In this document: one piece after another, positions 1 to 64,000 of the stretch
Numbering within the stretch: position 1 is the stretch's first letter
Layout of the letters: each line of letters starts with the position of its first letter
Origin: Escherichia phage DK-13
DNA length: 64,000 nucleotides
Reading direction: 5' to 3' (one strand)
Sequence record: MT611523.1
The notes under the pieces: generated by a model
Seen by the model: the letters and a program-made list of their open reading frames with translations, nothing else
Databases searched by the model: none
Told to the model about the DNA's origin: nothing
Program-made: the position numbers and the translations under genes

Positions 1-260
1 TGTCAGGAATACCATCAGCGAAAAAATAAACCAATTGGTGCATTGTATTGCACGAAAATAATTTGGACTTGACCGCAATAAGTTCTTTCCAATGGTTTAA
101 TTCTTTGTTAAGAAGCTTATGAGCAAACGTAATTCTATCATCACTATCAACAAGAAAATAACCCAGGTATTGAATGTCGTCGCTCCAAAACACCCGGTAT
201 GCCTGTGCATTTGGATTTTTACAGCGAAGTTTTTTGATAACTAAATTTCTGTTAATCATT

Positions 261-554
261 TTATTCACCTGTAACCCATTGAACAATTTTGCTATTGTCA
301 AATGAAGCATCGCAATACAGAACATAGTTATACTGCATAACGTCACCAGAAGTCAATTTGTCAGATACTTCTTTAACCATATCAGGGCGGTCACGTTTAG
401 TTATGTTCATAATATCAGCATAAATCTGATGTTCAACATCAGTCTGGTCGGCAGTCATAGACCACTCACAAAGGTCTTTATCAAGTCCAGCAGTAACTGG
501 AGCTGTACCACATGATGCTACGGTAAGAATTGCCGCGATTAATAACTTTTTCAT
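261..554 (-). CDS. sp: Periplasmic lipoprotein, Spackle (Sp/61.3)-like superinfection exclusion protein
   Basis: 97 aa; N-terminal signal peptide with lipobox-like LTVASCG; size and position in the 61.x block downstream of gene 41 match T4 sp; preceded by an early promoter cassette. Confidence 0.45.
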   Translation of the reverse strand: MKKLLIAAILTVASCGTAPVTAGLDKDLCEWSMTADQTDVEHQIYADIMNITKRDRPDMVKEVSDKLTSGDVMQYNYVLYCDASFDNSKIVQWVTGE

Positions 555-555
555 T

Positions 556-615
556 TCAATCTCCTCAGTAGTTGATAGGGATAATATACAGCATTATCCC
601 TTTGTTGTACACTAT
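556..615 (-). promoter_or_regulatory. PeSL-like early promoter cassette (family A)
   Basis: Minus strand reads GTGTAC, then inverted repeat GGGATAAT/ATTATCCC enclosing a -10-like TATATT, then conserved leader ATCAACTACTGAGGAG before the ATG at 554. Confidence 0.5.
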
Positions 616-851
616 TTTAATGCATCTTCCAGATAAATTTTGCGGAATTTGCGTTTTGTCTGACGAATCTGACGCTTGGTAGGTTTCACAGGAAATTCGA
701 AGAACTCTACGTATTCTTGTTCATAATCATTGTGGCCGACTGAAAGAACTAGTTCCCAGCTGCTTACGGTGCGTTGGATAAACATATTATGCTTACCAAA
801 AGATTTATTCCAAAAAGAACTAGGGGTAGGTTTCATTAATGCGATATTCAT
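612..851 (-). CDS. Hypothetical protein (61.4-position small ORF)
   Basis: 79 aa ORF in tight array between sp-like and dmd-like genes; no recognisable motif. Confidence 0.45.
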   Translation of the reverse strand: MNIALMKPTPSSFWNKSFGKHNMFIQRTVSSWELVLSVGHNDYEQEYVEFFEFPVKPTKRQIRQTKRKFRKIYLEDALK

Positions 852-1055
852 TTAAATTTCCTCAATGCGGGCATCATATTCAAAAACTTTATTGTCATTA
901 ACAAAGGCTTTAACCAGCGCATTATTCACTTCTGCATACTGCACTGTAACCCATTCAATCATATTTTTGTCACTAACATCCAGCGCGGTTTCTTTGGTAA
1001 ACATATTACCGTTTTCAAACCAACCAATAAATACTACGTTCTCTAATTTATACAT
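852..1055 (-). CDS. dmd: Dmd-like protein (antitoxin against RnlA/LsoA-type RNase toxins)
   Basis: 67 aa; VVFIGWF...MFTKE...QYAEVNNALVKAF resembles T4 Dmd (61.5) as recalled from memory; located in the 61.x block near gene 41. Confidence 0.4.
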   Translation of the reverse strand: MYKLENVVFIGWFENGNMFTKETALDVSDKNMIEWVTVQYAEVNNALVKAFVNDNKVFEYDARIEEI

Positions 1056-1373
1056 TTAGATTTCCTCGCAGAAGGCCCAGGCAGCGTGATAAACTGTTGC
1101 GCCTTTAGTATCATTTAAACAAACCACGTCAACCGGTGCAATCACACGATAAAGACGGGGTTCTCCTCCATATGAGCGAGCTGCTCTTCCTGCATAGATA
1201 CGTGCCAAACCAATATCTTCAGTAAAAAACACACGCCCTAAATTTTTCTTACGCCCAACTTCTGACAGAACACCAGTTGCATCAGGAGGGCAAAGCATAT
1301 TTTGGATTCCAGCATTAGAGCTTGACCCATGATAATAAACTTTGTATTCTGCCTTGCAATCAATGGTTTTCAT
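1056..1373 (-). CDS. Hypothetical protein with YHGS motif
   Basis: 105 aa ORF immediately downstream of gene 41; contains VYYHGSSS, reminiscent of H-G-S NAD-binding motifs but too short to call. Confidence 0.45.
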   Translation of the reverse strand: MKTIDCKAEYKVYYHGSSSNAGIQNMLCPPDATGVLSEVGRKKNLGRVFFTEDIGLARIYAGRAARSYGGEPRLYRVIAPVDVVCLNDTKGATVYHAAWAFCEEI

Positions 1374-1412
1374 TTTATTCTCCAGTAGTTGATAGGGTCA
1401 TTATAACATAAG
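1374..1412 (-). promoter_or_regulatory. Early promoter / conserved leader (family A, partial)
   Basis: Minus strand TTATAATGACCCTATCAACTACTGGAG directly upstream of the ATG at 1373. Confidence 0.4.
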
Positions 1413-1436
1413 AAAAAGGGGCTGTAAGCCCCTTTT
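1413..1436 (-). terminator. Rho-independent terminator after gene 41
   Basis: Hairpin GGGGC-TGTAA-GCCCC flanked by A-run and T-run, immediately 3' of the gene 41 stop. Confidence 0.6.
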
Positions 1437-1444
1437 AAAATATT

Positions 1445-2884
1445 TTAAAATTTCATTTGAGCAGCAAGGTCGTCCAGGTCGCTCCTGTTGACCCTGGTTT
1501 GTCGATTCATTTCAGCCTGGCGATTCATCTCACCGGTGGCTTCTTTAACTGTAGGGCCTTGTTTAGGAGCCGAATCATCATCAACCTCATACCAGCGCTG
1601 ATTACCTTTCTTAACACCCATCTTGAATTTATTATAGTAGTTCTTATCACCATAACGAGACTTAAGCTGTTTGATTAACTGCAGCCCCATTTGAGCGAAT
1701 TCTTCGGTCTCAACAACACCCAACATAAAGTCAGCTGTATGAGCAATACCAAAGGATTCTGCGATGTCAGCCATATCAATCTCAGCTGCAACGTTCGCGC
1801 CCCTGGTTGTCTGCGCTGCAGTCCACAGGACCACATTTTTCTCGACTGCCAGACCACGAAGTTCTTCTGCAACCATCTTAATCAGACCGTAACTATTTTC
1901 GGTAAACGTTTTCAGTCTTGAGCTTGCACAGATTGCCAGGTAGTCAACAATAATCACATCTGGTACAAACCCTTGCTTCAGCTTGTACTCGTTCAGTAAT
2001 GCACGGAAGGTGTCCGCATGAGCACCGCCAGTTGGATATTGTTTTATCTTCAGAGTCCCAAGAGTCCCGGAAGCACGCCATTTTTCCATCTTAGCTTTAT
2101 ATTCCGCCCATGACACATGACCTTCATCAATATCATCCAGAGATACATCCAGCAAGTTGGCATCAATACGTTTGGCACATACTTCTTCAGCCATTTCCAT
2201 GCTTATATAAAGCACATTATGACCAGTCTGAAGATAGTCAGCGGCTAACGAACAAAGTCCAAGGGATTTGCCGACGTTCGTCCCGGCCAGTAAAACGTTC
2301 TCTGTACCGTACTCAACCCCACCCTTTGTGATTTTATTCAGGATGTTAATACGGAACGGAACCTTCTTCGATTTGTTCAGATAAGTCTGGAATCGAGCTT
2401 CGTAATCGTTTAACCAGTCATGGCCCAGAGCGGAGTCAAAACAGATAGACAATGCATCGCGCATGATGTCGGGGATAGCACCAATATCCGGGATTCGTTT
2501 ATCACGTTTATCTTTAGGAAGTTCGGCATTACTCTGGATTTCGATAATCCTGGATGTGGCATTGAACATCGCAGACTTCTGTACATACTTCTCGGTTTCT
2601 TTAACCAACCAGTCCTGGTCTTCTGGAGTATCGGCCAGGACTCCTAAGAGTTTCTTTGTGCCTTCATATTCGACTTCAGAAAGGTCAGAACTGTCGAGCG
2701 CGATATCAAGTGCAGTCTTAGTTGGTACCGCTTGATATTCTTTTACGTGTTCGTTAATCGTATTAAAAAGGGTCTTTGCAGGACCCTTTTCAAAATATGT
2801 GTTATTCAGATATGGCCAGACTTTAACAAAATATTCCTTGTTAAAGAGTAGCTGGGATAAAATAGTTTCTACCACTTCCACCAC
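1445..2884 (-). CDS. 41: gp41 replicative DNA helicase (DnaB-like primase-helicase)
   Basis: 479 aa; DnaB-family helicase-like sequence; size and synteny with 40 and uvsX as in T4. Confidence 0.93.
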   Translation of the reverse strand: MVEVVETILSQLLFNKEYFVKVWPYLNNTYFEKGPAKTLFNTINEHVKEYQAVPTKTALDIALDSSDLSEVEYEGTKKLLGVLADTPEDQDWLVKETEKYVQKSAMFNATSRIIEIQSNAELPKDKRDKRIPDIGAIPDIMRDALSICFDSALGHDWLNDYEARFQTYLNKSKKVPFRINILNKITKGGVEYGTENVLLAGTNVGKSLGLCSLAADYLQTGHNVLYISMEMAEEVCAKRIDANLLDVSLDDIDEGHVSWAEYKAKMEKWRASGTLGTLKIKQYPTGGAHADTFRALLNEYKLKQGFVPDVIIVDYLAICASSRLKTFTENSYGLIKMVAEELRGLAVEKNVVLWTAAQTTRGANVAAEIDMADIAESFGIAHTADFMLGVVETEEFAQMGLQLIKQLKSRYGDKNYYNKFKMGVKKGNQRWYEVDDDSAPKQGPTVKEATGEMNRQAEMNRQTRVNRSDLDDLAAQMKF

Positions 2885-3213
2885 CTCTTTTTCATTTTAA
2901 TCTTATCAATTTCATCTTGTATTTGCATTGTAACACACTTTTCTACATGCACAGCAAGCTCCGCTTTGCGGTCTTCGGAAGGGGTACCGAAATCAACTGA
3001 AACTTTTCCAGATGGTTCAATTTTAATTCCGGTTACGTACACAATGTGACTGGACCCATCAGGGAGTGATAACAGAATTTCCTGTCGTACAGTTCCCATG
3101 GATTGCCGGATAATCTCCAAACTTTTTTCGTAGTAAGGTACAGAAGGAGCCTTAGCTCCCTCCGCATCTTTCTCGAAATTATCTAAATCAGATAAATCGA
3201 TATCATTCATCAA
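2869..3213 (-). CDS. 40: gp40 head vertex assembly chaperone
   Basis: 114 aa ORF between uvsX and 41 with overlapping stop/start, matching T4 synteny and size. Confidence 0.7.
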   Translation of the reverse strand: MMNDIDLSDLDNFEKDAEGAKAPSVPYYEKSLEIIRQSMGTVRQEILLSLPDGSSHIVYVTGIKIEPSGKVSVDFGTPSEDRKAELAVHVEKCVTMQIQDEIDKIKMKKRWWKW

Positions 3214-4381
3214 GGTCTTCCATCATATCTAAATCGTTTTCGATATCTGCAGCGGACGGTTTTGTCTTACCTTCAGGAGCAGAGTATTTTTCAACCTTGG
3301 AGGCAATAAGCGCATCAACTTCGGCATCAACAACAGCATTGCTATCGATTGCACCCAGTTGGTAATGGCGTTTGATTGCATCACGGAAAGGTTCGTGTTT
3401 AAACAGCGGCCCCCAGAATTCGGTGCAGTTAGTATCTTTTGCGCGCCATGATTTTTCTTCGCGGACCATTTCCCCGGTCTCAACATCAAGATATTCACGG
3501 TTATACCAACCAACTTTTGGTTTAACCACAAATCCGATTTCTATTGCCATATCAAGCAGGCCAGAATACGGGTCAATACCACCATCGAATTTTACATCAA
3601 TGAAGAATTTACTTTTCTCTTTGACCATACGAGATTTTTCGGCGTTCAGAACAAATTGGAAGCCTTCAAGTTCTTTACCAGTTTCTTTAATCTGACGTTT
3701 ACCGATAATGAATACAGTGTCCGCGGAATACATAACACCTGTGCCACCGGTCATAACGGTTTTACTGTACATCTCAATCGTCTCGATTGTATGGTTAACC
3801 GCGACACAAGGAATATCCTTGATACTAAAATAAGGGGTAACAATACGGAACAGAGATTTCAGGGATTTAGCACGAGTCATATCGCCAACGACTTTTTCGT
3901 TCATCGCATCTTCTGTTTCTTTTTTCGACGCCATGTTACCGATTGAGTCAATAAAGATAATGACTTTTTCACCACGCTCAATTGCTTCAAGCTGGTTAAC
4001 CATATCAACTTTCAATTGTTCAACCGACTGGATTGGTGTATGGATAACACGCTCCGGGTCTACTTTCATTGCACGAAGATATGCTTCTGTGATACCAAAT
4101 TCTGAATCATAGAACAAACAGATTGCGTCGGGGTATTTGTTCATATATGCAGAGACCATCGTTAAACCCATATTGGATTTAAAGTGTTTTGACGGACCAG
4201 CAAAAATAGTCAAACCTGACTGCATACCACCATCTAGTGCACCGCTGATTGCAATGTTCAGCATCGGGATTTTTGTACGAACTACATCTTTATCATTAAA
4301 GAACTTGGACTTGGTAAGAGTCGCAGTCATTTTGGATGTAGAAGCTTTAATCAAACGGGATTTCAAATCTGCAATAGACAT
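3203..4381 (-). CDS. uvsX: UvsX RecA-like recombinase
   Basis: 392 aa, RecA/Rad51-fold sequence; T4 UvsX size and position. Confidence 0.93.
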   Translation of the reverse strand: MSIADLKSRLIKASTSKMTATLTKSKFFNDKDVVRTKIPMLNIAISGALDGGMQSGLTIFAGPSKHFKSNMGLTMVSAYMNKYPDAICLFYDSEFGITEAYLRAMKVDPERVIHTPIQSVEQLKVDMVNQLEAIERGEKVIIFIDSIGNMASKKETEDAMNEKVVGDMTRAKSLKSLFRIVTPYFSIKDIPCVAVNHTIETIEMYSKTVMTGGTGVMYSADTVFIIGKRQIKETGKELEGFQFVLNAEKSRMVKEKSKFFIDVKFDGGIDPYSGLLDMAIEIGFVVKPKVGWYNREYLDVETGEMVREEKSWRAKDTNCTEFWGPLFKHEPFRDAIKRHYQLGAIDSNAVVDAEVDALIASKVEKYSAPEGKTKPSAADIENDLDMMEDLDE

Positions 4382-4460
4382 TCATTTTTTCCATAGGCAC
4401 CATTATATTTTTCTCACAGGTTTAAGATAGGATAATTATATCACTGTATTTTCAGAGCAA

Positions 4461-4589
4461 TTAACGATTGAATCCACGATTAATTGCACGTTCAACAATC
4501 TTCCGGGTCTGACGTTTGTCCCACCAGTACATAAAACCAATACCAAATGCAGACAACAGCCATAGGCTAATCAATAACATACCAATCAT
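4461..4589 (-). CDS. Small hydrophobic membrane peptide (42 aa)
   Basis: Hand-translated ORF MIGMLLISLWLLSAFGIGFMYWWDKRQTRKIVERAINRGFNR, below the 60 aa track cut-off, fills the gap between uvsX and the lipoprotein gene. Confidence 0.3.
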   Translation of the reverse strand: MIGMLLISLWLLSAFGIGFMYWWDKRQTRKIVERAINRGFNR

Positions 4590-4610
4590 AATATTCTTCT
4601 CGCAGTTTGT

Positions 4611-5114
4611 TTAGTTAATACCTTGGCGTGCTTTCTCTTTAGCTACACATTTATTAATATAGCTCAGACGGTTTTGAGCAGAACGCTGATACATATCGCG
4701 GTACTCATTAGCTTTTGGAGAACCCGTCTCTGCTGCCTGATAAGCTTCTGCGCGCATGATGTTTATCTGCATATTGATGTATGACATGCAGACCTGTGAA
4801 ATCTGGTTAACAGTATCCAGGTCATTTTGTCGCTTGGTTTCTGCTTCCAGCTTGGCAATGATTTCGTCATGCTTCGCAGCTTGCTCGCGTTTGTACTCAA
4901 TTTCTTGTTGAGCATATTTCGCGCAGTTGTTTCCACATTGATTGTTGTCGCGTTTGTAGATAAGTCCAGTACCACCTTTGAAATCAAAGGAACCATTATG
5001 CACCTGACGGTCTGCAGCAATTCGCGCTTTACCAATCTCGTTGGCATTAACAACATCACCCTGGTAAGCACAACCAGATAGCAGCATAACAGCTGCGATA
5101 GCTAACTTTTTCAT
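4611..5114 (-). CDS. Lipoprotein with coiled-coil region (occupies the T4 beta-gt/42 position)
   Basis: 167 aa; signal peptide MKKLAIAAVMLLSGC with lipobox; sits where T4 carries beta-gt and gene 42. Confidence 0.6.
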   Translation of the reverse strand: MKKLAIAAVMLLSGCAYQGDVVNANEIGKARIAADRQVHNGSFDFKGGTGLIYKRDNNQCGNNCAKYAQQEIEYKREQAAKHDEIIAKLEAETKRQNDLDTVNQISQVCMSYINMQINIMRAEAYQAAETGSPKANEYRDMYQRSAQNRLSYINKCVAKEKARQGIN

Positions 5115-5122
5115 TTTGCTTC

Positions 5123-5266
5123 CTAATTAAAACATTCATAGCGGGCTTGGAGCCCCAAAAATACCCAACCCAAAATTAAAGTTGGAATCATATGTGGAGT
5201 CATTATTGCCCAGTAGATTGACATACTAAAAAATGCAATCAGTACAATAATTGTAATTATCTTCAT
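5123..5266 (-). CDS. Small membrane protein (47 aa, imm.1-like position)
   Basis: Hand-translated MKIITIIVLIAFFSMSIYWAIMTPHMIPTLILGWVFLGLQARYECFN; its ATG overlaps the imm stop as ATGA. Confidence 0.35.
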   Translation of the reverse strand: MKIITIIVLIAFFSMSIYWAIMTPHMIPTLILGWVFLGLQARYECFN

Positions 5267-5505
5267 TTTGATTCCTTGATGATAATTACTTGTGCGTTTG
5301 ATTTACGTTCAGCAACGAGTGCCCAGATAAATGCAATAAACCATCCGACCATTGTCCAACCTAACAGAAGGTTAACAAAGAAGATTCCGCAATTACTTTT
5401 GGTACCACGCAGCAGCGCGATAATCCACGGCAGAAAATATGCCAGTGCAGCCAGGAAGAAAGAACCAGCCCCAAGAACAACAGTACCCGCAATTAATGTT
5501 TCCAT
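5263..5505 (-). CDS. imm: Imm superinfection immunity membrane protein
   Basis: 80 aa, two TM segments, YFLPWIIALLRG...NLLLGWTMVGWFIAFIWAL resembles the superinfection immunity family; directly upstream of gene 43 as in T4. Confidence 0.7.
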   Translation of the reverse strand: METLIAGTVVLGAGSFFLAALAYFLPWIIALLRGTKSNCGIFFVNLLLGWTMVGWFIAFIWALVAERKSNAQVIIIKESK

Positions 5506-5574
5506 TTTAATATCCTTAAGTTATTCATCAGTTGATGAGGTAATCATACGGCAATCCATTGCCGTTGTAAACAC

Positions 5575-8289
5575 TTAAAAGTCAAACATGTCAAAAAGAG
5601 TTGCTTTCTTTTCGTAATCAACCTTTGCAGCTTCAGAGAAACCTGTTAATGGCTTAACAAAAGTCTTCTGGAACAGTGTGTTGTAGTCCATCCACTGCAG
5701 AACCTGGTCACGGATTTCAATCGGGAGTTCAATCCCAGATGGCCATGCAATCACGGTTTCACCAAACGGGTTGCCGACTTTAAGAGGAAGTACATACACC
5801 TTTTCCCCTTCCATGATTTGCGGAACAGTCTTCAGACCTTTAGTTGCACGCATATAAGCAAGCACACCTTTGATATGAGCCGGGCACTTAAATCCAGGGA
5901 AACCACCTTCATTATATTTCTGGATGTTGTTAACCGATGATACACCTGCGATGGTCATGTAGTTAAGCTCATTAAATTCCTTATTGAATTCCTTGAAGTA
6001 TGTCTGCAGAGATTCTTCACCTTCTTGCAGCATGCGGCGGATACATTCTTTCAGAGCTTTCTGACATGCCTTTGGAGTACTCGACTTTTGAGTTTCCAGA
6101 CCCATAATTTTCAGTTTCGGAACAGCATAACGTGTGCCTTCCATATCGTACACGTTCAGCGCATAACGCTTCTTCGCCGTCCAGAATCCACCCACACCTT
6201 TAGAACCCAGCGGAGGACATGCAATCGCCTCACGGTCCATAAACATAAGGTGCTGTTTGTTGTTCATGTATTCAGCCAGCTCACGGAAAGCTTTATCGAT
6301 TGCCGGTTCCAGACGGTCTTTCGCAAACTTGTCCATGAAGTCAACCAGGTGGTTTGTATCACGGAATTTAGATTCGCCACCAACCTTTTTAATCAGGTTA
6401 TCACACTGGATATAAATGGAGTCAGTATCGCCATAGAACACATAAGTTTCGCCGCTTGTCCCACAAACACTATCGAAGTATTCGTTAACTTTACGCTCAA
6501 TCCACTGCAATGCAAGTTGTCCGAAAGATGTAATCGCGGTTGCATTTCGCAGGTCAAAGTAACGGAACCAGATATTGCCCAGAGCGCCATAACAGCTGTT
6601 GATAAGCAGCTTACGGTTAATCTGTGCGGTCATGCCTGCAACTTCTTCCATCTGCGCTTTATACAACATACCATTTAGGACTGTTTGATTCAGACCATGC
6701 AAGGTTGTTTTCATATTGTCATCAAAGTCATGACGATAATCAACTTCAGGTTCGGTTGTACCAGTTCCTGGATTGCGCAGAGCTTCCTTAATCAGTTCAC
6801 CATTACGTTGAGCCGCAAGCATATAGCCTTTGTGCTCTTTACGCTGATTAAACACCTTGGTGACTTCTGTCGGAATAATACCCGCAACATCTTTAAAATA
6901 CATCATACCATTTGGAGCACAACTAAATGTATCAGATGGACGGTCAGCAGTTCCGGCGATGTATTCATGCATTTGCGCAGGAGCAAATGAACCGGCAATC
7001 GTTTCTGGACTGATGTTAATCTGTCGGATAATGCTCGGATACAGAGATGTTAAGTCACAGCTCATTACATATTTGTACGCGTTCGGAATAGGTTCCTTAA
7101 CAAATGCACCAGGGAACGATTGACGAACATGCGATTTGGTTTCCGGAATGACTTTGTTTTGAGTCTTCAGGCTGTTAAAGATAATCGCATCCCAAGTTTT
7201 GATTGGGCTGAATACAGACTGAATCTGCATTTTTGCGTAATAACCCATTGACTGACTCAGGTTAATAAACTGCCGCTTACGGTCAATCTGCACAACACGA
7301 TAAACGTCGATGATGTTATAAGAAATATACCGCTGGTGATTTGATTCGCGCAGTTTAGAAATCGGGCCATCATACGGGAGTTTACCAACACCCAGTTCAG
7401 ATTCCGCAACATAATCCAACGAATAAGACGGTTGGTTTGTGAAGCTGAACTTTTTATACAGGTCCAGATAATCCAGAACAGAGATACCCAGAATCTGAAT
7501 GATTTCTTGTTCTTCACCAAAGCCATTGTTAATGACCTTAACTTTTGTACGACGATGTGGGCTCAGACGTTTTGCCGTAGCTTCACCAAATACATTTTTA
7601 AGGCGGTTGTAGATATATGGAATATCAAATTTCTCGATGTTCCAACCAGTTAACATAACCGGAGTTTTCTCGTTCCAGAATACCAAATACTGCTGGAGCA
7701 TTTCTTCTTCTGAATCGAAAGCCATATAAACAATTTTTTCCAGGATTTCTTCAGGGACTTCATCACCGCCGTCTTCCTGCAGCTTAGCAGCAATATCAAT
7801 AGACCATTGCTCCACAGTGGCGTATGGTGAGCCCAAAAGGTCAAAGACATAGAATTTATCGTCTACCGAATCATAGTGCGTCAGGGCATCAATAGGGTGA
7901 CGTGCTTCAGACGGTTCAGGGAACCCATCAGGAGATGTCACCTCGATATCGAAGTTAGCAACACGGATTTTACTTGAATCATATTTGATTTCGTGTGGGT
8001 AACGGTCGGACAAGTATGCGAGTTTAAAGTCATCCATACCCATAGCTTCGAGACCCATGTCATTCATTCGCTTCATCCACTGGGATGCATCACGCATGGA
8101 ATCGAATTCTTTTTTCACACAACCTTTATTATAGATGTCTGTATACTTTGCAGCCTGGCCTTCCCGGGCGTGCATAAACAAGCATGGGGCATAAGGGATT
8201 TCACGAACACGTTCATGACCATTCTTGTCAATATATCGTTCGAGTAGGTTGTCACCGATTTGTTCGATAGTTAAATAAAATTCTTGCAT
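5575..8289 (-). CDS. 43: gp43 DNA polymerase (family B)
   Basis: 904 aa; family-B polymerase-like sequence; T4 gp43 size and position; uninterrupted ORF. Confidence 0.96.
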   Translation of the reverse strand: MQEFYLTIEQIGDNLLERYIDKNGHERVREIPYAPCLFMHAREGQAAKYTDIYNKGCVKKEFDSMRDASQWMKRMNDMGLEAMGMDDFKLAYLSDRYPHEIKYDSSKIRVANFDIEVTSPDGFPEPSEARHPIDALTHYDSVDDKFYVFDLLGSPYATVEQWSIDIAAKLQEDGGDEVPEEILEKIVYMAFDSEEEMLQQYLVFWNEKTPVMLTGWNIEKFDIPYIYNRLKNVFGEATAKRLSPHRRTKVKVINNGFGEEQEIIQILGISVLDYLDLYKKFSFTNQPSYSLDYVAESELGVGKLPYDGPISKLRESNHQRYISYNIIDVYRVVQIDRKRQFINLSQSMGYYAKMQIQSVFSPIKTWDAIIFNSLKTQNKVIPETKSHVRQSFPGAFVKEPIPNAYKYVMSCDLTSLYPSIIRQINISPETIAGSFAPAQMHEYIAGTADRPSDTFSCAPNGMMYFKDVAGIIPTEVTKVFNQRKEHKGYMLAAQRNGELIKEALRNPGTGTTEPEVDYRHDFDDNMKTTLHGLNQTVLNGMLYKAQMEEVAGMTAQINRKLLINSCYGALGNIWFRYFDLRNATAITSFGQLALQWIERKVNEYFDSVCGTSGETYVFYGDTDSIYIQCDNLIKKVGGESKFRDTNHLVDFMDKFAKDRLEPAIDKAFRELAEYMNNKQHLMFMDREAIACPPLGSKGVGGFWTAKKRYALNVYDMEGTRYAVPKLKIMGLETQKSSTPKACQKALKECIRRMLQEGEESLQTYFKEFNKEFNELNYMTIAGVSSVNNIQKYNEGGFPGFKCPAHIKGVLAYMRATKGLKTVPQIMEGEKVYVLPLKVGNPFGETVIAWPSGIELPIEIRDQVLQWMDYNTLFQKTFVKPLTGFSEAAKVDYEKKATLFDMFDF

Positions 8290-8350
8290 TTGATTTCCTT
8301 TATAGTCGAGTGATTGACTTTTGTTTTATGACTTGACGCTATTATACTAC

Positions 8351-8372
8351 AAAAGGGACCGAAGTCCCTTTG
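8351..8372 (-). terminator. Hairpin terminator upstream of gene 43
   Basis: GGGAC-CGAA-GTCCC stem-loop flanked by A-run and T-run between the 75 aa ORF and gene 43. Confidence 0.5.
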
Positions 8373-8374
8373 CT

Positions 8375-8602
8375 TTAAATTTCTATTATACGACGTTCGA
8401 TAGTCGGATTACCATTTTCATCTTTAGTTCTAACCATAGCCTGGAAGACTCTCTGTCCAGGATGCAATAATTTATTGAGTTCCTTTTGAAATTCTATTTG
8501 AAGTTCTTCGGAAAGGTCAAAAATGGTTTGAGTTGGGGAAAGTCCATATATTTCTTTAAGGCGTTCACATGTTTCAATTTCATGCTTCATATCAATTACC
8601 AA
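8375..8602 (-). CDS. Hypothetical protein
   Basis: 75 aa ORF between regA and gene 43, overlapping the regA stop. Confidence 0.45.
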   Translation of the reverse strand: MVIDMKHEIETCERLKEIYGLSPTQTIFDLSEELQIEFQKELNKLLHPGQRVFQAMVRTKDENGNPTIERRIIEI

Positions 8603-8960
8603 TTGTATATTTGGCTACGAGCTTCCAGTCATCTTTTTGTTTGAATGAGATAACACGGAAGTTATTTGTTACTGCGAACAATTCATTATGCTCTTCTTCT
8701 TTGATAGCGATTAAGCCCCAGTCTTCGAGCAATTGGGCGATGGAATCACGGCGCTGATAGTCTTCGCCGTCAATATCCACCTGACGACCATCCATGCGCA
8801 GCATTTCTTTGAAGTGAACAATATAATAACGACCTTGCTTCTGGAGGATGTGGCAGCTCTGGTACAGCACACGGTCTTTATTATTTGCGATGCCCATACG
8901 GGTCAGAGTTTCTTTAACTTTCAGGAAGTCTTCAGGTTGCTTTAATGTAATTTCAATCAT
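8592..8960 (-). CDS. regA: RegA translational repressor of early genes
   Basis: 122 aa, near-colinear with T4 RegA (MIEITLK.PEDFLKVKETLTRMGIANNKD...). Confidence 0.93.
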   Translation of the reverse strand: MIEITLKQPEDFLKVKETLTRMGIANNKDRVLYQSCHILQKQGRYYIVHFKEMLRMDGRQVDIDGEDYQRRDSIAQLLEDWGLIAIKEEEHNELFAVTNNFRVISFKQKDDWKLVAKYTIGN

Positions 8961-8961
8961 T

Positions 8962-9540
8962 TTACCATTCCAATATTTGTTTTTTAATTTCTTTTTGTTC
9001 TTTCACATTACTGGTAACGGTCTTTAAGAATTCATCCGTCACCAGACCTTTTGTCTTTTTCAAAACATCTTTAAGACTACCTTTGACTTTCAATGTTTCC
9101 ATATACATCAAAGCATCATCTGCATTAATTGTATAATATTTCATTAAAAGCTTTAACACAAGCTGGACGCTGACTACATCCGGCTCAGCCTTCGCCCATT
9201 TACCATAACGCTTGCCTTGCGGAACCGCATGCAGCAAATAATTATAATGCTGTTGGTCTGTTAACCCGGAACCAATTAAGTTCATCACGTTCACCTGCAT
9301 GATGCAATCGACATGTTGGCTCAATGCGTTTTCTAACCAGAATTTATTGTAGTTTTCCGATTGAATCAGGTTCCGTGGTTTTTTACTAACGGTTATGTCA
9401 TTAAGAATCGCGAACAATTCATTTTCTGCTTTCTCTTTGTATGAATCGGACAATTCCTGAATTTTGTTAAAGTCGCGTGATTTCCACGCAACCTCATGTT
9501 CGTTTAATTGAACGTCATCATCAAAGAGACTTACAGCCAT
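8962..9540 (-). CDS. 62: gp62 clamp loader small subunit
   Basis: 192 aa ORF between regA and 44, overlapping the 44 stop; T4 synteny and size. Confidence 0.85.
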   Translation of the reverse strand: MAVSLFDDDVQLNEHEVAWKSRDFNKIQELSDSYKEKAENELFAILNDITVSKKPRNLIQSENYNKFWLENALSQHVDCIMQVNVMNLIGSGLTDQQHYNYLLHAVPQGKRYGKWAKAEPDVVSVQLVLKLLMKYYTINADDALMYMETLKVKGSLKDVLKKTKGLVTDEFLKTVTSNVKEQKEIKKQILEW

Positions 9541-10490
9541 TTCATTTCCCCAGCCAGTTGAGCAAACAGATAAGTCAAGTGAACTTCGGTATTGGCTGCA
9601 ATGCCATGATACTGATTATTCTCACCCACAATCTCATACATACGGATGATGCTTGCACCAGTCAGTTTGCCATACATTTCATCAGCCAGCTTTGCAATGA
9701 AGCTTGAATAATCATTTGCATGCTTAGGAGCCAGCCCACGGAGAACTTTAAAGTTACGGTCCTTAAGGGCATCAATCACATCATCAATTGGTGTGCGATT
9801 GTTTGTCACGATGCTCAGAATACCGGAATCGATAACACCTTTTGCAGAGTAACGGTCAAGCTCATTAATTGTCTTACGCAGGTCCGGGAAGTTATGCTTA
9901 ACCAGAGCAGCAACAACTTTCAGGTCTTCGATTTCAACGCCTTCGTTTTTACATATCGCGACTGCACGATGAATCATCTCTTTCATCATAGTAGTCTGGT
10001 CAGCTGGAGTTGCTTCACCAAACTTAATTACGCGGCAACGAGACTGCAACGGAGTGATGATACCATCGATATTGTTCGCGGTCATAATGATTGAACAGTT
10101 GCTCGAATAAGCTTCCATAAAGCTACGAAGGTGTCGTTGTGATTCAGCCAGACCCGCACGGTCAAACTCATCGATAACGATTACCTTACGGCGTCCTTCG
10201 ATTGATTTAGATGATGCAAAGCGAGTCAATTCATTACGCACAAAGTCAATTCGACAATCGGAGCCGTTAACAAACAGCATATCAGAATTCGTATCCGCAC
10301 ACATAGCTTTTGCAACTGTTGTCTTACCAGTACCAGGGGAACTACTGACCAGAATCAAGTTAGGAATCAAACCTTTTTTAACAATCGCCTCTAATGTTTC
10401 TTTATCATGAGCCGGAAGAATACACTCTGATAATGTACCTGGACGGTATTTTTGTTCCCACATGAATTCTTTGTCATTAACCGTTAACAT
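9531..10490 (-). CDS. 44: gp44 clamp loader ATPase (AAA+)
   Basis: 319 aa; Walker A SSSPGTGKTT; same length as T4 gp44. Confidence 0.95.
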   Translation of the reverse strand: MLTVNDKEFMWEQKYRPGTLSECILPAHDKETLEAIVKKGLIPNLILVSSSPGTGKTTVAKAMCADTNSDMLFVNGSDCRIDFVRNELTRFASSKSIEGRRKVIVIDEFDRAGLAESQRHLRSFMEAYSSNCSIIMTANNIDGIITPLQSRCRVIKFGEATPADQTTMMKEMIHRAVAICKNEGVEIEDLKVVAALVKHNFPDLRKTINELDRYSAKGVIDSGILSIVTNNRTPIDDVIDALKDRNFKVLRGLAPKHANDYSSFIAKLADEMYGKLTGASIIRMYEIVGENNQYHGIAANTEVHLTYLFAQLAGEMKWL

Positions 10491-10526
10491 ATATTTTCCT
10501 CATATTAGTTTCTACTTTGTACTCCA

Positions 10527-10542
10527 TGGGGCCGAAGCCCCA
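10527..10542 (-). promoter_or_regulatory. GC hairpin in 45-44 intergenic region
   Basis: TGGGGC-CGAA-GCCCCA stem-loop; on the minus strand it lacks a U-run, so it may be an RNA stability or translational element rather than a terminator. Confidence 0.35.
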
Positions 10543-10546
10543 TTTA

Positions 10547-11242
10547 TTAATCTTGGAATTCGTGGCTAGAACCTTGTTCCATTGCAATCACATAGCTTGC
10601 TTGTGTACCTTCAAACTTCGTAGCAAATTTATCGTCTTTCGCCCAAAGCATAACACGGTAATCAGCCGGAATCATTTTCATGTTCAGTTTGTTAATGATA
10701 AATTTAAACGCTGCATCACCTTCGTAATCGCCACACACCAGGGAATACAATGGACGCGCTAACTCTTTATCTTCGAGCTGATTATAACCATGGATAACAA
10801 TCTTACCGTCTTTGTTGGTGATTGCAAAAGTATCCAGTGACAAACCACCAGCCACACGCAGAAGTTGCTGCAGGTCACTACCTTTCAGGTCGAAGATAAC
10901 CTTAGCTACCGGGAAAGGAATCTTCTTAGCAGGGAACACGATAGTGCTCGGGTCAGCCGCTGGCCAGTGAATCGTTGAACGTTGGTCTTTGATAATGATA
11001 TTCGATGCATCTTCAGCCAGAGATACTTCGGCTTGGTCAGTTACCAGGCCCAGGATACTTAAGAAGCCGTTCAGGTCATAAATTGCAGCTTCAAAGTCGA
11101 TTGTATCATTGATTTCAGATTCACCATATGACGCTCCAGTCACAGAACGAGTCAGGATGGTATTACCTGGCTTAAGCATAATGCCAGAGTAAATGGAAGT
11201 GAAGTTTTTCAGAACTGCGATAGTGTCTTTAGAGAATTTCAT
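10547..11242 (-). CDS. 45: gp45 sliding clamp
   Basis: 231 aa; strong similarity to T4 gp45 (MKFSKDT...IYSGIMLKPG...NFIINKLNMKM). Confidence 0.95.
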   Translation of the reverse strand: MKFSKDTIAVLKNFTSIYSGIMLKPGNTILTRSVTGASYGESEINDTIDFEAAIYDLNGFLSILGLVTDQAEVSLAEDASNIIIKDQRSTIHWPAADPSTIVFPAKKIPFPVAKVIFDLKGSDLQQLLRVAGGLSLDTFAITNKDGKIVIHGYNQLEDKELARPLYSLVCGDYEGDAAFKFIINKLNMKMIPADYRVMLWAKDDKFATKFEGTQASYVIAMEQGSSHEFQD

Positions 11243-11272
11243 TTAATTACCTTTTATTCAAATCAAAATTAA

Positions 11273-11704
11273 TTAAGCAACAACTGCCATTTGTTTGCGG
11301 ATAGCTTCCGGAAGAGATTCAATATACTCTGGAAGTTGCGCAGCAATAATAGAACCAGCTTGGACCAGGTGGTCGTCGAAGTCAACACAGTAATCATCTT
11401 CGAGACGTTCGGAACCGTCACGGTCGATAACCAGTTTAGCACCAGCAGCCAGTGAATCGTTGTAGTGATTACGCATCAGTTCAATCCACTTATCAGATAC
11501 ATCAGTATCAATCACACCGTACAGCATGAATTTAATTTCTTGCGGCAGAGACTGCAGACGGGCAGCAGATGCTTCATCACATGCCAGGACCCAGGATTTG
11601 CGGATGCGGTTTTGGTTGTGTGGGTTGGCGTCGGTGCGGATGGTTTTAACTTGGATATCTTTAGCAGTTACGTTGTTCATAATATTCTCTCTATTCATTA
11701 TCAA
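11273..11704 (-). CDS. rpbA: RpbA RNA polymerase-binding protein
   Basis: 143 aa ORF immediately downstream of gene 45 as in T4; start codon uncertain. Confidence 0.6.
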   Translation of the reverse strand: MIMNRENIMNNVTAKDIQVKTIRTDANPHNQNRIRKSWVLACDEASAARLQSLPQEIKFMLYGVIDTDVSDKWIELMRNHYNDSLAAGAKLVIDRDGSERLEDDYCVDFDDHLVQAGSIIAAQLPEYIESLPEAIRKQMAVVA

Positions 11705-11896
11705 TTAATCAAAGTATTCATATGCAAACCAGGCATTGTGTCTGTTCGCGATTATTTTAACATATTCTTCACCGAAAGCGTTTTGTAAGTCACGTTCAGT
11801 AACAAGGTGTTCATCTTTCGAAAAGGTATTAACTAACACATATCGTTTAATTTCAGGGACAGCCAGTAAATGCTGCCCGGTTAAAAAATTGCTCAT
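11705..11896 (-). CDS. 45.2-like small protein
   Basis: ORF in the 45.2 position; internal start MSNFLT chosen to avoid overlap with the plus-strand HNH gene. Confidence 0.4.
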   Translation of the reverse strand: MSNFLTGQHLLAVPEIKRYVLVNTFSKDEHLVTERDLQNAFGEEYVKIIANRHNAWFAYEYFD

Positions 11897-11936
11897 AAAT
11901 AATATTATCCGTTGCAGTATCAAACAAGGGTCTGAT

Positions 11937-12653
11937 ATGAATTATAACATCATTTACCAAAAGCTTATTAGCAGAGCATTGAATCGCAAATTAACCACAT
12001 ACTCTGAAAGTCATCACATTATACCCCGTTGCATGGGTGGGGCAGACGACGCTTCAAATCTTGTTGATTTAACTCCCGAGGAACATTTCGTTTGTCATCA
12101 ACTGTTGGTCAAAATGCATCCAAATAATGCTTCTTTGGTCTATGCCGCGCGCATGATGACAGTTTCCTCACCAAACGCCGACAGAAGCAAAAACAAATTA
12201 TTTGGATGGCTTCGTCGTAAAAACTTGGAAGCTCAACAAAATAAAATTTTCTCCGATGAAACCAGAAAGAAAATGTCAGAATCCGCCAAATTAAAACCGA
12301 GAGTTGAATGTCCACACTGTGGAAAAACCGGTCTCGTTGGCAATATGAATCGTTGGCATTTTGATAACTGTTCCAAAGGTCCAAACAAGGTTGTTCATAC
12401 TATTCCAGAAAAACAAAAGCAAAAAATTTCAGTAGGATTAAAACAAGCTAAACATGAAATTTTAACTTGTGAATTTTGTGGTCTTGAAGGTAAAAAGTGT
12501 GTTATATCCACTCACCAACAATTCTGCAAATCCAATCCAAACCGGAAGAAAAAGGTGGACCCCAAAATTCAGTGTCCACATTGTAATGTAGTCGGTACGC
12601 CAGCCAATATGAAACGTTGGCATTTTGATAACTGCAAAATGAAGCCTCAATAA
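11937..12653 (+). CDS. Free-standing HNH homing endonuclease with three C-terminal zinc-finger repeats
   Basis: HNH motif SHHIIPRCMGG...SNLV.LTPEEHFVCH; repeats CPHCGKTGLVGNMNRWHFDNC, CEFCGLEGKKC, CPHCNVVGTPANMKRWHFDNC; opposite strand to flanking 45.2 and 46; AAGGG RBS before ATG 11937. Confidence 0.85.
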   Translation: MNYNIIYQKLISRALNRKLTTYSESHHIIPRCMGGADDASNLVDLTPEEHFVCHQLLVKMHPNNASLVYAARMMTVSSPNADRSKNKLFGWLRRKNLEAQQNKIFSDETRKKMSESAKLKPRVECPHCGKTGLVGNMNRWHFDNCSKGPNKVVHTIPEKQKQKISVGLKQAKHEILTCEFCGLEGKKCVISTHQQFCKSNPNRKKKVDPKIQCPHCNVVGTPANMKRWHFDNCKMKPQ

Positions 12654-12658
12654 GAGGC

Positions 12659-14341
12659 TCATTCCAGAACAGTAAATCGACCGACTTTTTTCATTTGAAG
12701 ATGCTGTCCATATGCTTCTGGGTCGTGTTCACGATGGCTAATGATAAACACGTTTTGACCTTCCAATTTATTAATAATTGCCTGGATAGCTTTGATGCCT
12801 TCGGCGTCAGTGGCTGAATCCATGACCTCATCCAGAATCAACGTACTAATTTGCACACCAGATACTTTCGCAGCAATATCACGCCATGTAAACAGCAATG
12901 CGATATCGATACGAGCTTTTTCACCCTGGCTAAATGATGCATAGCTGAAGTCTTCACGTCCACGAGATTTAATCGTTTCGTTGAACTCTTCATCTAACGT
13001 AAAACTATAATCAGCTTCCATAACTTTAAGATAAGCGTTTATCTGCTTATTAAAGATAGGAATATATTTCTTAATAATCGCGCCCTTAATACCAGAATCT
13101 TTCAACATATCCGTTAAGATACCACGTTGATATTTTTCCATCACAAGGTCGGATTTTTGTTTGACTATTTTATCAAGCTGGTCTTGAAGCATTTTAATGT
13201 CTGCTGCATGGTCAATAAATTCCGACTTAGCTTGCTCGATTAATGCTTTAACCTTTTTAGCTTTTTCGACAGTCTGGACTAAGGTTTGTTTCTTAGTTTG
13301 AATGTCTTGAGCTATTGTACGCTGGTTTTGTCTTGCCTTGGTATACGCATCAAATTGCTCTTGAACAGCATTCTGGCGAGCTTTATGCTTATCAGCTGAT
13401 GCATTACATTCTTCAATCTTTGACTCAATCCTGGCGACAATGGGGTCTCCTGGATGCAACTGACTGGCACAAGTCTGACAACAACCACCTTTCTCGTACA
13501 GACCAACAACCTTTCGGTAATCGTCTATCTTCGACTTAATCAGGAATGATTCCTGCTTTAACTTCGTGAGTTCATGCTCAGGGTCTTCTCCCAAGATTAT
13601 CTCGGTCAGTCTTGTTGTTGCTTCTTCGATAGTCGTCTTGATTCCACGTGCTTCTGTGGCAAGTTCATCATACATCGTTTGCAGCCGCAACAGATTATCA
13701 CCTGATAATTTTCTTTGACGGTCTTCGTTGTCCTGATAGATTTTAATCTGTTGAACAATACCATCATGCTGCACATCCATCACCTGGATTTGACTATTGA
13801 CTTCACGGATAAGAGATTTGTTCAGCTTATCCATATCGGCCAGTACAGAAACCTCTAAAAGGTCTTCGACGAGTTTTCTTCTTGCAGGAGTGGATAGGCC
13901 CATAAAAGGGGTATATCCAGCTGTGCCGAGTACGACAATCTGTTTGAAGCTTGCGTAGGACATTCCAATGAGCTGTTCAAATTCCGCTTGGAAGTCTTTA
14001 CTGCTGGCAGATTCATCAAGACGTTTACCGCCACAAGAGATTTCAAAAACATTGGGTTTTTGCCCGCGTTTGATATAGTATTCTTTTCCATCATATTCCA
14101 TCCACAATTCAACGAGCATATCTTTTTTGTTGCTCGAGTTAATCAACTGGCCTTTCTTTACATCACGGAAAGGCTTACCGAACATAGCAAAGGTAACCGC
14201 TTCAAGGAACGTAGATTTACCCGCACCATTCTTGCCGGTGACCAGAGTTTTTTGGACTTTATCCAGTTCAACAGTAATCGGTTGAGCACCAACCGACATA
14301 ATATTTTTATAGATAACTTTCTTAAGCTTAAAAGTCTTCAC
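12659..14341 (-). CDS. 46: gp46 recombination nuclease subunit (Rad50/SbcC-like)
   Basis: 560 aa; Walker A GKNGAGKST; coiled-coil middle; same size as T4 gp46. Confidence 0.95.
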   Translation of the reverse strand: MKTFKLKKVIYKNIMSVGAQPITVELDKVQKTLVTGKNGAGKSTFLEAVTFAMFGKPFRDVKKGQLINSSNKKDMLVELWMEYDGKEYYIKRGQKPNVFEISCGGKRLDESASSKDFQAEFEQLIGMSYASFKQIVVLGTAGYTPFMGLSTPARRKLVEDLLEVSVLADMDKLNKSLIREVNSQIQVMDVQHDGIVQQIKIYQDNEDRQRKLSGDNLLRLQTMYDELATEARGIKTTIEEATTRLTEIILGEDPEHELTKLKQESFLIKSKIDDYRKVVGLYEKGGCCQTCASQLHPGDPIVARIESKIEECNASADKHKARQNAVQEQFDAYTKARQNQRTIAQDIQTKKQTLVQTVEKAKKVKALIEQAKSEFIDHAADIKMLQDQLDKIVKQKSDLVMEKYQRGILTDMLKDSGIKGAIIKKYIPIFNKQINAYLKVMEADYSFTLDEEFNETIKSRGREDFSYASFSQGEKARIDIALLFTWRDIAAKVSGVQISTLILDEVMDSATDAEGIKAIQAIINKLEGQNVFIISHREHDPEAYGQHLQMKKVGRFTVLE

Positions 14342-14556
14342 AAAAGATTCCTTTTAATGTATCTTTTAGACCATTCTATCATATCATCATAATCTAAAAA
14401 GCATTCATCAAATTCAGCCATGTAAACCACTCCCTGCGCCGTTTTTGATGTGATATAAATTATTCCGACATATCTAGAATCTTCTTCGGTATAATCAATA
14501 TTTGCTACAAATTCATCATCAAGATTAAATTCAAAAGTCTTCATCATAATAAGCAT
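14338..14556 (-). CDS. Hypothetical protein (46.x)
   Basis: 72 aa ORF between 47 and 46 with overlapping stop/start. Confidence 0.45.
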   Translation of the reverse strand: MLIMMKTFEFNLDDEFVANIDYTEEDSRYVGIIYITSKTAQGVVYMAEFDECFLDYDDMIEWSKRYIKRNLL

Positions 14557-14794
14557 CCTTGATGCATGATTCAGCCATATGAATTAATGTCTCTGGAGTA
14601 TCATCTTCCATTACATTAAAGCTAAATTCCACGGCCCAATCGGTGACTACATAGACTTTGATAAGTTGACCAGTTTCCCGGTCAGTGATAGCTTCAAACC
14701 AATACTTAATAGTATTCGGTTGATTATCGTCGTCAACCACAGCACATTCGCGGATATGTTCAAGACCCGCTTCATTAAAATCATAAAGTCTCAC
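14531..14794 (-). CDS. Hypothetical protein (46.x)
   Basis: 87 aa acidic ORF between 47 and 46. Confidence 0.45.
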   Translation of the reverse strand: MRLYDFNEAGLEHIRECAVVDDDNQPNTIKYWFEAITDRETGQLIKVYVVTDWAVEFSFNVMEDDTPETLIHMAESCIKDAYYDEDF

Positions 14795-15810
14795 GGTTGC
14801 ACCTCAAGGTATAATTTGTTGGCCAATGCTTTGAGAGCTTTTGATTCTTTCTCATTGGCGTCAGGTAATGCATCGATATATTCTGCCATCATATCTGTTA
14901 AGCGTTTTATGTCTAACTCTTCATCAGAGTCTGATGTGTCAACACTGTTATCAACCTTATTGACAACACGCAATTCATGCACACGCTTTTCTAATTCAGA
15001 TTCGAACTTGGTCAGGTCTTTATCGACTTTTTCTACAATAACACGGACTGATAAGTCTTTGAAGTCGTCGTAGTTAATAGTTTCGTTTGGATAGAAAATC
15101 TTCCGATGCCAGGTGGTTTCATTCGGAATAAATTTCATCTCTTCGGTTTCGGTATCAAATTCCCAGAACCCGCGCGGGTCGTTCTCGTCACCTGCTGTTA
15201 ATGTCCATGGTGTCCCGATGTACTTAACGTTTGCAGCTTCTGAAATTGTGTGGAAGTGACCAGACCAAACTTGCTTGTACTTCTTAAGGAAATCAGGCTC
15301 AAGTCCGTGGGATTTCAATCCTTTATAGAAATAAAACCCGGTTAATTCCCAGTGACCGATGCAATATTCAGCCCCAGAAGTTTTGATATGTTGGTGAATG
15401 TCAGTTGCGTTCTCGTCACACATCCATGGAATCATATCAATCTGACAACCGTCAAAATCAACAGTCGTTGGCTTATCGTAGATTTTAACATGGTCATACT
15501 TATTCAGGAGTTCAGTGATAGCATTAGGATGAATCTTATTCTTCAGATTCATGTCATGGTTCCCGACTATCGTGTGCATAGTAATTCCTGCTTCACGAAG
15601 GAGTTCCATAATCTCACGGCTGAATTCCATCGTCTTATGCGTTACGGCCTTACGGACGTCAAAAATATCACCATATTGAATCCAGACTTTAATCCCATTC
15701 GCTTTGGAATATGCAATCGCCTGTAAAATACCATCGCGTTGAATGTTTTGAGCCCATGGGTCGTCAGCTTTGACACCTAAGTGCCAATCACCTAAATTTA
15801 AAATTTTCAT
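14791..15810 (-). CDS. 47: gp47 recombination nuclease subunit (Mre11/SbcD-like)
   Basis: Calcineurin-like phosphoesterase motifs (GDWHLG, GNHD); start taken at MKILNLGDWHLG, giving 339 aa as in T4. Confidence 0.93.
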   Translation of the reverse strand: MKILNLGDWHLGVKADDPWAQNIQRDGILQAIAYSKANGIKVWIQYGDIFDVRKAVTHKTMEFSREIMELLREAGITMHTIVGNHDMNLKNKIHPNAITELLNKYDHVKIYDKPTTVDFDGCQIDMIPWMCDENATDIHQHIKTSGAEYCIGHWELTGFYFYKGLKSHGLEPDFLKKYKQVWSGHFHTISEAANVKYIGTPWTLTAGDENDPRGFWEFDTETEEMKFIPNETTWHRKIFYPNETINYDDFKDLSVRVIVEKVDKDLTKFESELEKRVHELRVVNKVDNSVDTSDSDEELDIKRLTDMMAEYIDALPDANEKESKALKALANKLYLEVQP

Positions 15811-15993
15811 AAGCCAAGCGCCGTTATCGCAGTGCAAAATAAAATTATTGAAATGAACCCGTCAGGAGTGGAAAAGAATCCTATCCAACAAGCTCTTGTG
15901 AATGTGTAGAATGCCATGAATAGCACGACATATCCTAAAAATAATTCCATATACTCTCCTCAGTTGGTTCATTTTATCATCCCGAATATAAAG

Positions 15994-16018
15994 CAAAAAA
16001 GGAAGCACTAGGCTTCCT
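15994..16018 (-). terminator. Rho-independent terminator
   Basis: AGGAAGC-ACTAG-GCTTCCT hairpin followed on the minus strand by TTTTTT, at the stop of the small ORF 16008-16181. Confidence 0.5.
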
Positions 16019-16181
16019 TTCCAATTAATACACCATACAGAGGTTCATGAGAAGACCTGAACTTGATAGGCTTATAGGTAATAGTACCTTCATTTTCTGC
16101 TTTAATACGAGCAGCTTCAAATTGAAGAATCATCTCGTTTTTGTCAGATTTAATCTTATCAAAATCCGTCGAATTCGTCAT
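16008..16181 (-). CDS. Small hypothetical protein (57 aa)
   Basis: Hand-translated ORF MTNSTDFDKIKSDKNEMILQFEAARIKAENEG... with AAGAGG RBS, in the region where T4 carries alpha-gt. Confidence 0.35.
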   Translation of the reverse strand: MTNSTDFDKIKSDKNEMILQFEAARIKAENEGTITYKPIKFRSSHEPLYGVLIGKEA

Positions 16182-16239
16182 TCATATGACCTCTTAAAAA
16201 TCTGGATGTTCGTCGTTCATTAGCCACCTGTCCATGTTA

Positions 16240-16440
16240 TCATCGTTGCCACCATTTCTTAAGTTGATGAGAATCGACCCAAACCTTGGCTACAGGCTCA
16301 ATCTGAAAAATACCATCAGAATATTGGCCCATCATTTTGTATTCGGTTTCGGTTTGCTTGATACAGATATTACCGTATGAGCGAAGTCTGAAAGCGGCTC
16401 CAACAAGAAGCCGTTTAAAAGGTTTATTTACTAATGCCAT
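16240..16440 (-). CDS. Hypothetical protein
   Basis: 66 aa ORF in minus-strand array between 47 and 55. Confidence 0.4.
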   Translation of the reverse strand: MALVNKPFKRLLVGAAFRLRSYGNICIKQTETEYKMMGQYSDGIFQIEPVAKVWVDSHQLKKWWQR

Positions 16441-16735
16441 TTACGATTTCCCAAATTTGTTTGCGAGTAGAATCCCACATCAACTTAATCAGGTCTTCCG
16501 TAACTGGTTGGCGGTAAATTCCACGCAGTTTAACAAGAGCATATTTGTATGCTTCAAAATTGTTTTCCAGCACTGCCCCTTGAGCATGCTTATTCAGTCG
16601 TGCAATTTCACGAGCATTCTTTTTCAGAATCTTCGCTGCTTGACTGGTTGCTTCGAGTGCGTTCGCTTCTTCGAGACGTTCCTGTGCTTCTTCAATCTGC
16701 TTATCGGTCAGTTGAGAAATATCTGGAGCTTGCAT
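16424..16735 (-). CDS. Hypothetical protein
   Basis: 103 aa ORF in minus-strand array between 47 and 55. Confidence 0.45.
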   Translation of the reverse strand: MQAPDISQLTDKQIEEAQERLEEANALEATSQAAKILKKNAREIARLNKHAQGAVLENNFEAYKYALVKLRGIYRQPVTEDLIKLMWDSTRKQIWEIVNGISK

Positions 16736-16736
16736 A

Positions 16737-17006
16737 TTAATCCTTGGGAGTTAACTCAATTGTAAAATATAGATTAGCATTATCCACATGATAACGGTAA
16801 TCAACGTTATTGTCCGGAGAAGTAAATTCCAGATTCCGGACGTTTAAAGGGTCGATATCAATTGGAAGACCTTTTATGTCTCGCAGATAAAGTTTAATGA
16901 AATATGGGAGAGCCGTAAAGTCTTCCTCGATTTTATCTAAAAAATCGGTAATATCAAATTGATGTTCCATATAAAAAATCCAAATCACCCTCTTTATCTT
17001 TGGCAC
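16737..17006 (-). CDS. Hypothetical protein
   Basis: 89 aa ORF just downstream of gene 55; start uncertain, overlaps the 3' end of 55. Confidence 0.4.
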
Positions 17007-17511
17007 TCTTATCAGACCCTGGCGCTTTAACTAAGGAGGATTCGTACTGTGTCATTTTGTCATAGATGTCCTGGATAAATGTTTCATCAGCCAGAGCCAC
17101 CATATCGTCATCACGTGAATCATATACGTTATGGACGAAGTAGCTATATTTCTTTGCCATTTCTTTACGTTCTTTTTTGATACGCTGAACGAAAGCATTG
17201 AAGCAAGCCATTGTTATGTAAGCATGTGGATTATCGTATTTTGTTTCGTCGAAGTTGTGAAGACCTTTTATTGCGGCCTCAATACCGTCAGCAATCATTT
17301 CTTGCTTCCAGGATTGGGTATATCCGGAGAAGTTGAAACGTTTGCTAAGACCTTCGGCTATAAGCATAATCGCCAGACCAATAACATCGTTCTGGCGAAT
17401 AATTTTGTTCGGGTCGGTGTTCGCATTCAGCTTCTGTTTCCACTCCGAAATAGCTTTCAAAAGCTCTTTATTATTTACATAGTTATTCTTGGTTAATTTA
17501 ATTTCGTTCAT
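16954..17511 (-). CDS. 55: gp55 late-transcription sigma factor
   Basis: 185 aa; near-colinear with T4 gp55 (NYVNNKELL...[40 protein letters not shown]). Confidence 0.95.
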
Positions 17512-17559
17512 ATCGCCTCACTTAGTATATGAATATTATATCATCCTTTATACAAAGCA

Positions 17560-17826
17560 TTAGCGAAGTAAACAGTAAGCCTGAAAGACCTTCTCCATAA
17601 TTGCCTTAAATTCATGGATGTCAATATAAGGGATAACCTCGGCATCACTAATGAATTCCATCAAACGGTCATGCTCGTTGCGGTATTGTCCTTCATTCAA
17701 CATGCCGATATGGGACTCCCAAGAGCCATACCCTTCTACGTGTGGGAAGAATGTTATTTTCATGAATTCATCCACCCAAAACGTTCCCAGGTCCTGGATG
17801 GATATCATTGTATGATTGATGTGCAT
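17560..17826 (-). CDS. Hypothetical protein (55.x)
   Basis: 88 aa ORF in tight minus-strand array. Confidence 0.45.
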   Translation of the reverse strand: MHINHTMISIQDLGTFWVDEFMKITFFPHVEGYGSWESHIGMLNEGQYRNEHDRLMEFISDAEVIPYIDIHEFKAIMEKVFQAYCLLR

Positions 17827-18092
17827 CAGTACACCAATTGGGCAGCTTCTAAAACATCATCAAGCTTATCAAACTGGTCAATATAATCAATCCCACCAAC
17901 TTCATCTTTAGCATACAACCAATATTGGTGAAATTCATATTCAATAATAAAGTGGTCACCTTCAATCTGGAGAACGCCAGCATTATTAAATTGAACTGCA
18001 TAACCCGTAAAGCGAACATCATTCAGGAGTTCTTCTTTCATAGTAATCATTTCCAAGTTTTTATCGTAATTAGAGAGTTTTATTTTAATCAT
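17826..18092 (-). CDS. Hypothetical protein (55.x)
   Basis: 88 aa ORF in tight minus-strand array. Confidence 0.45.
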   Translation of the reverse strand: MIKIKLSNYDKNLEMITMKEELLNDVRFTGYAVQFNNAGVLQIEGDHFIIEYEFHQYWLYAKDEVGGIDYIDQFDKLDDVLEAAQLVY

Positions 18093-18348
18093 TTAAGTAG
18101 TCCAGGAATTCGTCTAATGTCATGCCTTCCGCCCAAGCTTCCCAAGCATCGATTTTAGTGTACTTGGTTTTAGTACACATAGGATAGATTTTGAATTCAT
18201 ATCCCATTGAAATGAAATAATTTAAAGTCCTTTGTAAATAGTAACCTTGACTAATTTTATGAGCTCGGCGAATTCCATTAGCATACGTATGTTTGTATGA
18301 TACTATTACCGCAACACCTTCAGGTAATTCAATAGCAGGACACATCAT
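18085..18348 (-). CDS. Hypothetical protein (55.x)
   Basis: 87 aa ORF in tight minus-strand array. Confidence 0.45.
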   Translation of the reverse strand: MMCPAIELPEGVAVIVSYKHTYANGIRRAHKISQGYYLQRTLNYFISMGYEFKIYPMCTKTKYTKIDAWEAWAEGMTLDEFLDYLND

Positions 18349-18671
18349 TTCGCACCCTTAACAATTTTCAGGTCAACAAAACCTTTCTTACGTTGGGAAT
18401 TCATACGCTTGATGGCTTTGTCAGAAACTTCTTTGTTTTCACGTGGAAGCGGCAGACCAAACGCTACTACATCAAATTCATTCAGGATATACTGAACAAG
18501 ACTTTCACGAATACGCGCTTTACCCATTGTCTGACCTTCTGCAATAATCAACTTCTGTACATCGCCTTCCCACTGGTCCAGAATCTCAGGGGTAACGAAA
18601 CCAGATTTCATCAGAGTGTTAACTTTAGCAAATGCGAAATTAGCGATGATGTTAGTGATAGATGCAGTCAT
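18345..18671 (-). CDS. Hypothetical protein (55.x)
   Basis: 108 aa ORF in tight minus-strand array. Confidence 0.45.
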   Translation of the reverse strand: MTASITNIIANFAFAKVNTLMKSGFVTPEILDQWEGDVQKLIIAEGQTMGKARIRESLVQYILNEFDVVAFGLPLPRENKEVSDKAIKRMNSQRKKGFVDLKIVKGAK

Positions 18672-18743
18672 GATATATTCCTCAGTCTCATTAAATTAAA
18701 ATTTTATTATCCTGGGGCCATTATACCATGACCCCGTTGGTTT

Positions 18744-18941
18744 TTACTGCGCTTTAGCGCCTTTCCAACCTTCATACATCATCGCGGCGGAAATTAATAT
18801 TGCTCCTGCACATTTTGAATAATAGAGATTCCAAAACCAGTTTAGAAAAACTTCATCATCAATACCTTGAGCTATCATATTTTCAAAGAACTGACGACGA
18901 GATTCAGCAATTCGCTGTGATAATTTAGATTGTGGATTCAT
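18744..18941 (-). CDS. Small membrane-anchored protein
   Basis: Internal start MNPQSKL with GAGG RBS chosen to resolve overlap with the upstream ORF; hydrophobic C-terminus. Confidence 0.4.
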   Translation of the reverse strand: MNPQSKLSQRIAESRRQFFENMIAQGIDDEVFLNWFWNLYYSKCAGAILISAAMMYEGWKGAKAQ

Positions 18942-18948
18942 ATTTTCC

Positions 18949-19242
18949 TCAGCTGTAACGATAACACTCGTTTGATTTACGTTTTGCAACACGATGAGAA
19001 GTATTATAATCCAAATCATCCTCAACGTATACATCTTTTTTCAACTGACGAACTTCTTTACGCAGTTGACGATTCATCTCATTCTTGACTTCTGAATCAA
19101 CGCCACGCATACGCTTCCATTTGTCTGAACGGAAGATATTTTCTTCAACTTGTTCTTGACTTACACCATCAGGCGCCTGACGACGCCCTGAATAATAAAA
19201 ATCTTTTACAGACAATTCTTTGCGACGAATAGTTTTACCCAT
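18949..19242 (-). CDS. Hypothetical basic protein
   Basis: 97 aa Lys/Arg-rich ORF. Confidence 0.45.
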   Translation of the reverse strand: MGKTIRRKELSVKDFYYSGRRQAPDGVSQEQVEENIFRSDKWKRMRGVDSEVKNEMNRQLRKEVRQLKKDVYVEDDLDYNTSHRVAKRKSNECYRYS

Positions 19243-19244
19243 AG

Positions 19245-19499
19245 TTACCTCAGCAGTTTGTATCCAATAAGATTTTTAATGTACTGGATATCTTTGACAT
19301 CCAAATCCAACTTAAGGTCTTTCAGACGGTCACCCAGGGTCAAAAAGGTTACATGTTTCCAATTCTTCACTGGGCAACAATAAGTCTTAGGACCATTTGC
19401 AATTTCAATATTCTTATCAGTGACGGTGAGAAAAATCAGGCGCTCATCATCCAGATTAAGGGTAATGATATTTTTCATTGAGTGTAATTTCAGGCTCAT
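19245..19499 (-). CDS. Hypothetical protein
   Basis: 84 aa ORF. Confidence 0.45.
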   Translation of the reverse strand: MSLKLHSMKNIITLNLDDERLIFLTVTDKNIEIANGPKTYCCPVKNWKHVTFLTLGDRLKDLKLDLDVKDIQYIKNLIGYKLLR

Positions 19500-19675
19500 A
19501 ATTTAATTTCCTTAGCTACTGAACAAAATACACCACGGTCACAAATCATTTTAATATTAAGGTCAATTATGGTATACCACACATCCAGGCTAGATATTTC
19601 AGTTACTAGAACAGCTTTGCCGTTGATTGAATAATACTGGTTGACTTTAATTTCTTTATCTTGGATAGTCATTAT

Positions 19676-19745
19676 GTTTTCCTCATCAGTAGTTGATGGG
19701 ATAATGATACATCATTCAAAGGGGCTTGTACACCCCTTTTTTAAT
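19676..19745 (-). promoter_or_regulatory. PeSL-like early promoter cassette (family A) with stem-loop
   Basis: Hairpin AGGGG-CTTGTACA-CCCCT containing a -35-like TGTACA, short inverted repeat AATGAT/ATCATT, conserved leader ATCAACTACTGA..GAGG. Confidence 0.5.
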
Positions 19746-20058
19746 CTTCAATTAAGTCCTGGTCATACCCCAGGGATATCAGTTTTGTTTTAAAGGCAGG
19801 AATATTGGTCATTTTTTCATCATTGACAAAAATCACCGGGTAACGAATGTTAAGGGTAGGATATCCAGCACGCTTAGCCAGAGACACGATTAAAGGCCTG
19901 TCATAAGCGATTTCAGAGCCTTGTTTGTTAAGGACTGAATAGAATGTATAAGGAAGGTTTAAGGAGCCCAGAAGGCTCCTGACGTGCATACAACCAGGGC
20001 ATCGACCGACTTCTTCGGGGATACCATAGATTTCAATCTTAGTCGAGTTTTGGCCCAC
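19741..20058 (-). CDS. nrdH: NrdH-like glutaredoxin/thioredoxin-fold redoxin
   Basis: 105 aa; CPGC redox motif; adjacent to nrdG/nrdD as in T4. Confidence 0.6.
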   Translation of the reverse strand: MGQNSTKIEIYGIPEEVGRCPGCMHVRSLLGSLNLPYTFYSVLNKQGSEIAYDRPLIVSLAKRAGYPTLNIRYPVIFVNDEKMTNIPAFKTKLISLGYDQDLIED

Positions 20059-20338
20059 AGGAAATCACTCCTTGGTAGTTCCAGGTTTTAATAACTTCTT
20101 CATCGCTGGCAGTTGCGTACGGGACATAAACCTGTACAAGAAAACCCGTGTCATCGAAAGAGAAATAAACCGTCGGTTTGATTCCGTGAATCTCTGATAG
20201 AGCATAGATGTCTTTAAGGTCTTCTTCCTTATCGACAAAGAATTCCGGGTTCAGGTCGCAGTCATGGAAGTACCATTCATCGCCGAACTTGTCCCATGCG
20301 GTCCAATTAATAGTTACATATTCTTCAAAACGTTTCAT
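20039..20338 (-). CDS. Hypothetical protein
   Basis: 99 aa ORF between nrdG and nrdH. Confidence 0.45.
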   Translation of the reverse strand: MKRFEEYVTINWTAWDKFGDEWYFHDCDLNPEFFVDKEEDLKDIYALSEIHGIKPTVYFSFDDTGFLVQVYVPYATASDEEVIKTWNYQGVISCGPKLD

Positions 20339-20574
20339 TCTTTCACCTTCATCATTTTAGCAATAACACTATGGACAGCCTGGATTCGTTTGTCGAACTC
20401 AGACCCTTCAAGACCCTTTTCAGTACTCAGGGCACCAATCATCACAAACAGCAATCCAAATGGGATAACCAGGATTAAAAGGCACACAATAAACAGAACA
20501 AATGTAATATTGGCCAGAATATCTGCTGCAGCATTACGAAATTTATACATATTTACCCTTAATTGATTAACCAA
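20335..20574 (-). CDS. Small membrane protein
   Basis: 79 aa with a long hydrophobic segment. Confidence 0.45.
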   Translation of the reverse strand: MVNQLRVNMYKFRNAAADILANITFVLFIVCLLILVIPFGLLFVMIGALSTEKGLEGSEFDKRIQAVHSVIAKMMKVKE

Positions 20575-20664
20575 GCATTGATAAGCACTAAACTATACTG
20601 CGAATAAAATTCTGGACCAAAATGAAAAATCATATCATTTATAGTATCCATAATATAATTAAAT

Positions 20665-21135
20665 TTAATCATGTTTCCACACCCCATTGGTATTTGACCA
20701 AAGTCGCTGATTATCTGACCCTCGCCACAGTTTTTTGGTCGGAAGATTTTTCTCATACTTCCCATCAATAATAACATCAACATATTTAAGCATTTCTAGT
20801 TGTTTAATATCTTCAAACTTATATCCTGTCCACAGCCAAATGTTTTTATTGGGATAAAGATTTTTAATAGTTTGAACCACAGAGTGAATAACATCTCGGT
20901 TATCAGGATAGAGAGGGTCTCCTCCAGTTATAGTTAATCCTTCTATATAATCATTATTCAAACATTCAATTAATTGTTCTAGTGTTTCACCAGTGAATGG
21001 AACACCATTTCTAGCATTCCATGTTGATTTATTATAACACCCTTCGCATTTATGCAAACAACCTGTAACGAAAAGAACGACCCTACATCCAGGGCCATTC
21101 ACAAAATCGCAAGGATAAAATCTATCATAATTCAT
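20665..21135 (-). CDS. nrdG: NrdG anaerobic ribonucleotide reductase activating protein (radical SAM)
   Basis: 156 aa; Cys cluster CLHKCEGC; same size as T4 NrdG; overlaps the nrdD stop. Confidence 0.9.
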   Translation of the reverse strand: MNYDRFYPCDFVNGPGCRVVLFVTGCLHKCEGCYNKSTWNARNGVPFTGETLEQLIECLNNDYIEGLTITGGDPLYPDNRDVIHSVVQTIKNLYPNKNIWLWTGYKFEDIKQLEMLKYVDVIIDGKYEKNLPTKKLWRGSDNQRLWSNTNGVWKHD

Positions 21136-22949
21136 TGGTGTTTAACCCTATGCATGATTTCTTTATTTTTGCCGAGATTAAATCCGCGTTCGTTCGGATT
21201 TCCCAAATAGCCGCATGTTCTTCTTATTGTGTTCATCTTTTTAGGGTCAGTTTCTCCACAAATAGAACAAACAAATCCGTTTTCAGTAGGAGTCATTTCA
21301 TGGGTACTTCCACATGTAAAACATTTATCCACTGGCATATTAACACCAAAATAATCTAAATGCTGTGCAGCATAATCCCATACAGCCTCAAGACCTTTTA
21401 GGTTATTTTTCATATCAGGAAGTTCAACATAAGAAATGTGACCGCCTGTCGCAATGAAATGATATGGGGCTTCACGAGAAATCTTTTCAAACGGGGTAAT
21501 ATTTTTTTCTACTGAAACATGGAAACTGTTAGTGTACCAGCCTTTATCGGTAACATCTTTTACACTTCCATATTTTTCGGTATCAAGTTTACAGAAGCGA
21601 TAGCACAGGTTTTCAGCAGGAGTAGAATACAAACTAAAAGCAAATCCGGTTCTTTCAGTCCACTGCTTAAGACGAGCATTCATTTTAGTCAAAATTTCTT
21701 GCCCAATATCACGACCGGCAAGAATATTCAATTCGTGAATACCGATGTATCCTAGGGACACTGAACTTCTACCGTTTTTAAATAACTCAATTATATCATC
21801 ATCAGGTTTAAGACGAACCCCGAATGCACCTTCTTGGTAAAGAATAGGAGCAACAGTCGCTTTAACTCCTTTTAAGGAACTAATTCTACACATCAAAGCT
21901 TCAAAACATAAATCCATTCGCTCATTGAACAATTCAGTAAATTTCTGTTCATTGAACTGTGTTCCAATATAAGAATCTAACGCAATACGAGGAAGATTCA
22001 GTGTTACAACACCAAGATTATTACGTCCATCAAGAATTTCATTACCAGTCGAATCTTTCCATACGCCCAAGAAACTACGGCAACCCATTGGAGAAACAGG
22101 AATAGATGAACCGGTGATAGCTTTATTGTTCTTAGCCGAAATGATGTCAGGATACATTCTTTTGCTTGCACACTCTAGAGCAAGCTGCTTAATATCATAG
22201 TTCGGGTCGTCTTTATAAAGATTAACACCTTCTTCAACAAACATAACAAGCTTAGGGAAAATAGGAGTTATCCCATCGCGACCGAGACCTTTAATACGAT
22301 TTTTCAGAATTGCTTTCTGAATCATTCGTTCGGTCCAGTCAGTTCCGGTACCAAATGTAATTGTTACAAAAGGCGTTTGTCCGTTTGAACTAAAGAGAGT
22401 ATTTACTTCATATTCATAAGCTTGGAATGCATCATATACGTCTTTTTCTGTTTTAGATTGAGCATAATTCAACGCATCAGTGATTTGCCATTTTTCCGCG
22501 TCCTCAATATGTTTCGCATAGGTACGTTTAACATAAGGAGAAAGTACTTTATCTACATTCGCAAAAGTCGTTCCGCCATATTGATGGGAAGCAACCTGCG
22601 CAGTAATTTGTGCCATAATTGCAGTAGCAACACTGATTGATTTAGGAGTTTCAATCTGTGCATTACCGAGCTTAAACCCGTTCTCAAGCATTCCTTTTAA
22701 ATCTACTAAACAGCAATTAGTAAATGGAAGAGCAGGGGAATAATCAATATCATGGAAATGAATAATTCCGCTTTCATGTGCTTTCATAATAAAAGACGCG
22801 ACCATATTTTTGGCAATGTGTTTAGATACAATACCAGCCATAAGGTCACGTTGAGTTGGAAAAACACGAGAATCTTTATTAGCATTCTCGTTTAAAAGGT
22901 CTTTATTAGTTTTATGAATCAATCCTTCAATTTCGTTTTCAATTGTCAT
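21132..22949 (-). CDS. nrdD: NrdD anaerobic ribonucleoside-triphosphate reductase
   Basis: 605 aa; C-terminal glycyl-radical motif RTCGYLG and Zn-ribbon cysteines; single uninterrupted ORF. Confidence 0.95.
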   Translation of the reverse strand: MTIENEIEGLIHKTNKDLLNENANKDSRVFPTQRDLMAGIVSKHIAKNMVASFIMKAHESGIIHFHDIDYSPALPFTNCCLVDLKGMLENGFKLGNAQIETPKSISVATAIMAQITAQVASHQYGGTTFANVDKVLSPYVKRTYAKHIEDAEKWQITDALNYAQSKTEKDVYDAFQAYEYEVNTLFSSNGQTPFVTITFGTGTDWTERMIQKAILKNRIKGLGRDGITPIFPKLVMFVEEGVNLYKDDPNYDIKQLALECASKRMYPDIISAKNNKAITGSSIPVSPMGCRSFLGVWKDSTGNEILDGRNNLGVVTLNLPRIALDSYIGTQFNEQKFTELFNERMDLCFEALMCRISSLKGVKATVAPILYQEGAFGVRLKPDDDIIELFKNGRSSVSLGYIGIHELNILAGRDIGQEILTKMNARLKQWTERTGFAFSLYSTPAENLCYRFCKLDTEKYGSVKDVTDKGWYTNSFHVSVEKNITPFEKISREAPYHFIATGGHISYVELPDMKNNLKGLEAVWDYAAQHLDYFGVNMPVDKCFTCGSTHEMTPTENGFVCSICGETDPKKMNTIRRTCGYLGNPNERGFNLGKNKEIMHRVKHQ

Positions 22950-23419
22950 TTTAAACTCTTTCTAAGCTGCTTCTTAAATGAAGCCATTAATTGTGTTTTT
23001 GTGTCAGATTCATTATAAGTCATACCGTTCAAAAGCATTTCCCGAATCATTTCTTCTTTCCCCAGACGACCGAACTCTTTGGCTTTGTCTGTTACAAAAT
23101 TGGGGTGAATATTGTTTTCGGTATAATCAGATTTCAGATAGACAAGCAAACTCTCCAACCATTCCAGGTAGTCAACATTGCGACCTTTCAGACCCGAACG
23201 GCTGAACTTATGCTTCATTTGCCCTTCTGTTCCATTGCACAGATTGCATAGTAACCCGCGAACCTTACCAGCTTTTGGCCCGTTCAATTCGTGGTCATGG
23301 TCAAGATGGTTGGCCTGAACATCGGAGTCCAAATCACGGTGGCAAATTGGACACTTACCAGCTTGTGCATCATAAAGTTTTTGTTTTTCTTCTTTGTATA
23401 ATTTGCCAGTCAACAACAT
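22946..23419 (-). CDS. 49: gp49 endonuclease VII (Holliday junction resolvase)
   Basis: 157 aa; CPICHRDLD...HLDHDHELNG...LLCNLCN zinc/HNH-like motifs typical of T4 EndoVII; same length. Confidence 0.9.
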   Translation of the reverse strand: MLLTGKLYKEEKQKLYDAQAGKCPICHRDLDSDVQANHLDHDHELNGPKAGKVRGLLCNLCNGTEGQMKHKFSRSGLKGRNVDYLEWLESLLVYLKSDYTENNIHPNFVTDKAKEFGRLGKEEMIREMLLNGMTYNESDTKTQLMASFKKQLRKSLK

Positions 23420-23454
23420 AATAAACCCTTACCATTATTAGATAAGGGTATTTA

Positions 23455-23640
23455 TTATTTTTCAAATGTGCTATAGAACGAACGATGCAACCGTTTAAAT
23501 TGACGAATCATCTTTTTGGTAGGACGAGTATACAATCCCACACAGGTGGCCATAAACTGGTCAGTAGGACTTCCTTTAATAAGAAGTTTCCAGACCTTGT
23601 CACCGTTTAACTTTTCGGTATAGACTAATTTAGTTTTCAT
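23455..23640 (-). CDS. Hypothetical protein
   Basis: 61 aa basic ORF. Confidence 0.4.
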   Translation of the reverse strand: MKTKLVYTEKLNGDKVWKLLIKGSPTDQFMATCVGLYTRPTKKMIRQFKRLHRSFYSTFEK

Positions 23641-23939
23641 ACAGCCTCAAATTCATTATCATCGTTAGTCCAAAAACACCAGAATGCAGATTTGGTGCCT
23701 TCATACATTTCTTTGGTGTATTCATATACCTTACCATTGAACTCAATAGCAGTCACACCAATGATTTCAGGATTGCCCCAGGGAGAAATCTCCACCTTCA
23801 AGATTTTAACTTTTGCACCTTCACAGAGCTTACCAGATTCAAAACCGCGATTTCCGTTTAATTCAGGCCAGTCAACATAATGGTCAACGGTTTCTTCAGT
23901 AATACGAACAGTTTTACCTTCAAATTCAAATAAATTCAT
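23637..23939 (-). CDS. Hypothetical protein
   Basis: 100 aa ORF. Confidence 0.45.
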   Translation of the reverse strand: MNLFEFEGKTVRITEETVDHYVDWPELNGNRGFESGKLCEGAKVKILKVEISPWGNPEIIGVTAIEFNGKVYEYTKEMYEGTKSAFWCFWTNDDNEFEAV

Positions 23940-24112
23940 CAGAATGCCTCATCAGAAAAGCGGAGTTGAGCTTCAAGCCAATGAATGTAGTCAGCTGCAG
24001 CAAAAATTAAAGCAGATTCTTCATCGGGTAACTTATGAGAATCTGACAATTCGTAAAGTGAATGCTCAATCAGACGGCCTTTGTGACGGCCAACTTCAAT
24101 TTTGGTACTCAT
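23939..24112 (-). CDS. Small hypothetical protein (57 aa)
   Basis: Hand-translated ORF MSTKIEVGRHKGRLIEHSLYELSDSHKLPDEES...; stop overlaps the start of the downstream gene. Confidence 0.3.
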   Translation of the reverse strand: MSTKIEVGRHKGRLIEHSLYELSDSHKLPDEESALIFAAADYIHWLEAQLRFSDEAF

Positions 24113-24228
24113 ATCCAAACTCCATATCGATTAACTCATTGTTTGAAGGTTCATTATAATCTATTTCGGAATCGTTGTAAACAGGTTCCTCTGGCTCGAC
24201 AGTTTCAAATCTACATACAAACCAAGGT

Positions 24229-24999
24229 TTATTCATTATTCTTTTTCCTAGCATCAGAAGCAGCTTTTCTTCTAGTTCTAGTCCTTTCTAAATCAGCAGC
24301 AATCAAATTAGCTATATTAGTAACCGGATTACCAAATTCATCATAAGTAATATATTTCCAAGCATATCCAAATGTATGATTTCTCTCATTAAGCAGGCAC
24401 CTTTTAATAGCGCTGCCTGCTTTATAAATTGAAAGAAATTTAGCTGCATCTGGTAAATAATCAAAAGTTTCTACCAATTCACCTGAACTTAAATCAAATG
24501 CACCAAAAAGCTCAATAGTGTATTTACTCCTATCAAGACTGGCTTTAGCTTCATGCTTTAAGTGGTTTATTTCTTTTAGAATTTTAAGGTCTAATTGTCC
24601 TGGTATTTTATCTATCTGTACACCCATTCTAGATAAAGCATACCCCATTTTATAGTTTCCTGATTTGGCCAACCAATAGTGAGCCATAATATGGCTTTCT
24701 ATACTTAGATTTACAAGATTCCATTTAGACGTTTTAAATTCAGGAAATAAGGATTTAGGTAATATATGGTGAGACTCGGTTTTACCTTTTATTAAAGGCC
24801 CGGAAGACTCTATTAAAGAGAAATAGTTTTCAGCAAATTGCCAATAAGGCAATTTGCTTTTAAGAAGTTCTTTAATTTCGTCTAAGGTTTTAGTAGGCTT
24901 AACGGTCACTCCAATAGCTTGATACTTCAAAATCAGGCTCGCCGTCGTCCCAGTACCAGGGACCCACCGGATGCCAATCGCCATGCTTATCTTCTTCAT
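24229..24999 (-). CDS. Free-standing HNH homing endonuclease with C-terminal DNA-binding module
   Basis: HNH motif ESHHILPKSLF...WNLVNLSIESHIMAHYWL; C-terminal region resembles homing-endonuclease DNA-binding modules; inserted between 49 and nrdC; start uncertain. Confidence 0.7.
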   Translation of the reverse strand: MKKISMAIGIRWVPGTGTTASLILKYQAIGVTVKPTKTLDEIKELLKSKLPYWQFAENYFSLIESSGPLIKGKTESHHILPKSLFPEFKTSKWNLVNLSIESHIMAHYWLAKSGNYKMGYALSRMGVQIDKIPGQLDLKILKEINHLKHEAKASLDRSKYTIELFGAFDLSSGELVETFDYLPDAAKFLSIYKAGSAIKRCLLNERNHTFGYAWKYITYDEFGNPVTNIANLIAADLERTRTRRKAASDARKKNNE

Positions 25000-25207
25000 A
25001 TTCTATAGATTCAAGCCCAACGTATTGCCATTGGACTTCATAAGCAGTGCCCCCGATTACAACAGTGTTCTCACCATACGGGTTAGCCACAGCAAAGTCA
25101 ATACCTTCTTCCTTTGCCAGGGCTACCATGTATTCATAGAGTTTATATTCCAGGTCGTCTTCGTTGCCGTCACCCAGATAAATTGTTTGTCCGTCTAATT
25201 CACTCAT
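24899..25207 (-). CDS. Hypothetical acidic protein
   Basis: 102 aa, Asp/Glu/Trp-rich; 3' end overlaps the HNH ORF. Confidence 0.4.
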   Translation of the reverse strand: MSELDGQTIYLGDGNEDDLEYKLYEYMVALAKEEGIDFAVANPYGENTVVIGGTAYEVQWQYVGLESIEYEEDKHGDWHPVGPWYWDDGEPDFEVSSYWSDR

Positions 25208-25393
25208 AATTCCACCATAAATTCGTCAATCATTTAAAGTTCCAGAATGAAGCACCGACCAGAAATAAAGGCCAACAAATCATAGACGTCAGCCACCAAC
25301 AAAAATCACCTGCACCGAAATCATCTAATTTAGCTAGGGTCTTAGCATAACCAATACCGATGATAAGATACAAAATACCCAACAATAATTCAA

Positions 25394-25657
25394 TCATTTA
25401 AAATATTCTCGCAGTTGGTCAAAGCCACCAATATGACTTCCATCAGGGGCAAATACTTGCGGCATGGTCAAACCAATTTGGGATTCGCGACCAAGCGCAA
25501 CCAGGAGTTGAGCAATCTTCTCATCATCAAACACACCTTTTTCCGGCATAACATTGATGAACTCGTAAGGTTGTTTTTTAACGTCAAGTAAACGTTTTGC
25601 ATTGTCGCAGAAAACGCAACGATGAATGTTTGAATCGTAACCATATACTTTAAACAT
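25394..25657 (-). CDS. nrdC: NrdC thioredoxin
   Basis: 87 aa; near-colinear with T4 thioredoxin ([22 protein letters not shown]...[26 protein letters not shown]). Confidence 0.92.
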
Positions 25658-25895
25658 CTTGAATTCCTAATACTTGTTTGAATACTTCAGAGCGGTCGAG
25701 CTCTGTTCCGGTTTCTTTAAGATGTGCATTTCTGATATCATGCACTTCAGTAAGGATATTATTATACGAACGAGTTAAAGCAGATTTCAATACCGAATAA
25801 CTATCCGGAAATTTACCATGTTCTTTATAATAGGCCAGAGTTAATTCACGGACCACCCTTTCAGCGGTCTCAACATATTCTTTACGCTTTGCCAT
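25650..25895 (-). CDS. Hypothetical protein (nrdC.x)
   Basis: 81 aa ORF. Confidence 0.45.
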
Positions 25896-26208
25896 TATCT
25901 ACAATCTCATTATAAGCGGTATGGGCTGCTATTACAATACGCTCTTCTGGCGGTAAGTTTGTATTTGGCTGGTTCAATAAAGCCGAATTGGCGCAGATTT
26001 TAAAAACAGTAATGTCATAATCAATTGAAGCTTGAATATTACGATGGATGGAATCTATACTAACTGTTGTACCGCAATCTTCAACGTATTGGAGACATAT
26101 TCGGGTCGTTAATTCCTGAAGTTCTTTAAACAAGCCTTTCATCTCATCAGTCTCAATGATATTTTGACTTTTAAATGGGTTTAAATTATTCATTTTCTTC
26201 TCGCTCAA
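25882..26208 (-). CDS. Hypothetical protein (nrdC.x)
   Basis: 108 aa ORF. Confidence 0.45.
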
Positions 26209-26524
26209 ATCGGTGTTTACAATGTCTGCATTTATAACGAAGATTACTAGTCTGCCAATGGACTAACTGGACCTGCTCAGTTCCACATTCTGGACAGTTT
26301 GGAATACGCTTAGAAGCACGTTCACGGCGTCGAACCATAGTCATTACCATATCCCAATCAGTAACCTGACTATAATCGTCACAGCCATGAATCTTTCCCA
26401 ACTGCACAAGGTCAGCACCCTCAGCGTTTTCAATAAATTTTAAAAGACCTTTATTAACCCCCGCAGCGGGGGTCCATTCTGGAAATGCAGTTTCTGCAAT
26501 ATCTTCAGCTAAACGTTGTTTCAT
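26186..26524 (-). CDS. Zinc-ribbon protein
   Basis: 112 aa; C-terminal CPECG...CRHCKH four-Cys ribbon. Confidence 0.45.
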   Translation of the reverse strand: MKQRLAEDIAETAFPEWTPAAGVNKGLLKFIENAEGADLVQLGKIHGCDDYSQVTDWDMVMTMVRRRERASKRIPNCPECGTEQVQLVHWQTSNLRYKCRHCKHRFEREENE

Positions 26525-27510
26525 TTCAGCAGCTCCAGAGCCTGTTCCAGTTTATCCAGACGATTAGTTGATTCTTCCCAAAGTCGCTTGGCTTTGGTAT
26601 AGTCTTCAGTTGCCTTTTTATTAACAGCAAGAGCTTTATTATACGCCATTTCCAGAGCAACAATTTCAGGCGCTTTTTGTTCCACTGGCTCATTATTCAG
26701 ATTATCAATCAGGTCTTCAAGGGTGGTTTCTTGTGGTGCATTCATAATTTCCTCACTTTTCTTTTTATAAATTTCTGCAACAGTTGGTTGTTTTGCACAT
26801 TTAACTTCATGCAATGTCGTCACAATTTTCCAACCTTTCCAACCATGAGTACTGGTGATAGGGTCTACTTTAATTTTTTCAACAGTACGCATATAGTTAA
26901 GGGCACACTGCAGCTGATGAGTAAGAACGCATGCAACGTCAAGATACTTTTTGACATTTTCTGGAGTAGCCACTGGTGTAAAGAACTCATACTTAACTGT
27001 AATAATTACCTGGTTTTCACCAGACTCTTTAACATTTATCATGTGCCCAGCCAGATGGGAGATAGTGCGATAATCGCCACCCATCAATTTTGTCGCTGAT
27101 TTGATGATAGACATTTTGTTATCTCTGAATTCACGAGCCCAACAATTTGCGAATTCAGAAGCAGTATAGCCTTGTTTATCAAGATAGTATTTTTCAACAT
27201 CGCCAAACCAATGATATCCAATTGTACCTTTACCACGTCTGGATTCAACACCAAACTTGTTAAGAATGTCTTTATTAACCAGGTATGCCAGGACTCGGGA
27301 ACTTTTAAAAGTTTTCTTGATATCATCGTTACCAGCACGACTCGCAATAGTTGCAATGTCTTTCTTGAAGCGGCCAGATGCAACAATCGTCGAGTCAATC
27401 TGATTTAACCAATAATTGATAATTAAAAGGATAGCCGATTCGCCTATCAATGGTTTTACTTTTGTGTCGATAGTTGCGTTAAAGGCCTGGATATATTCGT
27501 TACGTGTCAT
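26521..27510 (-). CDS. Hypothetical protein with C-terminal coiled coil
   Basis: 329 aa; heptad-rich C-terminus ending LDKLEQALELLK. Confidence 0.5.
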   Translation of the reverse strand: MTRNEYIQAFNATIDTKVKPLIGESAILLIINYWLNQIDSTIVASGRFKKDIATIASRAGNDDIKKTFKSSRVLAYLVNKDILNKFGVESRRGKGTIGYHWFGDVEKYYLDKQGYTASEFANCWAREFRDNKMSIIKSATKLMGGDYRTISHLAGHMINVKESGENQVIITVKYEFFTPVATPENVKKYLDVACVLTHQLQCALNYMRTVEKIKVDPITSTHGWKGWKIVTTLHEVKCAKQPTVAEIYKKKSEEIMNAPQETTLEDLIDNLNNEPVEQKAPEIVALEMAYNKALAVNKKATEDYTKAKRLWEESTNRLDKLEQALELLK

Positions 27511-27568
27511 AGTGTTCTCCTCATAAAGTAGGAATTCATTATACTCCCTCCATCCTTGGAAGTAAACA

Positions 27569-28468
27569 TTATTTTAATGCTTTGATTGCAGCTTGCAATT
27601 TATTGCGTTGTTTTTCCATGTTCTTGATGCGATTCAGAACATCCTGGATACCCTTTTTCTCATCTTCAATCAGACCATTTAAACGGTTGACTGATTCCTG
27701 GATAGCATCAGCATGATGTTTCTCAATAGGCTTCATTGACGGGTTAAAGCTAGCCGATTGGTCTTTCCATTGGTACATATTTTTAACGCCCAGCGGTGAA
27801 ATAGGCTGTGTTTTATATTGTCCTGCAAATGCTGGACCATATTCTGCAGTAGGGATACGTTCTGCCATTTCTGGTTCCTTTTTCTCTTGATAAGGAGCAT
27901 AAGACAAAAGATATTCCTTTGTCAGTTTAATATCGATAGTTACGGTTTTAAGGAATTTTTCCGTTTGGTGGATATAATTGGTATCTTCATCAAACGTGTA
28001 CGATTCAACAGCATGGCGCATATAAAGCAGCGCAATACCCATAACCTCTTTAAAGTTATGACAAAGAGCAACATCGCCCTTGGTGGTTGGTTTGAACTTA
28101 ATCTGTACACCATCATTCTTGATATTGATAATCAAGTTGTCAGAGTTAAAATTATAGTTCTTGATGTTAACCGGAGCTTTACGAATACGAAATCCGCCGG
28201 CCAGAATTTCCTTGATACTCTTACGAACCGTGGCACCAAACAAAAACGCTGGGCGGCGGCAGTAATCATTCAGAGAGTTAATTCTTACAATACGTTGACC
28301 ATACCCCTGGGTAGCAGAACCTGATTTGATTTTGCCAAAGTTAACCAAAGAATTCATTGCGATAAGACGAGTCACACGACCGTCATGTGGTTCATAACTA
28401 CTAGCATATTCAGCGCGAGTTTTAATTTTCATATCATAGTCCAAATAATTTTTCATAGAATTTAGCAA
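27569..28468 (-). CDS. Hypothetical protein with C-terminal coiled coil
   Basis: 299 aa; C-terminus ending KLQAAIKALK. Confidence 0.5.
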   Translation of the reverse strand: MLNSMKNYLDYDMKIKTRAEYASSYEPHDGRVTRLIAMNSLVNFGKIKSGSATQGYGQRIVRINSLNDYCRRPAFLFGATVRKSIKEILAGGFRIRKAPVNIKNYNFNSDNLIINIKNDGVQIKFKPTTKGDVALCHNFKEVMGIALLYMRHAVESYTFDEDTNYIHQTEKFLKTVTIDIKLTKEYLLSYAPYQEKKEPEMAERIPTAEYGPAFAGQYKTQPISPLGVKNMYQWKDQSASFNPSMKPIEKHHADAIQESVNRLNGLIEDEKKGIQDVLNRIKNMEKQRNKLQAAIKALK

Positions 28469-28649
28469 TAGGCCAAAACACCATCATAATTGCCCAAACA
28501 AACCAAAGCAGAGGCCATACTAGTGTAATGAATACTGCGTCATAGCTTGATTCAATTTCGATTGGATTCCAATCACCCGATTTATGAATGATAATGGTCG
28601 TTATGAATCCTAGCACAAAATAAAGGAGAATAAAACCTACTATTTCCAT
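28434..28649 (-). CDS. Small membrane protein
   Basis: 71 aa, two hydrophobic helices. Confidence 0.45.
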   Translation of the reverse strand: MEIVGFILLYFVLGFITTIIIHKSGDWNPIEIESSYDAVFITLVWPLLWFVWAIMMVFWPIAKFYEKLFGL

Positions 28650-28733
28650 ATTAACCTACAATATTTGAGAATATCAGCCACAGAATACCTGTGGCAACGA
28701 TTACATAACCAAGAACAGCAAGCCATTCCATTA

Positions 28734-29579
28734 TTAATCCTTAAGCAATTCAATGACGTTCATCAGTTTCTGACGTTCAGCTTTCGCTGCACTGTTCAAC
28801 CCTGACAGGCGGAAAATTTCATCATCTTGTTGCTGGATGGTGATGTTAAGTTCTTCAATCTGTTTAGTGAAAAGCTCAATTTGCTCTGAATATTTTTCAT
28901 TGCTTCGCACTGGAACAGGTTCCATTTTAGGAGCTTGTTCTGAAGGACTGACTTCAACTTGGTCTTTAATTTGACATAATTTAATACGCTGGACGCCTCC
29001 AGTTTTAACATCATAAAAGGTAAGAACACCATGGCATTCCAGTACAGACAACGCCAAACGAAGATGGAATTTCCAGTTTTCGTATTGACATCCACTAAAA
29101 GAAGAAATACTGTATTCACCTTCATTTTGACCTTTAATAACATTAAATAGTTTATAATCTAAAGAATTATTGGTTTTAAAGGTCATTTGTTTATCTTGAC
29201 CACTTGCAAGACGCGCGCCAAGCGCCAGTAAACGACGTTGGTTCTTCCAAAGGTCTTTGACCACTTCATCAAATGTCATGGTGCTAATCGCACGACCATA
29301 AAGGTCATAGCCTTTGTTATAATTTTTAAGTAGAATTTTAGCATTAGCACGAGACAACATACCTGAACGATGAAGAGATTTCATGACTCGGTCTTCTAAT
29401 GTAAGCAATCCTGTTGTTTTATTAAAGATTTTAGTGAATTCAGCAGAATTAGTACAAACATTGAACTTATCCCACATCATATATAGAACCTTTAAAACCA
29501 CATCTTTAGTACTTGGAATACTGTTAAATTTAACAACTTTTTTAACTTCAGAACGAATTTCATTAATTGCTTGCGACAT
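28734..29579 (-). CDS. Hypothetical protein with C-terminal coiled coil
   Basis: 281 aa; C-terminus ending KLMNVIELLKD. Confidence 0.5.
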   Translation of the reverse strand: MSQAINEIRSEVKKVVKFNSIPSTKDVVLKVLYMMWDKFNVCTNSAEFTKIFNKTTGLLTLEDRVMKSLHRSGMLSRANAKILLKNYNKGYDLYGRAISTMTFDEVVKDLWKNQRRLLALGARLASGQDKQMTFKTNNSLDYKLFNVIKGQNEGEYSISSFSGCQYENWKFHLRLALSVLECHGVLTFYDVKTGGVQRIKLCQIKDQVEVSPSEQAPKMEPVPVRSNEKYSEQIELFTKQIEELNITIQQQDDEIFRLSGLNSAAKAERQKLMNVIELLKD

Positions 29580-29642
29580 AATAATTTCCTCAATAGATTA
29601 ATCAAAGGTCAGAACCATTATACCATCCTTGGTATAAAGCGT

Positions 29643-30167
29643 TTATGCGAGAACCGTCTTTAAACGCTCTTCAAACTTCTGAAGGAGTACCTGGCGCTCT
29701 GCTCTTTGTTTGGTATAGGTTTCAATACGCTCTGAAGTGAGATTGTATTGTTCATTAACTGATTCCCGCATGAATTCAGGAATCTCTTTACATGCTTTGA
29801 TTTCATTGAACTTATCAAGCACCGCTTGTTGTTCAGCAATCAGACCATCATAATATTGGATATCTGATTTGATGTTTTGTACATCAGATTCAGTAGGCAT
29901 ATTTTTCTTCGCTCTTGCCGCTTGATATTCTGCATTAGTCTCTCTTGACCAGAACAAAGAGCGGTTTTTGTTGGTGTTTTTATACACATCAACAATACCA
30001 ACTGAATCAACAGTCGCAATCCAGTTCCAGGCGTTTTTATAAGTCTGACCACCTGATACTGTAATCTCACCCGCACAAGCAACATCATTAAAGAACTTAC
30101 TTTGTGCTTCTGATTTAAAATTACCATTATTGTAATTAATCAGATTAAAGATTGATTTGGCTTCCAT
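29643..30167 (-). CDS. Hypothetical protein
   Basis: 174 aa ORF preceded by a family-B promoter cassette. Confidence 0.5.
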   Translation of the reverse strand: MEAKSIFNLINYNNGNFKSEAQSKFFNDVACAGEITVSGGQTYKNAWNWIATVDSVGIVDVYKNTNKNRSLFWSRETNAEYQAARAKKNMPTESDVQNIKSDIQYYDGLIAEQQAVLDKFNEIKACKEIPEFMRESVNEQYNLTSERIETYTKQRAERQVLLQKFEERLKTVLA

Positions 30168-30235
30168 TTTATTCTCCAGTATTTGGTAACTCAGTATGGG
30201 AACATTATACGTCTATCCCCATACTATGTACACAT
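30168..30235 (-). promoter_or_regulatory. PeSL-like early promoter cassette (family B)
   Basis: Minus strand GTGTACAT...TATAATGTTCCCATACTGAGTTACCAAATACTGGAGAATAAA then ATG. Confidence 0.45.
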
Positions 30236-30538
30236 TTAATTAAAAGTTCTTTCAGTATTTTCACCGCTGAACCAGACGCTCTTAACGGCTTGCTGGGCGC
30301 GATGGAGCTGCTCTGCCATATAAACACCAAGGGCCTCAGCTTTACGTGCCCTGTGAGCTTCTGCGGCGACTATTTGCAACTTATCCATCATGATAAGAGC
30401 TTTACATTTCTCCTTCAGAGCATATCGCTTCTTCTCTTCTGGGGTTTTGACCATTCCTCTTAACTTGTGCATTTTCAACTTAAAATGGTCAGCAGATTTC
30501 AGACATGCCTCAATCATGTCAAGTTCATACTTTTTCAT
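30236..30538 (-). CDS. Hypothetical protein
   Basis: 100 aa basic ORF. Confidence 0.45.
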   Translation of the reverse strand: MKKYELDMIEACLKSADHFKLKMHKLRGMVKTPEEKKRYALKEKCKALIMMDKLQIVAAEAHRARKAEALGVYMAEQLHRAQQAVKSVWFSGENTERTFN

Positions 30539-30544
30539 AATTCC

Positions 30545-30751
30545 TCACTTGCGACGACGTTTTGGTAATGGTTTAGGGAAGAACATTGCTTTACCTGCAG
30601 GGGTCAAAGTCACACGCAAAGCATTACCAATACCAAGGGATGCTTTAACCAGACCTTTGGCTTTTAACTCACCAAATGCTTGACGTTGTTCAGGGTCACG
30701 AGTGTTAACCATCAGACCTTTTTCACCAGCAGCTTTGATTAATTCTAACAT
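30545..30751 (-). CDS. Small basic protein
   Basis: 68 aa, C-terminal KPLPKRRRK tail. Confidence 0.45.
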   Translation of the reverse strand: MLELIKAAGEKGLMVNTRDPEQRQAFGELKAKGLVKASLGIGNALRVTLTPAGKAMFFPKPLPKRRRK

Positions 30752-30830
30752 TTTATTCTCCGTTTGTTTATTTGGTAACTCAGTATGGAATCATTATGCC
30801 TCATGACCATCTGGTTGTACACATATACTA
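30752..30830 (-). promoter_or_regulatory. PeSL-like early promoter cassette (family B)
   Basis: Minus strand GTGTACA-N18-CATAATGATTCCATACTGAGTTACCAAATAAACAAACGGAGAATAAA then ATG; shares the intergenic region with the divergent plus-strand collagen-like gene. Confidence 0.45.
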
Positions 30831-30868
30831 AATAAAAATACTTAATAAAACCATAAAGGAGAAAGTTT

Positions 30869-31615
30869 ATGATTTTATCCGGAAGAACTGTTGATGAACT
30901 CAATGAAAAAGTCCAGGCTGCCTTGGCTGATAATTGGTATTTGTTTGGTTCTACTATGGTGTTGCCGAATACCCCTACAGATAGCAAAGAGCGTTTTTTC
31001 CAAACTATGTCCAGCTCGGAAACTCAGATACCGGGTCCGCCTGGTCCCAAAGGAGAACCGGGTGTACCCGGACCAAAAGGAGACCCAGGTGGGGATGGAA
31101 AATCTTCTTATCAGATATGGCTTGACTTGGGAAATACAGGAACTGTTGATGATTTTTTAACTGATACAGCAGGAAAGAGGGAAAAATCCGAGGTGTTTTG
31201 GAGTGGTATAAACGTTCTATTAACTAATGGTACGACTTCAAACATAATTAGTGTTTTAAAGGGGATTCCACCGACTGCAGGGACTCTATCTCCGTTTTTT
31301 AGAACCACTGATGATAAGTTGTGGCCATATAACCAAGACAGAAGCCTAATGTTTAAACTCAACCTTATTGGTAATTTTGCAGGAGCCTCGCAAGCTCGAA
31401 GTATAACATTAAATTTCGTTGGAACCAACGGAAACACTTATATACAGAATCGTCCGGAAAATGCTACAGATATTTTGTCTTTTACAACGTTCTTTAGCAT
31501 TGATAAAGATGGGGCAATGGCAACCAATGGTACAGCTATAACTGTTATGCCAAATGGCGGCAACTTTACAATAACCTCCGCATTGTTAGTAGCCGAACAA
31601 ACAGTGACTTCATAA
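30869..31615 (+). CDS. Collagen-like repeat fibre protein (Gly-X-Y repeats plus globular C-terminal domain)
   Basis: 248 aa; GPPGPKGEPGVPGPKGDPGGDG followed by SSYQIWLDLGNTGTVDDFL (post-collagen fibre motif); strong RBS AAGGAGAAAGTTT-ATG; only plus-strand gene in a 59 kb minus-strand block. Confidence 0.7.
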   Translation: MILSGRTVDELNEKVQAALADNWYLFGSTMVLPNTPTDSKERFFQTMSSSETQIPGPPGPKGEPGVPGPKGDPGGDGKSSYQIWLDLGNTGTVDDFLTDTAGKREKSEVFWSGINVLLTNGTTSNIISVLKGIPPTAGTLSPFFRTTDDKLWPYNQDRSLMFKLNLIGNFAGASQARSITLNFVGTNGNTYIQNRPENATDILSFTTFFSIDKDGAMATNGTAITVMPNGGNFTITSALLVAEQTVTS

Positions 31616-31640
31616 ACAAAAAAGGGCCATCCGGCCCTTA
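31615..31640 (-). terminator. Hairpin terminator at convergent gene ends
   Basis: AGGGCC-ATCC-GGCCCT stem-loop; U-run follows on the minus strand; lies directly 3' of the plus-strand collagen-like gene stop as well. Confidence 0.55.
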
Positions 31641-31880
31641 GATTGCACTCCAAAAATTATGGAATCTTATAGTATTGATAGCCCAGTTAACAAACCTGCG
31701 AGTTTGTTTGGGAGTTGGTTTGCATATGTACTTATTGTTGATTCGTCTGCCAGTTTCCCGACAGACTGCTTCGAGATACCAGCGCCGACCTTTATTAGGT
31801 CTTCCGTATGATAAGAAGACCTTCATTTCTTCATTAACGATAATAGGAATTGTGGTTGTCAAGGTATACCTCTTCAACAA
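31638..31880 (-). CDS. Hypothetical basic protein
   Basis: 80 aa ORF; overlaps the 3' end of the NTase gene. Confidence 0.4.
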   Translation of the reverse strand: MLKRYTLTTTIPIIVNEEMKVFLSYGRPNKGRRWYLEAVCRETGRRINNKYICKPTPKQTRRFVNWAINTIRFHNFWSAI

Positions 31881-32844
31881 ACTTGTCCCAGAACTTCATG
31901 TCTACCTTATCAGGCATACCATTCTTAGCAGCCTGGATGGCCAGAACTTCAACTAAATCGACAGTATCTTCAAGAAGTTCTTGAACTTCTTTAAATGGTA
32001 ATTCACCAGCTTTAATCAGCTTAATGATAGAGGCTTCACGCAATGGGAATACCAAGTCACCTGTTTGGTAGATTTCCATCAATTGATACCCTGCACGATA
32101 AGCATGGCTCAGTGCTTTCCAATCAATACCTTCGTTAGCTTCTGCTTTACGAGCACGTTCACCATATTCGGCGTCGAGTTTATTCAGAGATTGCTTGAGC
32201 TCGATTAATGACAGAGTAGTTTGGTATTTACGACCGAGGACAGTATAGAACGTTTGAGGACCTGTTTTCTCATGGTTATGAAATACCCATTCGCAGAACT
32301 CGTTTTCAGGGAGTCTGTGTTTGATATCTTCTACCTTAGTACGTCGTTGCTTAGCGGAACCATCTTCTTGATAGTCAACCCATTGTTCAGGAATCTGGTT
32401 AACAATTTCCAATACACCACGCAGTGCAGCCAATCGAGAACCTTTAACACCATATTTGGAAGCTTGCTTACGGACGTACCCCAAATAGGCTTTCATGTTA
32501 GTTGTATAGAACCGTGAACGGTTGTCCTGAATAAACTTCCATACATCTGGTAAATCGGATTTGACTACCAGGTCAGCCGGGGTGTGAATCATATCCAGAG
32601 CAACGGTTTCGCCATCGGCCGCCAGTTTAAAGAAATATTTCAGACTATAAAGTTCATGGTCAACATCATCTTTTGTATTTTTGGTGGCCGTGTTATTCGT
32701 GTTCAGGTTGGTATGGTTCATCGCCGTCCCAAGTAGAATATCACGAGGATGCGGAACAAAGATTTCTTTAAAATCGACATCAGATTCTGGGGTACTTGTT
32801 CCATAAAGGTGGCTACCGAAGTAGCCTTTCATAACTGTTCTCAT
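31834..32844 (-). CDS. Predicted nucleotidyltransferase (Pol-beta superfamily)
   Basis: GSHLYGTSTPESDVDF matches the G[SG]-x9-13-DxD NTase signature with a downstream acidic residue (VALDMIH); start taken at MRTVMKGYFG, overlapping the upstream stop as ATGA. Confidence 0.55.
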   Translation of the reverse strand: MRTVMKGYFGSHLYGTSTPESDVDFKEIFVPHPRDILLGTAMNHTNLNTNNTATKNTKDDVDHELYSLKYFFKLAADGETVALDMIHTPADLVVKSDLPDVWKFIQDNRSRFYTTNMKAYLGYVRKQASKYGVKGSRLAALRGVLEIVNQIPEQWVDYQEDGSAKQRRTKVEDIKHRLPENEFCEWVFHNHEKTGPQTFYTVLGRKYQTTLSLIELKQSLNKLDAEYGERARKAEANEGIDWKALSHAYRAGYQLMEIYQTGDLVFPLREASIIKLIKAGELPFKEVQELLEDTVDLVEVLAIQAAKNGMPDKVDMKFWDKFVEEVYLDNHNSYYR

Positions 32845-33293
32845 TTTTTGTCCTCGAAGTGGATTACAGGACACATCTTAGATTTACGAGCTTTAATGTA
32901 TTGAATAACGATGTTTTCTTTAGTTTCCTTTCCTTCACGTTTGGCTAGAATACGTTGCCATTCCTTTTCTTCTTTACGTAAATCATACCATGCGTGTAAA
33001 TTCATCGCACCTAATGCCAAACCAATGGATAGTGCAATAATAAGAGCTATTGCAACCAACCCTAAAACAAACCCTAGACTCAACAGAACAGGAGTACTTA
33101 ATACAAAGAAATTCTCTAATACACCAACGCCTGCAACAGTTAATCCGAAAAGCGTACCACCTGCAACAACAGCACAAGCAAAACAAGCCCAAACCATTTT
33201 CCAGAAATAAGCACATAGAGAGTGCGGTCGAGAATGACTGTCATAAAAACGGTCATGTAATTTAACGTGCCAAGAGTTTGCATTGATAATCAT
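32841..33293 (-). CDS. Membrane protein
   Basis: 150 aa; two to three hydrophobic helices, basic C-terminus. Confidence 0.5.
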   Translation of the reverse strand: MIINANSWHVKLHDRFYDSHSRPHSLCAYFWKMVWACFACAVVAGGTLFGLTVAGVGVLENFFVLSTPVLLSLGFVLGLVAIALIIALSIGLALGAMNLHAWYDLRKEEKEWQRILAKREGKETKENIVIQYIKARKSKMCPVIHFEDKK

Positions 33294-33303
33294 AATATTT
33301 TCC

Positions 33304-33864
33304 TTAAGAGTTCATAGTTGGGATAACAGAGTTCAGATAAGAGACTAAAACTTTTAGCTCGTCCTTAGTAAATACCACTTCATTAAAACCATCGTGTACT
33401 TGGGTAATACATAGTTGGTCACGACCGCCATGTTGAACAACAGCCAGTTCAGTATTATAATTCAATTCTTCTTCGTCGCCATCAAAGGTTTCACTGGAGC
33501 GAATCAGCGCATCTTGACCTGGTACTTTCCATTCAACTTCTGGCTTGCATTCTTCCTGGAAGAGTTTGAAAATACAATCAAAGAATTTATCAGAATCGCT
33601 AATGCTTAAGCATTCTGTATCGGTTTCAATATTAAACCCATCTTCATTTTTATAAACTTTGACCCATAAATCATAATTGATATCAAACGATGCACTATGA
33701 CGTCCACCAAGATAATCCTGTTTATCTAAAACCTTTAAATCATAAAGCGGTTTAATATCTTGGATAGTCAGTACGATTTTATCGTCTTCTTGACAAAGTT
33801 CAATTGCATTATTAACTACTTCAGCGGTCAGTTCGCCAAACAATTCAGTTGTTTCAATAATCAT
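33304..33864 (-). CDS. Hypothetical acidic protein
   Basis: 186 aa ORF. Confidence 0.5.
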   Translation of the reverse strand: MIIETTELFGELTAEVVNNAIELCQEDDKIVLTIQDIKPLYDLKVLDKQDYLGGRHSASFDINYDLWVKVYKNEDGFNIETDTECLSISDSDKFFDCIFKLFQEECKPEVEWKVPGQDALIRSSETFDGDEEELNYNTELAVVQHGGRDQLCITQVHDGFNEVVFTKDELKVLVSYLNSVIPTMNS

Positions 33865-33874
33865 TTTCTGTTCC

Positions 33875-34165
33875 TCAACGGTTATGTTTTAAAATACTAT
33901 AAAGTGCTTCTACTTGGCTTGCATCCAGGTAAATAACATCATCATCTTGCTCAATGGAAATCCCACCGGTATTTCCTTTAACAAAATTACATTCGCATAC
34001 TTCAACTGGGCGGTATACGTCACCAACTGGATGCTCAGGCTCCAGAACAATCACACCATTTTCAGAATTACCACTTGGGTCATATAACATTACAGTTTCC
34101 TCGCTAACCATGAAAAGAATAAACCAATTAAAACAGGCCCTACAGCCATTGTTAACCAAGCCCAA
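33875..34165 (-). CDS. Hypothetical protein
   Basis: 96 aa ORF. Confidence 0.4.
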   Translation of the reverse strand: MGLVNNGCRACFNWFILFMVSEETVMLYDPSGNSENGVIVLEPEHPVGDVYRPVEVCECNFVKGNTGGISIEQDDDVIYLDASQVEALYSILKHNR

Positions 34166-34181
34166 GGTTCAAGATAGTAAA

Positions 34182-34439
34182 TCATCTCATGCTCCTGTGC
34201 CAGCAATTTCGTGGCTCACGTTTAAAAATTTTGTCGTGCATTGATTGACAACCAACACAATATATCACACCTTTAATCGCTTGTCTCCGCGCTTCAGGAA
34301 TTTTTTCGTCGCAGTCAAAACAGAATTCAGCAGACTCCCTTTCAACTGCAACTTGTGCTCTCGCATGGGTGATAGCGGCTTGGACAACCGCTTCCATCTC
34401 TAACTGTTCAGCACCATCTTTTGCAAATCCAACAGCCAT
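34182..34439 (-). CDS. DksA/TraR-family C4 zinc-finger protein
   Basis: 85 aa; CFDCDEKIPEARRQAIKGVIYCVGCQ matches the TraR/DksA C-terminal zinc finger. Confidence 0.5.
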   Translation of the reverse strand: MAVGFAKDGAEQLEMEAVVQAAITHARAQVAVERESAEFCFDCDEKIPEARRQAIKGVIYCVGCQSMHDKIFKREPRNCWHRSMR

Positions 34440-34621
34440 TATTCTTTCAACTCATTCAGATAAGCAATTAATTCTTCTTTAGAACTATTCAAATCACGCT
34501 TGCACTGCTCTATTCCAGAATATGAATAACCTTCACAATATTCAACAGCCAGGTCATTAGCAGCATTTTCAATATGCCATGCGAGTTTAATAATTTTTTC
34601 AATTTGTTCAGTAGTTAACAT
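34439..34621 (-). CDS. Hypothetical protein
   Basis: 60 aa ORF; start overlaps upstream stop. Confidence 0.4.
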   Translation of the reverse strand: MLTTEQIEKIIKLAWHIENAANDLAVEYCEGYSYSGIEQCKRDLNSSKEELIAYLNELKE

Positions 34622-34625
34622 AATG

Positions 34626-34862
34626 TCACCAGTATTTGTTAATGGTAGAAATTAATTCTTGGACTTGAGTGGTCTTCAGCTTGCACCCACAACCCTTTAA
34701 GGTGTCTTTAAGGAGCCATGGTTCCTTGAGCTCATCCTTTTCCAGGCGGATTCTATATCCGCGGTAATCAGCAAATATGCTTCCGTCATCAAATATCTTA
34801 ATTTCAAGAATATGATTATTGGTTTCATATTCCAATGAAACCATGGTATTTGTAAGTTTCAT
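34626..34862 (-). CDS. Hypothetical protein
   Basis: 78 aa ORF. Confidence 0.4.
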   Translation of the reverse strand: MKLTNTMVSLEYETNNHILEIKIFDDGSIFADYRGYRIRLEKDELKEPWLLKDTLKGCGCKLKTTQVQELISTINKYW

Positions 34863-35065
34863 TATTCCACCACATATGATAATGAGAAAATTGCTGATGA
34901 AAGATGGGTAGCATCTTCTTCACACAGTTCAAATGGAGCTTTCTGTAAGAGTTCAACCACTTCTTCATCAGTGGCACTGTCCATAAAGATTGCATAATTA
35001 TTAAGATAGATAACAACCTCATCACCAGTATTAACTGCATCAATCTTGATATTTTTAATTCTCAT
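34862..35065 (-). CDS. Hypothetical protein
   Basis: 67 aa ORF preceded by a family-A promoter cassette. Confidence 0.45.
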   Translation of the reverse strand: MRIKNIKIDAVNTGDEVVIYLNNYAIFMDSATDEEVVELLQKAPFELCEEDATHLSSAIFSLSYVVE

Positions 35066-35130
35066 TGTGTTCTCCTCAGTAGTTGATGGGATAATAGTAC
35101 ACCCTTTTTATGGTGATGTAAACCCCCTAA
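35066..35130 (-). promoter_or_regulatory. Early promoter cassette (family A)
   Basis: Minus strand GTTTAC-N18-TACTAT then conserved leader TATCCCATCAACTACTGAGGAG then ATG. Confidence 0.5.
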
Positions 35131-35132
35131 AT

Positions 35133-35160
35133 GAAAAAAGGTCCACCCGAAGGCAGACCT
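35133..35160 (-). terminator. Rho-independent terminator
   Basis: GGTC...GACC hairpin followed on the minus strand by TTTTTT, just 3' of the gene ending at 35167. Confidence 0.5.
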
Positions 35161-35166
35161 TTTGAA

Positions 35167-35550
35167 TTACTCTAGTGTTAACAGATACTTAGTCTGAAAG
35201 AAAACTCCAACGATATCGTCCAGAGTCGATTGAATAGCCTTGGGTACAACTTTATAGACTCTTTCCGAGCTTTTAATCATTTCATCTAAAAACAAAATTG
35301 TATCTTTCGGCAAGTCCGAGGCGGACGGTAATGCAGCTTTGTATTGTTTCCCGCTGTAACCTAACCATTGCTCACTGAACTGGTCGAGTGGACCTTGGAT
35401 TTCTGTGAAGTAGAAATCATAAGCTTTATGGCGGGCGTAACTTTTGGTTTCAAGATGGGCGGACTTAAAATAAGCCAAAGAGACTAACAACCACCCAATA
35501 TATGAATCCACCTCAGACCCACGACCCGTTACGAAATCATCAAATTTCAT
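35167..35550 (-). CDS. Hypothetical protein
   Basis: 127 aa ORF. Confidence 0.5.
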   Translation of the reverse strand: MKFDDFVTGRGSEVDSYIGWLLVSLAYFKSAHLETKSYARHKAYDFYFTEIQGPLDQFSEQWLGYSGKQYKAALPSASDLPKDTILFLDEMIKSSERVYKVVPKAIQSTLDDIVGVFFQTKYLLTLE

Positions 35551-35833
35551 CTTCCAATTTTACCTTCATTAATTTAGCGTACTCTCTCGCCGCAGCTTTA
35601 CCATCGCTTTTGCAGGTAATTTCAGTTTCGCATTGGCTTTTGTTGTTCCATTCAGTCTTGATAAACGCCCAGAACTGTTCGGATTGGTGCACGCTTGGTT
35701 CTTTGAATTGCGAATAAATCTTCATCGCACTATCTGCATATTGGGTAAACTTCCCATCTGTTGCAGAGGACAGATTTGGACCTAAACAGCCCAGGATTAT
35801 TAGACTTAATGAAAGTCCTCGAATAAGGTCCAT
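35540..35833 (-). CDS. Secreted/periplasmic protein
   Basis: 97 aa; signal peptide MDLIRGLSLSLIILGCLGPNLSSA. Confidence 0.5.
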   Translation of the reverse strand: MDLIRGLSLSLIILGCLGPNLSSATDGKFTQYADSAMKIYSQFKEPSVHQSEQFWAFIKTEWNNKSQCETEITCKSDGKAAAREYAKLMKVKLEDEI

Positions 35834-35905
35834 AAGGACTCCTATTGTTGGTCATGATTACGCTTTGCAGCCTTAACATAGCGGAATACTAGTTAGTAAC
35901 TGTAT

Positions 35906-36181
35906 TTATAATCTTTTAAAATTAAAGCAGTACTCTGAAAATAAACTTGCAAAATTACGTTCGACCCAGACCCGTTGTTTTGGGCTGGTAATCGTTGACA
36001 AATAGTACGCTTGTTGCAGGCTTATTCCGTTTTTATTCGGGCACTCTTTGTTGAACGAGTGATAGGTACTTGCAACGATTTCGACTTCGCGCTCATACCT
36101 TTCCTGGTCCTGTTGCATAGGAACAAAAACCAAAACCAGGAATATCAAAATAGAGATATACGTCCAAACCTTGTATACCAT
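35906..36181 (-). CDS. Membrane-anchored protein
   Basis: 91 aa; N-terminal hydrophobic helix. Confidence 0.45.
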   Translation of the reverse strand: MVYKVWTYISILIFLVLVFVPMQQDQERYEREVEIVASTYHSFNKECPNKNGISLQQAYYLSTITSPKQRVWVERNFASLFSEYCFNFKRL

Positions 36182-36188
36182 GCGAACC

Positions 36189-36761
36189 TCAGCTTGTTAA
36201 TTCGAGCCAATGTTTTCTGCACAAAGATACGTACGATTCATTCCCACCGACCAATACTTGCTCGCCGTCCTTTACAGCAGCACCGTCGATTACTCGAGCG
36301 GTCATGGTTGCTTTCCGGCCGCAATGACAGACGCCCTTTAATTCAACCAGTTTATCCGAAATAGCCAGAAGTCTGGCCGAACCGGGAAATAATTGACCCC
36401 GAAAATCTGTTCTTAACCCGTAACACATAACGGGAATATTGTAATTATCAACCACTTGAGCTAACTGGTCAATTTGCTCTGGTAACAAAAATTGAGCTTC
36501 ATCGACCAGGACACAATGGATATCCTTTTGAGACTCGGCCCATTTATAGAATTCAAACAGGTTCATGTCGGCCGTTACCAGGTTTGCTTCCTGGCTAATA
36601 CCGATGCGTGATTTAATTTCGCCTTCCGAGTCCCGATTATCAATAACAGGTTTTAGCAAAAGCACACTCATTCCACGCTCTTTATAGGAATAAGCTGCAG
36701 TCAGCAATGAAGCTGTTTTGCCTGCATTCATTGCTGCGTAATGATAAATTAAACTCGCCAT
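36189..36761 (-). CDS. tk: Thymidine kinase
   Basis: 190 aa; P-loop AAMNAGKTASLL and C-terminal Cys zinc ribbon; T4 Tk-like. Confidence 0.9.
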   Translation of the reverse strand: MASLIYHYAAMNAGKTASLLTAAYSYKERGMSVLLLKPVIDNRDSEGEIKSRIGISQEANLVTADMNLFEFYKWAESQKDIHCVLVDEAQFLLPEQIDQLAQVVDNYNIPVMCYGLRTDFRGQLFPGSARLLAISDKLVELKGVCHCGRKATMTARVIDGAAVKDGEQVLVGGNESYVSLCRKHWLELTS

Positions 36762-36770
36762 ATCACCTTC

Positions 36771-36956
36771 TTAAAGCGTATTCACATAAGCTATTAATTC
36801 GTTTTCTTTCGCATCAAATCGATTGGCAAATTCTTCCTGATGTTCGGCATCTATTGGACCGTATTCATCATAAAAGGCGTTTGCTTCTGTATGCTCATCC
36901 AAAAGCTCATGGATAAGCTCAAATAATCTACTTTTCTGACTAATGCTTAAACTCAT
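36771..36956 (-). CDS. Hypothetical protein (tk.x)
   Basis: 61 aa acidic ORF. Confidence 0.4.
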   Translation of the reverse strand: MSLSISQKSRLFELIHELLDEHTEANAFYDEYGPIDAEHQEEFANRFDAKENELIAYVNTL

Positions 36957-37159
36957 TTCGGTTCCCCATATCGCACAAATTTAGGATGTTCGCAATAACC
37001 AGAATGAAAACCTTCACCCTTATGATTAGAACATCCTTTATTAGAACAGTACCACCAGTAATCAAATTCACATTCCATTTCATCGTTGCACAAAGCTGCG
37101 ATTACTGGCCATTCACATTTTTCACATTTGGCCGTTTTAAGAATTCGGGCTTGGCTCAT
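36953..37159 (-). CDS. Cys-rich small protein (tk.x)
   Basis: 68 aa with multiple CxxC-like motifs. Confidence 0.45.
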   Translation of the reverse strand: MSQARILKTAKCEKCEWPVIAALCNDEMECEFDYWWYCSNKGCSNHKGEGFHSGYCEHPKFVRYGEPK

Positions 37160-37332
37160 AATTCAATTCCGTCCATAGCCAAAATTCTTTTTCGTTGGGC
37201 CTTGAGAGCCTCGGCAGCTTGGTCATAATCTTCTTTACTGCCGTGGGGTTGTAAAGCTGCCACCTTTTTAGCTAAATGAATAAGCTTATCTAAGTTTTCA
37301 ACAATACGTTCTTGTTCTTCATTCAGGCTCAT
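37156..37332 (-). CDS. Small hypothetical protein (58 aa)
   Basis: Hand-translated ORF MSLNEEQERIVENLDKLIHLAKKVAALQPHGSKEDYDQAAEALKAQRKRILAMDGIEL; stop overlaps the next start; coordinates approximate. Confidence 0.3.
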   Translation of the reverse strand: MSLNEEQERIVENLDKLIHLAKKVAALQPHGSKEDYDQAAEALKAQRKRILAMDGIEL

Positions 37333-37783
37333 AATCCACCACTATCAAATCAATGTCAGGGGTAAAAATATCAATTAACATAGAGACCTTTTCCCAATCT
37401 CCACCTGCAATACCACATCCAATCCGTGGGATATAAACCACTGGTCGGAATAGTGTTCCTTCACTCAGGACTCGATTTAATTCTACCATACAATTTACTA
37501 AAGCATGATAATCAAGATTTGGTCCTGGTTCATATTGGGTGTAAAGATTAAAGCAAGTTGACGGACCTCGGGAATATTTGAAAACAATAGACATATCGCC
37601 TAGTTTTCCTCTGTAACCATAGTCGGTTGAGGTTTTGTCTATTTCTAAAATCCTTGGATAAGCCTTCGCCAACTGACCAGCTACTCCTGAACCCATTGTA
37701 TGGAAGCAATTGCAACCATGTGCAATGTTTTTACCACTAAGAAAGAGGGCGACGATATCGCCCTTAATATACTGGGTAATCAT
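37319..37783 (-). CDS. Macro-domain-like protein (putative ADP-ribose binding/processing)
   Basis: 154 aa; GDIVAL...NIAHGCNCFHTMGSGVAGQL and IPRIGCGIAGGDWEKV align to the two glycine-rich ADP-ribose-binding loops of macro domains. Confidence 0.5.
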   Translation of the reverse strand: MITQYIKGDIVALFLSGKNIAHGCNCFHTMGSGVAGQLAKAYPRILEIDKTSTDYGYRGKLGDMSIVFKYSRGPSTCFNLYTQYEPGPNLDYHALVNCMVELNRVLSEGTLFRPVVYIPRIGCGIAGGDWEKVSMLIDIFTPDIDLIVVDYEPE

Positions 37784-38139
37784 TTAGAGTTCAACCCTCT
37801 ATTATATGAATCCACTAACCTGTCAACCATACTGGTGCAGGCCGCCTTATATTTTGCACTTGAAAGAATGCAATCCATTTCAAATAATTTCTTTTCATAT
37901 TTGTTGGATAATACATTCTTTTTCAAAAGTGTATGTTCAACATCATTTTGGCCATCTTTATATGCCGCGGTGAGCTTGGCGCTGAACTGGATTACACAAT
38001 CCACATTGCTTGGTGCGCAATAATCTTTAGCCGTCCTCGTTGCATATTCTATGATGCTGTTGTTGTCATCGCTCTGTACTGAAGCTATTCCTCCCATGCT
38101 GAATACTAACCCTATGGCTAAAGTGATAACTCTTACCAT
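37780..38139 (-). CDS. Secreted/periplasmic protein
   Basis: 119 aa; signal peptide MVRVITLAIGLVFSMGGIASV; several Cys. Confidence 0.5.
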   Translation of the reverse strand: MVRVITLAIGLVFSMGGIASVQSDDNNSIIEYATRTAKDYCAPSNVDCVIQFSAKLTAAYKDGQNDVEHTLLKKNVLSNKYEKKLFEMDCILSSAKYKAACTSMVDRLVDSYNRGLNSK

Positions 38140-38141
38140 TT

Positions 38142-38684
38142 TTAATCCACCGTTTTTAATAGGCCTCGTGATTTTAAGTAGTTAGCTTTTTCTAGGACCT
38201 GTGAAGCATACGTATTACCAGCTTTCACATTCCATCCTGCGTTATATGATGATAGTGTTTTCCTTATATCCCCCTTATGAATATTCAACCAGTATGAAAG
38301 CTCAATGTAAGCCCAGCGTGCACTGTTCTCTCTCTTGCTTATCATCTTGATTATTTCTTTATCTGTCATTGTCCACCCAACCTGTTTCACGCGTTCGCGC
38401 ACGGTTGGAAGATAATTTTGGAATATACCATATGCATGATGCTTATCTTTATTTAATCCAGTATTAATCCCAGCAGAACTCTCCTGCCAGGTTAAACCAG
38501 CCATGATATATCCCAAACCATTATGTTGGTGCGGATTTTCTTTGTACTTACCATTTTTCTGGAACTGTTCTCCAAACGCATAAGCATATTGGAGGTTTTC
38601 CATTTGTTCATTACTGAAAGTAGGCTCTACGCTATGGGCAGACATACTAACTGTCAATAGTAAGGTGGCGATTACTTTTTTCAT
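38142..38684 (-). CDS. Secreted lytic-transglycosylase-like protein
   Basis: 180 aa; signal peptide MKKVIATLLLTVSMSAHS; WQESSAGI...AYGIFQ and SSYNAGWN resemble the SLT motifs ES...GLMQ and YN.G. Confidence 0.45.
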   Translation of the reverse strand: MKKVIATLLLTVSMSAHSVEPTFSNEQMENLQYAYAFGEQFQKNGKYKENPHQHNGLGYIMAGLTWQESSAGINTGLNKDKHHAYGIFQNYLPTVRERVKQVGWTMTDKEIIKMISKRENSARWAYIELSYWLNIHKGDIRKTLSSYNAGWNVKAGNTYASQVLEKANYLKSRGLLKTVD

Positions 38685-38694
38685 GAATTCCCCA

Positions 38695-39153
38695 TTAGAT
38701 ATAAATCACTTTTGTGCTAATTTTTCCTTCCAGACGATTAGAGTTAACAAACGCCATACGACAACACATGGTCGGAGACTTCCCAGGAATAGCGGGGTTA
38801 ACTGTCATTCCTAACCACAGGTTCTTGTCCGTGATTTCCAGACGAAGTGGACGGTAGTTCACATTCGGGTCAATTTGTGCTTCAACTTCCGGGAGTGGTT
38901 TCATCTCCAAGAATTCAACGATTTCTTTTACATGTGGTGTGATTTTTCCAAACAAGTCAAAAACATATTGTTCATCAATTTCACGTTGGATTGCACGGTC
39001 CAACAGGTGTGGACTGTACTTAATGAAGAATGCCTCAAGGCCTGCTTCTTTACAAGCCTTGTTGATAGCATTATTAATTTTGAGGAACTCCGTTTCAAAA
39101 ATGCGACGAAGTTTATTGCGGCGAATGTAAACACTTGAATCGATAGTAGTCAT
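38695..39153 (-). CDS. regB: RegB sequence-specific endoribonuclease
   Basis: Start at MTTIDSS gives 152 aa; strongly similar to T4 RegB (IRRNKLRR.FE.EF..INN...YS.HLLDRAIQREIDE.YVF.LF...CRMA..NS.RL.GK). Confidence 0.85.
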   Translation of the reverse strand: MTTIDSSVYIRRNKLRRIFETEFLKINNAINKACKEAGLEAFFIKYSPHLLDRAIQREIDEQYVFDLFGKITPHVKEIVEFLEMKPLPEVEAQIDPNVNYRPLRLEITDKNLWLGMTVNPAIPGKSPTMCCRMAFVNSNRLEGKISTKVIYI

Positions 39154-39209
39154 GATTATCTCCTTTTGTTTGATGGGATAATCATAACTCATTTCAATCT
39201 GCTTGTACA

Positions 39210-39789
<580 letters not shown>

Positions 39790-39793
<4 letters not shown>

Positions 39794-40008
39794 TTTACTT
39801 CCTCATCAGATGCAGTATCATATTCTACCAAACGAAGGCCATCATATCCACCACGAACAGAGATATATGTGCTCGGATAAACAATTTCTTTACCGTTCCA
39901 TTGGCCGCCGTCCCAACATTCCATAAAGTCTTGTTCGCCTTGTCCCTGGAACCAATCAACAAACATCTTCAGAGCTTCATCAGAGCCTTCAATTGTCAAT
40001 TTAGACAT
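39790..40008 (-). CDS. Hypothetical protein
   Basis: 72 aa ORF. Confidence 0.45.
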
Positions 40009-40297
40009 ATTTTTTCCAATCAGAAATCATATGAATCTCTTGGTCATAAGTCAAGAGACTACGAGTAATAATACCCTTACAAGGCCCAGAAATAAATTCC
40101 AGAGTAAAGTAAGGAACCTGTTTCATTAATCGGATGCTTGGCGCATGACATCTAAAACGAGAGCCCTTAAAGGGCCCTGTCATGAATACATATTCTAATG
40201 GATAGAAATAAGCATATTCGAAATTTGTAGTAAGGTCCTCTCTTCGGACCTTACGTGAGAAATAGCAGAACTCAAAAAGTTCTTCATCAGTCATCAT
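40001..40297 (-). CDS. Hypothetical protein
   Basis: 98 aa ORF. Confidence 0.45.
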   Translation of the reverse strand: MMTDEELFEFCYFSRKVRREDLTTNFEYAYFYPLEYVFMTGPFKGSRFRCHAPSIRLMKQVPYFTLEFISGPCKGIITRSLLTYDQEIHMISDWKKYV

Positions 40298-40821
40298 TGC
40301 ATTCCTATCACAAAGAACAGTGGCAGAGGTTTAGAACCTTGGCACATAAATTTATTCATCATTGTCTGATAAGCTTCATAGAACTTATCCATCGCTGGTA
40401 GGCGAATAGGCTCTTCAATAATAATCAATAATCGGGTAACAGACAGTCCACGATATTTGTGAAAATGATCTTCATCTAAAAATGAACGAACAGTATCATA
40501 TACAACAAAACCAGGTCGTTCAACATTAAGATGTGGCTGTGCTTTAGAAACCCGCTTTATTATATCACAGATTTCTCGTGAGCGATGCGAAGAACTCGAC
40601 ATAACAATTACATCATTACCCTTAGAAACCCAATCCGCAGCAAATTGTGCAATGGCACTTGTTTTACCTGTTTGCCTTCCGCCGTCAAGTCTAAGAGTAC
40701 CAAACTCTTGCATTCTTGAAGCGGGTTCATACCAGGTGTATTGGTCTGAATCTAAGCGTTCAATGGCGCGTTCAGCGAAGGCGTGCATTAAGGTTAGATA
40801 AATGGGAGTTAAAAATTTCAT
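40294..40821 (-). CDS. P-loop NTPase-like protein
   Basis: 175 aa; Walker A-like GGRQTGKTS. Confidence 0.5.
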   Translation of the reverse strand: MKFLTPIYLTLMHAFAERAIERLDSDQYTWYEPASRMQEFGTLRLDGGRQTGKTSAIAQFAADWVSKGNDVIVMSSSSHRSREICDIIKRVSKAQPHLNVERPGFVVYDTVRSFLDEDHFHKYRGLSVTRLLIIIEEPIRLPAMDKFYEAYQTMMNKFMCQGSKPLPLFFVIGMQ

Positions 40822-40981
40822 AGTTGCCTCTTAGTTGTGGGGCCGTTCCTTGGCACATAATTCATCCGTGTATCCGTATGTAAACCCTTTACCGCACTTG
40901 GGCTCGACCTTATTACAGGTAGGGAAAGGTCCATCACTCAGAGGACGCAACGTTCATGAGGAGAGGGTCGGCTTGCCTTTA

Positions 40982-41290
40982 TTAGAAAGAACCAGAGCCT
41001 TTAATTGTGTTCTGGCGACCTTTATTTTCTAATTCAGAATGGTCGATTTCGTATGCTTGTGCTACACCAAAGGCCTTTTTAACTTTAGCTAAAGAACCTT
41101 TAGATGTAACAATATTAAAAGTATTACCTTTGGTAAAATCAACCAAATCAACCAAATCAACTTGTACACCCTGTTTACCGAGGCTTGCGACAATAGCATC
41201 AACATATTGTTGGTCTAAAGTACCTTGGACTCCAATTTGGAATGCTTTAGGGGCTTTGGCTTCTGTGATAAATTCTTGATAAGTTTTCAT
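40982..41290 (-). CDS. Internal protein (capsid-targeted, IP family)
   Basis: N-terminus MKTYQEFITEA matches the T4 internal-protein capsid targeting sequence; start taken at that Met. Confidence 0.6.
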   Translation of the reverse strand: MKTYQEFITEAKAPKAFQIGVQGTLDQQYVDAIVASLGKQGVQVDLVDLVDFTKGNTFNIVTSKGSLAKVKKAFGVAQAYEIDHSELENKGRQNTIKGSGSF

Positions 41291-41338
41291 TTTATATTCC
41301 ATTGTTTGGCTGATAAAATCATTATACAACCTTTTTAG

Positions 41339-41755
41339 TTAAGCGTACACAGCTTTCCCATAGTATTTGTACCAAGCAGGCTTTTGAGAAATTTTCTCAT
41401 TCAGTCTGGCTTGACTGATTTCAATTGACCAGATTGATGGTTGATAATCATTCTTCCATTCATCAGGAATATCAGTTAAATCTTGGGTAGAAATATCTTT
41501 TATGTTAAACCCTCGCTTTAAACATTCCGCAATAAGTTCTTGATGCCGGTTTTTAAGGAACAAAAGCTTATCATAAAAGAAGGTGACATGACCAGTCCCT
41601 AAAAGGAAAGATGATGGGATTTTAAAGTCAGAAACCTTTTTACCATTTTGCACATGCTTACGAACAGCACCAAACACGCGAGGAAGCTCACGATATTCAG
41701 CCATAAGGTGTTGGTCAGCAAGTTCAGATACCAGGGTCAAATTAATGCGAGTCAT
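41339..41755 (-). CDS. denV: DenV endonuclease V (pyrimidine dimer DNA glycosylase)
   Basis: 138 aa; near-identical to T4 endo V over most of its length ([35 protein letters not shown]...). Confidence 0.95.
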
Positions 41756-41812
41756 GTTTGTTCTCCGTAGTTGATAGGGTCATTATAACCCTATCGTTTG
41801 GAGATGTACATC
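41756..41812 (-). promoter_or_regulatory. PeSL-like early promoter cassette (family A) with stem-loop
   Basis: Inverted repeat GATAGGGT/ACCCTATC enclosing TATAAT, then leader CAACTACGGAG before the denV ATG. Confidence 0.5.
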
Positions 41813-42080
41813 ATTTCTTAGAGTATTGACCCATAAGTTTAGCGATATCACCCAATTTCTGATTAAACAAATAATCCACTTCTTTGCCAGATTTATCTAC
41901 AATTTGCCACTGGCCATTTCCTTTGTTACCAAAGGTCCAATCACCAACTTTAAATGAAGTTCCATTAACTTTTTTAATAGAAGTAAACTCAAAGCCTTCT
42001 TTCTTAGCTAAAAATGCCATGCGGCTTTCATCTGATTCATTTAATACAGATTCAGCCAAAAATTCTTGATACGTTTTCAT
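41811..42080 (-). CDS. Internal protein (capsid-targeted, ipII/ipIII position)
   Basis: 89 aa; N-terminus MKTYQEFLAES; located between e and denV as ipII/ipIII in T4. Confidence 0.65.
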   Translation of the reverse strand: MKTYQEFLAESVLNESDESRMAFLAKKEGFEFTSIKKVNGTSFKVGDWTFGNKGNGQWQIVDKSGKEVDYLFNQKLGDIAKLMGQYSKK

Positions 42081-42088
42081 ATTTTACC

Positions 42089-42580
42089 TTATTTGTATGC
42101 GTCAAAAGTTCCGGTGCGGAAAGTTTCAATAACTCGTTTAGCCCGGTTCGGAGTCTGGACTTTATACCATCTTGAGTCTGCCAGTTCCTTGGCAGCCGCT
42201 TCCCATGATTTAGCCTTCAGCAATCGCATACCCTTAGGAAAACCAGCAACACCAGCAACACCCATCTGGAATACCATATTAATGAGTGCACAACGACGAA
42301 CTTCATCAAGTACATCATAAACAGGTTTTAAGACAGGATGCCTCAAGATTCCGGCTTTAGCTTTTTCGACCGAACGGTTAAACAATGTTTCAGCTTCGTG
42401 CTGGGTTATGCGACCATTACAGACGCGACCCATGAGCTTATCGAGCTCAGCACGAGCAACATCTTTTGATGGGTTCTTAGTTATCAGTTGCCCAATACCA
42501 ATGGTCCAAAAACCTTCGGTATCTTTATACAAATCTAACTTACAACCTTCATCTATGCGTAACATTTCGAATATATTCAT
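42089..42580 (-). CDS. e: Lysozyme (endolysin, gene e)
   Basis: 163 aa; strongly similar to T4 lysozyme ([12 protein letters not shown]...YKDTEG..TIGIG...[17 protein letters not shown]). Confidence 0.96.
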
Positions 42581-42583
42581 AAT

Positions 42584-42601
42584 ACCCCCTTATATAGGGG
42601 T
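42584..42601 (-). promoter_or_regulatory. Translation-initiation hairpin upstream of gene e
   Basis: CCCC...GGGG stem-loop sequestering the AAGGGGG RBS immediately upstream of the e ATG, comparable to the known T4 e regulatory hairpin. Confidence 0.45.
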
Positions 42602-42606
42602 ATTTA

Positions 42607-43068
42607 TTATCCGAAAATTTGAGTCATTACCTTGTACATCGATTTGCCCATCACATACTGCCATTGACTCGGTTTAATCAGAGCAAATGCATCGAACTCT
42701 GGAACCGAACTACCATCCGGGAAGGTATGATAGGCAGAGCATTTACTATGTCTGAACTGCTCATGCTCGACCGGAACCGTGTACAGAAACAGGTGAAGAT
42801 TTTTGTTATCTGAATAACGGAATTCACCCAGGTCCTTTAAGAATGCTGGGTCATATTGGGTAAACCCGGTTTCTTCTTCGGTTTCACGGATAGCAGCTTC
42901 AATCGGGGATTCACCAGCTTCAACATGACCCTTAGGGATGTCCCATTTGTGTGCAGGCATACCTGGTTTACGAGAACCAGTCACACGACCCATGAATAAC
43001 TCTTTATCTTCAGTCATGAAAATAATACCAGCAGATAATTCTTTCACCTTGTTTTTCTTACTCATCAT
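42607..43068 (-). CDS. nudE: NudE Nudix hydrolase
   Basis: Nudix box GHVEAGESPIEAAIRETEEETGF; start at MMSKKNK gives about 153 aa; adjacent to e as T4 e.1. Confidence 0.8.
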   Translation of the reverse strand: MMSKKNKVKELSAGIIFMTEDKELFMGRVTGSRKPGMPAHKWDIPKGHVEAGESPIEAAIRETEEETGFTQYDPAFLKDLGEFRYSDNKNLHLFLYTVPVEHEQFRHSKCSAYHTFPDGSSVPEFDAFALIKPSQWQYVMGKSMYKVMTQIFG

Positions 43069-43294
43069 CGCGTTCCCAAGATTTTTTAAAGATTTCAGCC
43101 ATAATAATTTCGATGCGTGTTTCTGTTGAAGGCGATTCACTATCAGAAGTTTGAACTCTGTATTCAGAAATCGGGCAGAACAAGTCCAGGTCAATTTCTA
43201 AATCATCTTTGATTTCAATTTCGGGTGTACCTGTATCATAGGAATACAGATAAGAATCACATGACTCAGATTTAATATAAATTGCAATACTCAT
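43058..43294 (-). CDS. Hypothetical acidic protein
   Basis: 78 aa ORF. Confidence 0.45.
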   Translation of the reverse strand: MSIAIYIKSESCDSYLYSYDTGTPEIEIKDDLEIDLDLFCPISEYRVQTSDSESPSTETRIEIIMAEIFKKSWERDDE

Positions 43295-43875
43295 TTACGG
43301 CATTCCTCAATAAAAGAATTTAATGTATTTTTCTTAGCGATATCGTCGTATACCTTTTTAACTTTAGAAATACGAAAAGGTACTTCAATAGCCATAGTCC
43401 ATAAAAATGATGCAATAAGACCTAAGATAGCGGCAGAAATCGCTGAAGCGAATACACAAATAGGCAGGTCGTTATCTGTTGTCAGGAAAAACCCTAGGAG
43501 TGGGAAAAATAATATCCCCATCCAAACATAGAACCTAGAACTCACTAATTTGTCATATTCATCACTCCAGGTACGAAATCCATATTTCTTACTATAAGAA
43601 ATTAATGGGTCGGGTGTCTGTTCTTTGAGTGGTTCCGGTTGATACCCATTAACAATATATCCCATTTTATATTCCTTAATTAAAAGCTCTTTCACATGAC
43701 GATTACATCGCGACCAATCAACGTTTTCAACCTTGATTCCTTCATCACCATCATCAAGGTCCGCCCAATATCTTTTGGTAATCATAAATTCGTCTCTTGA
43801 GACAATAATTCCGGCATTTTCTGGGCGACGGATGAAGTTTACATCAACACCCATACAACCAGGTTCATACAGCAT
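43291..43875 (-). CDS. Membrane protein
   Basis: 194 aa; two TM helices; C-terminus ...NSFIEECRK. Confidence 0.5.
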   Translation of the reverse strand: MLYEPGCMGVDVNFIRRPENAGIIVSRDEFMITKRYWADLDDGDEGIKVENVDWSRCNRHVKELLIKEYKMGYIVNGYQPEPLKEQTPDPLISYSKKYGFRTWSDEYDKLVSSRFYVWMGILFFPLLGFFLTTDNDLPICVFASAISAAILGLIASFLWTMAIEVPFRISKVKKVYDDIAKKNTLNSFIEECRK

Positions 43876-44561
43876 TACCAGCCCTCCATAGGGAATTCCA
43901 GATAAACTTGAGCATTAACGCGGATTTCGTTTGTAATCTTTTTAACACGGTCAGTGTTACGAGATACACGACCAAACCAACGCCAACCGTTACTTACTGC
44001 GCGAGAACCTGTATGCCATGTCTGCCAATCAAACTGGAGCAACGTGCGGTCAGGAGCATCCCACTTGGTTAATTCATTGGACTCAATTTTTTCCAGAACT
44101 TCTTTATGCCACTGGCGATAGATAAGTTCGCCTTCAGGAATCTGACTAAATTGCGCAGTTCCGGTTGCAAAATAAGTAGGACACACATCAGCGTTAACAA
44201 GACCAAGAATATGTTCAGAATGGTAACGAGGATTATCATAATCAGGTTGCCCTGCGGTAATAAAGTGTTGACCAACCGGAATATCCGGGCGTGGTACATC
44301 ATCATGGTGATAACCTGGGATAGCGGGGTACCAACCAGGCATCAGCATATGAACCCGAGAATCAAATACAACCTGGTCGGTGTTCCAATCATCCGGCAGA
44401 CTCATGATAAAGCTACGAGTAATAGGGCCACCATTGTCAAAAGCGAAAGCCAATGAGCTGTTAAAGAACATAGTTTCGTTTTTGATTTTATCATTAGAAA
44501 TTTTACCAGCGAAACTGCCTACTGCATGAGCTTGAGAATTAAAAGTTTTTGGACCGTTCAT
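43875..44561 (-). CDS. Hypothetical protein
   Basis: 228 aa Trp/Pro-rich ORF. Confidence 0.5.
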   Translation of the reverse strand: MNGPKTFNSQAHAVGSFAGKISNDKIKNETMFFNSSLAFAFDNGGPITRSFIMSLPDDWNTDQVVFDSRVHMLMPGWYPAIPGYHHDDVPRPDIPVGQHFITAGQPDYDNPRYHSEHILGLVNADVCPTYFATGTAQFSQIPEGELIYRQWHKEVLEKIESNELTKWDAPDRTLLQFDWQTWHTGSRAVSNGWRWFGRVSRNTDRVKKITNEIRVNAQVYLEFPMEGW

Positions 44562-44620
44562 AATATTTTCCTCATTGATTGTGGGACCATTGTGTCATAG
44601 CCCCACTTGGATGTACACAA

Positions 44621-45580
44621 TTATTTTTCGAAAGGGCGAATTAAATGCTGGTTAGCTTTGAAACGTTTAACATAGTCTTCGTGACCCAGGGTGTTATACA
44701 TATTAACCACTTCCTGGTAATGTTCCCAGGCATACTCACGGAACCATCCAGAAGTAATGGAGGTGCAGACTTTTTCCAGCGCAATATGGAAGCTCACGGA
44801 TGGAGAGATATTGAACTCATTGGGAACCTGCGAACGCTCCAGAGCAAGTACACATGCTTCTTCATAAACCCCTGCCAGTTTAATAATCTCAGGGAGTGCT
44901 TCAAATTTTTCACGCGAGGTCATAACTTCTGAATCATCTTTCATATAGAACTTATATGCAGGCTTATCAGCAAGCGCCACGGCCTCGTGGATGGAGTCAT
45001 GGTCAAGGGTATAGATTGTATCATTAAAGAAAGTTTTCTTGCCCACGTCTAGTTTAGGGTGACTATATGACAATGTTTCTGCCTGGCGCTGCAGCATGAT
45101 TTTATGCAGTTCGTCATTAAGAACAACACCCTTATTGCGAAGGTAATTAATATGACTCATAGTCTTCAGGAAGAATGGATTGTTCTTCAGGTAACGATGA
45201 GACAATTTAATTGCCAGACAAATATCAGGAGTCGCCCAATAGAAACCTGTAAGACGGTCTTTCTTAATATGATTTTCAGCGTATTTCAAGAGACGATAAC
45301 TTGAGGTAAAATCTTCCTCTTGCAACTCATCAGTCAGCTCACGAACGCTTGTCAGCGCGCGGACAATGTACGCTTCAAAATAGGTTTCTTTACCATTGTG
45401 CATACATTTAAAAGCTTGGACATCAGGGTTATCCACAGGAACATGAGCACCGAACATACGTGCTTTAAAGTGGTTCCAGGAGCCCTGGTCAGCGATAAAG
45501 TCCCAATCAGAGTTTTCAATTTTCTGACTTTCAATCAGACCAGAGTTATGTAATGCACGAGAACCAATAACTAACATCAT
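44621..45580 (-). CDS. Hypothetical protein
   Basis: 319 aa ORF preceded by a family-A promoter cassette. Confidence 0.5.
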   Translation of the reverse strand: MMLVIGSRALHNSGLIESQKIENSDWDFIADQGSWNHFKARMFGAHVPVDNPDVQAFKCMHNGKETYFEAYIVRALTSVRELTDELQEEDFTSSYRLLKYAENHIKKDRLTGFYWATPDICLAIKLSHRYLKNNPFFLKTMSHINYLRNKGVVLNDELHKIMLQRQAETLSYSHPKLDVGKKTFFNDTIYTLDHDSIHEAVALADKPAYKFYMKDDSEVMTSREKFEALPEIIKLAGVYEEACVLALERSQVPNEFNISPSVSFHIALEKVCTSITSGWFREYAWEHYQEVVNMYNTLGHEDYVKRFKANQHLIRPFEK

Positions 45581-45655
45581 AATATTTTCCTCATTAGTTG
45601 ACGAGATAATGATACTACGTTTCTTTAGACTTGTATACTAAATCTTGTACATAAT
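45581..45655 (-). promoter_or_regulatory. Early promoter cassette (family A variant)
   Basis: Minus strand TGTACA...GTAGTATCATTATCTCGTCAACTAATGAGGAAAAT then ATG. Confidence 0.4.
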
Positions 45656-45681
45656 TTTCTTATCACATCCTTGTGATTAAA

Positions 45682-45909
45682 TTATTTTCCTAACGAAATA
45701 CGAGTAGGTTTTTTGCCAAAATATTCTTCATAAGAACCATCTAAACGACCCGCTTTAGACCGACAGTATGAATCGTACTTTTTGTAATAAGTCATCTCAG
45801 TATTATAACGCGGGTGTCTATCAGCCATAATAATACTTAATGGCCAACCTTTGGCATAATCGCGAAGACCATTTATTTTACTAATGTATCTTTTCTTTAA
45901 TTTTAGCAT
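45682..45909 (-). CDS. Hypothetical basic protein
   Basis: 75 aa ORF. Confidence 0.45.
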   Translation of the reverse strand: MLKLKKRYISKINGLRDYAKGWPLSIIMADRHPRYNTEMTYYKKYDSYCRSKAGRLDGSYEEYFGKKPTRISLGK

Positions 45910-46127
45910 GAGCTCGGGTACCAGATTTTACCGTCGGCGCGGGCAACGAAGGTACGACCAGCTTCTTCGCCGTAACAAGAGCTATTCAGCCAATCTTCAA
46001 GACGAACTTCACCGTCATAATCATCTAGCTCAACACCAAAATCCTGAGCAGAAGCCATATCTTTTACTTTCTTATACAGGGCAGCCAGTTCAAGAGCAGC
46101 TTTTTCTAATTCGTTAATATCAGTCAT
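45903..46127 (-). CDS. Small protein, WVSSSxEC-tail family (divergent member)
   Basis: 74 aa, ends GKIWYPSSC; last of four tandem paralogs. Confidence 0.5.
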   Translation of the reverse strand: MTDINELEKAALELAALYKKVKDMASAQDFGVELDDYDGEVRLEDWLNSSCYGEEAGRTFVARADGKIWYPSSC

Positions 46128-46136
46128 TTTTATTCC

Positions 46137-46349
46137 TTAGCATTCGTAAGAGGAGGACACCCAAGAGGTACCACTAATTGTAATACAACCATTATAAAGC
46201 GTAATATGTCGTTCTAGGTCACGAACACCATCAATGTAGATATCAGCTTCTTCGCGTTCTTCTTTACAAATCTGGATAACGTTTTCAATAGCTGCCGCGG
46301 CAGTACGGATTGCACAATCTAATTCACGAGACATATAATTCCTTAACAT
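46137..46349 (-). CDS. Small protein, WVSSSxEC-tail family
   Basis: 70 aa, ends GTSWVSSSYEC. Confidence 0.5.
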   Translation of the reverse strand: MLRNYMSRELDCAIRTAAAAIENVIQICKEEREEADIYIDGVRDLERHITLYNGCITISGTSWVSSSYEC

Positions 46350-46624
46350 TCAGAAGAGGAGGACACCCAACCGCCATTTTCCAGGTCAGTTGTATAGTCA
46401 TGAGTGTTAACAATAGCCCATTCAGGATGGCCATATTCTTCCCAATGGGCAAGGTCAGCTTTCAAGGCACCAAGAGAATAATAGTCACCGCCCATACCGC
46501 GAGCAGGGTATATATTAAAATGAGTCTCATATTTGTTTGCAATTTCCTCGGCACGCCGAATAGCTTTATGGATGTCATTTACTGCGTTAGCCAGTTCTTT
46601 ATTTTTACGGTAATCATTCACCAT
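46343..46624 (-). CDS. Small protein, WVSSSxEC-tail family
   Basis: 93 aa, ends ENGGWVSSSSEC. Confidence 0.5.
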   Translation of the reverse strand: MVNDYRKNKELANAVNDIHKAIRRAEEIANKYETHFNIYPARGMGGDYYSLGALKADLAHWEEYGHPEWAIVNTHDYTTDLENGGWVSSSSEC

Positions 46625-46633
46625 AACGTTTCC

Positions 46634-46924
46634 TTAGCACATTGCCGAAGAGGAGACCCAAGCACCAACTGTAACGACACCGTTTTCAACTTCACCGCCG
46701 TTGTTTTCAATTTCATCTTTAAACCACTGGGAGCATTCATAACCGACAGGATAATATGTACGGCCTGAACCATAATCACCGGTACCGAATTGGATACCAT
46801 ATTCATCTGCGATTTCTTCGCAGTGTTTTTCAATTTCAGAGGTCTTATTTAGAAGAGAATAGATGGCTTTTTCTGCAGATTTCTCATCATAATACTTGGG
46901 GATAGCAATTTCAATTTTATTCAT
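46634..46924 (-). CDS. Small protein, WVSSSxEC-tail family
   Basis: 96 aa, ends VGAWVSSSAMC; shares YY..G and ENGG motifs with 46343-46624. Confidence 0.5.
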   Translation of the reverse strand: MNKIEIAIPKYYDEKSAEKAIYSLLNKTSEIEKHCEEIADEYGIQFGTGDYGSGRTYYPVGYECSQWFKDEIENNGGEVENGVVTVGAWVSSSAMC

Positions 46925-47274
46925 GATTTACATTCCTTAATAAAGGTTTCAAGGTCATTACGTTTTGTTTTGTCTAGGAACTTATTATACTCAGCCATTG
47001 CCGAAGCATATCTCTTACGGCTAGGAGCATTCACTGCATTTGTGTGACAGATATCATAAACAACCGGGATAAAATAAGCCACAACAGCCGGAGCAATTAT
47101 CATAAAGAAGCCCATCTCAATAGGCATGACTCCCTCGATTGCAGCCATAACCGTGGTCATTACCAGACCAACCAAACCACCGAGCATACCGGTGACAATT
47201 CCCAATAATAAATTGCCGCCAATATCATATTCAGCCAATTGATAAACATGTGATGCAAGACTAGGCCGTTCCAT
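46921..47274 (-). CDS. Membrane protein
   Basis: Start at MERPSLAS (AAGGAGG RBS); two TM helices; C-terminus ETFIKECKS. Confidence 0.5.
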   Translation of the reverse strand: MERPSLASHVYQLAEYDIGGNLLLGIVTGMLGGLVGLVMTTVMAAIEGVMPIEMGFFMIIAPAVVAYFIPVVYDICHTNAVNAPSRKRYASAMAEYNKFLDKTKRNDLETFIKECKS

Positions 47275-47620
47275 TACGAACCTCCTTAATAAATTCTTCG
47301 GCACATTTAATTTTGTGCTCTTCTTGTAGGGAAACACATTTTTGTTCCCACGCTTTAACTCGCCCACGATAACCTTTATTCATATGATTTTGATGCCACA
47401 CGTTTATCAATATCATGCTCAGGACTGTAATAAAAGGTGCTGCAATTATTAGTGACCAGGCGACTCCAACACTGATAATATCCATATCCCCACAAACCAC
47501 CATCATTATAACCCCAACAATGCACATGGACAAAGCTCCAAATGGAGGCATAAGGTCTTTATCAATCTTGTCTGCGTATACAAATTTTTCTGGTTTACTT
47601 GGCAGATATAACGTTCGCAT
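47261..47620 (-). CDS. Membrane protein
   Basis: Start at MRTLYLPSK; two TM helices; C-terminus EEFIKEVRNGTA. Confidence 0.45.
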   Translation of the reverse strand: MRTLYLPSKPEKFVYADKIDKDLMPPFGALSMCIVGVIMMVVCGDMDIISVGVAWSLIIAAPFITVLSMILINVWHQNHMNKGYRGRVKAWEQKCVSLQEEHKIKCAEEFIKEVRNGTA

Positions 47621-48167
47621 TTTGAACCCCTTTAGCATATTCACGACATTCAGCAATAAAACGATTAAGCTTACGTTTCCGTTTACGACCCTCTAATGTA
47701 TACTCAGCCGCCAAATCAAGAAGCTCATCTTTATCATAATTTTTAATATCAGTATAAGTTGGGCGGCGGTCAACCATTCCAAAGTGGTCACCATTTTCCA
47801 ACATCAAATAACACACCAAATGGTCATCATCGTCCGCATTAATAAGCTGCTTATAATCACTTGGTTCATTTAACGCATACACAGAATAACTCAGCCCAGC
47901 GAATTCCACTCGTTGAATACCCAGATTTACGTCAATAATTTCCAAGGCATCTGCAAAAGAAAGGTCTTCAGCTAAAGCAAAAATAAAAGGCAATTTGGTA
48001 GTATCGCCGCGACTTGTTGTTCTTCTTAAGAAATCATTGGAATAGCCCAAGTCGCGGCGGATTCTATAAAGAACTGTGTTAGTTTCAGTGGCAAGACCAC
48101 TACCGCCAAACCATTCCACATTTGATAAAAGATTATCATATAAAGTCATAATTTTCTCCTCTCCCAA
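47595..48167 (-). CDS. Hypothetical protein
   Basis: 190 aa; C-terminus contains NRFIAECREYAKG. Confidence 0.5.
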   Translation of the reverse strand: MGEEKIMTLYDNLLSNVEWFGGSGLATETNTVLYRIRRDLGYSNDFLRRTTSRGDTTKLPFIFALAEDLSFADALEIIDVNLGIQRVEFAGLSYSVYALNEPSDYKQLINADDDDHLVCYLMLENGDHFGMVDRRPTYTDIKNYDKDELLDLAAEYTLEGRKRKRKLNRFIAECREYAKGVQNANVISAK

Positions 48168-48191
48168 TTAGGGGGCTTTGCCCCCTTTATC

Positions 48192-48785
48192 TTACTTAAG
48201 TGAATTAATGTATTCTTCAATGTCAGCGGACGTGGTATCCACACCAACCTGTGGGCCTTTGAAGGTTTCAACACGCATCAGAGTGTCTTCAATATCAATC
48301 TTAGTCAATGCAGCGATTTCAACAACATCATCTGCAGTCGCAATACCCAGGGCAGATACCTTACGGGTTTCGCGGATGTATTCCAGTTTAACAGCTAGTT
48401 CCTGACGAGAATCATCCAACTCTTTAACTTTCAATTTAATTTCATTACGCATTTCAACATAATCATCTGCCTTCTTACGAAGTTGTTTAGCAGTACGACG
48501 ATACAGGAGACCCAGTTTAGCATGGACCTGGACATCCGCACCATCAGCAATCAGTTTGCGGATTTCACGCTCTTTTGAAGCGGCGAGTTGGTCTTTTTCA
48601 TTCGCTAACTCACGGATGCGTTTTTCTTCATTAACCGACTTAACGTGGGCGGTCTGGAGCTCAGTAATCTTGTCAATCAGGGTAGACGCTGCTTGAGTAT
48701 ATTGGTCTTCAATAGACAGATTTTTTGTCATTGCAGTACCCAGTTTGGAGCGGATGAATTCAACAAGTTTCTTTAAAGTATTCAT
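48192..48785 (-). CDS. Coiled-coil protein (possibly PspA/IM30-like)
   Basis: 197 aa, almost entirely heptad-rich, charged; resemblance to PspA is tentative. Confidence 0.45.
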
Positions 48786-48862
48786 GGTATTTCCTTCAGT
48801 TGGTTAATATTTTATTATCCAATGTTTTATTGTGTAACTCAGTATGGAATCATTATGCCTTA
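48786..48862 (-). promoter_or_regulatory. PeSL-like early promoter cassette (family B) with stem-loop
   Basis: Hairpin GGGGG-TATACAAG-CCCCC, then CATAATGATTCCATACTGAGTTACAC leader. Confidence 0.45.
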
Positions 48863-48892
48863 AAGCAGGGGGCTTGTATACCCCCTTTTGAA

Positions 48893-49336
48893 TTAAATTT
48901 CAAATTCTTTGCGGAAGTTGGAAGCATAAGACTGAACTGATGCTTTGTTGAATCCAAACTCACGCACAATCATATCAATAACAGCTCTGCGAGCAGCACC
49001 ATTAGACATATTAACAGTTTTGAACATATCATAGCATAAATCTTTGTTGCTCATACCGGAGCGTTTAGGTGCCTTACGTTCAGCTTTTGGTTCAGTCTTA
49101 GGAGTAGGTTTAACTTCTGGTTTAACCTGTCCATCATTCAGACCTTTAAAAATTTTACCTGCCAGAGTTGCCAGTTTAGCAGCTTCGCCACGAGTGATAC
49201 CAAATACTGCCGGGTTAAATGAAATACCTTCAGCTGTCAGACGTTTGAAGAACATACGTGCGGCGGATTGTGCTTCAGCTTCAGAAGAGTTGTTTAATGC
49301 CAGTTTAATGTACTTAACCAGTTTTGAAGTTTTCAT
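48893..49336 (-). CDS. Hypothetical protein with conserved C-terminal domain (paralog A)
   Basis: 147 aa; C-terminal NGAARRAVIDMIVREFGFNKASVQSYASNFRKEF shared with 49789-50214. Confidence 0.5.
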   Translation of the reverse strand: MKTSKLVKYIKLALNNSSEAEAQSAARMFFKRLTAEGISFNPAVFGITRGEAAKLATLAGKIFKGLNDGQVKPEVKPTPKTEPKAERKAPKRSGMSNKDLCYDMFKTVNMSNGAARRAVIDMIVREFGFNKASVQSYASNFRKEFEI

Positions 49337-49409
49337 TTTATTATCCCGTTTGTTTATTTGGTAACTCAGTATGGAATCATTATGTCTTAGTTAAATTCCA
49401 AAGTACACA
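49337..49409 (-). promoter_or_regulatory. PeSL-like early promoter cassette (family B)
   Basis: Minus strand ...CATAATGATTCCATACTGAGTTACCAAATAAACAAACGGGATAATAAA then ATG. Confidence 0.45.
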
Positions 49410-49706
49410 TTAATTTTCAGAAGTTGGGAAATAAACTTCAAAGTCATACATGTTTACTACCGCAGACGCGATTGCCTGGTACTGCATACCTAAGAAAGTT
49501 TTCTTATTCTTGCGCCACAAGTTAACCATTTCTGTTTTGATGCATGCCAGGGAATAGTTGGATGCAGGATACTGTTTGATGATTGCAACAACTTCTTCAG
49601 AAGCAGTTTCACACAATTCATTCAGTTGAGCTTCAATTTTAGCAGAAATGATTGCTTTGTTTTCTTCTTGAGCTTGGGTAGCGTGCCATGCAGGTGCGTT
49701 AAACAT
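49410..49706 (-). CDS. Hypothetical protein
   Basis: 98 aa ORF. Confidence 0.45.
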   Translation of the reverse strand: MFNAPAWHATQAQEENKAIISAKIEAQLNELCETASEEVVAIIKQYPASNYSLACIKTEMVNLWRKNKKTFLGMQYQAIASAVVNMYDFEVYFPTSEN

Positions 49707-49788
49707 TTTATTCTCCAGTGTTTTATTTGGTAACTCAGTATGGGATAATTATACACTATCCCACCTGGAAGTAAAACACTTTTCTCAA
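49707..49788 (-). promoter_or_regulatory. PeSL-like early promoter cassette (family B)
   Basis: Minus strand ...TATAATTATCCCATACTGAGTTACCAAATAAAACACTGGAGAATAAA then ATG. Confidence 0.45.
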
Positions 49789-50214
49789 TTATTTTTGAGC
49801 TTTGCGGAAGTTGGAAGCATAAGACTGAACAACAGTCTTTTTGATATCATGGGTGTTAACCAGAACATCAATCAGGGCGCGGCGAGCTGCACCATCTGCC
49901 ATATCAATTTCTGCAAATGCCTGGAAGCAAATGTCGCGGGCGTTACCAGATTTAGACTGGATTTTTTCTTCTTTAACTTCTTCAATTGGGAATTCAATCA
50001 TTTCAGCTTGGATTAATTCAATGATAGATTCTTTTGACTGTTTGGTGTTTACCTTCAGTTCAGAATTAAGGGACTTGGCGATGGCAACAATCTGGGTTGA
50101 AGTCAGATGAATAAGTGCATCTTCACGAATGCAGATTTCACATACTTCGTCAGCAACCATTTTGTTGGTGATGCGGGTAACAGAGAATGCAGAGGTCAGG
50201 GTCAGAAAGTTCAT
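49789..50214 (-). CDS. Hypothetical protein with conserved C-terminal domain (paralog B)
   Basis: Start at MNFLTLTS; C-terminal DGAARRALIDVLVNTHDIKKTVVQSYASNFRKAQK. Confidence 0.5.
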   Translation of the reverse strand: MNFLTLTSAFSVTRITNKMVADEVCEICIREDALIHLTSTQIVAIAKSLNSELKVNTKQSKESIIELIQAEMIEFPIEEVKEEKIQSKSGNARDICFQAFAEIDMADGAARRALIDVLVNTHDIKKTVVQSYASNFRKAQK

Positions 50215-50295
50215 TTTATTTCTCCAAAGTTTTGTTTGATTCAGTGTGTAACTCAGTATGGAATCATTATGCATCCAGTCAATTCGGATGTACAC
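50215..50295 (-). promoter_or_regulatory. PeSL-like early promoter cassette (family B)
   Basis: Minus strand GTGTAC-N18-CATAATGATTCCATACTGAGTTACAC... Confidence 0.45.
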
Positions 50296-50331
50296 TACTT
50301 TTTGAAGAAAATTTCAAATTTATTCGGGGTA

Positions 50332-50354
50332 TAAAAAAGCCCGCATTGCGGGCT
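50332..50354 (-). terminator. Rho-independent terminator
   Basis: AGCCCGC-ATT-GCGGGCT hairpin followed on the minus strand by TTTTTT. Confidence 0.6.
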
Positions 50355-50355
50355 G

Positions 50356-50910
50356 TTAGTTCTTATAAAAGCGGAACGGATTTATATGAAAGGCGAGCAT
50401 AGCCTTAGGGATTGGTCGGGACAGAAGACTCTTGAGCTTCCAGCCACAATAAACGCGCAGATAAAAGGTGATTCCACCGACCTTGAGATAAGGAACAGAA
50501 GCAAAAACACCCCAGGCATTATCCGTCCACATAAAGAGCCATCCGTGATGAGCTTTATCCGGGGAGCCGGATTCAACATCAGGATTACCTTTATAATGGA
50601 ATTCTGAATTGCAATCACGACCGAGCTTGTGGTAAGCAAAATTGTATGCTTTGTTTCGCCAGAGCCAAGCCACTCGTTGGAAGTAAACACCTAACGGCCA
50701 TTTTCGGATTTTTGACCAACGCTCGATATGACCCCGGTCGCCATCAATCGGATTATCATAAGTCATCATCCAATCAAACCCGAACGGAAGTTTACCAGTC
50801 TTTTTATTATGGAACGGAACTACAAATGGAGCCAGGATAACGGCCAGAATCATGGAGATAAAATCCAGTGGAACTAACAGAATCCAACTCAAATATTTTA
50901 ACAGTTTCAT
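50356..50910 (-). CDS. Membrane-anchored protein (possible late gene)
   Basis: Start at MKLLKYLSW; N-terminal TM helix; Trp-rich; preceded by a TATAAATC late-promoter-like motif. Confidence 0.5.
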   Translation of the reverse strand: MKLLKYLSWILLVPLDFISMILAVILAPFVVPFHNKKTGKLPFGFDWMMTYDNPIDGDRGHIERWSKIRKWPLGVYFQRVAWLWRNKAYNFAYHKLGRDCNSEFHYKGNPDVESGSPDKAHHGWLFMWTDNAWGVFASVPYLKVGGITFYLRVYCGWKLKSLLSRPIPKAMLAFHINPFRFYKN

Positions 50911-50938
50911 ACGTTTCTCTTTAGTTGATTTATAAAAA

Positions 50939-50962
50939 AGCCCCAACCTTTCGGAAGGGGCT
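50939..50962 (-). terminator. Rho-independent terminator
   Basis: GC-rich hairpin GCCCC...GGGGC followed on the minus strand by a T-run, downstream of the gene ending at 51000. Confidence 0.55.
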
Positions 50963-50999
50963 ATACCTTGTCGGGGTTCCACCTGCAAGGCAAGTGTTC

Positions 51000-51383
51000 T
51001 TATCCGCGAGCGAATGCCATTGCAGCGCGTTCGTTGGCACGGTCAGTGATGTTCAAGAATTTATCACGAGCGATTTCGATTGGAGCACCAACCCAGTCAG
51101 CAGCACCATTACCTGGAGACTGTTTAGGGCGAACCATATAAGTTGAAACTTTGGAACCGGCTAGTTTGGCACCTGGTGCCGCGGCATTTTTAACGTCTTT
51201 AGCTTTGATGCCAAACCCAGTTACGATACCCCAAGAAACACCATTAACGGGTTTCTTGAACATAACACGGTCACCAATTGAAACACCGGCTTTTTCTGGA
51301 GCCACTAAAGAAAATTTGCCAGCTTCAGTCAGTACGGATTCGGTGATGGTATTGCGATTTAAAAATTCTGCATATGTAAGCAT
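51000..51383 (-). CDS. Internal-protein-like late protein (degenerate capsid targeting sequence)
   Basis: 127 aa; N-terminus MLTYAEFLN resembles the IP targeting sequence; exact late-promoter consensus 31 nt upstream; Ala/Gly-rich, locally GC-rich. Confidence 0.5.
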   Translation of the reverse strand: MLTYAEFLNRNTITESVLTEAGKFSLVAPEKAGVSIGDRVMFKKPVNGVSWGIVTGFGIKAKDVKNAAAPGAKLAGSKVSTYMVRPKQSPGNGAADWVGAPIEIARDKFLNITDRANERAAMAFARG

Positions 51384-51414
51384 TTTGTTTTTCCATTATT
51401 AGGGTTGTTGTTAA

Positions 51415-51422
51415 TATTTATA
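51415..51422 (-). promoter_or_regulatory. Late promoter (TATAAATA)
   Basis: Exact T4 late-promoter octamer TATAAATA on the minus strand, about 31 nt upstream of the ATG at 51383. Confidence 0.5.
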
Positions 51423-51620
51423 TTCCATAGTACCGGATGCACCATCCGCTCGGATTTCTCATACTACCGGGCGCACCGCCCGCTCTGGAAAAACTCCGTA
51501 AAAGGGTGCGCCGTTTCTGCTGTGATATAAGGGGACATCAACAAATCGTAAAGATTTATTAATGTCAGTCCTTAAACAGGGAACATCAGTCCGACGACTT
51601 ACCGGTAGCGACCCGGTTTC
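51423..51620 (-). ncRNA. Putative structured small RNA region (tandem hairpin repeats)
   Basis: GC-rich non-coding stretch next to the tRNAs; two about 34 nt direct repeats each forming a hairpin (CGGATG-CAC-CATCCG and CGGGCG-CAC-CGCCCG) with compensatory AT to GC changes; no convincing ORF. Confidence 0.3.
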
Positions 51621-51860
51621 TCATTCAATTGTAATAGCTAATTTGACTTTAACAACCTTATAATTGGAATCAAGGTCATTGAATTCCATAAAATTTGTTG
51701 CTAGTCTGCGAGTCGGGAAACTTAGATATTTATTATGTTCAGGTGGAGCAGTTAATGCAAACCATGGGACTTGTTTATCATTTTCGTCAAACTCATCAAA
51801 GCTATAAACCAGCTCGTTGCTGGTTATATCCATAACTGCATATGATTCACTAATAACCAT
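51621..51860 (-). CDS. Hypothetical protein
   Basis: Start at MVISESY to avoid overlap with tRNA-Arg; acidic. Confidence 0.4.
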   Translation of the reverse strand: MVISESYAVMDITSNELVYSFDEFDENDKQVPWFALTAPPEHNKYLSFPTRRLATNFMEFNDLDSNYKVVKVKLAITIE

Positions 51861-51875
51861 AATATCCTCAGTAAT

Positions 51876-51952
51876 TGGTCGGGGTGGTGGGATTCTAACC
51901 CACAACCTACGGTTTAGAAGACCGTTGCTCTATACAATTGAGCTACACCCCG
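51876..51952 (-). tRNA. tRNA-Arg (anticodon TCT)
   Basis: Hand-folded cloverleaf: acceptor CGGGGTG/CACCCCG, D stem GCTC/GAGC, anticodon stem ACGGT/ACCGT with loop CTTCTAA, T stem GTGGG/CCCAC, encoded CCA. Confidence 0.85.
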
Positions 51953-52028
51953 GGTGGCCCCATCCGGACTTGAACCGGAAACCTGCCAGTTATGAGCCGG
52001 ATGCTCTAACCAATTGAGCTACAGGGCC
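51953..52028 (-). tRNA. tRNA-Ile2-like (anticodon CAT; AUA-decoding after lysidine modification, or Met)
   Basis: Hand-folded cloverleaf: acceptor GGCCCTG/TGGGGCC, anticodon loop CTCATAA, T arm TCCGG-TTCAAGT-CCGGA; overall resembles E. coli tRNA-Ile2; abuts tRNA-Arg. Confidence 0.8.
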
Positions 52029-52033
52029 TAAAA

Positions 52034-52309
52034 TTAAATTACAAATCCAGCGGGAGCATTATCATCTTTAACCATATGCTGAATTGTATGATAAGTCATT
52101 TCTTCTGGTGCAACCAGATAAGCCGCCGTATTAACCAACGGGATTAATTTGACTTTATTGAATGTTGAACAACCAATTGACATAAAGGTTTCGCCTGTTG
52201 GATGCTGAATTTCTCCAAATTGACACTCGTACGAGATAGAGCAACGTTTGGTAGTGGTTGTCTTTGTTTTAGGGTCATAAAAAGCTAATTTTAATACTAA
52301 CATAAACAC
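52034..52309 (-). CDS. Hypothetical protein
   Basis: 91 aa ORF immediately upstream of the tRNAs. Confidence 0.4.
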   Translation of the reverse strand: MFMLVLKLAFYDPKTKTTTTKRCSISYECQFGEIQHPTGETFMSIGCSTFNKVKLIPLVNTAAYLVAPEEMTYHTIQHMVKDDNAPAGFVI

Positions 52310-52424
52310 CTCAAGTAAAATTAAGTAAAGTAAGTTTGATTAATAGCACATGCTATTATGAAAGATTCTTTGAGGGAAGAACCTTTGGTAATAGAGGGTA
52401 CTTATTAATAATAACGTGTTTTTG

Positions 52425-52907
52425 TTAAAGCATATCAAGCCCTTTAACAGATGGGATTCGGATTTCTTCTTCGATTATATATAGCTTAACATAAGAAATT
52501 ACACGCATGAAATCGCCATCATATTCGCAAGCCATACCAAGGAGCTCAGTAAGGGCTTCATTCAGGTAGTATGCTTCTTCATCATCATTCAGCAAGGCTT
52601 CCAAATCTGCAATACCAAGAACTTTATCCAAAAATTCATAAGTCAACTGGCCAGATTTTACGCCAGATGCAATGTGGGCGATAACCAAGTGTTTAACCAC
52701 ATCCCATTCTGAATTACCACATTTATTGCGGTTGTTACAATGCGAACCATGGAAAAGTTCCAGGATATATTTGTACTGTTGGATTTCTTGTTCTTCTACG
52801 CCAAATACCGTTTGGGTTTTATAGTTGTCACCATCATTTTCCCAGGTTTCAATTTCAATCACATAACCTTTAGGGATGGTCTGTCCAAATTTGATATTCA
52901 TTCGCAT
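52425..52907 (-). CDS. Hypothetical protein
   Basis: 160 aa ORF. Confidence 0.5.
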   Translation of the reverse strand: MRMNIKFGQTIPKGYVIEIETWENDGDNYKTQTVFGVEEQEIQQYKYILELFHGSHCNNRNKCGNSEWDVVKHLVIAHIASGVKSGQLTYEFLDKVLGIADLEALLNDDEEAYYLNEALTELLGMACEYDGDFMRVISYVKLYIIEEEIRIPSVKGLDML

Positions 52908-53287
52908 GTTCCTGCATCAACAATAGTATGTGTATTGGCATTGACAATCTGCCACCAGTCAAAACGGTTGGAACCATAACAAGGCTTCTTCTCGTTTTCT
53001 TTAATTATATCACGCAGTTCATCTTCAGTTGCAGCCTTCGCGATAAGGTCATCATAACCGCCACGAGGATAATAGCTATCACCAGCAAAGAGCAAAAAGT
53101 TTGTTTTGATATTCTTGAATTCTTCAAGAGTAATAACTGTTCCACCAGGTTGAACAATATCTACATAACTATATCCTAATTTCTGTGCTTCATTTACCGC
53201 TTCGAGCAGGGTGTCGTGTGCCCACCCAATTTGGCAATCTGGTTTTTCAGATGGATTTGCCTGATAATCCGCATACACTTTATACAT
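52898..53287 (-). CDS. Hypothetical protein
   Basis: Start at MYKVYADY to avoid overlap with the upstream ORF. Confidence 0.45.
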   Translation of the reverse strand: MYKVYADYQANPSEKPDCQIGWAHDTLLEAVNEAQKLGYSYVDIVQPGGTVITLEEFKNIKTNFLLFAGDSYYPRGGYDDLIAKAATEDELRDIIKENEKKPCYGSNRFDWWQIVNANTHTIVDAGTCE

Positions 53288-53288
53288 T

Positions 53289-53546
53289 TTACTCACCTTT
53301 AGAGATTTTATCCATAACGAAAGAGATTGAACCAATTAAAAATGCAACTACTAAAGAGATTATATTCTCAGAAGTTGAAAGCATATTCAACATAAAGCCA
53401 GCAAACATGCTAAAACCAAAAGCGGTAACAGCAACAAGGGCAGTAACATTTCTAATTAATTCGCAACGTTTCATTTTATTCTCCTCACTTTTTGATAGGT
53501 CTAGGTTATGATATACTAGACCAGTAACTGTTTTATTCAGCACCAA
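53289..53546 (-). CDS. Small membrane protein
   Basis: 85 aa, two hydrophobic helices. Confidence 0.45.
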   Translation of the reverse strand: MVLNKTVTGLVYHNLDLSKSEENKMKRCELIRNVTALVAVTAFGFSMFAGFMLNMLSTSENIISLVVAFLIGSISFVMDKISKGE

Positions 53547-53754
53547 CGGCTTTCAAAAGTTTTTTAAGGTTGACAATACCACGGGCAGAGAAAGTAACCT
53601 TACCACCTGTTTCAGATACAGAACCTGTAAGTTTTGCCAATTTATCATTTGGTAACTTTTTAAAATCCTTCAGTGTACCATCAAAAGTTTTAGATTGAAT
53701 CGGCAATTCGTCATGCATTTTAGCTTCGTTAATAAATTCTTGATACGTTTTCAT
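53533..53754 (-). CDS. Internal protein (capsid-targeted), array member 5
   Basis: 73 aa; N-terminus MKTYQEFINEA; own family-A promoter cassette upstream. Confidence 0.6.
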   Translation of the reverse strand: MKTYQEFINEAKMHDELPIQSKTFDGTLKDFKKLPNDKLAKLTGSVSETGGKVTFSARGIVNLKKLLKAVGAE

Positions 53755-53811
53755 TTTTTGACCCTCAGTAGTTGATGGGATAATTATACGCTATCCCATT
53801 TAAAAGTACAC
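53755..53811 (-). promoter_or_regulatory. PeSL-like early promoter cassette (family A) with stem-loop
   Basis: Minus strand GTGTAC-N17-TATAAT inside inverted repeat GGGATA/TATCCC, then leader ATCAACTACTGAGGG. Confidence 0.5.
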
Positions 53812-54066
53812 TTATTTTTTAGGGATACGATAGTAACGCATCTCAACATCTTTCTGCTTGTACCACTTTTTGATAAGGTCTTCAGAACCGCTAATAGTAA
53901 CGATGTCATAACGACCATCATGCGATACTTCAGCACTTAACTGCATGAAATTGTCCAGTGAACGACGGAATTCCTCATTGGAAAAACTGCCACGCGGCGA
54001 ACCAACATAAGCAAACTCAACTTTTGCATTTGCAGATTCAGTAATAAATTCTTGATAAGTTTTCAT
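53812..54066 (-). CDS. Internal protein (capsid-targeted), array member 4
   Basis: Start at MKTYQEFITES; own family-A promoter cassette upstream. Confidence 0.6.
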   Translation of the reverse strand: MKTYQEFITESANAKVEFAYVGSPRGSFSNEEFRRSLDNFMQLSAEVSHDGRYDIVTISGSEDLIKKWYKQKDVEMRYYRIPKK

Positions 54067-54122
54067 GTAGTCTCCAGTAGTTGATGAGATAATCATACTA
54101 CAGTTATCCCATCGCGTATACT
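54067..54122 (-). promoter_or_regulatory. PeSL-like early promoter cassette (family A)
   Basis: Minus strand ...GGGATAACTGTAGTATGATTATCTCATCAACTACTGGAG then ATG. Confidence 0.45.
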
Positions 54123-54365
54123 TTATTTTAAGTCTTCCAGACGTTTTTTCATCTTGGTGCCGTTCTTAGCAATTTCACCCGCGTCTGAACAAAGAGCAAG
54201 GAGAGCTTTAACTTTACCCTGGTCGCCTTTAAAAGATGATGCATCTACAGAATCGGCAAGTTCTTTGATACGTGCAAACAGGCGCTCTGCTTCAGCAAGG
54301 GCTTGACCAAGTTTAACTTCCATGCCATGGGAAGATTCTGTTATAAATGTTTGATAAGTTTTCAT
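54123..54365 (-). CDS. Internal protein (capsid-targeted), array member 3
   Basis: 80 aa; N-terminus MKTYQTFITES. Confidence 0.6.
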   Translation of the reverse strand: MKTYQTFITESSHGMEVKLGQALAEAERLFARIKELADSVDASSFKGDQGKVKALLALCSDAGEIAKNGTKMKKRLEDLK

Positions 54366-54373
54366 TTGAAGCC

Positions 54374-54646
54374 TTATTTAAGATAAATTGCATATTTTTT
54401 ATAACCAGCTGTCTCATGACGGAGACCCTTGTCATTGGCAAAACGCTCAATGTTATTAATTTGGTTCTGGTCAAGTTCTGAAATGTCAAACGCGAAAAAG
54501 TTGCGTTTGTTACCAATTGTTATATGGTCAGTCAAGTCAATGCTATACAGGTGATTGATATTGTCAATCATAGATTTGACTGCTTTACTAATTTTTACTT
54601 CTTCATTCAGTTGTGACTCGTTGAAAAATTCATTGAAAGTTTTCAT
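54374..54646 (-). CDS. Internal protein (capsid-targeted), array member 2
   Basis: 90 aa; N-terminus MKTFNEFFNES. Confidence 0.55.
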   Translation of the reverse strand: MKTFNEFFNESQLNEEVKISKAVKSMIDNINHLYSIDLTDHITIGNKRNFFAFDISELDQNQINNIERFANDKGLRHETAGYKKYAIYLK

Positions 54647-54654
54647 AAGAAACC

Positions 54655-54987
54655 TTATTTATAAAGTTTTGCCAGTTCTTTACGTCCACGAGCAGACATA
54701 ATAAATTGTTCATCGCCAATTTTAAAATATGCCATACCACCGTCAACAGCGATACCAATTTCTTTAGTACCTTCTTTGCCTTTCCACTTGCCACCAGATT
54801 TCAGGACAGCTTCAACTGCAGCTTTGGAATATTTGGACGTTTGAAAACGTTCATTACCAATCTGAAAGAAAACACCATCTGCATTTTTGGTTAAACCAAA
54901 TTTCAGAGAGCCTTCACTATCATCAATTGATTTAGTCTCATTGATGGCGGATTCAGCTAAAAACTCGTTGTAAGTCTTGATGTTCAT
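54655..54987 (-). CDS. Internal protein (capsid-targeted), array member 1 (ipI position)
   Basis: 110 aa; N-terminus MNIKTYNEFLAES; immediately downstream of acb1/57B, where T4 carries ipI. Confidence 0.55.
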   Translation of the reverse strand: MNIKTYNEFLAESAINETKSIDDSEGSLKFGLTKNADGVFFQIGNERFQTSKYSKAAVEAVLKSGGKWKGKEGTKEIGIAVDGGMAYFKIGDEQFIMSARGRKELAKLYK

Positions 54988-54999
54988 TTTAACTCCGTT

Positions 55000-55027
55000 T
55001 GTTCGTTAGTGTAGGTGCATAATACTG
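55000..55027 (-). promoter_or_regulatory. Perfect 11-bp-stem hairpin between acb1 and the IP array
   Basis: GTGTAGGTGCA-GTATTAT-GCACCTACAC on the minus strand; no U-run after it, so probably an RNA processing or stability element rather than a terminator. Confidence 0.4.
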
Positions 55028-55047
55028 CACCTACACTCATTTGTATA

Positions 55048-55738
<691 letters not shown>

Positions 55739-55739
<1 letters not shown>

Positions 55740-56416
55740 TATATTACCTTATTAATTTTATCAAAAAGTTCTTCGAGTGTGCCATCGTTTTTAATAACAA
55801 TGTCACTAGCTAGTGGTGGAAGTCCAGCTTCCGTAATGTGTGTATCAGTAGAATGATTTGCTTCATCGCGTTCTACAAAGATTATTGTAGCACCCATCGC
55901 CCGAAGCGAATCAAGTTCGTTCTTTTGACGAACATCTGGGACAACGTAATATTTATATCCAGAATAGAGGTTGTCAAGATAATCGCACGCAAAAGTTTTA
56001 ATCCAAAACATGCTGTCGAACTCTGTACAAACGATGTCAGTTCCAAGGGTCTGCATGAAACGTCTAACTGTCCAGGGCTCAACATTATTTAGTGTGTGAA
56101 ATTCAATGATTTTACGAACCATATCTGGATTCGGAAGGTCAAGATTGTATTGTTGTTTCAACCATTCAAGAGCATCAACCAGAAGAATATAAGCTTCGGT
56201 GTTGTTCATTATCAAGGTTTTTTCACGGTCATAACCTTGTCCATCAAAATTTTCCAGGGTCAAATTGTGTGGCAGGTCTTGACGAATCCACGCTTTATAA
56301 AGCGCTTCTTTAATCGGACCTGCAAGCTGCCACTTTGTTCCGTTTTGACTAATAACATAATCAGCAGTCGTATCTTTACCACTGCGTTTTTTACCCACAA
56401 TCGCAATTAATTTCAT
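55739..56416 (-). CDS. 1: gp1 deoxynucleoside monophosphate kinase
   Basis: 225 aa; P-loop GKKRSGKDT; T4 gene 1 position between 57A and 3. Confidence 0.88.
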
Positions 56417-57012
56417 ACGTTTCTCATAGATGGATGCATTGACTTAGACCTGATTTCCTGTTGCATTGCTGCATTACTATCAATCTGTGGTCTACCTTCT
56501 ATTATTATACCATCAATTTCTACAGCAAAAGACTTAAAATTAAAAGTTGCTGTTGCAATGATAGCCGGGTCAGAATCTTCTTTATACGAATACTGAATCT
56601 CTGACAGGTCGGACGGCCATGCTCCATAGTAATGGATTGACATGACAATTTTGTCCTTGTTGTTATCTAAGATATGAAGCGTGACCGCTTCGGGGCGACC
56701 CTTCGGATGCCATGCTTTTGATTCGTGTGTGATGTAGTTGTTGAGCGAGAGCATCCATTTATAGATATCAAGCCATGCTCTTAAGTCTTTGTCACACAGA
56801 AAGTTAACAATCAGCGGGTCGAATTCTATTGTACTACCAGGAAGACTGGAGCGATTTATGCCTTGTGTTCCGCCAGGAACATCCGTCACAGGAATGTGAA
56901 CTCCTGGGAGGGTAACGTCTTGAACGTTGAGTTTAAAGGTCTGTGTGAGGTTTGAATCGCTCACCTCTAATATAAAGTTAGTCGTGTTAGTTTGATTATA
57001 TAAACCTGACAT
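56413..57012 (-). CDS. 3: gp3 tail tube terminator / sheath stabiliser
   Basis: Start at MSGLYNQ; position between 1 and 2 as in T4. Confidence 0.6.
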   Translation of the reverse strand: MSGLYNQTNTTNFILEVSDSNLTQTFKLNVQDVTLPGVHIPVTDVPGGTQGINRSSLPGSTIEFDPLIVNFLCDKDLRAWLDIYKWMLSLNNYITHESKAWHPKGRPEAVTLHILDNNKDKIVMSIHYYGAWPSDLSEIQYSYKEDSDPAIIATATFNFKSFAVEIDGIIIEGRPQIDSNAAMQQEIRSKSMHPSMRNV

Positions 57013-57097
57013 AGTGCACCTTGTTTGCTTTAAAACAATCAGTGTTATAATGGTTCTAGACCTTTTGTCCTTACCAATAACACTGACCGATAATAGA

Positions 57098-57931
57098 TTA
57101 TGAATTTCTCCATACTTTCTGGGAAGAGAATCTTTTGCCTTTCGACATAAATTGTTGCAACGGAAGCATAACAACGTTTGCCCAGTCGCTGGGCTTGATT
57201 TCAGTGATAGTACCTTTTATATTGCCAGGTATATATGCTTTAATCATCTGGTCAGCCCCTTTAAATCCCTTCACCTTTGACCAATCAATCTTCAGATGAG
57301 TCTTGTTCGTAATCGTAGGAGTATTAGCATATTGCTTAAGAAGTTCCTCAAGGAACTCTTGACGTGCCTTCGGTGGAATATAGTGCAAGTTCAAACCATA
57401 CATCAAATTGTGCTTACCTAGCCCAAGATAAATGATTAACGGATATTTGTCCCAGTACGGAAGAGTATCCTTATGCTTTGCATCATAGATATAAGCATAA
57501 ATCTTACCCGGTTGAGGTTTAGCCGTTACGTGGCCGCGAACTGATTTCTTAATTGTCTCTGCGAACCATCTGGCGGATTTGGTGTTGCTTGCAGCGCCTT
57601 CGTTAGCAATCTTATCTCTTATGCTCTTTCTAAAGCTATTCACCATTATCAGCTGACGTTCAGCCTTCGTAAGTTTACCGGCAGGTTTCTTTTTGAGCTT
57701 GGATACTTTATAAGCAGTCTGAATTCTCGAATGATATCTTGACATGCTTTTGGTAAAGGTCGAATAGTTGATTCCTTTCTCTTCAGCAAACTTCTTCGAG
57801 GTCATTCCCTTTTCTTTTGCTGTATAAAATTCAACCCCTATTTCAACCCATTGTTGTTCTGATTTACTGGGTTTCGGACCTGGTTTATCTGCAGATTCAT
57901 TGATAAATGTAAAAATACTCATCCTTTCCAT
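57098..57931 (-). CDS. 2: gp2 DNA end-protector protein
   Basis: 277 aa (T4 gp2 is 274 aa); basic; position between 3 and 4. Confidence 0.7.
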
Positions 57932-58647
57932 CCTTCTATAAAATTAATCAAATCATTTTTTAAATAGTATGGTAAGGTTTCTGTATAGCCATCGACCATA
58001 ATATCTTTATTCAAATAACCTCTGTCTTTTATATATAAAACAGATATTGCGGATTCTAACATTTTGGCTTGTGCACCCAGTTCAAATTCTCGATAATATA
58101 ATTTGGAACTAATGCATTTGGAAAAATGATTTTGCTGCCACAATCTAAAATCATGATTGGAAGTTATACCATACTTTAAAGCAGTTCCGCCTGGATATTC
58201 TATTTTATTAACATAAACAATAGCAGGTTTCTTTGCGTTAAATCCTTTGTGACAACAGTTTGGACATCCTTTGTTTTTTGTTGTAAAGTTGTTTAGATTT
58301 GTAATCCAACTGGTTGAACATGTAGAACACTTTATATAGGCTTTTGATTTTGTAAAAGTTGAATATGTGGTATCCCATTTATCAAAACTATACAATGGAT
58401 TCACGGAATTTATTCTTGTGATTGCATCTAATTCAGATATTAATTTGCTTTCACCATAAGAACGTTTTAAATTACAATTAGAACACCAACTTTTTGTTTT
58501 TAACTTATGCTTTAAAACAGTTGCTTTGTATTTGCATGTTTCTTCACATATAAAGCACTTTACAAATATCAAAGTTTTTGATTTATTAAAATCGCCTTGT
58601 CCCACTATCTCGCCATTTGTGATGTTAAAATCTGAACAATCGTACAT
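57919..58647 (-). CDS. Zinc-finger protein with GIY-YIG/T5orf172-like nuclease module (putative mobile endonuclease)
   Basis: 242 aa; two Cys clusters; [24 protein letters not shown]...R resembles the GIY-(10-11)-YIG pattern; markedly AT-rich coding DNA; inserted between genes 2 and 4. Confidence 0.5.
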
Positions 58648-59099
58648 TATAAACCCTTATATCCCATTTTTCTAAGCGCATCTTCAGTAATCAATCTAAA
58701 CTGGATGCCCATTTTATCGGCTACGGCCTGCGCTGCTTTCCACTTATCCTTGTTAACGGCCCAAGTGTACATTTCGTTCATAAACCTCTTCTTACTTGCG
58801 GCGGTCGTATTGACTGGTTTTGCCGGCGGCCTTGTTTCCTTTTTGGGTTTGACCTCAAAGAAAAACTGTTGTCCATTTGAGAATTTCACCCACATATCCA
58901 TGTAATATCTGCGTTTTTTACCATCCGCATTACTGAAATATGGAATAATTACGGTCTCAGAGCCCCATTGTATCACATCTGGATGATTATCTAACCAATT
59001 AAATACAAATTTTTCCCAATTTGACCTGTATGTGATTTTCTTCCAGTCTCCTTTGTACTTGGCAACGTTTTTTGGCTGCCACTTCCCGGAGTATGCCAT
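58647..59099 (-). CDS. 4: gp4 head completion protein
   Basis: 150 aa (same as T4 gp4); divergent from gene 53 with late promoter upstream. Confidence 0.7.
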   Translation of the reverse strand: MAYSGKWQPKNVAKYKGDWKKITYRSNWEKFVFNWLDNHPDVIQWGSETVIIPYFSNADGKKRRYYMDMWVKFSNGQQFFFEVKPKKETRPPAKPVNTTAASKKRFMNEMYTWAVNKDKWKAAQAVADKMGIQFRLITEDALRKMGYKGL

Positions 59100-59127
59100 A
59101 TAGCCTCCTAATAAATATTGATATACT

Positions 59128-59139
59128 TATTTATAAATG
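59128..59139. promoter_or_regulatory. Overlapping divergent late promoters for genes 4 and 53
   Basis: Minus-strand exact TATAAATA (59128-59135) upstream of gene 4; plus-strand TATAAATG (59132-59139) upstream of gene 53 RBS GGAGG. Confidence 0.5.
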
Positions 59140-59147
59140 GAGGCTTT

Positions 59148-59750
59148 ATGCTTTTTTCATTTTTTAACCCAATTGATTATGATGCTAAAACAATCAGAAA
59201 AAACTCGGCATCATTAACGAAAGAAGACGTCTTAAGCATCCCAATGACTGACATCTTCAGAAACTATCGTGCCTATTTTGATAAGGTTGCGGTTAATTAT
59301 ACACCGAAAACATATTACATCGCTGGAGCTCCAAGACCTGAAGAACTTGCATATCAGCTCTATGGTAATACTCAACTCTATTGGGTTCTCCTTATGCTTA
59401 ATGATATCTATGACCCGTATTATGGTTGGATATGTTCACAAGAATCATCGTATCAGGCATCAATTCAACGCTATTCGAATATAGGTGGTAATCAGGTTCT
59501 TTATCATGTAAATGAAGATGGTGAAAAATTCTGGAATCTTGTTTCTTATCCTGATAATCCGTACACCTGGTATGATAAAGGTGATAAGAATAAATTGTAC
59601 CCACAATATGAAGGTCCATTAGCTGCAGTAGATATCTATGAAGATGCTATTCGTAAAAATGAATATAAACGAGAAATAAAGATAATCGACCCTAATGATA
59701 TCGAATCATTTATTTCGGCATTAATCCGTGAGATGGAGAAGTCATTATGA
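59148..59750 (+). CDS. 53: gp53 baseplate wedge protein
   Basis: Start at MLFSFFNPIDYD; strongly similar to T4 gp53 (IPMTDIFRNY...TYYI.G.PRPEELA...LYWVLLM.ND.YDPYYGW). Confidence 0.9.
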   Translation: MLFSFFNPIDYDAKTIRKNSASLTKEDVLSIPMTDIFRNYRAYFDKVAVNYTPKTYYIAGAPRPEELAYQLYGNTQLYWVLLMLNDIYDPYYGWICSQESSYQASIQRYSNIGGNQVLYHVNEDGEKFWNLVSYPDNPYTWYDKGDKNKLYPQYEGPLAAVDIYEDAIRKNEYKREIKIIDPNDIESFISALIREMEKSL

Positions 59751-61489
59751 TTAATATGTCAGATAATGTAAGTTGGTTCGTCGGTGTTGTCGAAGACCGA
59801 ATGGACCCACTTCAACAAGGTCGAGTCCGTGTCCGTGTATGGGGTATGCATCCATATGAGAAATCGCAAGGACCTGTAAAAGGTATCAGAACTGAAGACC
59901 TGCCATGGATGTCTGTACTGATGCCAACATCATCTGCATCAGTTTCTGGTATTCAAACTGCAATGACCGGTATGGTGCCAGGGACTCAGGTATATGGTCA
60001 CTTTTTAGACAAGTGGAAACTCAACGGACTTGTTATTGGTACGTATGGTTCAACCTCAAGACAAAAAGCAAATCCCAACGAAGGCTTCTCTGACCCCACA
60101 GGACAATATCCACTTTATGTAGGTAATGATGCTGCTGCGCTCAACCGAGGCGGTGAGGTCGGTTACGATGCAACTTCGAACGTAATTCAGGATGCAAACA
60201 CCGATGTAGGTATTAACCCTGATGGCCTTGATTTGAGTCAAGTTAAGCCAGATGATAATCCTAATTTCACAATTGAAAATATGCTTCACCGTGATGAAGG
60301 TCTTCGTTTGAAAGTATATTGGGACACCGAAGGTTATCCTACTATAGGTATAGGACACTTAATTGCACCACAACCTATTAGAGATATGAATCAGATAAAC
60401 AAAATATTATCTAATCAAATAGGCCGTGAAGTTAAAGGTAACCCTGGTGCAATATCAATGGACGAGGCTTCTAAGTTATTCCAGGAAGACCTTAAAAAAG
60501 TTCAAAACGATATAGGCCGGCATAGTGTTGTAGGCCCGGTTTACAATAAAGAAAACCGTTCGAGACAAATGGCTCTTGAAAACATGGCTTTCCAAATGGG
60601 ATTGGGTGGATTGGCTAAATTCCGTGGAATGCTTAGCGCAATGTTAGTAGGTGATTATAAAAAAGCATTTGAGGAAGCTCGTAATTCAGTATGGTTTAAC
60701 CAAACTAAAGGCCGTGCATCAAGGGTGTCAATGATTATCCTCACAGGTAACATGGAATCATATGGTATTATGGCCCCTAAAGAAAGGTCATTTAAAGGGC
60801 GTTCATATAGGATGATTCAAACCTTTGTAGCCCCTGCAAATTCTGACCCAGCCGACCCGTGGACTCCAGAAGATACGAGGATTCTGTTTAAAGAGCCAGA
60901 ATCCAGTTACAAGGGCGAATATCCTTATGTGCAGACAATGCAAACTGAAGGCGGTCATATTCAGGAATTCGATAATACCCCTGGACAAGAACGTTATCGA
61001 CTGATTCACCCGACCGGTTCCTACGAGGAAGTTGCACCAGATGGTCGTAAGACTTCGAAGACGGTAGCTGATGGTTATTATATGACCCAGGGTGATTCGA
61101 GTACTTATGTTGGTGGTAATAATAAAGTCAACGTTGGTGGTGATGAAACCTATTACAATATGGCTAATGTTCGACGTCAGACCGATGGAAACGAAAGCAT
61201 TCATATTCGTGGGAATGAAACCAAAACCATTGAAGGTGACGGTACAATTATTGTCAAAGGTAATGTAAGTATTCTGGTCGAAGGTAATGCTGAAATAACT
61301 GTTAAAGGTGACGCAAAAACTCTTGTCGAAGGTAACCATGATTATACGGTAAATGGTAATGTCAAATGGTCCGTTAATGGAAACGTTGATATGACCGTGG
61401 CTGGCAATTGGTCCGAAACAATGTCAACAATGAGTTCTATTGCATCTGGTCAATATACTATTGATGGTTCGAGGATTGACATTGGCTAA
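59747..61489 (+). CDS. 5: gp5 baseplate hub and tail lysozyme (cell-puncturing device)
   Basis: 580 aa; central lysozyme domain (GLRLKVYWDTEGYPTIGIGHLI) and C-terminal VxGxxxxx beta-helix repeats. Confidence 0.95.
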   Translation: MINMSDNVSWFVGVVEDRMDPLQQGRVRVRVWGMHPYEKSQGPVKGIRTEDLPWMSVLMPTSSASVSGIQTAMTGMVPGTQVYGHFLDKWKLNGLVIGTYGSTSRQKANPNEGFSDPTGQYPLYVGNDAAALNRGGEVGYDATSNVIQDANTDVGINPDGLDLSQVKPDDNPNFTIENMLHRDEGLRLKVYWDTEGYPTIGIGHLIAPQPIRDMNQINKILSNQIGREVKGNPGAISMDEASKLFQEDLKKVQNDIGRHSVVGPVYNKENRSRQMALENMAFQMGLGGLAKFRGMLSAMLVGDYKKAFEEARNSVWFNQTKGRASRVSMIILTGNMESYGIMAPKERSFKGRSYRMIQTFVAPANSDPADPWTPEDTRILFKEPESSYKGEYPYVQTMQTEGGHIQEFDNTPGQERYRLIHPTGSYEEVAPDGRKTSKTVADGYYMTQGDSSTYVGGNNKVNVGGDETYYNMANVRRQTDGNESIHIRGNETKTIEGDGTIIVKGNVSILVEGNAEITVKGDAKTLVEGNHDYTVNGNVKWSVNGNVDMTVAGNWSETMSTMSSIASGQYTIDGSRIDIG

Positions 61490-61499
61490 TATACTTCCA

Positions 61500-62021
61500 A
61501 TGAGCACTGACCTAGGAGACTCCATGGAAGGAGACTCAATCGATGTTACGTTTACGGCTCAATTAGAAACAAACGAAACATTAGTCGAAATAAATATAAC
61601 TGAATATGAGGCCACCCCTGGCGTTAATGTTGAGGAGAATCATCTTTATGGTGTTTATGAATCCGTGTTCGGATTCGCAGATGATGCACTTAAATATCGG
61701 CTTAATGATGAATTCAAAACTGCCGGTTCATGGGAAGACCTTCCTACCGATAAGAGTACTCAATTGTATCTCTGGAGGGCCCCAGCGAGCCTCCAGAAGG
61801 TCTTTTCATACACGGTAACCCTAACCTATGACTTTCAAGAAGAGAGCTCTGGTGGAGACACAGGGAGCTCTGGTGGCAGTAATAGCCGTGCAGGTAATGA
61901 GACCGACCCACCTCCTGCTCCAGTAAGAAAAACAATGACAAAAGTTTACACAAAAACTATCGTTGGTAACTGGTCAAGATGGGCAGATAAATTGCGTTCA
62001 TACGTATACGCGAGGGATTAA
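61500..62021 (+). CDS. gp5.1-like protein
   Basis: Start at MSTDLGDS just after the gp5 stop; position between 5 and 5.4. Confidence 0.55.
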
Positions 62022-62314
62022 TGGCTGGATTAAGTTTTAATCAATGTGTTACAGCAGGTCACGAAGCATGGCCACCGACTGTAATTAATGCAACTCAAGG
62101 TAAAGTATTCACCGGCGGAATTCCGGTGTTAGTTGCCGGAGACCCTATTACCGAGCATACCGAAATTAAAAAACCATATGAAACTCACGGTGGAGTAACA
62201 CAACCGCGCACATCAAAAGTATTTGTTACCGGTAAGAAAGCTGTTCAAATGGCAGACCCGATTTCATGTGGTGATACTGTGGCTCAAGCCTCATCAAAAG
62301 TCTTTATAAAATAG
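62021..62314 (+). CDS. 5.4: gp5.4 PAAR-repeat tail spike tip
   Basis: 97 aa (same as T4 gp5.4); immediately upstream of gene 6. Confidence 0.8.
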
Positions 62315-62322
62315 GAAATAAA

Positions 62323-64000
62323 ATGGCTACTCCTACGAATTACCAATTAACAAGAACCGTTAACGCTATCCCAAAAGTATTTGTGGGAGCTACGTTTGAA
62401 GAAATTAAAAAGAACATCATCGACTGGTTATCAAGCCAGGATGAATTTAAGGATTATGATTTCGTCGGTTCGCGAATGAATATCCTGATTGATATGCTTG
62501 CATACAATACATTGTATATGCAACAGTTTGCTAACACGGCAGTTTACGAATCATTTATCGGAACTGCAAATCTAAGGTCTTCGGTTGTTCAGGCTGCACA
62601 GGATAATGGTTATCTTCCATCTTCACGTTCGGCCGCAAAGACTTCGGTTATGTTGACATGTTCTCATGCTCTGCAACCATCGAATATTGAAATCCCACGA
62701 GGAACTAAATTCCTGGCATATGCTCGTGATACATCAGCTGACCCTTATGTTTTTGTTACCACGGAAAACGTTATCGCGGTTAAAGACATTAACAACCAAT
62801 ACCTTCCGATTGTATCTCTAGCCCAGGGCCGTATTATTCGTACAGAACTTTTATATGACCCGAAACAACCTATTCTTATTCGCGACCCGGATATCGACCG
62901 CAAAGAAGTTAAGTTATATGTGAACGGTGTTGAGTGGGTTGACTGGACGAACAAATCAATGGTCCATGCTGGTTCGACTTCCACCATATTTTATATGCGT
63001 GAAACAATCGATGGCTATACTGAATTTTTCTTCGGTGAAGGTGAATCCACCAAATCTGTAGCCGGCGGCGTTATGGAAGCCAACTATATTGGCGGTCTCA
63101 AACCTGTGCAAGATTCGACAATTGTTATTGAATATCTTCGTACCTCAGGGGCAGATGCAAACGGTGCAATTGATTTCAGTTATGCTGATACTTTGTCCTA
63201 TATAACAGTGGATAAAATTACTGAAAACTACAACGACGACCCTGATTATGTCGGTGCTGATGGTGGTGGTGACCCGGAAGATATCGAACGAATCCGTGAA
63301 CTGGCTGTTGTTAAACGTGAAGCACAGATGCGTGCTGTCACCGGGACGGATTATGATACCTTCGTATCCGAAAGATTTGGCTCAATCGTGCAAGCCGTAC
63401 AGACGTTTACAGACGCAAATAAACCTGGGTATGCGTTTATATCAGTTAAGCCTAAATCGGGCTTGTATCTCACCGCAGTGCAGCGTGAGGACATCCAGAA
63501 CTACCTTAGCGAGTTCAACGTATCAACAATTACACCCTCGGTAATTTCTCCGGATTATTTGTTCCTTAAACATAATATCAAAGTATCTTATGCGCTGAAC
63601 AAATTACAAGAATCTGAACAATGGTTGCAAGCACAAATCATTAATCAGATTGACCGTTATTATATCGATGAAGTTGAAATCTTTAACAGAAGTTTTGCTA
63701 AGTCAAAAATGCTTACGTATGTGGATAATACTGACCATAGTATTCTTGGTTCATCTGCAACCATTTCGATGGTGCGTGAAGTCCTGAACTTCTTTAAGAC
63801 TCCAGAATCCGGCATTAAATACTATAACCAGTATGGCAACCGTTCAGTCGAATCAAGTGAATTTGAATTTGTTCCGACCACAGGTGAAGCCTATAACGTT
63901 CGCATTGTTGCAACTGATAAAGATTCTCGTGGTGATGGTAAAATGGTAATTGGTCCATTCCGTCCAGGCGATGTTATTGAAAATGTAAACATCCAGCCTT
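62323..64000 (+). CDS. 6: gp6 baseplate wedge protein (partial, runs off window end)
   Basis: ATG at 62323 with AGGAAA RBS; translation MATPTNYQLTRTVNAIPKVFVGATFEEIKKNIIDWL... matches the T4 gp6 N-terminus; absent from the ORF track because no stop occurs in the window. Confidence 0.85.
   Translation, partial: MATPTNYQLTRTVNAIPKVFVGATFEEIKKNIIDWLSSQDEFKDYDFVGSRMNILIDMLAYNTLYMQQFANTAVYESFIGTANLRSSVVQAAQDNGYLPSSRSAAKTSVMLTCSHALQPSNIEIPRGTKFLAYARDTSADPYVFVTTENVIAVKDINNQYLPIVSLAQGRIIRTELLYDPKQPILIRDPDIDRKEVKLYVNGVEWVDWTNKSMVHAGSTSTIFYMRETIDGYTEFFFGEGESTKSVAGGVMEANYIGGLKPVQDSTIVIEYLRTSGADANGAIDFSYADTLSYITVDKITENYNDDPDYVGADGGGDPEDIERIRELAVVKREAQMRAVTGTDYDTFVSERFGSIVQAVQTFTDANKPGYAFISVKPKSGLYLTAVQREDIQNYLSEFNVSTITPSVISPDYLFLKHNIKVSYALNKLQESEQWLQAQIINQIDRYYIDEVEIFNRSFAKSKMLTYVDNTDHSILGSSATISMVREVLNFFKTPESGIKYYNQYGNRSVESSEFEFVPTTGEAYNVRIVATDKDSRGDGKMVIGPFRPGDVIENVNIQP

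What the first reader, a model, noticed from the sequence alone, without database searches (positions are those of the whole stretch)
37319..37783. Macro-domain-like protein in the tk-regB accessory block
The 154 aa protein has the two glycine-rich loops that bind ADP-ribose in macro domains (NIAHGCNCFHTMGSGVAGQL and IPRIGCGIAGGDWEKV) after an N-terminal GDIV strand. A phage macro domain could reverse ADP-ribosylation of phage DNA or protein, or hydrolyse ADP-ribose-derived immune signals. It is co-located with two signal-peptide proteins and a lytic-transglycosylase-like gene.
Basis: inference. Interest (0 to 1): 0.65.

Follow-up and report, generated by a model that had tools for sequence, protein, structure and literature searches.

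The report
Known phage macrodomain Tk.4 (AdfM)
The gene is a real macrodomain enzyme, but it is the ordinary counterpart of phage T4 gene tk.4 (adfM), which has already been shown to protect T4 from the bacterial DarTG2 defence that tags phage DNA with ADP-ribose.

Summary

The window is a Gaprivervirus, an SP18-like T4 relative. The gene is tk.4: it is 57% identical over its full length to T4 Tk.4 and lies in the same tk.3-tk.4-vs position.

A 2025 preprint showed that deleting T4 tk.4 sensitises T4 to DarTG2 and renamed the gene adfM. A distant PhiKZ macrodomain, also named AdfM, removes ADP-ribose placed on DNA by DarT2.

The most likely function is therefore removal of ADP-ribose from thymidine in single-stranded phage DNA.

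[quoted passage not shown] This matches Streptomyces SCO6735, which also cleaves thymidine-linked ADP-ribose.

Interest is low.

The parts
37319..37783 (-). tk.4 / adfM orthologue: a stand-alone 154-aa macrodomain protein
37670..37729 (-). ADP-ribose-binding loop 1 (residues 19-38, NIAHGCNCFHTMGSGVAGQL). H22, G23, N25, C26 and G33 are invariant in every family member that has a residue at those positions.
   Evidence: Residue census of 121 family members. H22 and N25 align with SCO6735 H24 and N27. Those residues were tested by mutagenesis in PMC9411070.
37535..37537 (-). Codon of Gln83 (CAA), at the position of the catalytic Lys of TARG1 (K84) and DarG (K80) and of the essential Gln85 of SCO6735
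   Evidence: HMMER alignments and a MAFFT alignment agree. Q is found in 121 of 121 relatives. The codon was read directly.
37385..37432 (-). ADP-ribose-binding (diphosphate) loop 2 (residues 118-133, IPRIGCGIAGGDWEKV). G122 and G124 are invariant and P119 and W130 nearly so. A126 sits at the position of TARG1 Asp125.
   Evidence: G124 aligns with SCO6735 G128.
37780..37783 (-). ATGA overlap of the vs stop codon with the tk.4 start codon (translational-coupling arrangement). At the other end, tk.4 overlaps the tk.3-like ORF by 14 nt (37319..37332).
   Evidence: Sequence and ORF coordinates. T4 has the same arrangement (tk.4 60922..61389, vs 61386..61733).

Best explanation
The ORF is the orthologue of T4 gene tk.4 (adfM, anti-DarT factor macrodomain) in a Gaprivervirus, an SP18-like T4 relative. 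It is a stand-alone macrodomain of the TARG1/DarG/SCO6735 (ALC1-like) class. It is made before replication and acts as an 'orphan antitoxin'. When the host toxin DarT2 ADP-ribosylates thymidines in single-stranded phage DNA, the enzyme binds the ADP-ribose between its two glycine-rich loops. It then hydrolyses the ribose-thymine N-glycosidic bond, which restores replicable DNA and defeats DarTG2 abortive infection. Shown here: macrodomain identity and fold, class membership, orthology and synteny with T4 tk.4, and the make-up of the active site. Shown by others for the T4 orthologue: loss of tk.4 sensitises T4 to DarTG2. Inferred: that this allele has the same activity. Also inferred: that catalysis follows the lysine-independent, Gln-dependent route described for SCO6735, because the DarG/TARG1 lysine is replaced by an invariant Gln83.
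Against: No biochemistry exists for this allele or, in the texts I read, for T4 Tk.4 itself. The preprint infers hydrolysis from structural similarity. The window protein is only 57% identical to T4 Tk.4, and the tk.3-tk.4 segment is locally much more divergent than its flanks, so specificity could differ. Two SCO6735 features that aid DNA handling are absent: Lys34 (Ser32 here) and the longer lysine-bearing mobile loop. Catalytically dead SCO6735 also inhibits DarT by direct interaction in vitro, so hydrolysis need not be the only mechanism.
Confidence: 0.8

Rival explanations
1. ADP-ribose-1''-phosphate phosphatase (Poa1p-like), the basis of the legacy RefSeq/PHROG name 'phosphatase'. It would clear a small-molecule by-product of RNA repair or splicing, or a toxic ADPr-phosphate metabolite.
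Against: The annotation is motif-based, not experimental. The only phenotype recorded for the T4 orthologue is loss of resistance to DarTG2. Activity on ADPr-1''-P is a common side activity of macrodomains and does not explain that phenotype.
Confidence: 0.05
2. A protein or RNA de-ADP-ribosylase. It would remove Asp/Glu-linked ADP-ribose from proteins or uracil-linked ADP-ribose from RNA, either to counter other ART-based host defences or to tune the phage's own Alt/ModA/ModB modifications. This could be its main role or an additional one.
For: TARG1 and SCO6735, the same class and for SCO6735 the same Gln active site, also act on protein substrates. TARG1, DarG and SCO6735 also reverse U-ADPr on RNA.
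Against: T4 Alt/Mod enzymes modify arginine (established knowledge), a linkage not known to be cleaved by macrodomains. No phenotype or partner ART supports this role. The screen that identified tk.4 was specific for DarTG2.
Confidence: 0.1
3. A hydrolase or sponge for ADP-ribose-derived immune signals (Thoeris gcADPR or His-ADPR), or for other soluble ADPr derivatives, as the first reader offered and as Iyer et al. 2022 predicted in general for phage macrodomains.
Against: The nearest structural and sequence relatives are all DNA/protein glycohydrolases of the TARG1/DarG class, not the ThsA type. No genetic or biochemical evidence exists for this role. The T4 phenotype is against DarTG2.
Confidence: 0.03
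4. Non-catalytic antitoxin mimic: the macrodomain neutralises DarT2 mainly by binding it (interaction-inhibition), as ICP1 AdfB does and as catalytically dead SCO6735 can do in vitro.
For: SCO6735 Q85A still inhibits DarT in vitro. AdfB works by direct binding. The locally divergent tk.4 allele would fit co-evolution with a protein partner.
Against: The protein lacks the C-terminal DarT-binding domain of DarG. All residues needed for catalysis in SCO6735 are invariant across 121 relatives, which argues for selection on enzymatic activity. The N23A active-site mutant of PhiKZ AdfM was the comparison in that paper's de-ADP-ribosylation assay (figure legend only).
Confidence: 0.05

Closest known systems
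T4 Tk.4 = AdfM (anti-DarT factor macrodomain; NP_049723, UniProt P13309)
   Same: Orthologue: 57% identity over the full length and the same size (154 against 155 aa). It sits in the same tk.3-tk.4-vs position, with the same start/stop overlap with vs. It has the same active-site residues, including the Gln.
   Different: 43% of residues differ. The window allele, and its 97%-identical copy in phage pEC-M719-6WT.2, is also only 80% identical to the Tk.4 of the otherwise 97-100% identical phage SP18. The function of this allele has not been tested.
Streptomyces coelicolor SCO6735 (PDB 5E3B) and Bacteroides BT1257 (PDB 2FG1/2AFC)
   Different: Tk.4 lacks their 5-6-residue longer 'mobile loop' with Lys89/Lys93, and has Ser/Ala where SCO6735 has Lys34. 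It is encoded by a phage rather than a bacterium.
DarG (DarG2) antitoxin macrodomain (PDB 5M3I, 5M31/5M3E, 7OMU)
   Different: There is no C-terminal DarT-binding domain (the match covers model positions 19-148 of 338, at 26.9 bits against a cut-off of 250). No adjacent darT is present. The catalytic Lys80 is replaced by Gln83.
Chimallivirus AdfM (PhiKZ gp104)
   Same: A phage-encoded stand-alone macrodomain that counters DarTG2 by removing ADP-ribose from DNA. It is a detectable homologue (hhalign probability 96.5%).
   Different: Only 23% identical. It keeps the DarG-type lysine (N23/K78) and is imported into the phage nucleus. It is a separate subfamily that shares the name.
Human TARG1/OARD1 (PDB 4J5R/4J5S)
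   Same: Top Foldseek hit (E 2e-9, TM 0.76-0.83). The size and loops are the same, and it also cleaves T-ADPr DNA and U-ADPr RNA.
   Different: The TARG1 catalytic dyad Lys84/Asp125 corresponds to Gln83/Ala126 here.

Membership tests
Macro domain superfamily (Pfam PF01661) | Profile score above the curated gathering threshold | tested here: met
   28.4 bits against a cut-off of 22, covering residues 22-134 and model positions 2-115 of 118.
Macro domain superfamily (Pfam PF01661) | Three-layer alpha/beta/alpha macro fold | tested here: met
Macro domain superfamily (Pfam PF01661) | Two glycine-rich ADP-ribose-binding loops | tested here: met
   Loop 1 is H22-G23-C24-N25...G31-x-G33 and loop 2 is P119-x-I121-G122-x-G124-I-A-G-G. 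Both are invariant or nearly invariant in 121 relatives.
Macro domain superfamily (Pfam PF01661) | Binding of ADP-ribose | not testable with these tools
   No docking or binding assay was available.
TARG1/DarG (lysine-type ALC1-like glycohydrolases) | Closest structural neighbours belong to this class | tested here: met
TARG1/DarG (lysine-type ALC1-like glycohydrolases) | Catalytic lysine (TARG1 K84, DarG K80) | tested here: not met
   The aligned residue is Gln83 in three independent alignments, and Q is found in 121 of 121 relatives.
TARG1/DarG (lysine-type ALC1-like glycohydrolases) | TARG1 Asp125 of the Lys/Asp dyad | tested here: not met
   The aligned residue is Ala126. It is A in 110 and G in 10 of 121 relatives.
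SCO6735/BT1257 subclass (glutamine-type) | Gln at the lysine position, plus His24, Asn27 and Gly128 equivalents | tested here: met
   Q83, H22, N25 and G124 are invariant in every relative with a residue at those positions. The roles of these residues are from PMC9411070.
SCO6735/BT1257 subclass (glutamine-type) | Extended lysine-bearing mobile loop, and Lys34 | tested here: not met
   The loop is 5-6 residues shorter (YTQYEPGPN against IGQHGMKTGSKGAP), and Ser32 sits at the Lys34 position.
DarG antitoxin of DarTG2 (NCBIfam NF048014) | Two-domain protein with a C-terminal DarT-binding domain, scoring above the equivalog cut-off | tested here: not met
   26.9 bits against a cut-off of 250. Only model positions 19-148 of 338 match, and the protein is 154 aa. 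PADLOC DarG matches positions 15-145 of 329.
DarG antitoxin of DarTG2 (NCBIfam NF048014) | Encoded next to a darT toxin gene | tested here: not met
   The neighbours are tk.3-like and vs. No ART was found in the ten flanking ORFs scanned.
T4 Tk.4/AdfM orthologous group | Full-length sequence similarity to T4 Tk.4 | tested here: met
   57% identity, 75% positives and E 2e-69 over 154 aa.
T4 Tk.4/AdfM orthologous group | Conserved genomic position between tk.3 and vs in the tk-regB block | tested here: met
T4 Tk.4/AdfM orthologous group | Protects the phage from DarTG2 | not testable with these tools
   Shown only for T4. It needs plaque assays with this phage or allele.
Poa1p-type ADP-ribose-1''-phosphate phosphatase | Equivalents of Poa1p H23 and S30 | tested here: inconclusive
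   H22 aligns with H23 and T29 with S30. T29 is variable in the family, being T in only 71 of 121 relatives. H22 is shared by the whole class.

The most novel reading that the evidence does not exclude
T4-type AdfM proteins may be a glutamine-type (SCO6735-like) lineage of anti-DarT macrodomains that arose independently of the lysine-type DarG and PhiKZ AdfM. They may have a broader substrate range (T-ADPr DNA plus Asp/Glu-ADPr protein or U-ADPr RNA). The locally replaced tk.3-tk.4 allele in this phage may reflect an arms race that tunes specificity towards different DarT2 variants or other ADP-ribosyltransferase defences.
Probability: 0.2. Interest if true: 0.45.

Novelty: already known. Interest (0 to 1): 0.2.

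Why it matters
It confirms that this Gaprivervirus carries the anti-DarTG2 factor found in T4. This is useful for predicting which DarTG2-bearing hosts the phage can infect, for example when choosing therapy phages. The only added insight is mechanistic. The whole T4-type AdfM family has a glutamine where DarG, TARG1 and PhiKZ AdfM have the catalytic lysine. That suggests SCO6735-like chemistry and gives a clear mutagenesis target (Q83, N25). The gene also sits in a locally hypervariable patch, as expected for a counter-defence locus.

Tried and rejected
(1) Regulatory signals. The sigma-70 promoter and terminator scan of 36000-40500 was not enriched over shuffles (16 sites against 11.5 +/- 3.6, and 4 against 3.3 +/- 1.6). 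The MotA-box search found no site just upstream of tk.4, only one inside it. I therefore assign no promoter, and take expression timing from T4 data.

(2) Vs.1 as a lytic transglycosylase. Pfam SLT scores 14.4 bits, below its cut-off of 21.3. NCBIfam gave nothing, and a PDB sequence search gave nothing. PHROG 600 is 'unknown function'. This remains a weak resemblance only.

(3) Vs. It has no Pfam or NCBIfam family.

(4) Residue mapping to PhiKZ gp104. BLASTP and hhalign disagree by one to several residues in the central strand. I relied on the shared T-K / T-Q motif and on that paper's own statement of K78, not on those alignments.

(5) A functional link with the neighbours (signal-peptide proteins, SLT-like gene) was rejected. 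They are the ordinary syntenic T4 genes vs and vs.1.

(6) The Thoeris-signal and Alt/Mod-reversal ideas were considered and ranked low (see rivals).

(7) The metagenome, genome and viral contig scans and the 1.84-billion-protein search were not used, because the family was already identified.

Full report
**Observation.** The six-frame ORF list shows a 154-aa ORF at exactly 37319..37783, on the minus strand. Its translation contains the quoted elements: GDIV at residues 8-11, NIAHGCNCFHTMGSGVAGQL at 19-38 and IPRIGCGIAGGDWEKV at 118-133. The start codon overlaps the stop codon of the upstream gene in an ATGA arrangement. The 3' end overlaps the next ORF by 14 nt. The only omission is the strand.

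**Is it a macrodomain?** Yes.
- Pfam Macro (PF01661) matches residues 22-134 at 28.4 bits, above the curated cut-off of 22.
- A PDB sequence search finds only macrodomains: BT1257, SCO6735, yeast Poa1p, M. tuberculosis DarG and human TARG1/OARD1.
- A profile built from 51 relatives raises these matches to 44-72 bits.
- An AlphaFold2 model built from that alignment is very confident (pLDDT 95.9, pTM 0.91).
- The top Foldseek hits are TARG1, Poa1p, DarG, BT1257 and SCO6735.

The protein therefore belongs to the TARG1/DarG/SCO6735 branch, called 'ALC1-like' in PMC9411070.

**Which gene is it?** Megablast places the region in T4-like phages of the genus Gaprivervirus. Shigella phage SP18 and many Escherichia phages match at 90-96%. 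In SP18 and in T4 the gene at this position is tk.4. It lies between tk.3 and vs in the leftward block tk-tk.2-tk.3-tk.4-vs-vs.1-regB. Pfam and tblastn confirm tk, the antiholin rI, regB, vs and vs.1 in the window.

The window protein is 57% identical to T4 Tk.4 over its whole length (E 2e-69) and 80% identical to SP18 Tk.4. Public records already call it 'macro domain-containing protein', 'macro domain protein' or 'phosphatase'. The T4 RefSeq note reads 'contains A1pp phosphatase motif'. Homologues occur in 2,733 of 50,697 phage records.

**What is known about the family.** Three published results bear on function.
- A transposon-sequencing study of T4 (bioRxiv 10.1101/2025.11.20.689424) found tk.4 as the single significant hit that becomes necessary on a host expressing DarTG2. 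A clean tk.4 knockout sensitised T4 to DarTG2. The authors renamed the gene adfM and inferred, from structural similarity to M. tuberculosis DarG, that it removes ADP-ribose from DNA.
- A separate study showed that a chimallivirus macrodomain (PhiKZ gp104, also named AdfM) removes DarT2-made ADP-ribose from DNA. That protein is needed for growth on DarTG2 hosts (PMC13309987).
- In T4 omics data, tk.4 is classed as early RNA / middle protein. It is thus expressed before replication, when DarT2 would act (supplement of PMC9697503).

**Mechanistic detail worked out here.** In TARG1 and DarG the key catalytic residue is a lysine (K84 and K80). TARG1 also uses Asp125. HMMER profile and single-sequence alignments and an independent MAFFT alignment all place Gln83 of the window protein at that lysine position. 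The aligned motifs are LYTQY here, LITKK in TARG1 and FPTKK in MtDarG. Ala126 sits at the Asp125 position.

The same position is Gln in BT1257 and SCO6735 (MIGQH). SCO6735 lacks both TARG1 residues yet cleaves thymidine-linked ADP-ribose on DNA efficiently and rescues cells from DarT. Q85A or Q85E abolishes its activity, N27S nearly abolishes it, and G128E reduces it substantially. H24Y also abolished activity, but that paper attributes the loss to a disrupted structure. The equivalents here are Q83, N25, G124 and H22. Q83 is invariant in 121 of 121 family members, and the other three in every member that has a residue there.

The T4-type AdfM family therefore has the SCO6735-type (glutamine) active site, not the DarG-type. 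It differs from SCO6735 and BT1257 in two ways:
- it lacks their longer, lysine-bearing mobile loop;
- it has Ser/Ala at the position of Lys34.

PhiKZ AdfM is only 23% identical (hhalign probability 96.5%). It keeps the lysine (N23/K78). The two 'AdfM' proteins are thus different subfamilies of one class.

The protein is not a DarG. The DarG models of NCBIfam and PADLOC match only over their N-terminal macrodomain, at 26.9 bits against a cut-off of 250. The protein has no C-terminal DarT-binding domain and no neighbouring darT.

**Most likely function.** This is the orthologue of T4 adfM. It is an orphan-antitoxin-like ADP-ribosyl glycohydrolase that removes ADP-ribose from thymidines in single-stranded phage DNA and so defeats DarTG2. 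I rate this at about 0.8.
- Shown here: fold, class, orthology, synteny and active-site composition.
- Shown by others: the T4 genetic phenotype, and the biochemistry of SCO6735 and PhiKZ AdfM.
- Inferred: that this 57%-identical allele does the same, by a Gln-dependent mechanism.

**Rivals.**
- The legacy 'phosphatase' (ADPr-1''-P, Poa1p-like) reading rests only on a motif.
- Protein or RNA de-ADP-ribosylation is possible as a side activity, because TARG1 and SCO6735 do both. No phenotype supports it.
- Thoeris-signal hydrolysis has no support.
- Purely stoichiometric inhibition of DarT2 is conceivable, since SCO6735 Q85A inhibits DarT in vitro. It is hard to reconcile with the strict conservation of the catalytic residues.

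**Novelty.** The gene, its macrodomain nature and the counter-defence role of its T4 orthologue are all on record, so this is 'already known'. Two modest points seem worth recording.
- The active site of the T4-type family is glutamine-type throughout. The T4 preprint compared Tk.4 with DarG, and the passages I read do not mention this difference.
- Relative to SP18, the DNA is 97-100% identical on both sides but only 38-81% identical across 37100-37700, which covers tk.3 and tk.4. Correspondingly, Vs, Vs.1 and RegB are 98-99% identical in protein while Tk.4 is 80%. SP18 Tk.3 gives no tblastn hit in the window. This is the mosaic pattern expected at a counter-defence locus.

**Verdict.** This is a correct first-stage call on an ordinary, already characterised gene family.

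Noticed in passing
window 37100-37700 (tk.3-like ORF and tk.4): This is a mosaic patch. DNA identity to phage SP18 is 97-100% on both flanks but drops to 38-81% here. Tk.4 is 80% identical in protein while Vs, Vs.1 and RegB are 98-99%, and SP18 Tk.3 gives no tblastn hit at all. The nearest copy of this allele (97.4%) is in Escherichia phage pEC-M719-6WT.2. This suggests allelic replacement at a counter-defence locus.
   Followed up: partly
window 39800-40100: A second locally divergent patch relative to SP18 (78-83% DNA identity against 97-100% around it), in the vs.4-vs.7 region of small ORFs.
   Followed up: no
window 37780-38139 (-), vs; T4 locus L002:5387-5734 (-): The 'valyl-tRNA synthetase modifier' Vs starts with a signal-peptide-like N-terminus in both the window phage (MVRVITLAIGLVFSMGGIASV) and T4 (MTKILVLCIGLISFSASASA). 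That is odd for a protein said to modify a cytoplasmic enzyme. It has no Pfam or NCBIfam family. The T4 preprint reports vs as the gene most depleted in minimal medium.
   Followed up: partly
window 38142-38684 (-), vs.1: This 180-aa protein has a signal-peptide-like N-terminus and, by eye, lytic-transglycosylase-like motifs (TWQESS, YGIFQ, SYNAG). However, the Pfam SLT match is below threshold (14.4 against 21.3 bits, E 0.029). There is no PDB sequence match, and PHROG 600 is 'unknown function'. Some GenBank records call it an SLT domain protein.
   Followed up: partly
window 37480-37505 (-), inside tk.4: A match to a T4 middle-promoter pattern (MotA box TGCTTTA, 13 nt, then TAGAAT) lies within the tk.4 coding sequence, pointing towards tk.3/tk.2/tk. 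The window holds 9 matches against 3.2 +/- 1.8 in shuffles. It could be an internal middle promoter for tk.
   Followed up: no
window 37746-37764 (-), 5' end of tk.4: A terminator-like GC-rich hairpin (AGGGCGATATCGTCGCCCT followed by a T-rich tail) lies inside the coding sequence just after the start codon, encoding KGDIVAL. The count of such sites in the region is not above chance (4 against 3.3).
   Followed up: no
window 55051-55503 (-); 858-1055 (-); 23942-24112 (-); 264-554 (-); 5266-5505 (-): Other known T4 counter-defence or exclusion genes lie in the same window, identified by tblastn with SP18 proteins. They are 57B (acb1, anti-CBASS; 98.7%), dmd (95%), the Lon inhibitor pin (96%), spackle (98%) and imm (99%).
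   Followed up: no
window 38695-39210 (-), regB: The mechanical ORF starts at a GTG and is 171 aa. The Pfam RegB model begins at residue 23, and the 165-aa SP18 RegB maps to 38698..39192. T4 RegB is annotated at 62279..62740, about 153 aa. The true start is therefore probably internal.
   Followed up: no

Follow-up and report, generated by a model that had tools for sequence, protein, structure and literature searches.

Genes vs.1 and vs, familiar from phage T4, have orthologues in Escherichia phage DK-13. We analysed 64,000 nucleotides of this phage (sequence record MT611523.1), referred to here as the window. Two adjacent open reading frames (ORFs), encoding 180 and 119 amino acids, are real and conserved genes of a Gaprivervirus-like phage. 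The larger product, Vs.1, has a lysozyme-like/SLT fold. The smaller product, Vs, carries the label 'valyl-tRNA synthetase modifier'. Given that label, the predicted signal peptide of Vs is the more unexpected part. We give slight preference to a reading in which the two genes form a module. Vs.1 would be an exported transglycosylase and Vs its periplasmic companion.

The initial annotation had described two adjacent genes, and both ORFs are present on the minus strand (Table 1). It had missed their T4 identity. The Vs.1 sequence matches the phrog_600 profile over residues 1–178, and its gene sits between regB and vs. The Vs sequence matches phrog_1256 ('valyl tRNA synthetase modifier'), and every Vs homologue has a precomputed match to PF26829. 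On the minus strand the genes run in the order regB, vs.1, vs and tk.4, as in T4. Hence, the profile matches and the gene order identify the pair as T4 vs.1–vs. Across 2.5 kb spanning the pair, the DNA shares 97.6% identity with Escherichia phage pEC-M719-6WT.2 and ~95% with UPEC07 (Straboviridae, Tevenvirinae, Gaprivervirus). Neighbouring records annotate vs.1 as Vs.1 or as 'SLT domain-containing protein'. Both genes are conserved, with 89 protein clusters for Vs.1 and 28 for Vs. Base composition at vs.1–vs is without anomaly, and neither protein had a meaningful match in NCBIfam or PADLOC.

Table 1. Positions in the window of the vs.1–vs pair, its neighbours, the motifs discussed and other genes mentioned in the text.
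Feature	Positions	Strand	Remarks
vs.1 orthologue, 180 aa; single-domain SLT-like (GH23) protein, predicted to be exported	38142..38684	-	phrog_600 E 2e-67; 65% identical to T4-type Vs.1 (loci L024–L028)
Predicted Sec signal peptide of Vs.1, residues 1–18, MKKVIATLLLTVSMSAHS	38631..38684	-	Heuristic; predicted cleavage after AHS; low AF2 confidence here
Lysozyme-like/SLT catalytic domain of Vs.1, ~residues 58–172	38169..38513	-	
Codon of Glu68, predicted catalytic acid (WQ-E-SS)	38481..38483	-	Plus strand ctc = GAG; invariant in A1 and A4
Motif II of Vs.1, AYGIFQ, counterpart of GLMQ	38418..38435	-	G86 and Q89 invariant; aligned to ASGLMQ (Slt70) and AIGLMQ (MltE)
Motif III of Vs.1, SSYNAGWN, counterpart of AYNxG	38229..38252	-	Y147, N148, A149 and G150 invariant in A1
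vs orthologue, 119 aa; small four-helix protein that looks exported, labelled 'valyl-tRNA synthetase modifier'	37780..38139	-	phrog_1256 E 8.5e-33; 46% identical to T4 Vs
Predicted signal peptide of Vs, ~residues 1–20, MVRVITLAIGLVFSMGGIAS	38080..38139	-	Heuristic; pLDDT <50 for residues 1–23
Vs region with four conserved Cys codons	37837..38019	-	C41 38017–38019; C48 37996–37998; C90 37870–37872; C101 37837–37839
regB orthologue, upstream neighbour of vs.1, same tightly packed transcription unit	38695..39210	-	Pfam REGB_T4 E 3.2e-72
tk.4 orthologue (macro domain), downstream neighbour of vs	37319..37783	-	Pfam Macro E 1.7e-6
Spackle-like lipoprotein	261–554		
Lipoprotein adjoining imm-like gene	4611–5114		
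rI	35540–35833		
T4-lysozyme-type endolysin	42089–42580		

Read directly from the sequence, the spacing of these genes is close. The regB stop codon and the vs.1 ATG are separated by 10 bases, and the vs.1 stop and the vs ATG by 2 bases (GAT TAA AA ATG). The tk.4 start overlaps the vs stop (ATGA). Since all genes of the region are tightly packed, the abutment of vs.1 and vs proves little by itself.

Vs.1 was initially credited with SLT-like motifs, and these were readily located: WQESS (residues 66–70), AYGIFQ (84–89) and SSYNAGWN (145–152). A fourth motif residue, Tyr159, follows the third motif by 7 residues. Conservation was assessed in two alignments. Briefly, A1 contains 36 close homologues and A4 contains 67 distant relatives, down to 21% identity. 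The latter were sampled from 476 relatives, mostly of 160–200 amino acids, recovered by a search of 1.84 billion cluster representatives. Residues E68, S70, G86, Q89, Y147-N148-A149-G150 and Y159 are invariant in A1. Among the relatives in A4, E68, Y147, G150 and Y159 are still invariant. The E68-S69 pair, invariant or nearly so in both alignments, aligns to ARQES of Slt70, AIES of MltE and AWNES of EtgA. In Slt70 and MltE, we take the glutamate of this ES motif to be the catalytic residue. The initial annotation had named the absence of a catalytic glutamate as grounds for abandoning its proposal. Since E68 is present and aligned to the ES glutamate of Slt70, MltE and EtgA, that objection fails.

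In profile searches, window Vs.1 matches Pfam SLT (PF01464) with 14.4 bits (E 0.029), below the gathering cut-off of 21.3. The same model is matched at E ≤ 0.1 by 35 of the 36 close homologues (best 1.3e-7) and at E ≤ 0.01 by 37 of the 67 distant relatives (best 2.2e-10). Searching the PDB with the A4 profile identified EtgA (E 1.5e-4), with AIAWkES placed on AIAWNES; sequence searches of the PDB with Vs.1 alone, or with the close-homologue profile, returned nothing significant. Comparison of the close profile with Slt70 and MltE using hhalign gave a weak score (E ~0.2), to be read as residue correspondence only, in which E68 falls on the ES glutamate of both enzymes. Vs.1 has the lysozyme-like α-helical catalytic fold, together with a family-specific N-terminal helix containing an invariant Gln27. 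We conclude that Vs.1 adopts a lysozyme-like/SLT fold and that the initial annotation was correct on this point. Judged from its motifs, Vs.1 is also likely to be enzymatically active. The similarity to SLT proteins is already known. It was published by Nolan et al. in 2006 (PMC1524935), who also noted an earlier PSI-BLAST match of T4 vs.1 to lysozyme. Some GenBank and UniProt entries likewise describe vs.1 as encoding an SLT-domain or lytic-transglycosylase-domain protein. Our literature search found no experimental study of vs.1, no enzymology and no solved structure.

Signal peptides had been proposed for both proteins. Consistent with this, both N-termini have the tripartite Sec pattern. 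Each combines a basic n-region, a hydrophobic core of ~12 residues lacking D or E, and small residues at positions -3 and -1 (MKKVIATLLLTVSMSAHS/VE in Vs.1 and MVRVITLAIGLVFSMGGIAS/VQ in Vs). The heuristic used comprised a basic n-region, a 10-residue hydrophobic maximum of 1.8–3.7, no D/E and small -3/-1 residues. Only 4 of 126 non-overlapping ORFs in the window passed: vs.1, vs and the ORFs at 261–554 and 4611–5114. Every one of the 36 Vs.1 homologues has the pattern, as does each full-length Vs homologue, that of T4 among them, while the residues themselves vary. Such drift within a maintained pattern is the usual behaviour of signal peptides. In CC31-type relatives of Vs, the signal peptide is replaced by a lipoprotein signal with a canonical lipobox, LSGC. 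Hence, Vs of these phages should be a lipoprotein. Both Vs.1 and Vs are therefore predicted, from their N-terminal sequences, to be exported. Of the other exported proteins listed by the initial annotation, two proved to be lipoproteins, one Spackle-like and the other encoded next to an imm-like gene, and the third is rI (Table 1).

The remainder of Vs also has distinctive features. An AF2 model contains four helices (residues 24–116, pLDDT 76), with values <50 for residues 1–23. Four cysteines bracket both helix-hairpin loops of the model. We examined these residues in an alignment of Vs homologues that includes one internally deleted member (A2) and in an alignment of full-length homologues with the T4 Vs row left out (A3). 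C90 and C101 are invariant throughout A2. C41 and C48 are invariant in A3; the only homologue without them is the internally deleted one of A2. The C-terminal helix, SMVDRLVDSYNRGL, is invariant in the family. The cysteines probably form two disulfide staples; alternatively, all four could bind metal in the cytoplasm.

We compared 54 related loci from IMG/VR. Directly after vs.1, 51 of these encode a Vs-type ORF with a signal peptide and the four cysteines in the pattern C-x5-6-C...C-x8-10-C. In the remaining three the Vs ORF is either cut off (two loci) or absent (one locus). The Vs family has two forms, the T4 form and a divergent form. A third exported ORF, of ~140 amino acids, follows the divergent form in 24 of 27 loci and the T4 form in none of 27. 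This holds even in loci L016 and L018, where Vs.1 is 75–77% identical to Vs.1 of the window. Nothing homologous to the third ORF was found in the window (best E 0.029). Both the co-variation of Vs with a third exported protein and its fixed place behind an exported enzyme fit a periplasmic role for Vs. A distant relative of Vs.1, on one 21-kb contig, has no Vs-like gene downstream. On this single example, we regard the module as particular to T4-like phages. Elsewhere, the same distant relative is found on contigs of ~217 kb.

These observations sit uneasily with the name of the gene. Where PMC8076793 cites Muller and Marchin (1975, 1977), Vs is classically the T4 tau peptide, a binder of valyl-tRNA synthetase. 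The partner enzyme is cytoplasmic; the signal peptide of Vs, the lipobox in its relatives and the four cysteines point otherwise. Our literature search found no paper on a signal peptide in Vs or on its conflict with the valyl-tRNA synthetase label. The modification of valyl-tRNA synthetase also acts in vivo. The main rival to our reading, which we regard as a real possibility while not favouring it, is that vs.1 and vs are unrelated neighbours. Vs.1 would be exported and work alone. Vs would be a cytoplasmic tau peptide that stabilises host valyl-tRNA synthetase, its hydrophobic N-terminus being unused or directing export of part of the protein. The classical biochemistry, as cited in PMC8076793, favours this explanation, and the tight packing throughout the region makes adjacency weak evidence for a functional pair. 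Conversely, a cytoplasmic Vs is hard to reconcile with a Sec-type signal kept in every full-length homologue despite residue drift, with the LSGC lipobox of CC31-type Vs and with conservation of all four cysteines. Retention of vs right behind the gene for an exported enzyme in 51/54 loci, and the third exported ORF that accompanies the divergent form, also argue against it. In addition, the homologue alignment revealed no conserved internal start that would yield a signal-less Vs. Taken together, the signal peptide, the cysteines and the gene position are more in keeping with Vs as a companion of Vs.1 in the periplasm than with a factor of the cytoplasm.

The claim that the enzyme is made early agrees with data for T4, where vs.1 and vs yield early RNA and middle protein (PMC9697503 supplements). 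No MotA-box middle promoter was found just upstream of vs.1 in the window. A sigma-70-like site lies at 40054–40026 on the minus strand; sites of this kind occur at chance frequency (20 found, 15.8 expected).

Fitness data come from transposon screens of T4 and Bas37, in which T4 vs.1 and vs were classed as non-essential (HIDEN-SEQ preprint, doi 10.1101/2025.11.20.689424). During growth of T4 in LB, mean reads per insertion site were 26.6 for vs and 22.6 for vs.1, compared with 179–652 for neighbouring genes. Corresponding values for the Bas37 homologues were 23.5, 73.8 and 324–537 (doi 10.1101/2025.11.20.689424). Hence, the two genes form a small fitness island. In M9, vs was the most depleted T4 gene (log2FC -2.19, adjusted p 0), while vs.1 had a log2FC of -0.87 (p 0.0055, adjusted 0.155), and deletion of vs resulted in poor plaques on M9-glucose (doi 10.1101/2025.11.20.689424). 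We conclude from this T4 and Bas37 literature that the pair is dispensable and improves phage fitness, most clearly in minimal medium.

The authors of the screen attribute the defect of a vs deletion in minimal medium to an effect on translation or nutrients (doi 10.1101/2025.11.20.689424), which favours unrelated neighbours. The low insertion counts in vs.1 could be a polar effect on vs, and partial polarity of this sort would be in line with the smaller effect of vs.1 insertions in M9. We tentatively put forward a different view of Vs, for which we see a limited chance. Vs may really, or also, be a periplasmic disulfide-bonded protein that works on the envelope together with Vs.1, joined in many relatives by the third exported protein. 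The defect in minimal medium would then be an envelope phenotype.

A periplasmic Vs might instead be an inhibitor or immunity-like partner of Vs.1, much as Spackle is for gp5; we consider this unlikely. Loss of vs would leave wall-cutting unrestrained, with the worst outcome when wall synthesis is slow. Both proteins have export signals, and precedents exist. Spackle is a small helical periplasmic inhibitor of a phage muralytic enzyme, and EtgA is controlled by its partner EscI. An inhibitor role would also explain why the phage suffers more in minimal medium without vs than without vs.1, a pattern expected of an enzyme and its inhibitor, especially if vs.1 insertions are polar. However, in LB insertions in vs.1 were depleted as strongly as those in vs, which suggests that Vs.1 is itself beneficial. 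Similarity between Vs and Spackle does not extend beyond the signal peptide. We rejected homology of the two proteins because only their signal peptides align. Comparison of the Vs structure with known lysozyme and transglycosylase inhibitors yielded no match.

Our preferred reading remains that of an exported transglycosylase with a periplasmic companion. Vs.1 would be a Sec-exported, single-domain lytic transglycosylase (GH23/family 1) resembling small specialised enzymes such as EtgA. With Glu68 as single acid catalyst, it would cut the MurNAc-GlcNAc bond of host murein in the periplasm. Cutting would take place well before lysis; rather than lysing the cell, it would open or remodel the wall locally in the latent period. 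Like small specialised transglycosylases, Vs.1 probably acts locally. Vs, which is small, is modelled with four helices, has an export signal too and probably carries two disulfide staples, would be exported alongside. There it may regulate or target Vs.1; activator, targeting factor or inhibitor are all possible roles. We infer both the contact between the two proteins and the physiological role of the pair.

Two further proposals concern Vs.1 itself, and we give little credence to either. In practice Vs.1 might not be a transglycosylase: it could be a goose-type muramidase or chitinase-like hydrolase, or could bind murein without any catalysis. Against this, the four motifs of family-1 transglycosylases are all invariant, E128 varies in A4 and, as an indirect hint, there is no conserved Asp in the loop after the ES motif, where Ala84 occupies the position of the EtgA auxiliary residue D60. 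The role in superinfection exclusion or lysis timing suggested by the initial annotation is also improbable: Vs.1 is predicted to be periplasmic and made before lysis, in a window with further early proteins directed to the envelope (Spackle-like, imm-like and rI), but imm, sp, rI, rIII and t already explain exclusion and lysis inhibition in T4, and the fitness effect in the transposon screens appears in simple single-host competition and is medium-dependent. These roles, like the cell-wall remodelling suggested alongside them, are conjectures. What stands of the original interpretation is an SLT-like protein that, judging from its T4 orthologue, is made early and that is distinct from the endolysin, which is encoded separately (Table 1). 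The identity of the genes with T4 vs.1 and vs had been overlooked, as had prior publication of the SLT similarity.

In themselves, vs.1 and vs are ordinary conserved T4-type genes with published in silico annotation. Their value is that, among early genes that the phage can do without, these two stand out as a small island with an effect on fitness. Should Vs.1 prove active in the periplasm as a transglycosylase long before lysis, T4-like phages would be editing the host wall in the latent period. To our knowledge, the usual account of T4 infection includes no such activity. A periplasmic Vs would make a long-standing label wrong or incomplete, and the assignment of ORF to function across T4-like annotations would need revision. 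The conflict over Vs localisation is modestly interesting. The mismatch between its label and its sequence is the chief remaining point of interest, followed by the function of an early, predicted periplasmic wall-cutting enzyme.

Comparison with known systems places Vs.1 among, yet apart from, family-1 transglycosylases. Slt70, MltE, MltF and MltC (PF01464) of Gram-negative bacteria share ~13–16% identity with Vs.1, which lacks accessory domains and, in the window, scores below the Pfam SLT gathering cut-off. EtgA, a specialised transglycosylase of a type III secretion system, has D60 where Vs.1 has Ala84. Vs.1 also has its family-specific N-terminal helix with Gln27. EtgA and its kin serve secretion systems, whereas Vs.1 comes from a lytic phage, in which no secretion apparatus is known that would require such an enzyme. 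T7 gp16, phiKZ gp144 and phi6 P5 are virion or lysis proteins; Vs.1 has a predicted cleavable signal, is expressed early and is not known to form part of the virion. For Vs, the closest functional analogy is T4 Spackle (gp61.3) with gp5 lysozyme, where a small helical exported early protein restrains a periplasmic muralytic enzyme. The two have no sequence or fold relationship, and any Vs–Vs.1 interaction is our proposal. The direct counterparts are T4 vs.1 (phrog_600; UniProt P13311) and vs (phrog_1256; P13310). These are orthologues, alike in gene order, signal peptides, motifs and the four cysteines, and the differences are confined to sequence divergence and genus, the phage described here being Gaprivervirus-like and T4 a Tequatrovirus.

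Behind vs, related phages can carry a third, putatively exported protein. An ORF of ~140 aa with a signal peptide lies directly 3' of vs in 24 of the 54 related loci (L016, L018, L035-L047 and L051-L059). Its sequence hallmarks are AWEKLPGYPE...RGCG...YVRVYD..YATY. Among the 54 loci, the ORF is restricted to those encoding the divergent type of Vs. No homologue was found within the window.

Vs itself is not always intact. The ORF of locus L009 has an internal deletion, leaving 85 aa without C41 and C48, and that of L039 is truncated. Hence, loss or damage of Vs is possible in natural isolates. Product names around vs in the UPEC07 annotation (L001) are unreliable and should not be trusted. Several small ORFs have implausible names; those of the mobD.x type are labelled "molybdopterin-guanine dinucleotide biosynthesis protein". 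A second ORF (L001 3626-3862) is, implausibly, labelled "valyl-tRNA synthetase modifier".

The search of cluster representatives with the Vs.1 profile returned P0134, a protein of 2679 aa with 18 separate matches. All 18 fall on profile positions 123-166, the AYNAG region. P0134 thus has the appearance of a repeat protein, not of an enzyme.

Two lipoprotein genes lie elsewhere in the window. By its resemblance to the T4 sequence, the 97-aa product is a candidate orthologue of Spackle (gp61.3). Spackle is a periplasmic inhibitor of the gp5 lysozyme. The gene for the 167-aa lipoprotein is located between uvsX and the DNA polymerase gene, and the neighbouring 80-aa membrane protein looks imm-like.

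Coordinates of features in the window and, in the last row, in related loci
Feature	Position	Strand	Details
97-aa lipoprotein	261-554	-	lipobox VASC; carries DKDLCEWSMTADQT
167-aa lipoprotein	4611-5114	-	lipobox LSGC
80-aa membrane protein	5263-5505	-	adjoins 167-aa lipoprotein
tk.4	37319-37783	-	macro-domain gene; adjoins vs
Terminator-like hairpin	37746-37764	-	GC-rich AGGGCGATATCGTCGCCCT, then T-rich tail
Third signal-peptide ORF	about 3800-4300 in each locus

The hairpin lies shortly 3' of the vs stop codon, within the initial codons of tk.4. It may be an attenuator of read-through, or it may have arisen by chance. T4 tk.4 has been named AdfM, and for it neutralisation of DarT2, via removal of ADP-ribose from DNA, has been proposed (HIDEN-SEQ preprint, doi 10.1101/2025.11.20.689424).

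Follow-up and report, generated by a model that had tools for sequence, protein, structure and literature searches.

Genes that overlap at stop and start codons, with the Shine–Dalgarno sequence (SD) of the second inside the reading frame of the first, are translationally coupled as a general feature of bacterial and phage operons. Short peptides also mark junctions in polymorphic toxin loci (VENN in CdiA, PxxxxDPxGL in Rhs), and PspA has the small membrane partners PspB and PspC. In the hyperplastic regions of T4-type phages, gene boundaries carry promoter-early stem-loops (PeSLs), non-coding intergenic modules with a sigma-70-type promoter and a terminator hairpin (Arbiol et al. 2010, PMC2839356; Comeau et al. 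2014, PMC4122927). The internal proteins of T-even phages begin with a capsid targeting sequence (CTS) (PMC3012670; Repoila et al. 1994, cited in PMC12373910).

The window analyzed here is a 64,000-nt stretch of Escherichia phage DK-13 (MT611523.1), a T4-like phage (Gaprivervirus). The original prediction was that several unrelated proteins encoded in one block end in a recurrent FI(K/E)EC-type motif, whose DNA serves as a conserved gene-boundary module. All four such peptides were confirmed, on the minus strand, and the phenomenon is larger than claimed, covering 150 proteins at 55 loci. The carriers in the window are e.2, e.3, e.4 and e.5, downstream of e.6 (Table 1), and each matches its T4 family profile over the full length (hhalign probability for the e.5-like protein versus T4 e.5, 96%). 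The gene order e.6-e.5-e.4-e.3-...-e.2-nudE-e is the same as in T4, RB69 and SP18. The e.5-like gene lies just beyond the end of the region first noted, and its peptide NRFIAECREYAKG is internal, 21 residues before the stop, while e.4 ends in EEFIKEVRNGTA. In the case of e.3, the likely start is ATG 47274 rather than GTG 47367. The genes between e.3 and e.2 comprise a 228-aa ORF, a DUF7275/DUF7277 protein, a 75-aa ORF and four small paralogues ending in WVSSSxxC.

Table 1. Positions of genes, tail motifs, repeats and translation signals in the window
Feature	Position	Strand	Description
e.6	48192..48785	-	197 aa; putatively PspA/Vipp1-like
e.5-like gene	47595..48149	-	184 aa, soluble; PHROG 8788, E 8.1e-111
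e.5-like tail motif FIAECR	47660-47643	-	followed by 15 more residues, overlapping e.4 start
e.4	47261..47620	-	119 aa, 2 TM; PHROG 2604, E 1.7e-44; likely start ATG 47620
e.4 tail motif FIKEVR	47293-47276	-	Val replaces Cys
e.3	46921..47274	-	117 aa, 2-3 hydrophobic segments; PHROG 2330, E 1.2e-45
e.3 tail motif FIKECK	46944-46927	-	protein ends ETFIKECKS
Extra genes, e.3-e.2 interval	43875..46921	-	~3 kb; absent from T4 (e.3 abuts e.2)
e.2	43291..43875	-	194 aa, soluble N-domain + 2 TM; PHROG 2203, E 3.5e-68
e.2 tail motif FIEECR	43314-43297	-	protein ends NSFIEECRK
SD AAAGGGG	47633-47627	-	serves e.4; ~10 nt downstream of e.5-like motif
SD AAGGAGG	47287-47281	-	in e.4 tail; serves e.3, ATG 47274
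SD AAGGA	46938-46934	-	in e.3 tail; serves ORF96, ATG 46924
SD GAGGA	43308-43304	-	in e.2 tail; serves 78-aa ORF (ORF78), ATG 43294
ATGA stop/start overlap, e.3/ORF96	46924-46921	-	
ATGA stop/start overlap, e.2/ORF78	43294-43291	-	
Left copy of imperfect direct repeat, AAAGGGGTTCAAAATG	47618..47633	-	SD-spacer-ATG of e.4; bounds e.4 cassette
Right copy of repeat, AAGGAGGTTCGTAATG	47272..47287	-	SD-spacer-ATG of e.3

The claim that the motif DNA embeds the SD of the next gene holds at three of the four window junctions; the exception is e.5, whose motif codons GCT GAA TGT contain no SD. As predicted, the motif or the bases right behind it often hold the next gene's ATG too, in an ATGA stop/start overlap; the overlaps of e.4 with e.3 and of e.5 with e.4 measure 14 and 26 nt. 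Genes were taken as coupled where the SD core lies 5–13 nt before the start, inside the upstream ORF, with a stop/start overlap or a near-zero gap. The cores stand 6–9 nt from the downstream start at all four junctions, which by their sequence appear to be coupled overlapping genes with an internal SD.

Occurrence of the motif is far above what composition would give. Translating the 64 kb in all six frames yields three copies of FIxEC, each in this block and near a C-terminus, while 0.011 are expected in gene tails (P(≥3) = 2.5e-7). At 55 related loci with 1,860 called genes, 150 proteins have [FYW][IV]xxC[RK] among their final 28 residues, where shuffling the residues predicts 1.3, and the pattern is absent from all 191,708 non-tail residues. 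At least 130 of these carriers lie downstream of e.6 and no true ones upstream, as the six apparent upstream cases come from short loci with e.6 away from its usual coordinate. The carriers form about 30 BLAST clusters, both membrane and soluble, with 0 to 3 TM segments.

The tail consensus is hydrophobic-[DE]-[NDS]-[FWY]-[IV]-x-x-C-R-[GRK]-K, following a Lys/Glu-rich helix. Position –3 is hydrophobic in 93% of clusters, though it lies outside the search pattern. In the e.5 family F164, C168 and R169 are invariant, and no other tail column is so in alignments at about 15–20% identity. Some features weigh against the account favored below: the Cys is replaced by V, I, M, S or A in the e.4 family and some others, so thiol chemistry is dispensable in places; the last TM segment lies 14 to 69 residues before the motif, so the geometry is not fixed. 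An AlphaFold2 model of e.5 reached a pLDDT of 35. Tail peptides are only slightly more alike within a genome than between genomes (0.418 versus 0.385, p = 0.0055, with some pseudo-replication).

Taken whole, the account that we favor, and consider probable, combines a selected C-terminal peptide, an SD laid over it, a recombination site and a docking role. FI(K/E)EC is the core of a conserved tail on fast-evolving accessory proteins, whose genes follow e.6 immediately in a tandem array and which include T4 e.2, e.3, e.4 and e.5 with about 25 further clusters in T4-like phages. Since genes are packed stop on start, the next SD lands within the tail or immediately behind it and is fitted into the two free positions (AAG GAA for K-E, GAG GAA for E-E) or into the conserved Arg, written AGG or AGA. 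Hydrophobic residues spaced at –3, 0, +1 and +4, with basic ones at their flanks, suggest that the tail forms a short amphipathic helix at the cytoplasmic face, the side also indicated by the nine Lys and Arg residues of the e.3 tail. Our best guess is that this helix docks diverse proteins onto a single partner or surface that they have in common, for which e.6 would be the best candidate.

In 52 of 54 loci e.6 immediately precedes the first gene with a tail, and from this synteny it is possibly the common partner of the tails. Its profile matches Vipp1 among PDB sequences (E 4e-4), the alignment starting in register at residue 1 and spanning 158 residues. Pfam PspA_IM30 was matched by 5 of 26 e.6 homologues (best E 7e-5), the window e.6 itself being unmatched. 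The AlphaFold2 model (pLDDT 74) has a hairpin of helices 25–80 and 86–145 at pLDDT 80–97, and its top six PDB matches in Foldseek are Vipp1 or PspA, but with an E of only 8e-3 and TM-scores of 0.43–0.45. Profile and model together suggest that e.6 is like PspA/Vipp1 of the ESCRT-III superfamily. The tail might even be a universal plug: a changing set of membrane and soluble effectors (e.2–e.5 and about 25 other families) would use one kind of C-terminal helix to attach to e.6 at the inner membrane, while the same ~30 nt act as ribosome-binding site of the next gene and as recombination joint. We regard this fuller version as speculative and rather unlikely; if true, effectors could be exchanged with both the protein complex and operon expression left intact.

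The description of the carriers as unrelated was largely right. By profile comparison e.2 and e.5 resemble the others in the tail only, whereas e.3 and e.4 are evidently paralogues, aligning with a probability of 91% over 44 tail columns and having M-x-K-P-x-L N-termini in common in T4 and RB69. For e.2 versus e.3 the probability is 93% over the last 19 columns only and falls to 10% with tails trimmed; for either against e.5 it goes from 43–54% to about 0%. In most carriers such comparisons detect no relatedness beyond the tail. Plain divergence of one ancestral gene after tandem duplication, with the tail as its slowest-evolving remnant and no recombination or coupling role, would nonetheless account for the tandem arrangement, the e.3/e.4 pair, the existence of recent duplicates and the weak PHROG cross-matches (E about 2e-3) that connect e.3 with the e.2 family and e.4 with that of e.3. 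Such divergence fits poorly with carriers that extend from 84-aa proteins with 2 TM segments to soluble ones of 290 aa and lose all detectable similarity once trimmed, and it would still require a protein-level role for the tail.

The history of gene gain and loss also bears on this alternative. Three independent events (e.4, e.2 and a Providencia-phage paralogue) have both breakpoints in tail/initiation-region repeats, and each keeps the SD-ATG of the downstream gene intact. The e.4 cassette is bounded by 16–22 nt of homology, with the right repeat copy inside the e.4 tail codons K-E-V-R-N-G; JS10/JS98-type phages are without e.4, the crossover lying inside the repeat. In Tequatrovirus the e.2 cassette was gained or lost by crossover in TGYAGGAAAnTTAAAATGA, and nudE then directly follows e.3. 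On either side of the Providencia-phage paralogue lies a perfect 33-nt repeat that encodes VSDFVDECRRR, while the identity of the gene bodies, judged by eye on the alignment, is only about one-third; this points to tail-specific exchange or conversion and argues against uniform divergence. Tail-to-tail events are only 3 among the 53 indels listed, many of them duplicates of one event. In most pairs, two tails of one genome have no more DNA in common than tails of different genomes; in-register identical runs average 5.8 nt within a genome and 5.3 nt between genomes, so recombination at tails is episodic. The tail with its initiation region is the sole sequence repeated along the array and a site of unequal recombination of whole genes. 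On balance, we find divergence alone an improbable explanation, though it is the best of the alternatives to a selected tail.

Arrest motifs such as those of SecM and MifM are superficially like the aromatic-Ile...Arg pattern of the tail. A regulatory nascent peptide of this type would slow elongation or termination in the exit tunnel and couple membrane insertion to translation of the next gene. It would suit a motif that is strictly C-terminal (0–15 residues from the stop), conserved as amino acids, present in many membrane proteins and, in most cases, within a ribosome footprint of the downstream start. Yet the best-conserved copy sits in the soluble e.5, the distances from TM segment and stop codon both vary, so that no length appears tuned, and the hydrophobic periodicity with an N-cap-like residue at –1 fits a folded helix better. 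RNA folding also gave no downstream structure sequestering an SD that a stall could open. We judge arrest to be very unlikely.

Slightly less credible still is a pure nucleotide module, in which the conserved unit is a DNA or RNA string with SD and ATG and FIKEC is merely what it encodes. Apart from the K-E and E-E codons that hold the SD at three window junctions, its support lies in exact sharing: the 14-mer TTTATTRAGGAATG occurs twice on the minus strand (43301–43314 and 46931–46944; 0.01 expected from shuffles), and some same-genome tails are identical over 14–33 nt. The codons contradict it. Cys is encoded by TGC in 57 cases and TGT in 56, Arg by all six codons (AGA 32, CGT 31, AGG 20, CGA 11, CGC 10, CGG 5), and F/W/Y and I/V swaps occur across phages; with both Cys and all six Arg codons in use, the peptide is no by-product of the SD. 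Nor does the string alone yield the motif, as in-frame RAGGAR near 3′ ends has unrelated flanks in 41 of 53 contexts. Of 113 unique contexts, 64 have the next gene's SD within the motif (over x1x2 in 26, in other motif codons in 38) and 39, window e.5 among them, have it downstream with the peptide retained; in T4 e.3 (FVIDCRK) the SD is placed in the CRK codons. In-motif SDs arise from synonymous codon choice: AGG makes up 15/37 with the SD in other motif codons versus 2/65 otherwise (p = 2e-6; background 4.6%), and AAG 7/16 versus 1/21 (p = 0.012). Folding showed no RNA structure (z –0.5 to +1.5), and Rfam covariance models gave no match at E ≤ 0.1 on either strand of 42500–49500.

The peptide is thus conserved beyond nucleotide constraint, which was the check proposed with the original prediction. 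Of the boundary module envisaged there, the SD-tuned codons and the three whole-gene indels with intact SD-ATG stand, while the DNA string as conserved unit does not. The tail is kept by selection on amino acids, not DNA; it is a selected peptide of about 10–20 residues, with the ribosome-binding and recombination roles overlaid on it and not the reverse. Chance recurrence in an AT-rich genome where AAGGA is a common ribosome-binding site has nothing in its favor but the general expectation that short motifs recur, and is refuted by the >100-fold enrichment at C-termini only, in one gene block, over at least 10 phage lineages, so we give it practically no weight.

Compared with described systems, the selected tail shares with PeSLs short conserved modules at gene boundaries in variable regions, association with a neighbor's expression signals, and recombination between copies that inserts, deletes or swaps genes. 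PeSLs are transcriptional, whereas the tail is coding, conserved as a peptide and bears a translation signal (SD/ATG). Identity with PeSLs was rejected, the motif copies being inside ORFs; promoter-like sites are not enriched in the block (26 versus 21.1 ± 4.9 in shuffles), nor are terminators at the tails, the sole strong GC hairpin in the block following e.6 (48170–48186). The CTS is likewise a terminal peptide of ~10 residues and the sole conserved part of diverse accessory proteins, clustered at variable loci in these same phages, and it too acts as a peptide. It is an N-terminal leader of MKTYQEFIAE type ending in a prohead-protease site (L/I-x-E), is cut by that protease and directs packaging, whereas the tail is C-terminal and many of its carriers are membrane proteins. 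We rejected identity with the CTS, given a C-terminal motif in 150/150 carriers and Glu at +3 in only about 25% of clusters. Two CTS-type genes (MKTYQEF(I/L)...) are present in the window at 41302 and 42080, minus strand. The CTS string Y-Q-E-F-I-A-E also fits hydrophobic-x-x-F-I-x-E, which we treat as coincidence.

As in the Psp system, e.6 stands beside small inner-membrane proteins with C-terminal segments predicted to be cytoplasmic, helical and basic; soluble e.5 has no counterpart there, and e.2, e.3 and e.4 matched no Pfam family at E ≤ 0.1, hence neither PspB nor PspC. Toxin junction motifs are also short peptides at a conserved/variable border that supply homology for cassette replacement, but they are internal with the variable part C-terminal, whereas the tail ends the protein and the variable part is N-terminal. 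Ordinary translational coupling has the same ATGA overlaps and SD cores in the last codons of the upstream gene; there the flanking residues are unconstrained, whereas in the tail the SD is embedded in a specific peptide that is kept even where the SD is missing.

The window (64 kb) belongs to a T4-like myovirus, genus Gaprivervirus, and its block 43000-48300 shares 96.4% identity with Escherichia phage vB_EcoM_RZ. On the minus strand of this block, between lysozyme e/nudE and the tRNA region, lie four genes whose products end in a tail built on the core [FYW][IV]xxC[RK] (hereafter carriers), named from the annotation of SP18, RZ, T4 and RB69 together with PHROG profiles. All four are downstream of e.6. 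The genes e.5-e.4-e.3-e.2 are contiguous in T4; in the window, e.3 and e.2 are parted by ~3 kb of extra genes (43875-46921). One protein of this insert (319 aa, DUF7277 and DUF7275 with E values of 1e-26 and 1e-75) is found in RB69, JS10, Enterobacter and Kosakonia phages and is absent from T4. A Pfam search of the four carriers gave no match.

Carriers and other features of the window; C-termini of the carriers run to the stop codon, and the last column gives the SD (Shine-Dalgarno sequence), spacing and start at the junction
Feature	Position	Strand	Sequence feature	Junction
e.2	43291-43875	-	...NSFIEECRK	GAGGA, 9 nt, ATG
e.3	46921-47274	-	...ETFIKECKS	AAGGA, 9 nt, ATG
e.4	47261-47620	-	...EEFIKEVRNGTA	AAGGAGG, 6 nt, ATG
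SD in e.4 tail	47281-47287	-	AAGGAGG	
e.5 homologue	47595-48149	-	...NRFIAECREYAKGVQNANVISAK	
Hairpin after e.6	48170-48186		GC-rich	
e.6	48192-48785	-		
DUF7277 + DUF7275 protein	44621-45580	-		
PHROG 899 paralogue	45903-46127	-		
PHROG 899 paralogue	46137-46349	-		TGY TAA GGAA...ATG
PHROG 899 paralogue	46343-46624	-		TGY TAA GGAA...ATG
PHROG 899 paralogue	46634-46924	-		TGY TAA GGAA...ATG
Gene with CTS start	40982-41302	-	MKTYQEF(I/L)(T/A)E...	
Gene with CTS start	41811-42080	-	MKTYQEF(I/L)(T/A)E...	
190-aa protein	36189-36761		...SYVSLCRKHW...	
ORF with strict match	60803-61339			

The original prediction of a recurrent C-terminal motif is borne out, all four peptides being present, and occurrence at the chance level is excluded. 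In a six-frame translation of the whole window FIxEC occurs three times, always within the carrier block, against 0.011 expected in gene tails from the window amino-acid frequencies (P(≥3) = 2.5e-7), and the DNA 14-mer TTTATTRAGGAATG has 2 copies where 0.01 are expected. Two strict matches outside the block were read as chance, one in an ORF and one ending a 190-aa protein whose N-terminus presumably resembles thymidine kinase.

With e.6 as anchor we obtained 1,110 phage records and gathered 55 loci with flanks, including T4, RB69, JS10, a Klebsiella phage, and Enterobacter, Kosakonia, Providencia and Aeromonas phages. A locus search using e.4 alone found only 3 near-identical loci, and tblastn with e.3 did not reach T4. 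Of the 1,860 proteins called in the 55 loci, 150 have the core within their final 28 residues (1.3 after residue shuffling, maximum 8), and it stands nowhere in the other 191,708 residues. The 8 kb upstream of e.6 hold no carrier, six apparent cases coming from short loci with e.6 off its usual coordinate. The gene directly after e.6 is a carrier in 52 of 54 loci, and the remaining two look truncated.

The carriers form ~30 BLAST clusters of 84-290 residues with 0-3 hydrophobic segments. Counted from the aromatic residue as position 0, the consensus reads F/W/Y, I/V, x, x, C, R, G/R/K, K or stop, with a Lys/Glu-rich stretch ahead of it. Beyond the search pattern, and with clusters weighted equally, position -3 is hydrophobic in 93%, position -2 acidic in 50% and position -1 N/D/S/T in ~65%; the hydrophobic residues at -3, 0, +1 and +4 fall on one helix face, with a hydrophobic moment of 0.54-0.76. 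The Cys is not universal: e.4 and a few other families have V, I, M, S or A in its place. Two sets of variant tails mark the edges of the motif distribution: in CC2-type Aeromonas phages (L012/L042/L043) two genes at the e.5 position end ...SFV(N/D)YC(I/V)..., without the Arg, and in Klebsiella phi1_146010-type phages (L014/L057/L059) FIHSCKK lies ~30 residues short of the C-terminus in a 316-aa protein. A reading of I-x-E before the Cys as a prohead-protease site was rejected, as conservation of Glu at +3 is confined to a few genera.

Selection on the tail acts on amino acids, not on a conserved DNA or RNA element. Over 113 unique DNA contexts of the motif, Cys is encoded by TGC 57 and TGT 56 times, Arg by all six codons (AGA 32, CGT 31, AGG 20, CGA 11, CGC 10, CGG 5) and Phe by TTT 72 and TTC 29 times, with Trp and Tyr as alternatives, and Ile and Val together use seven codons; a DNA or RNA element would not show such variety. 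Alignments of the e.5 family, at ~15-20% identity, keep the tail F, C and R invariant and otherwise only one Asn. The family is narrow: beyond relatives at ≥69% identity, a word-indexed search yielded just four distant ones, and an exhaustive search of 1.84 billion proteins only 7 representatives, the distant ones all keeping the tail F, C and R. It could still be argued that an SD placed in a coding 3′ end creates FIKEC by itself. Within the final 14 codons of their genes, the related loci contain 53 unique in-frame RAGGAR hexamers; 8 are in the strict motif and 4 in Cys-less variants, but 41 have unrelated flanks, and therefore the SD does not create the peptide. RNA-level explanations were dropped, since folding of the four window junctions gave no unusual structure (z -0.5 to +1.5), an Rfam search of the junction block matched no family, and a promoter/terminator scan was negative, with promoter-like sites at chance level.

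The idea that the motif embeds the SD of the next gene stands for three of the four window junctions, where the K-E or E-E codons are that SD and, in two cases, stop and start overlap as ATGA. It fails for e.5, whose motif codons GCT GAA TGT hold no SD; that of e.4 (AAAGGGG) lies ~10 nt beyond. Across the 113 contexts, the best SD falls on x1x2, the two free positions before Cys, in 26, on other motif codons (typically TGC AGG AAA) in 38, downstream of the motif in 39, and upstream or nowhere in 10. AGG, a rare Arg codon (4.6% genome-wide), is used in 15/37 contexts when the SD lies in the other motif codons versus 2/65 otherwise (Fisher p = 2e-6), and Lys at x1 is AAG in 7/16 contexts with the SD on x1x2 versus 1/21 otherwise (p = 0.012; AAG background 26%). 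As codon choice follows SD position, the tail accommodates the SD in its unconstrained positions and synonymous sites: selection for the peptide comes first, and the ribosome-binding site is overlaid by codon choice. The SD in the e.4 tail includes GGAG, the tetranucleotide at which the T4 endoribonuclease RegB acts on early mRNAs; GGAG is also present in a Providencia repeat described below.

Relatedness was judged by profile-profile comparison of full-length proteins and of proteins with tails trimmed. Window e.5 is homologous to T4 e.5 (96%). The match of e.3 to e.4 (91%) covers a 44-residue post-membrane tail and drops to 25% after trimming; the two share M-x-K-P-x-L N-termini in T4 and RB69 and are tandem paralogues. 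Between e.2 and e.3 a score of 93% is limited to the last 19 columns (10% with tails trimmed), and e.2 or e.3 against e.5 gives 43-54% across ~20 tail columns and nothing once trimmed. Because similarity is lost on trimming, e.2, e.3/e.4 and e.5 have no detectable relation outside the ~20-residue tail, and calling the carriers unrelated was fair for most pairs.

An all-versus-all BLAST of the e.6-to-nudE interval listed 53 insertions of at least 150 nt, many duplicating one event, among which three independent events begin as well as end in tails. The first is e.4 itself, present in the window and missing from JS10/JS98-type phages. Its crossover lies within an imperfect repeat whose copies, AAAGGGGTTCAAAATG and AAGGAGGTTCGTAATG, are the SD-spacer-ATG of e.4 and e.3, respectively. 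In JS10, e.5 has a chimeric tail, ...FIKECREYAK+EVQNGAA up to its stop, that runs straight into the e.3 start. In the second, a Tequatrovirus locus (L026) has no e.2, and nudE directly follows e.3; the crossover is in TGYAGGAAAnTTAAAATGA (C-R-K-I/L-K-stop plus ATG). The third is an extra paralogue in a Providencia-type phage (L056) relative to a related locus (L013), flanked by a perfect 33-nt repeat, GTTTCTGATTTTGTTGATGAATGTCGGAGAAGA, that encodes VSDFVDECRRR and includes a GGAG SD. Judged by eye from the alignment, the bodies of the two genes are only roughly one-third identical. The SD and ATG of the downstream gene are kept in all three events, in line with the proposal that genes can be inserted without disturbing downstream expression. 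The boundary-module proposal is partly supported: genes are indeed gained and lost at the joint formed by tail and initiation region, but the peptide, not the DNA, is primary.

Such recombination is episodic, consisting of occasional events and not a steady process, as most within-genome tail pairs share no more DNA than between-genome pairs (mean identical run 5.8 versus 5.3 nt). General within-genome homogenisation of tails is at most weak, with identical runs of at least 12 nt in 3.6% versus 0.8% of pairs and peptide identity only slightly higher within genomes (0.418 versus 0.385). A second case of a conserved C-terminus and junction serving as a recombination joint is found in four small tandem paralogues (70-96 aa, PHROG 899), which all end ...G-x-W-(V/Y)-x-S-S-x-x-C. 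In three of them the SD straddles the stop; related phages differ in copy number, and the breakpoints share 42-43 nt of homology.

In topology the carriers differ. Both e.3 and e.4 have two membrane-spanning segments followed by a basic C-terminal region (K+R 9), e.2 has the same arrangement after a 114-residue N-domain, and e.5 is soluble. An AF2 model of window e.5 from 18 aligned sequences reached a pLDDT of 35, too low for use. By the positive-inside rule, the basic regions of e.2-e.4 would place their tails in the cytoplasm. A fixed membrane-to-motif spacing acting as a tunnel-length ruler was rejected, the range being 14-69 residues. The tail may form a short amphipathic helix that docks varied carriers onto one shared partner or surface, for which e.6 would be the leading candidate. 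Conserved in ~1,100 T4-like phage records and followed by a GC-rich hairpin also present in T4, e.6 looks like a phage-encoded PspA/Vipp1 of the ESCRT-III superfamily. A profile of its homologues matches Vipp1 structures in register from residue 1 (E 4e-4), Pfam PspA_IM30 matches 5/26 homologues, and its AF2 model is a long helical hairpin (pLDDT 74) whose six best PDB matches are Vipp1/PspA, then archaeal ESCRT-III, with modest scores. One public record names a homologue 'phage shock protein A'; others are annotated 'hypothetical' or 'host specificity protein'.

In the T4 reference (L003, NC_000866; 1975-2461, minus strand), e.2 is annotated as 102 aa, and the DNA still encodes the remainder of the 162-aa e.2 of other Tequatroviruses, including the tail LNNFITECRKLK up to the stop. 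About 25 mid-gene codons are shifted in frame and include two stops, indicating a double frameshift; the gene is either a true pseudogene or carries an error from the original sequencing. Two window genes start with the CTS (the capsid targeting sequence known from T-even internal proteins), whose core Y-Q-E-F-I-A-E matches the hydrophobic-x-x-F-I-x-E spacing of the tail, probably by coincidence.

The e.2-e.6 block is an uncharacterised, variable region of the best-studied phage family, and a single peptide signature ties ~30 orphan protein clusters together and to a PspA/Vipp1-like neighbour, offering a handle on a common partner through four mutable residues. Some 30 nt hold three layers of information: a selected peptide, a ribosome-binding site where its codons are free or synonymous, and a crossover point for genes gained or lost. 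For annotation, the motif recognises members of the set, helps to fix start codons and flags broken genes such as T4 e.2. The literature, at incomplete coverage, yielded no account of the C-terminal motif, of e.2-e.6 function or of phage PspA homologues, and the AV110 early-protein screen concerned genes other than e.2-e.6. The nearest described recombination modules in T4-type genomes are the PeSLs (promoter-early stem-loops), which are non-coding promoter-terminator cassettes (PMC2839356, PMC4122927). The tail module is without their defining features and carries the idea of a recombination cassette beyond non-coding signals for transcription to translation joints within coding sequence. The CTS is N-terminal and cleaved, whereas the tail is C-terminal, and stop/start coupling with an internal SD is an ordinary mechanism. 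The module is no new category but a variant on known kinds: terminal signature peptides, recombination cassettes and coupled genes.

Follow-up and report, generated by a model that had tools for sequence, protein, structure and literature searches.

Four adjacent short genes of Escherichia phage DK-13 end in closely similar Trp-Ser-Ser-Cys tails, which raises the question of whether the shared end belongs to the DNA or to the proteins, and of what such proteins might do. The window, i.e. the whole analysed stretch of 64,000 nucleotides of sequence record MT611523.1, comes from a Gaprivervirus, a JS98/SP18-like T4-type phage. The four open reading frames named in the preliminary description were all recovered on the minus strand, at the positions given below, and are here called paralogues A to D. 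The array region was 99.7% identical to phage vB_EcoM_RZ, where A–D also carry CDS annotation. The window contains 570 stop-to-stop open reading frames of 45 aa or more; A–D alone ended in W..S[STN](..)C, and the number of such frames expected by chance from the amino-acid composition was about 0.0075. The features of the locus are the following:

46634..46924, minus strand: paralogue A, an open reading frame of 96 aa; tail GAWVSSSAMC; phrog_899, E 3.7e-23; predicted long N-terminal helix and a GDYGSGRTYYP loop; dN/dS 0–0.24.
46343..46624, minus strand: paralogue B, 93 aa; ARGMGGDYYS loop; tail GGWVSSSSEC; phrog_899, E 4.4e-19; dN/dS 0.13–0.42.
46137..46349, minus strand: paralogue C, 70 aa as the longest open reading frame; tail TSWVSSSYEC; phrog_4882, E 3.2e-36.
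45903..46127, minus strand: paralogue D, 74 aa; tail GKIWYPSSC; phrog_899, E 6.4e-10; dN/dS 0–0.09.
45975..45992, minus strand: internal motif of D, W46-L-N-S-S-C51, seen in the sequence and kept also in the D-type of Aeromonas phage 25 (DWLSSSCYGE).
46132..46164, no strand assigned: 33-nt direct repeat (tail codons, TAA and GGAA), copy at the end of C.
46338-46370 and 46629-46661, no strand assigned: other copies of the 33-nt repeat, in B (91% identical to that of C) and in A (70%); absent in D.
45682..45909, minus strand: basic open reading frame of 75 aa, phrog_7065, between the array and the nucleotidyltransferase (NTase) gene.
44621..45580, minus strand: gene of the candidate partner NTase, 319 aa, 322 nt downstream of D; Pfam DUF7277 and DUF7275; phrog_2141.

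The phrog_4882 match of C spans residues 6–70, and its start is likely the ATG at 46334, which would give a protein of 65 aa, the commonest form in relatives. The 75-aa phrog_7065 frame was found only in close relatives and is outside the conserved module.

Relatives allow DNA-level conservation of the tail to be told apart from conservation of the protein. Tails of 30 nt, 52 of them distinct, were collected from a range of phages; AGY codons stood at the two invariant Ser positions in 13 and 11 of them, respectively, and TCN codons in the rest. A switch between TCN and AGY needs at least two substitutions. The Cys codon was TGC in 39 tails and TGT in 13, and all three stop codons TAA, TGA and TAG occurred after the tail. 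The dN/dS values against orthologues of related phages were 0–0.42 for the four genes together. Because of the switches between the Ser codon boxes, the variation of the Cys and stop codons and the dN/dS values, the tail is a protein feature under purifying selection, and the condition under which the preliminary description would have given up its reading, a motif conserved only as DNA, is contradicted.

The repeat itself was less uniform than had been claimed. The preliminary description took the 3' ends of the genes, including the stop codon and the next ribosome-binding site, as nearly identical in DNA; this was borne out for C and B, while the 70% identity of A and the lack of the repeat in D make the claim overstated. 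The part with the stop codon and the Shine-Dalgarno sequence, TAA-GGAA, was common to A, B and C, and five of the six synonymous-capable codons were the same in the B and C copies. The 91% identity of these two copies hints that local gene conversion between B and C may have taken place, which is not the reason why the motif exists. The weakest of the explanations, that the shared end is a recombination, ribosome-binding or translational-coupling cassette of the DNA, draws on the repeat with its stop codon, its GGAA and its two closely similar copies, and its probability is practically negligible: the tail codon survey refutes it as the main explanation, the motif also lies inside the D-type proteins, RNAs of the array gene junctions folded no better than shuffled sequences (z −0.5 to +1.8), and neither inverted repeats at the array nor a match in Rfam was found. 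PeSL, in the accessible text of PMC4122927 stem-loop modules that shuffle promoters and terminators at gene boundaries of T4-like phages, was likewise rejected as a candidate as far as that text defines it, the array having no inverted repeats and only shuffle-level junction folds.

The paralogues turned out to be old. A and B were 33% identical over 73 aa, and all other pairs in the window could be aligned at the tail only. Orthologues from other phage genera were much closer: A was 63% identical to the A-type of Mosigvirus, 55% to that of Karamvirus, 45% to that of Aeromonas phage 25 and 39% to that of the rV5-like phage ESCO13. Similarly, B was 55% and C 59% identical to the B- and C-types of Mosigvirus, and D was 43, 41 and 38% identical to the D-types of Karamvirus, Aeromonas phage 25 and ESCO13, respectively. 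A fifth gene, the E-type (...GFWF[NS]SSMSC), lies between C and D in SP18, MN01, JS98 and dhaeg and is missing here, and the number of tail genes across phages ranged from one to five or six. Since each paralogue is nearer to its orthologues in other genera than to its neighbours, the identities indicate that the array consists of anciently diverged paralogues; its copy number does vary, by loss. The local amplification suggested in the preliminary description is not supported, being wrong as to recency, and its proposal of a paralogous gene family with a conserved terminal-Cys tail is supported.

A, B and D belong to phrog_899 and C to phrog_4882, both PHROGs of unknown function, and no meaningful match to any of the four was found in Pfam, NCBIfam or PADLOC. 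By an exhaustive profile search, the family numbers 150 clusters or more at 50% identity; almost all of the matches listed were 65–145 aa long, with the end of the profile at the end of the protein. The tail motif, which the preliminary description had suggested seeking in other T4-like genomes, was found there and also in rV5-like and jumbo phages. The tail was described from 163 retrieved sequences shorter than 150 aa and selected for a W..S[STN]-x-x-C end, so the first Ser of their consensus G-W-[VILM...]-[S/A/P]-S-S-x-x-C is set by the selection. The second Ser was Ser in 155 of the 163, Thr in seven and Asn in one. Cys was the final residue in 152 sequences and was followed by one further residue in 11.

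A second conserved element was the Y-G-x-G loop, present in 135 of the 163 tail proteins with the consensus (A)YGMGGTYYP. Its YGxGGTYY hairpin reads YGSGRTYY in A and GMGGDYY in B, is degenerate in D (YGEEAGRTF) and is lacking in C, the minimal form (dN/dS 0–0.16). Of the two further motifs said to be shared in the array, YY..G was confirmed in A (YYPVG) and B (YYSLG), while ENGG was only approximate (ENGG in B, ENNGG in A). A hypervariable acidic linker separates the loop from the tail, and in some members (e.g. P0127, P0094, P0118) the linker itself contains repeats resembling W-[DN]-S-S-G-C. In A, B and C the tail has the canonical form W-x-[SAP]-S-[ST]-x-x-C, which by definition lies no more than one residue from the protein end. 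In D the motif is the spacer-less W-x-x-S-S-C and is doubled, with an internal WLNSSC, overlooked in the preliminary description, and a terminal WYPSSC on either side of the loop, and all D-types had an internal copy of the motif.

The family is acidic, with a median pI of 4.5 and a median net charge of −8, and its predicted fold is a long helix packed against a small beta-sheet. The AF2 model of A (pLDDT 90.9) has an N-terminal helix of 29 residues, and A–D are all acidic and predicted to be soluble and folded. The paralogue profile found nothing beyond coiled-coil noise among the PDB sequences, and a BFVD search gave only uncharacterised family members. The tail Cys was the sole Cys in 91 of the 163 members, so that neither an intramolecular disulfide nor a Zn site is consistent with it. 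The 11 sequences with a residue after Cys, together with the D-types without the x-x spacer, make a strict need for a free Cys alpha-carboxylate unlikely. The preliminary description had considered targeting, lipidation or interaction as roles of the tail. Nothing was found to support targeting or lipidation: the proteins had no signal peptide and no lipobox, their N-termini are hydrophilic helices, and Cys is the last residue and not the −4 residue of a CaaX box, which also removed CaaX proteins and bacterial lipoproteins from the candidates. Interaction is still the best reading, and the tail is probably an interaction motif. The repetition of the motif in linkers and D-types indicates that it behaves like a linear recognition site. 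Together with its near-invariance, its selection at the amino-acid level and the lone Cys of many members, this speaks for a site of chemistry or recognition as opposed to simple packing.

A degenerate DNA pattern encoding YGMGGTYY was used to search viral contigs, and all loci with enough flank had a homologue of the NTase immediately downstream on the same strand; these loci included jumbo contigs (355–390 kb) and contigs of 26–60 kb. The converse search, anchored on the 319-aa NTase, gave 85 loci, 75 of which had one to five tail-ending open reading frames upstream on the same strand, and three more were found by eye (78/85). Altogether 202 of 205 tail-ending frames were placed upstream of the NTase and on its strand. 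No tail gene was found nearby in about six of 84 NTase loci, nor beside the homologues in actinophages. All-against-all clustering of the flanking frames revealed no other neighbour conserved across phage groups.

The linkage persisted in unrelated phage groups, in different genomic settings and where the NTases were only approximately 40% identical: the pair lies between e.2 and e.3 in the present phage, adjoins nrdD in Aeromonas phage 25, and has yet other contexts in ESCO13, Myxococcus phage Mx1, an Acinetobacter phage and jumbo phages. This distribution argues that the small genes and the NTase gene move as a unit, and since tail genes stand almost everywhere just upstream of one NTase gene, the pair looks like a conserved two-part phage module and not a local oddity. 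Natural fusions of the small domain with the NTase were searched for and none was found. Homologues of the NTase were present in 731 sequenced phage genome records and, grouped at 90% identity, in over 2,000 protein clusters; among their carriers are T4-like, rV5-like and jumbo phages and phages of Acinetobacter, Pseudomonas, Vibrio and Myxococcus. The species-level collection of bacterial and archaeal genomes (185,579 species) gave only five NTase hits, all on MAG contigs. Existing annotation calls all parts of the module hypothetical, with occasional mis-annotation as capsid or tail proteins. The preliminary description had missed the NTase linkage, which changes what the finding is.

G6 and S7 of the NTase were invariant in all 82 partner-bearing homologues, and D25-x-D27 and E69 were nearly so (D25 replaced by E in two, E69 by D in six). 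This pattern is the signature of Pol-beta NTases, and with hG[GS], [DE]x[DE], a third carboxylate and the NTase alpha/beta fold all present, the partner is on its sequence an active-looking member of the Pol-beta superfamily. Two GenBank records name it a (putative) nucleotidyltransferase. Its best structural matches were the toxins MenT1, MenT3 and MenT4, which places the enzyme in the MenT/AbiEii/ANT structural class. None of 50 members matched Pfam DUF1814 at E values up to 10, all of them giving only DUF7275 and DUF7277; sequence searches of solved structures in the PDB found no match to the NTase, and PADLOC gave no meaningful hit for the NTase module.

The C-terminal half has further invariant residues, namely K125, H128, H174, D193-H194-D195, H198, C272 and R281, and an extra helical region of about 120 aa at the C-terminus combines the invariant H/D cluster with a KVCTSITSGWFR motif. 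The NTases of the tail-less lineages keep the catalytic residues and alter the otherwise invariant stretch KVC272TSITSGW279FR281: two actinophages have C272I and R281A, and W279R occurs in six of the nine tail-less NTases. These changes, in a small and phylogenetically non-independent sample, hint that the surface carrying this stretch may face the small partner. The loci without a tail gene indicate that the enzyme also has an activity independent of the partner.

The reading favoured here is that the small proteins are partners of the NTase, most likely its acceptor substrates, engaged through the tail; it is advanced tentatively, as a leading candidate that is still open to considerable doubt. 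The NTase would engage the invariant tail and transfer NMP or a nucleotide-derived group to a tail Ser hydroxyl, or alternatively to the loop Tyr, with the near-terminal Cys and the Trp as determinants of recognition or chemistry. The acceptor residues named here are guesswork. One enzyme would serve several divergent substrate paralogues, as a single modifying enzyme does for a set of precursor or carrier genes, and the acidic proteins, once modified, would take effect on host targets at an early stage of infection. The reading is favoured because NTases use hydroxyls as NMP acceptors, which the invariant Ser-Ser pair or the loop Tyr would supply, because the motif, repeated in linkers and D-types, resembles a linear recognition site, because many paralogues per enzyme are the pattern of substrates or carriers and not of antitoxins, and because there are precedents of Pol-beta-fold enzymes modifying small partners. 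These precedents, GlnD with PII, MntA with HepT, and CitX and MdcG with acyl-carrier proteins (ACP), are likewise Pol-beta-fold enzymes genetically coupled to a small partner that they modify on a Tyr or Ser hydroxyl, and citrate lyase and malonate decarboxylase, too, have small, acidic carrier proteins with an invariant Ser. A–D have no sequence or fold similarity to PII, HEPN or ACP, however, and their modification is only proposed. The MNT-HEPN systems were rejected as a candidate family, A–D having neither a HEPN hit in Pfam, NCBIfam or PADLOC nor the Rx4-6H motif. It counts against the acceptor reading that the closest structural relatives of the enzyme work on tRNA 3' ends, with MenA1 as an inhibitor, and that some NTase loci, those of the actinophages included, are without a tail gene.

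The main rival follows from these relatives. MenT1, MenT3 and MenT4 act on tRNA 3' ends and not on proteins, and MenA1, a long-helix protein of 68 aa encoded directly upstream of menT1, blocks MenT1 by binding it (PMC10435456). The phage NTase could in the same way be a toxic modifier of tRNA or other RNA 3' ends, used against the host or in competition; as antitoxin-like inhibitors or timers, the small proteins would attach to it by the long helix, and their tail would plug or cover the active site. MenAT1 of M. tuberculosis (PDB 8an4; PMC10435456) is also the closest known system, with the same gene order of a small long-helix protein directly upstream of a Pol-beta-fold NTase. The long helix of the A model fits this, the structural matches of the NTase point in the same direction, and the acidity of the small proteins would allow nucleic-acid mimicry of the substrate. 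Several differences from MenAT1 were nevertheless found. The phage NTase lacks DUF1814 and has the extra C-terminal region; the phage small proteins are predicted alpha+beta proteins with a Gly loop and a Cys tail, both lacking in MenA1, and match neither MenA1 nor AbiEi in sequence or fold; one to six paralogues accompany each NTase. Antitoxins are normally single-copy and fast-evolving, whereas arrays of two to six ancient paralogues per enzyme occur here. The conservation is strongest in the Gly-rich loop and the Ser-Ser...Cys tail instead of the helix. The partner-less NTases with intact catalytic residues argue against an obligate toxin–antitoxin relation, as an obligate toxin would be intolerable there unless another inhibitor were present. 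Furthermore, the module occurs in lytic phages and is absent from bacterial chromosomes apart from the few MAG-contig hits. Taken as a whole, this inhibitor reading is possible but rather doubtful. Membership in the MenT/AbiEii toxin–antitoxin family itself was rejected, as the NTase has no DUF1814 and the loci are not defence loci of chromosomes, plasmids or prophages.

The small proteins could instead be interchangeable specificity subunits that steer one NTase to host or defence targets, the array providing breadth and the acidic linker the target-binding surface. The several divergent paralogues per enzyme, the conserved helix end, loop and tail on both sides of the hypervariable linker, and a copy number that differs between close relatives would all suit such adaptors. 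This is nonetheless unlikely, since there was no sign of any target, the linker is short and of low complexity in many members, and the minimal C-type is nearly linker-less and still strongly conserved.

A bolder version of the acceptor reading, and a quite improbable one, is a new modification system in which the NTase would nucleotidylylate the tail Ser and the nucleotide would either stay as an adduct (decoy, primer or carrier) or leave, with Cys forming a lanthionine-like Ser-x-x-Cys thioether. If true, this would open a new route to Ser activation, working on folded proteins and used by lytic phages whose hosts are Gram-negative. AviCys peptides form their ring from the pattern Ser-x-x-Cys-COOH, and arrays of RiPP precursors are similarly tandem short genes with a conserved recognition part upstream of one enzyme. 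In contrast to AviCys peptides, A–D are proteins of 65–96 aa that are predicted to be folded (pLDDT 91), the D-types have no spacer and some members carry a residue after Cys. Lanthipeptides and AviCys RiPPs as such were rejected: annotation and Pfam revealed no LanB/M/KC/L, LanD/HFCD or radical-SAM gene among the neighbours.

Another reading with only a small chance of being right makes the small proteins ligand binders, either sponges that take up a nucleotide which the NTase makes or edits, or homo- or hetero-oligomers that bind metal through the terminal Cys of each subunit. Known phage sponges are small proteins as well, there is one invariant Cys per chain, and the Gly-rich YGMGG loop with the Ser-Ser-Ser/Cys cluster looks like a site for an anion or a metal. 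The fold, however, matched no known sponge or metalloprotein, and a folded pocket accounts less well than a linear recognition motif for the motif repeats within disordered acidic linkers. That A–D are independent host-takeover or anti-defence proteins beside the NTase by inherited synteny only is very unlikely: the array does lie in a hyperplastic early region rich in small accessory genes, but the linkage is kept in unrelated phages, at low NTase identity and in differing neighbourhoods, where no other neighbour is conserved.

The families of the module have already been catalogued, as hypothetical. The PHROG entries phrog_899, phrog_4882 and phrog_2141 and the Pfam entries DUF7277 and DUF7275 cover the same families and include no statement of function, motif or linkage. 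A literature search on phrog_899, DUF7275/7277, the ORF names of RB69 and 44RR, the tail motif and phage MenT/AbiEii-like NTases found no description, and the pairing of tail genes with the NTase looks like an undescribed module. The strict coupling of an active-looking NTase to small acidic proteins with a near-invariant Ser-Ser...Cys end makes a sharply testable hypothesis on a widespread early-gene function, for which the invariant motif provides precise mutational handles. Host takeover, manipulation of tRNA or other RNA, and counter-defence are the candidate roles, and enzymes of the MenT/AbiEii class, known as bacterial toxins, would gain a phage-encoded role.

A fifth member of the family of small acidic phage proteins ending in W-x-S-S-x-x-C, here called E-type and about 70-75 aa long, is encoded between genes C and D of the array in SP18, MN01, JS98 and dhaeg. 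The E-type proteins end in ...GFWF[NS]SSMSC, and the gene was located at the following positions in related phages, each in the coordinates of its own locus:

L002, 3518-3745: E-type gene
L031 (JS98), 2010-2219: E-type gene
L032, 2010-2222: E-type gene

Because the gene is present in these relatives and cleanly absent both from the window (C-D junction 46128-46136) and from vB_EcoM_RZ, the difference is one of copy number, arising via deletion or insertion. JS98 has the gene too, but unannotated: it falls in an annotation gap at L031 2000-2228. Some GenBank records of relatives also carry evidently spurious automatic names on the orthologues of B, C and D and on their neighbours ('tail completion protein', 'major capsid protein', 'group I intron endonuclease', 'malate synthase' and 'transposase'), which could mislead annotation transfer.

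A rare natural variant without the terminal Cys was found in Acinetobacter phage AB1I1T, where it adjoins a canonical paralogue ending in ...TWYNSSESC and the gene of the nucleotidyltransferase (NTase):

L121, 1871-2056: family-like gene, protein end ...TWSSSWSSSNE, with W-S-S-S doubled and Cys absent

The NTase homologues of two actinophages have no Cys-tail gene upstream:

Gordonia phage ClubL (L118), 2809-3600: NTase homologue
Mycobacterium prophiT49-2 (L122), 2812-3612: NTase homologue

These proteins are shorter (263-266 aa, compared with 319 aa in the window), and they keep the catalytic signature G-S...D-x-D while C272, W279 and R281 of the motif KVC272TSITSGW279FR281 are replaced.

In the window, the array is flanked by the following genes:

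46921-47367 and 47261-47656, minus strand: overlapping genes for two predicted membrane proteins in tandem, directly upstream of the array
45682-45909, minus strand: 75-aa basic ORF (phrog_7065), between D and the NTase gene

Taken as their longest ORFs, the two predicted membrane proteins measure 148 and 131 aa; their annotation is e.3/e.4-like. They match phrog_2330 and phrog_2604, the second also weakly phrog_2330, and they look like another pair of distant tandem paralogues. The start of the phrog_7065 ORF overlaps the stop of D by 7 nt. Among close relatives this ORF is strongly conserved (dN/dS 0.02-0.09), and in other phage groups the module of array and NTase does not include it.

About 5 kb upstream, on the strand that also carries the array, two tRNA genes lie side by side:

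51876-52028, minus strand: tRNA-Arg(tct) and tRNA-Met(cat)

In ClubL, the gene of the NTase homologue is followed, about 1.2 kb downstream, by a cluster of tRNA genes. The tRNA pair near the array could be relevant if the NTase targets tRNA 3' ends like the MenT enzymes.
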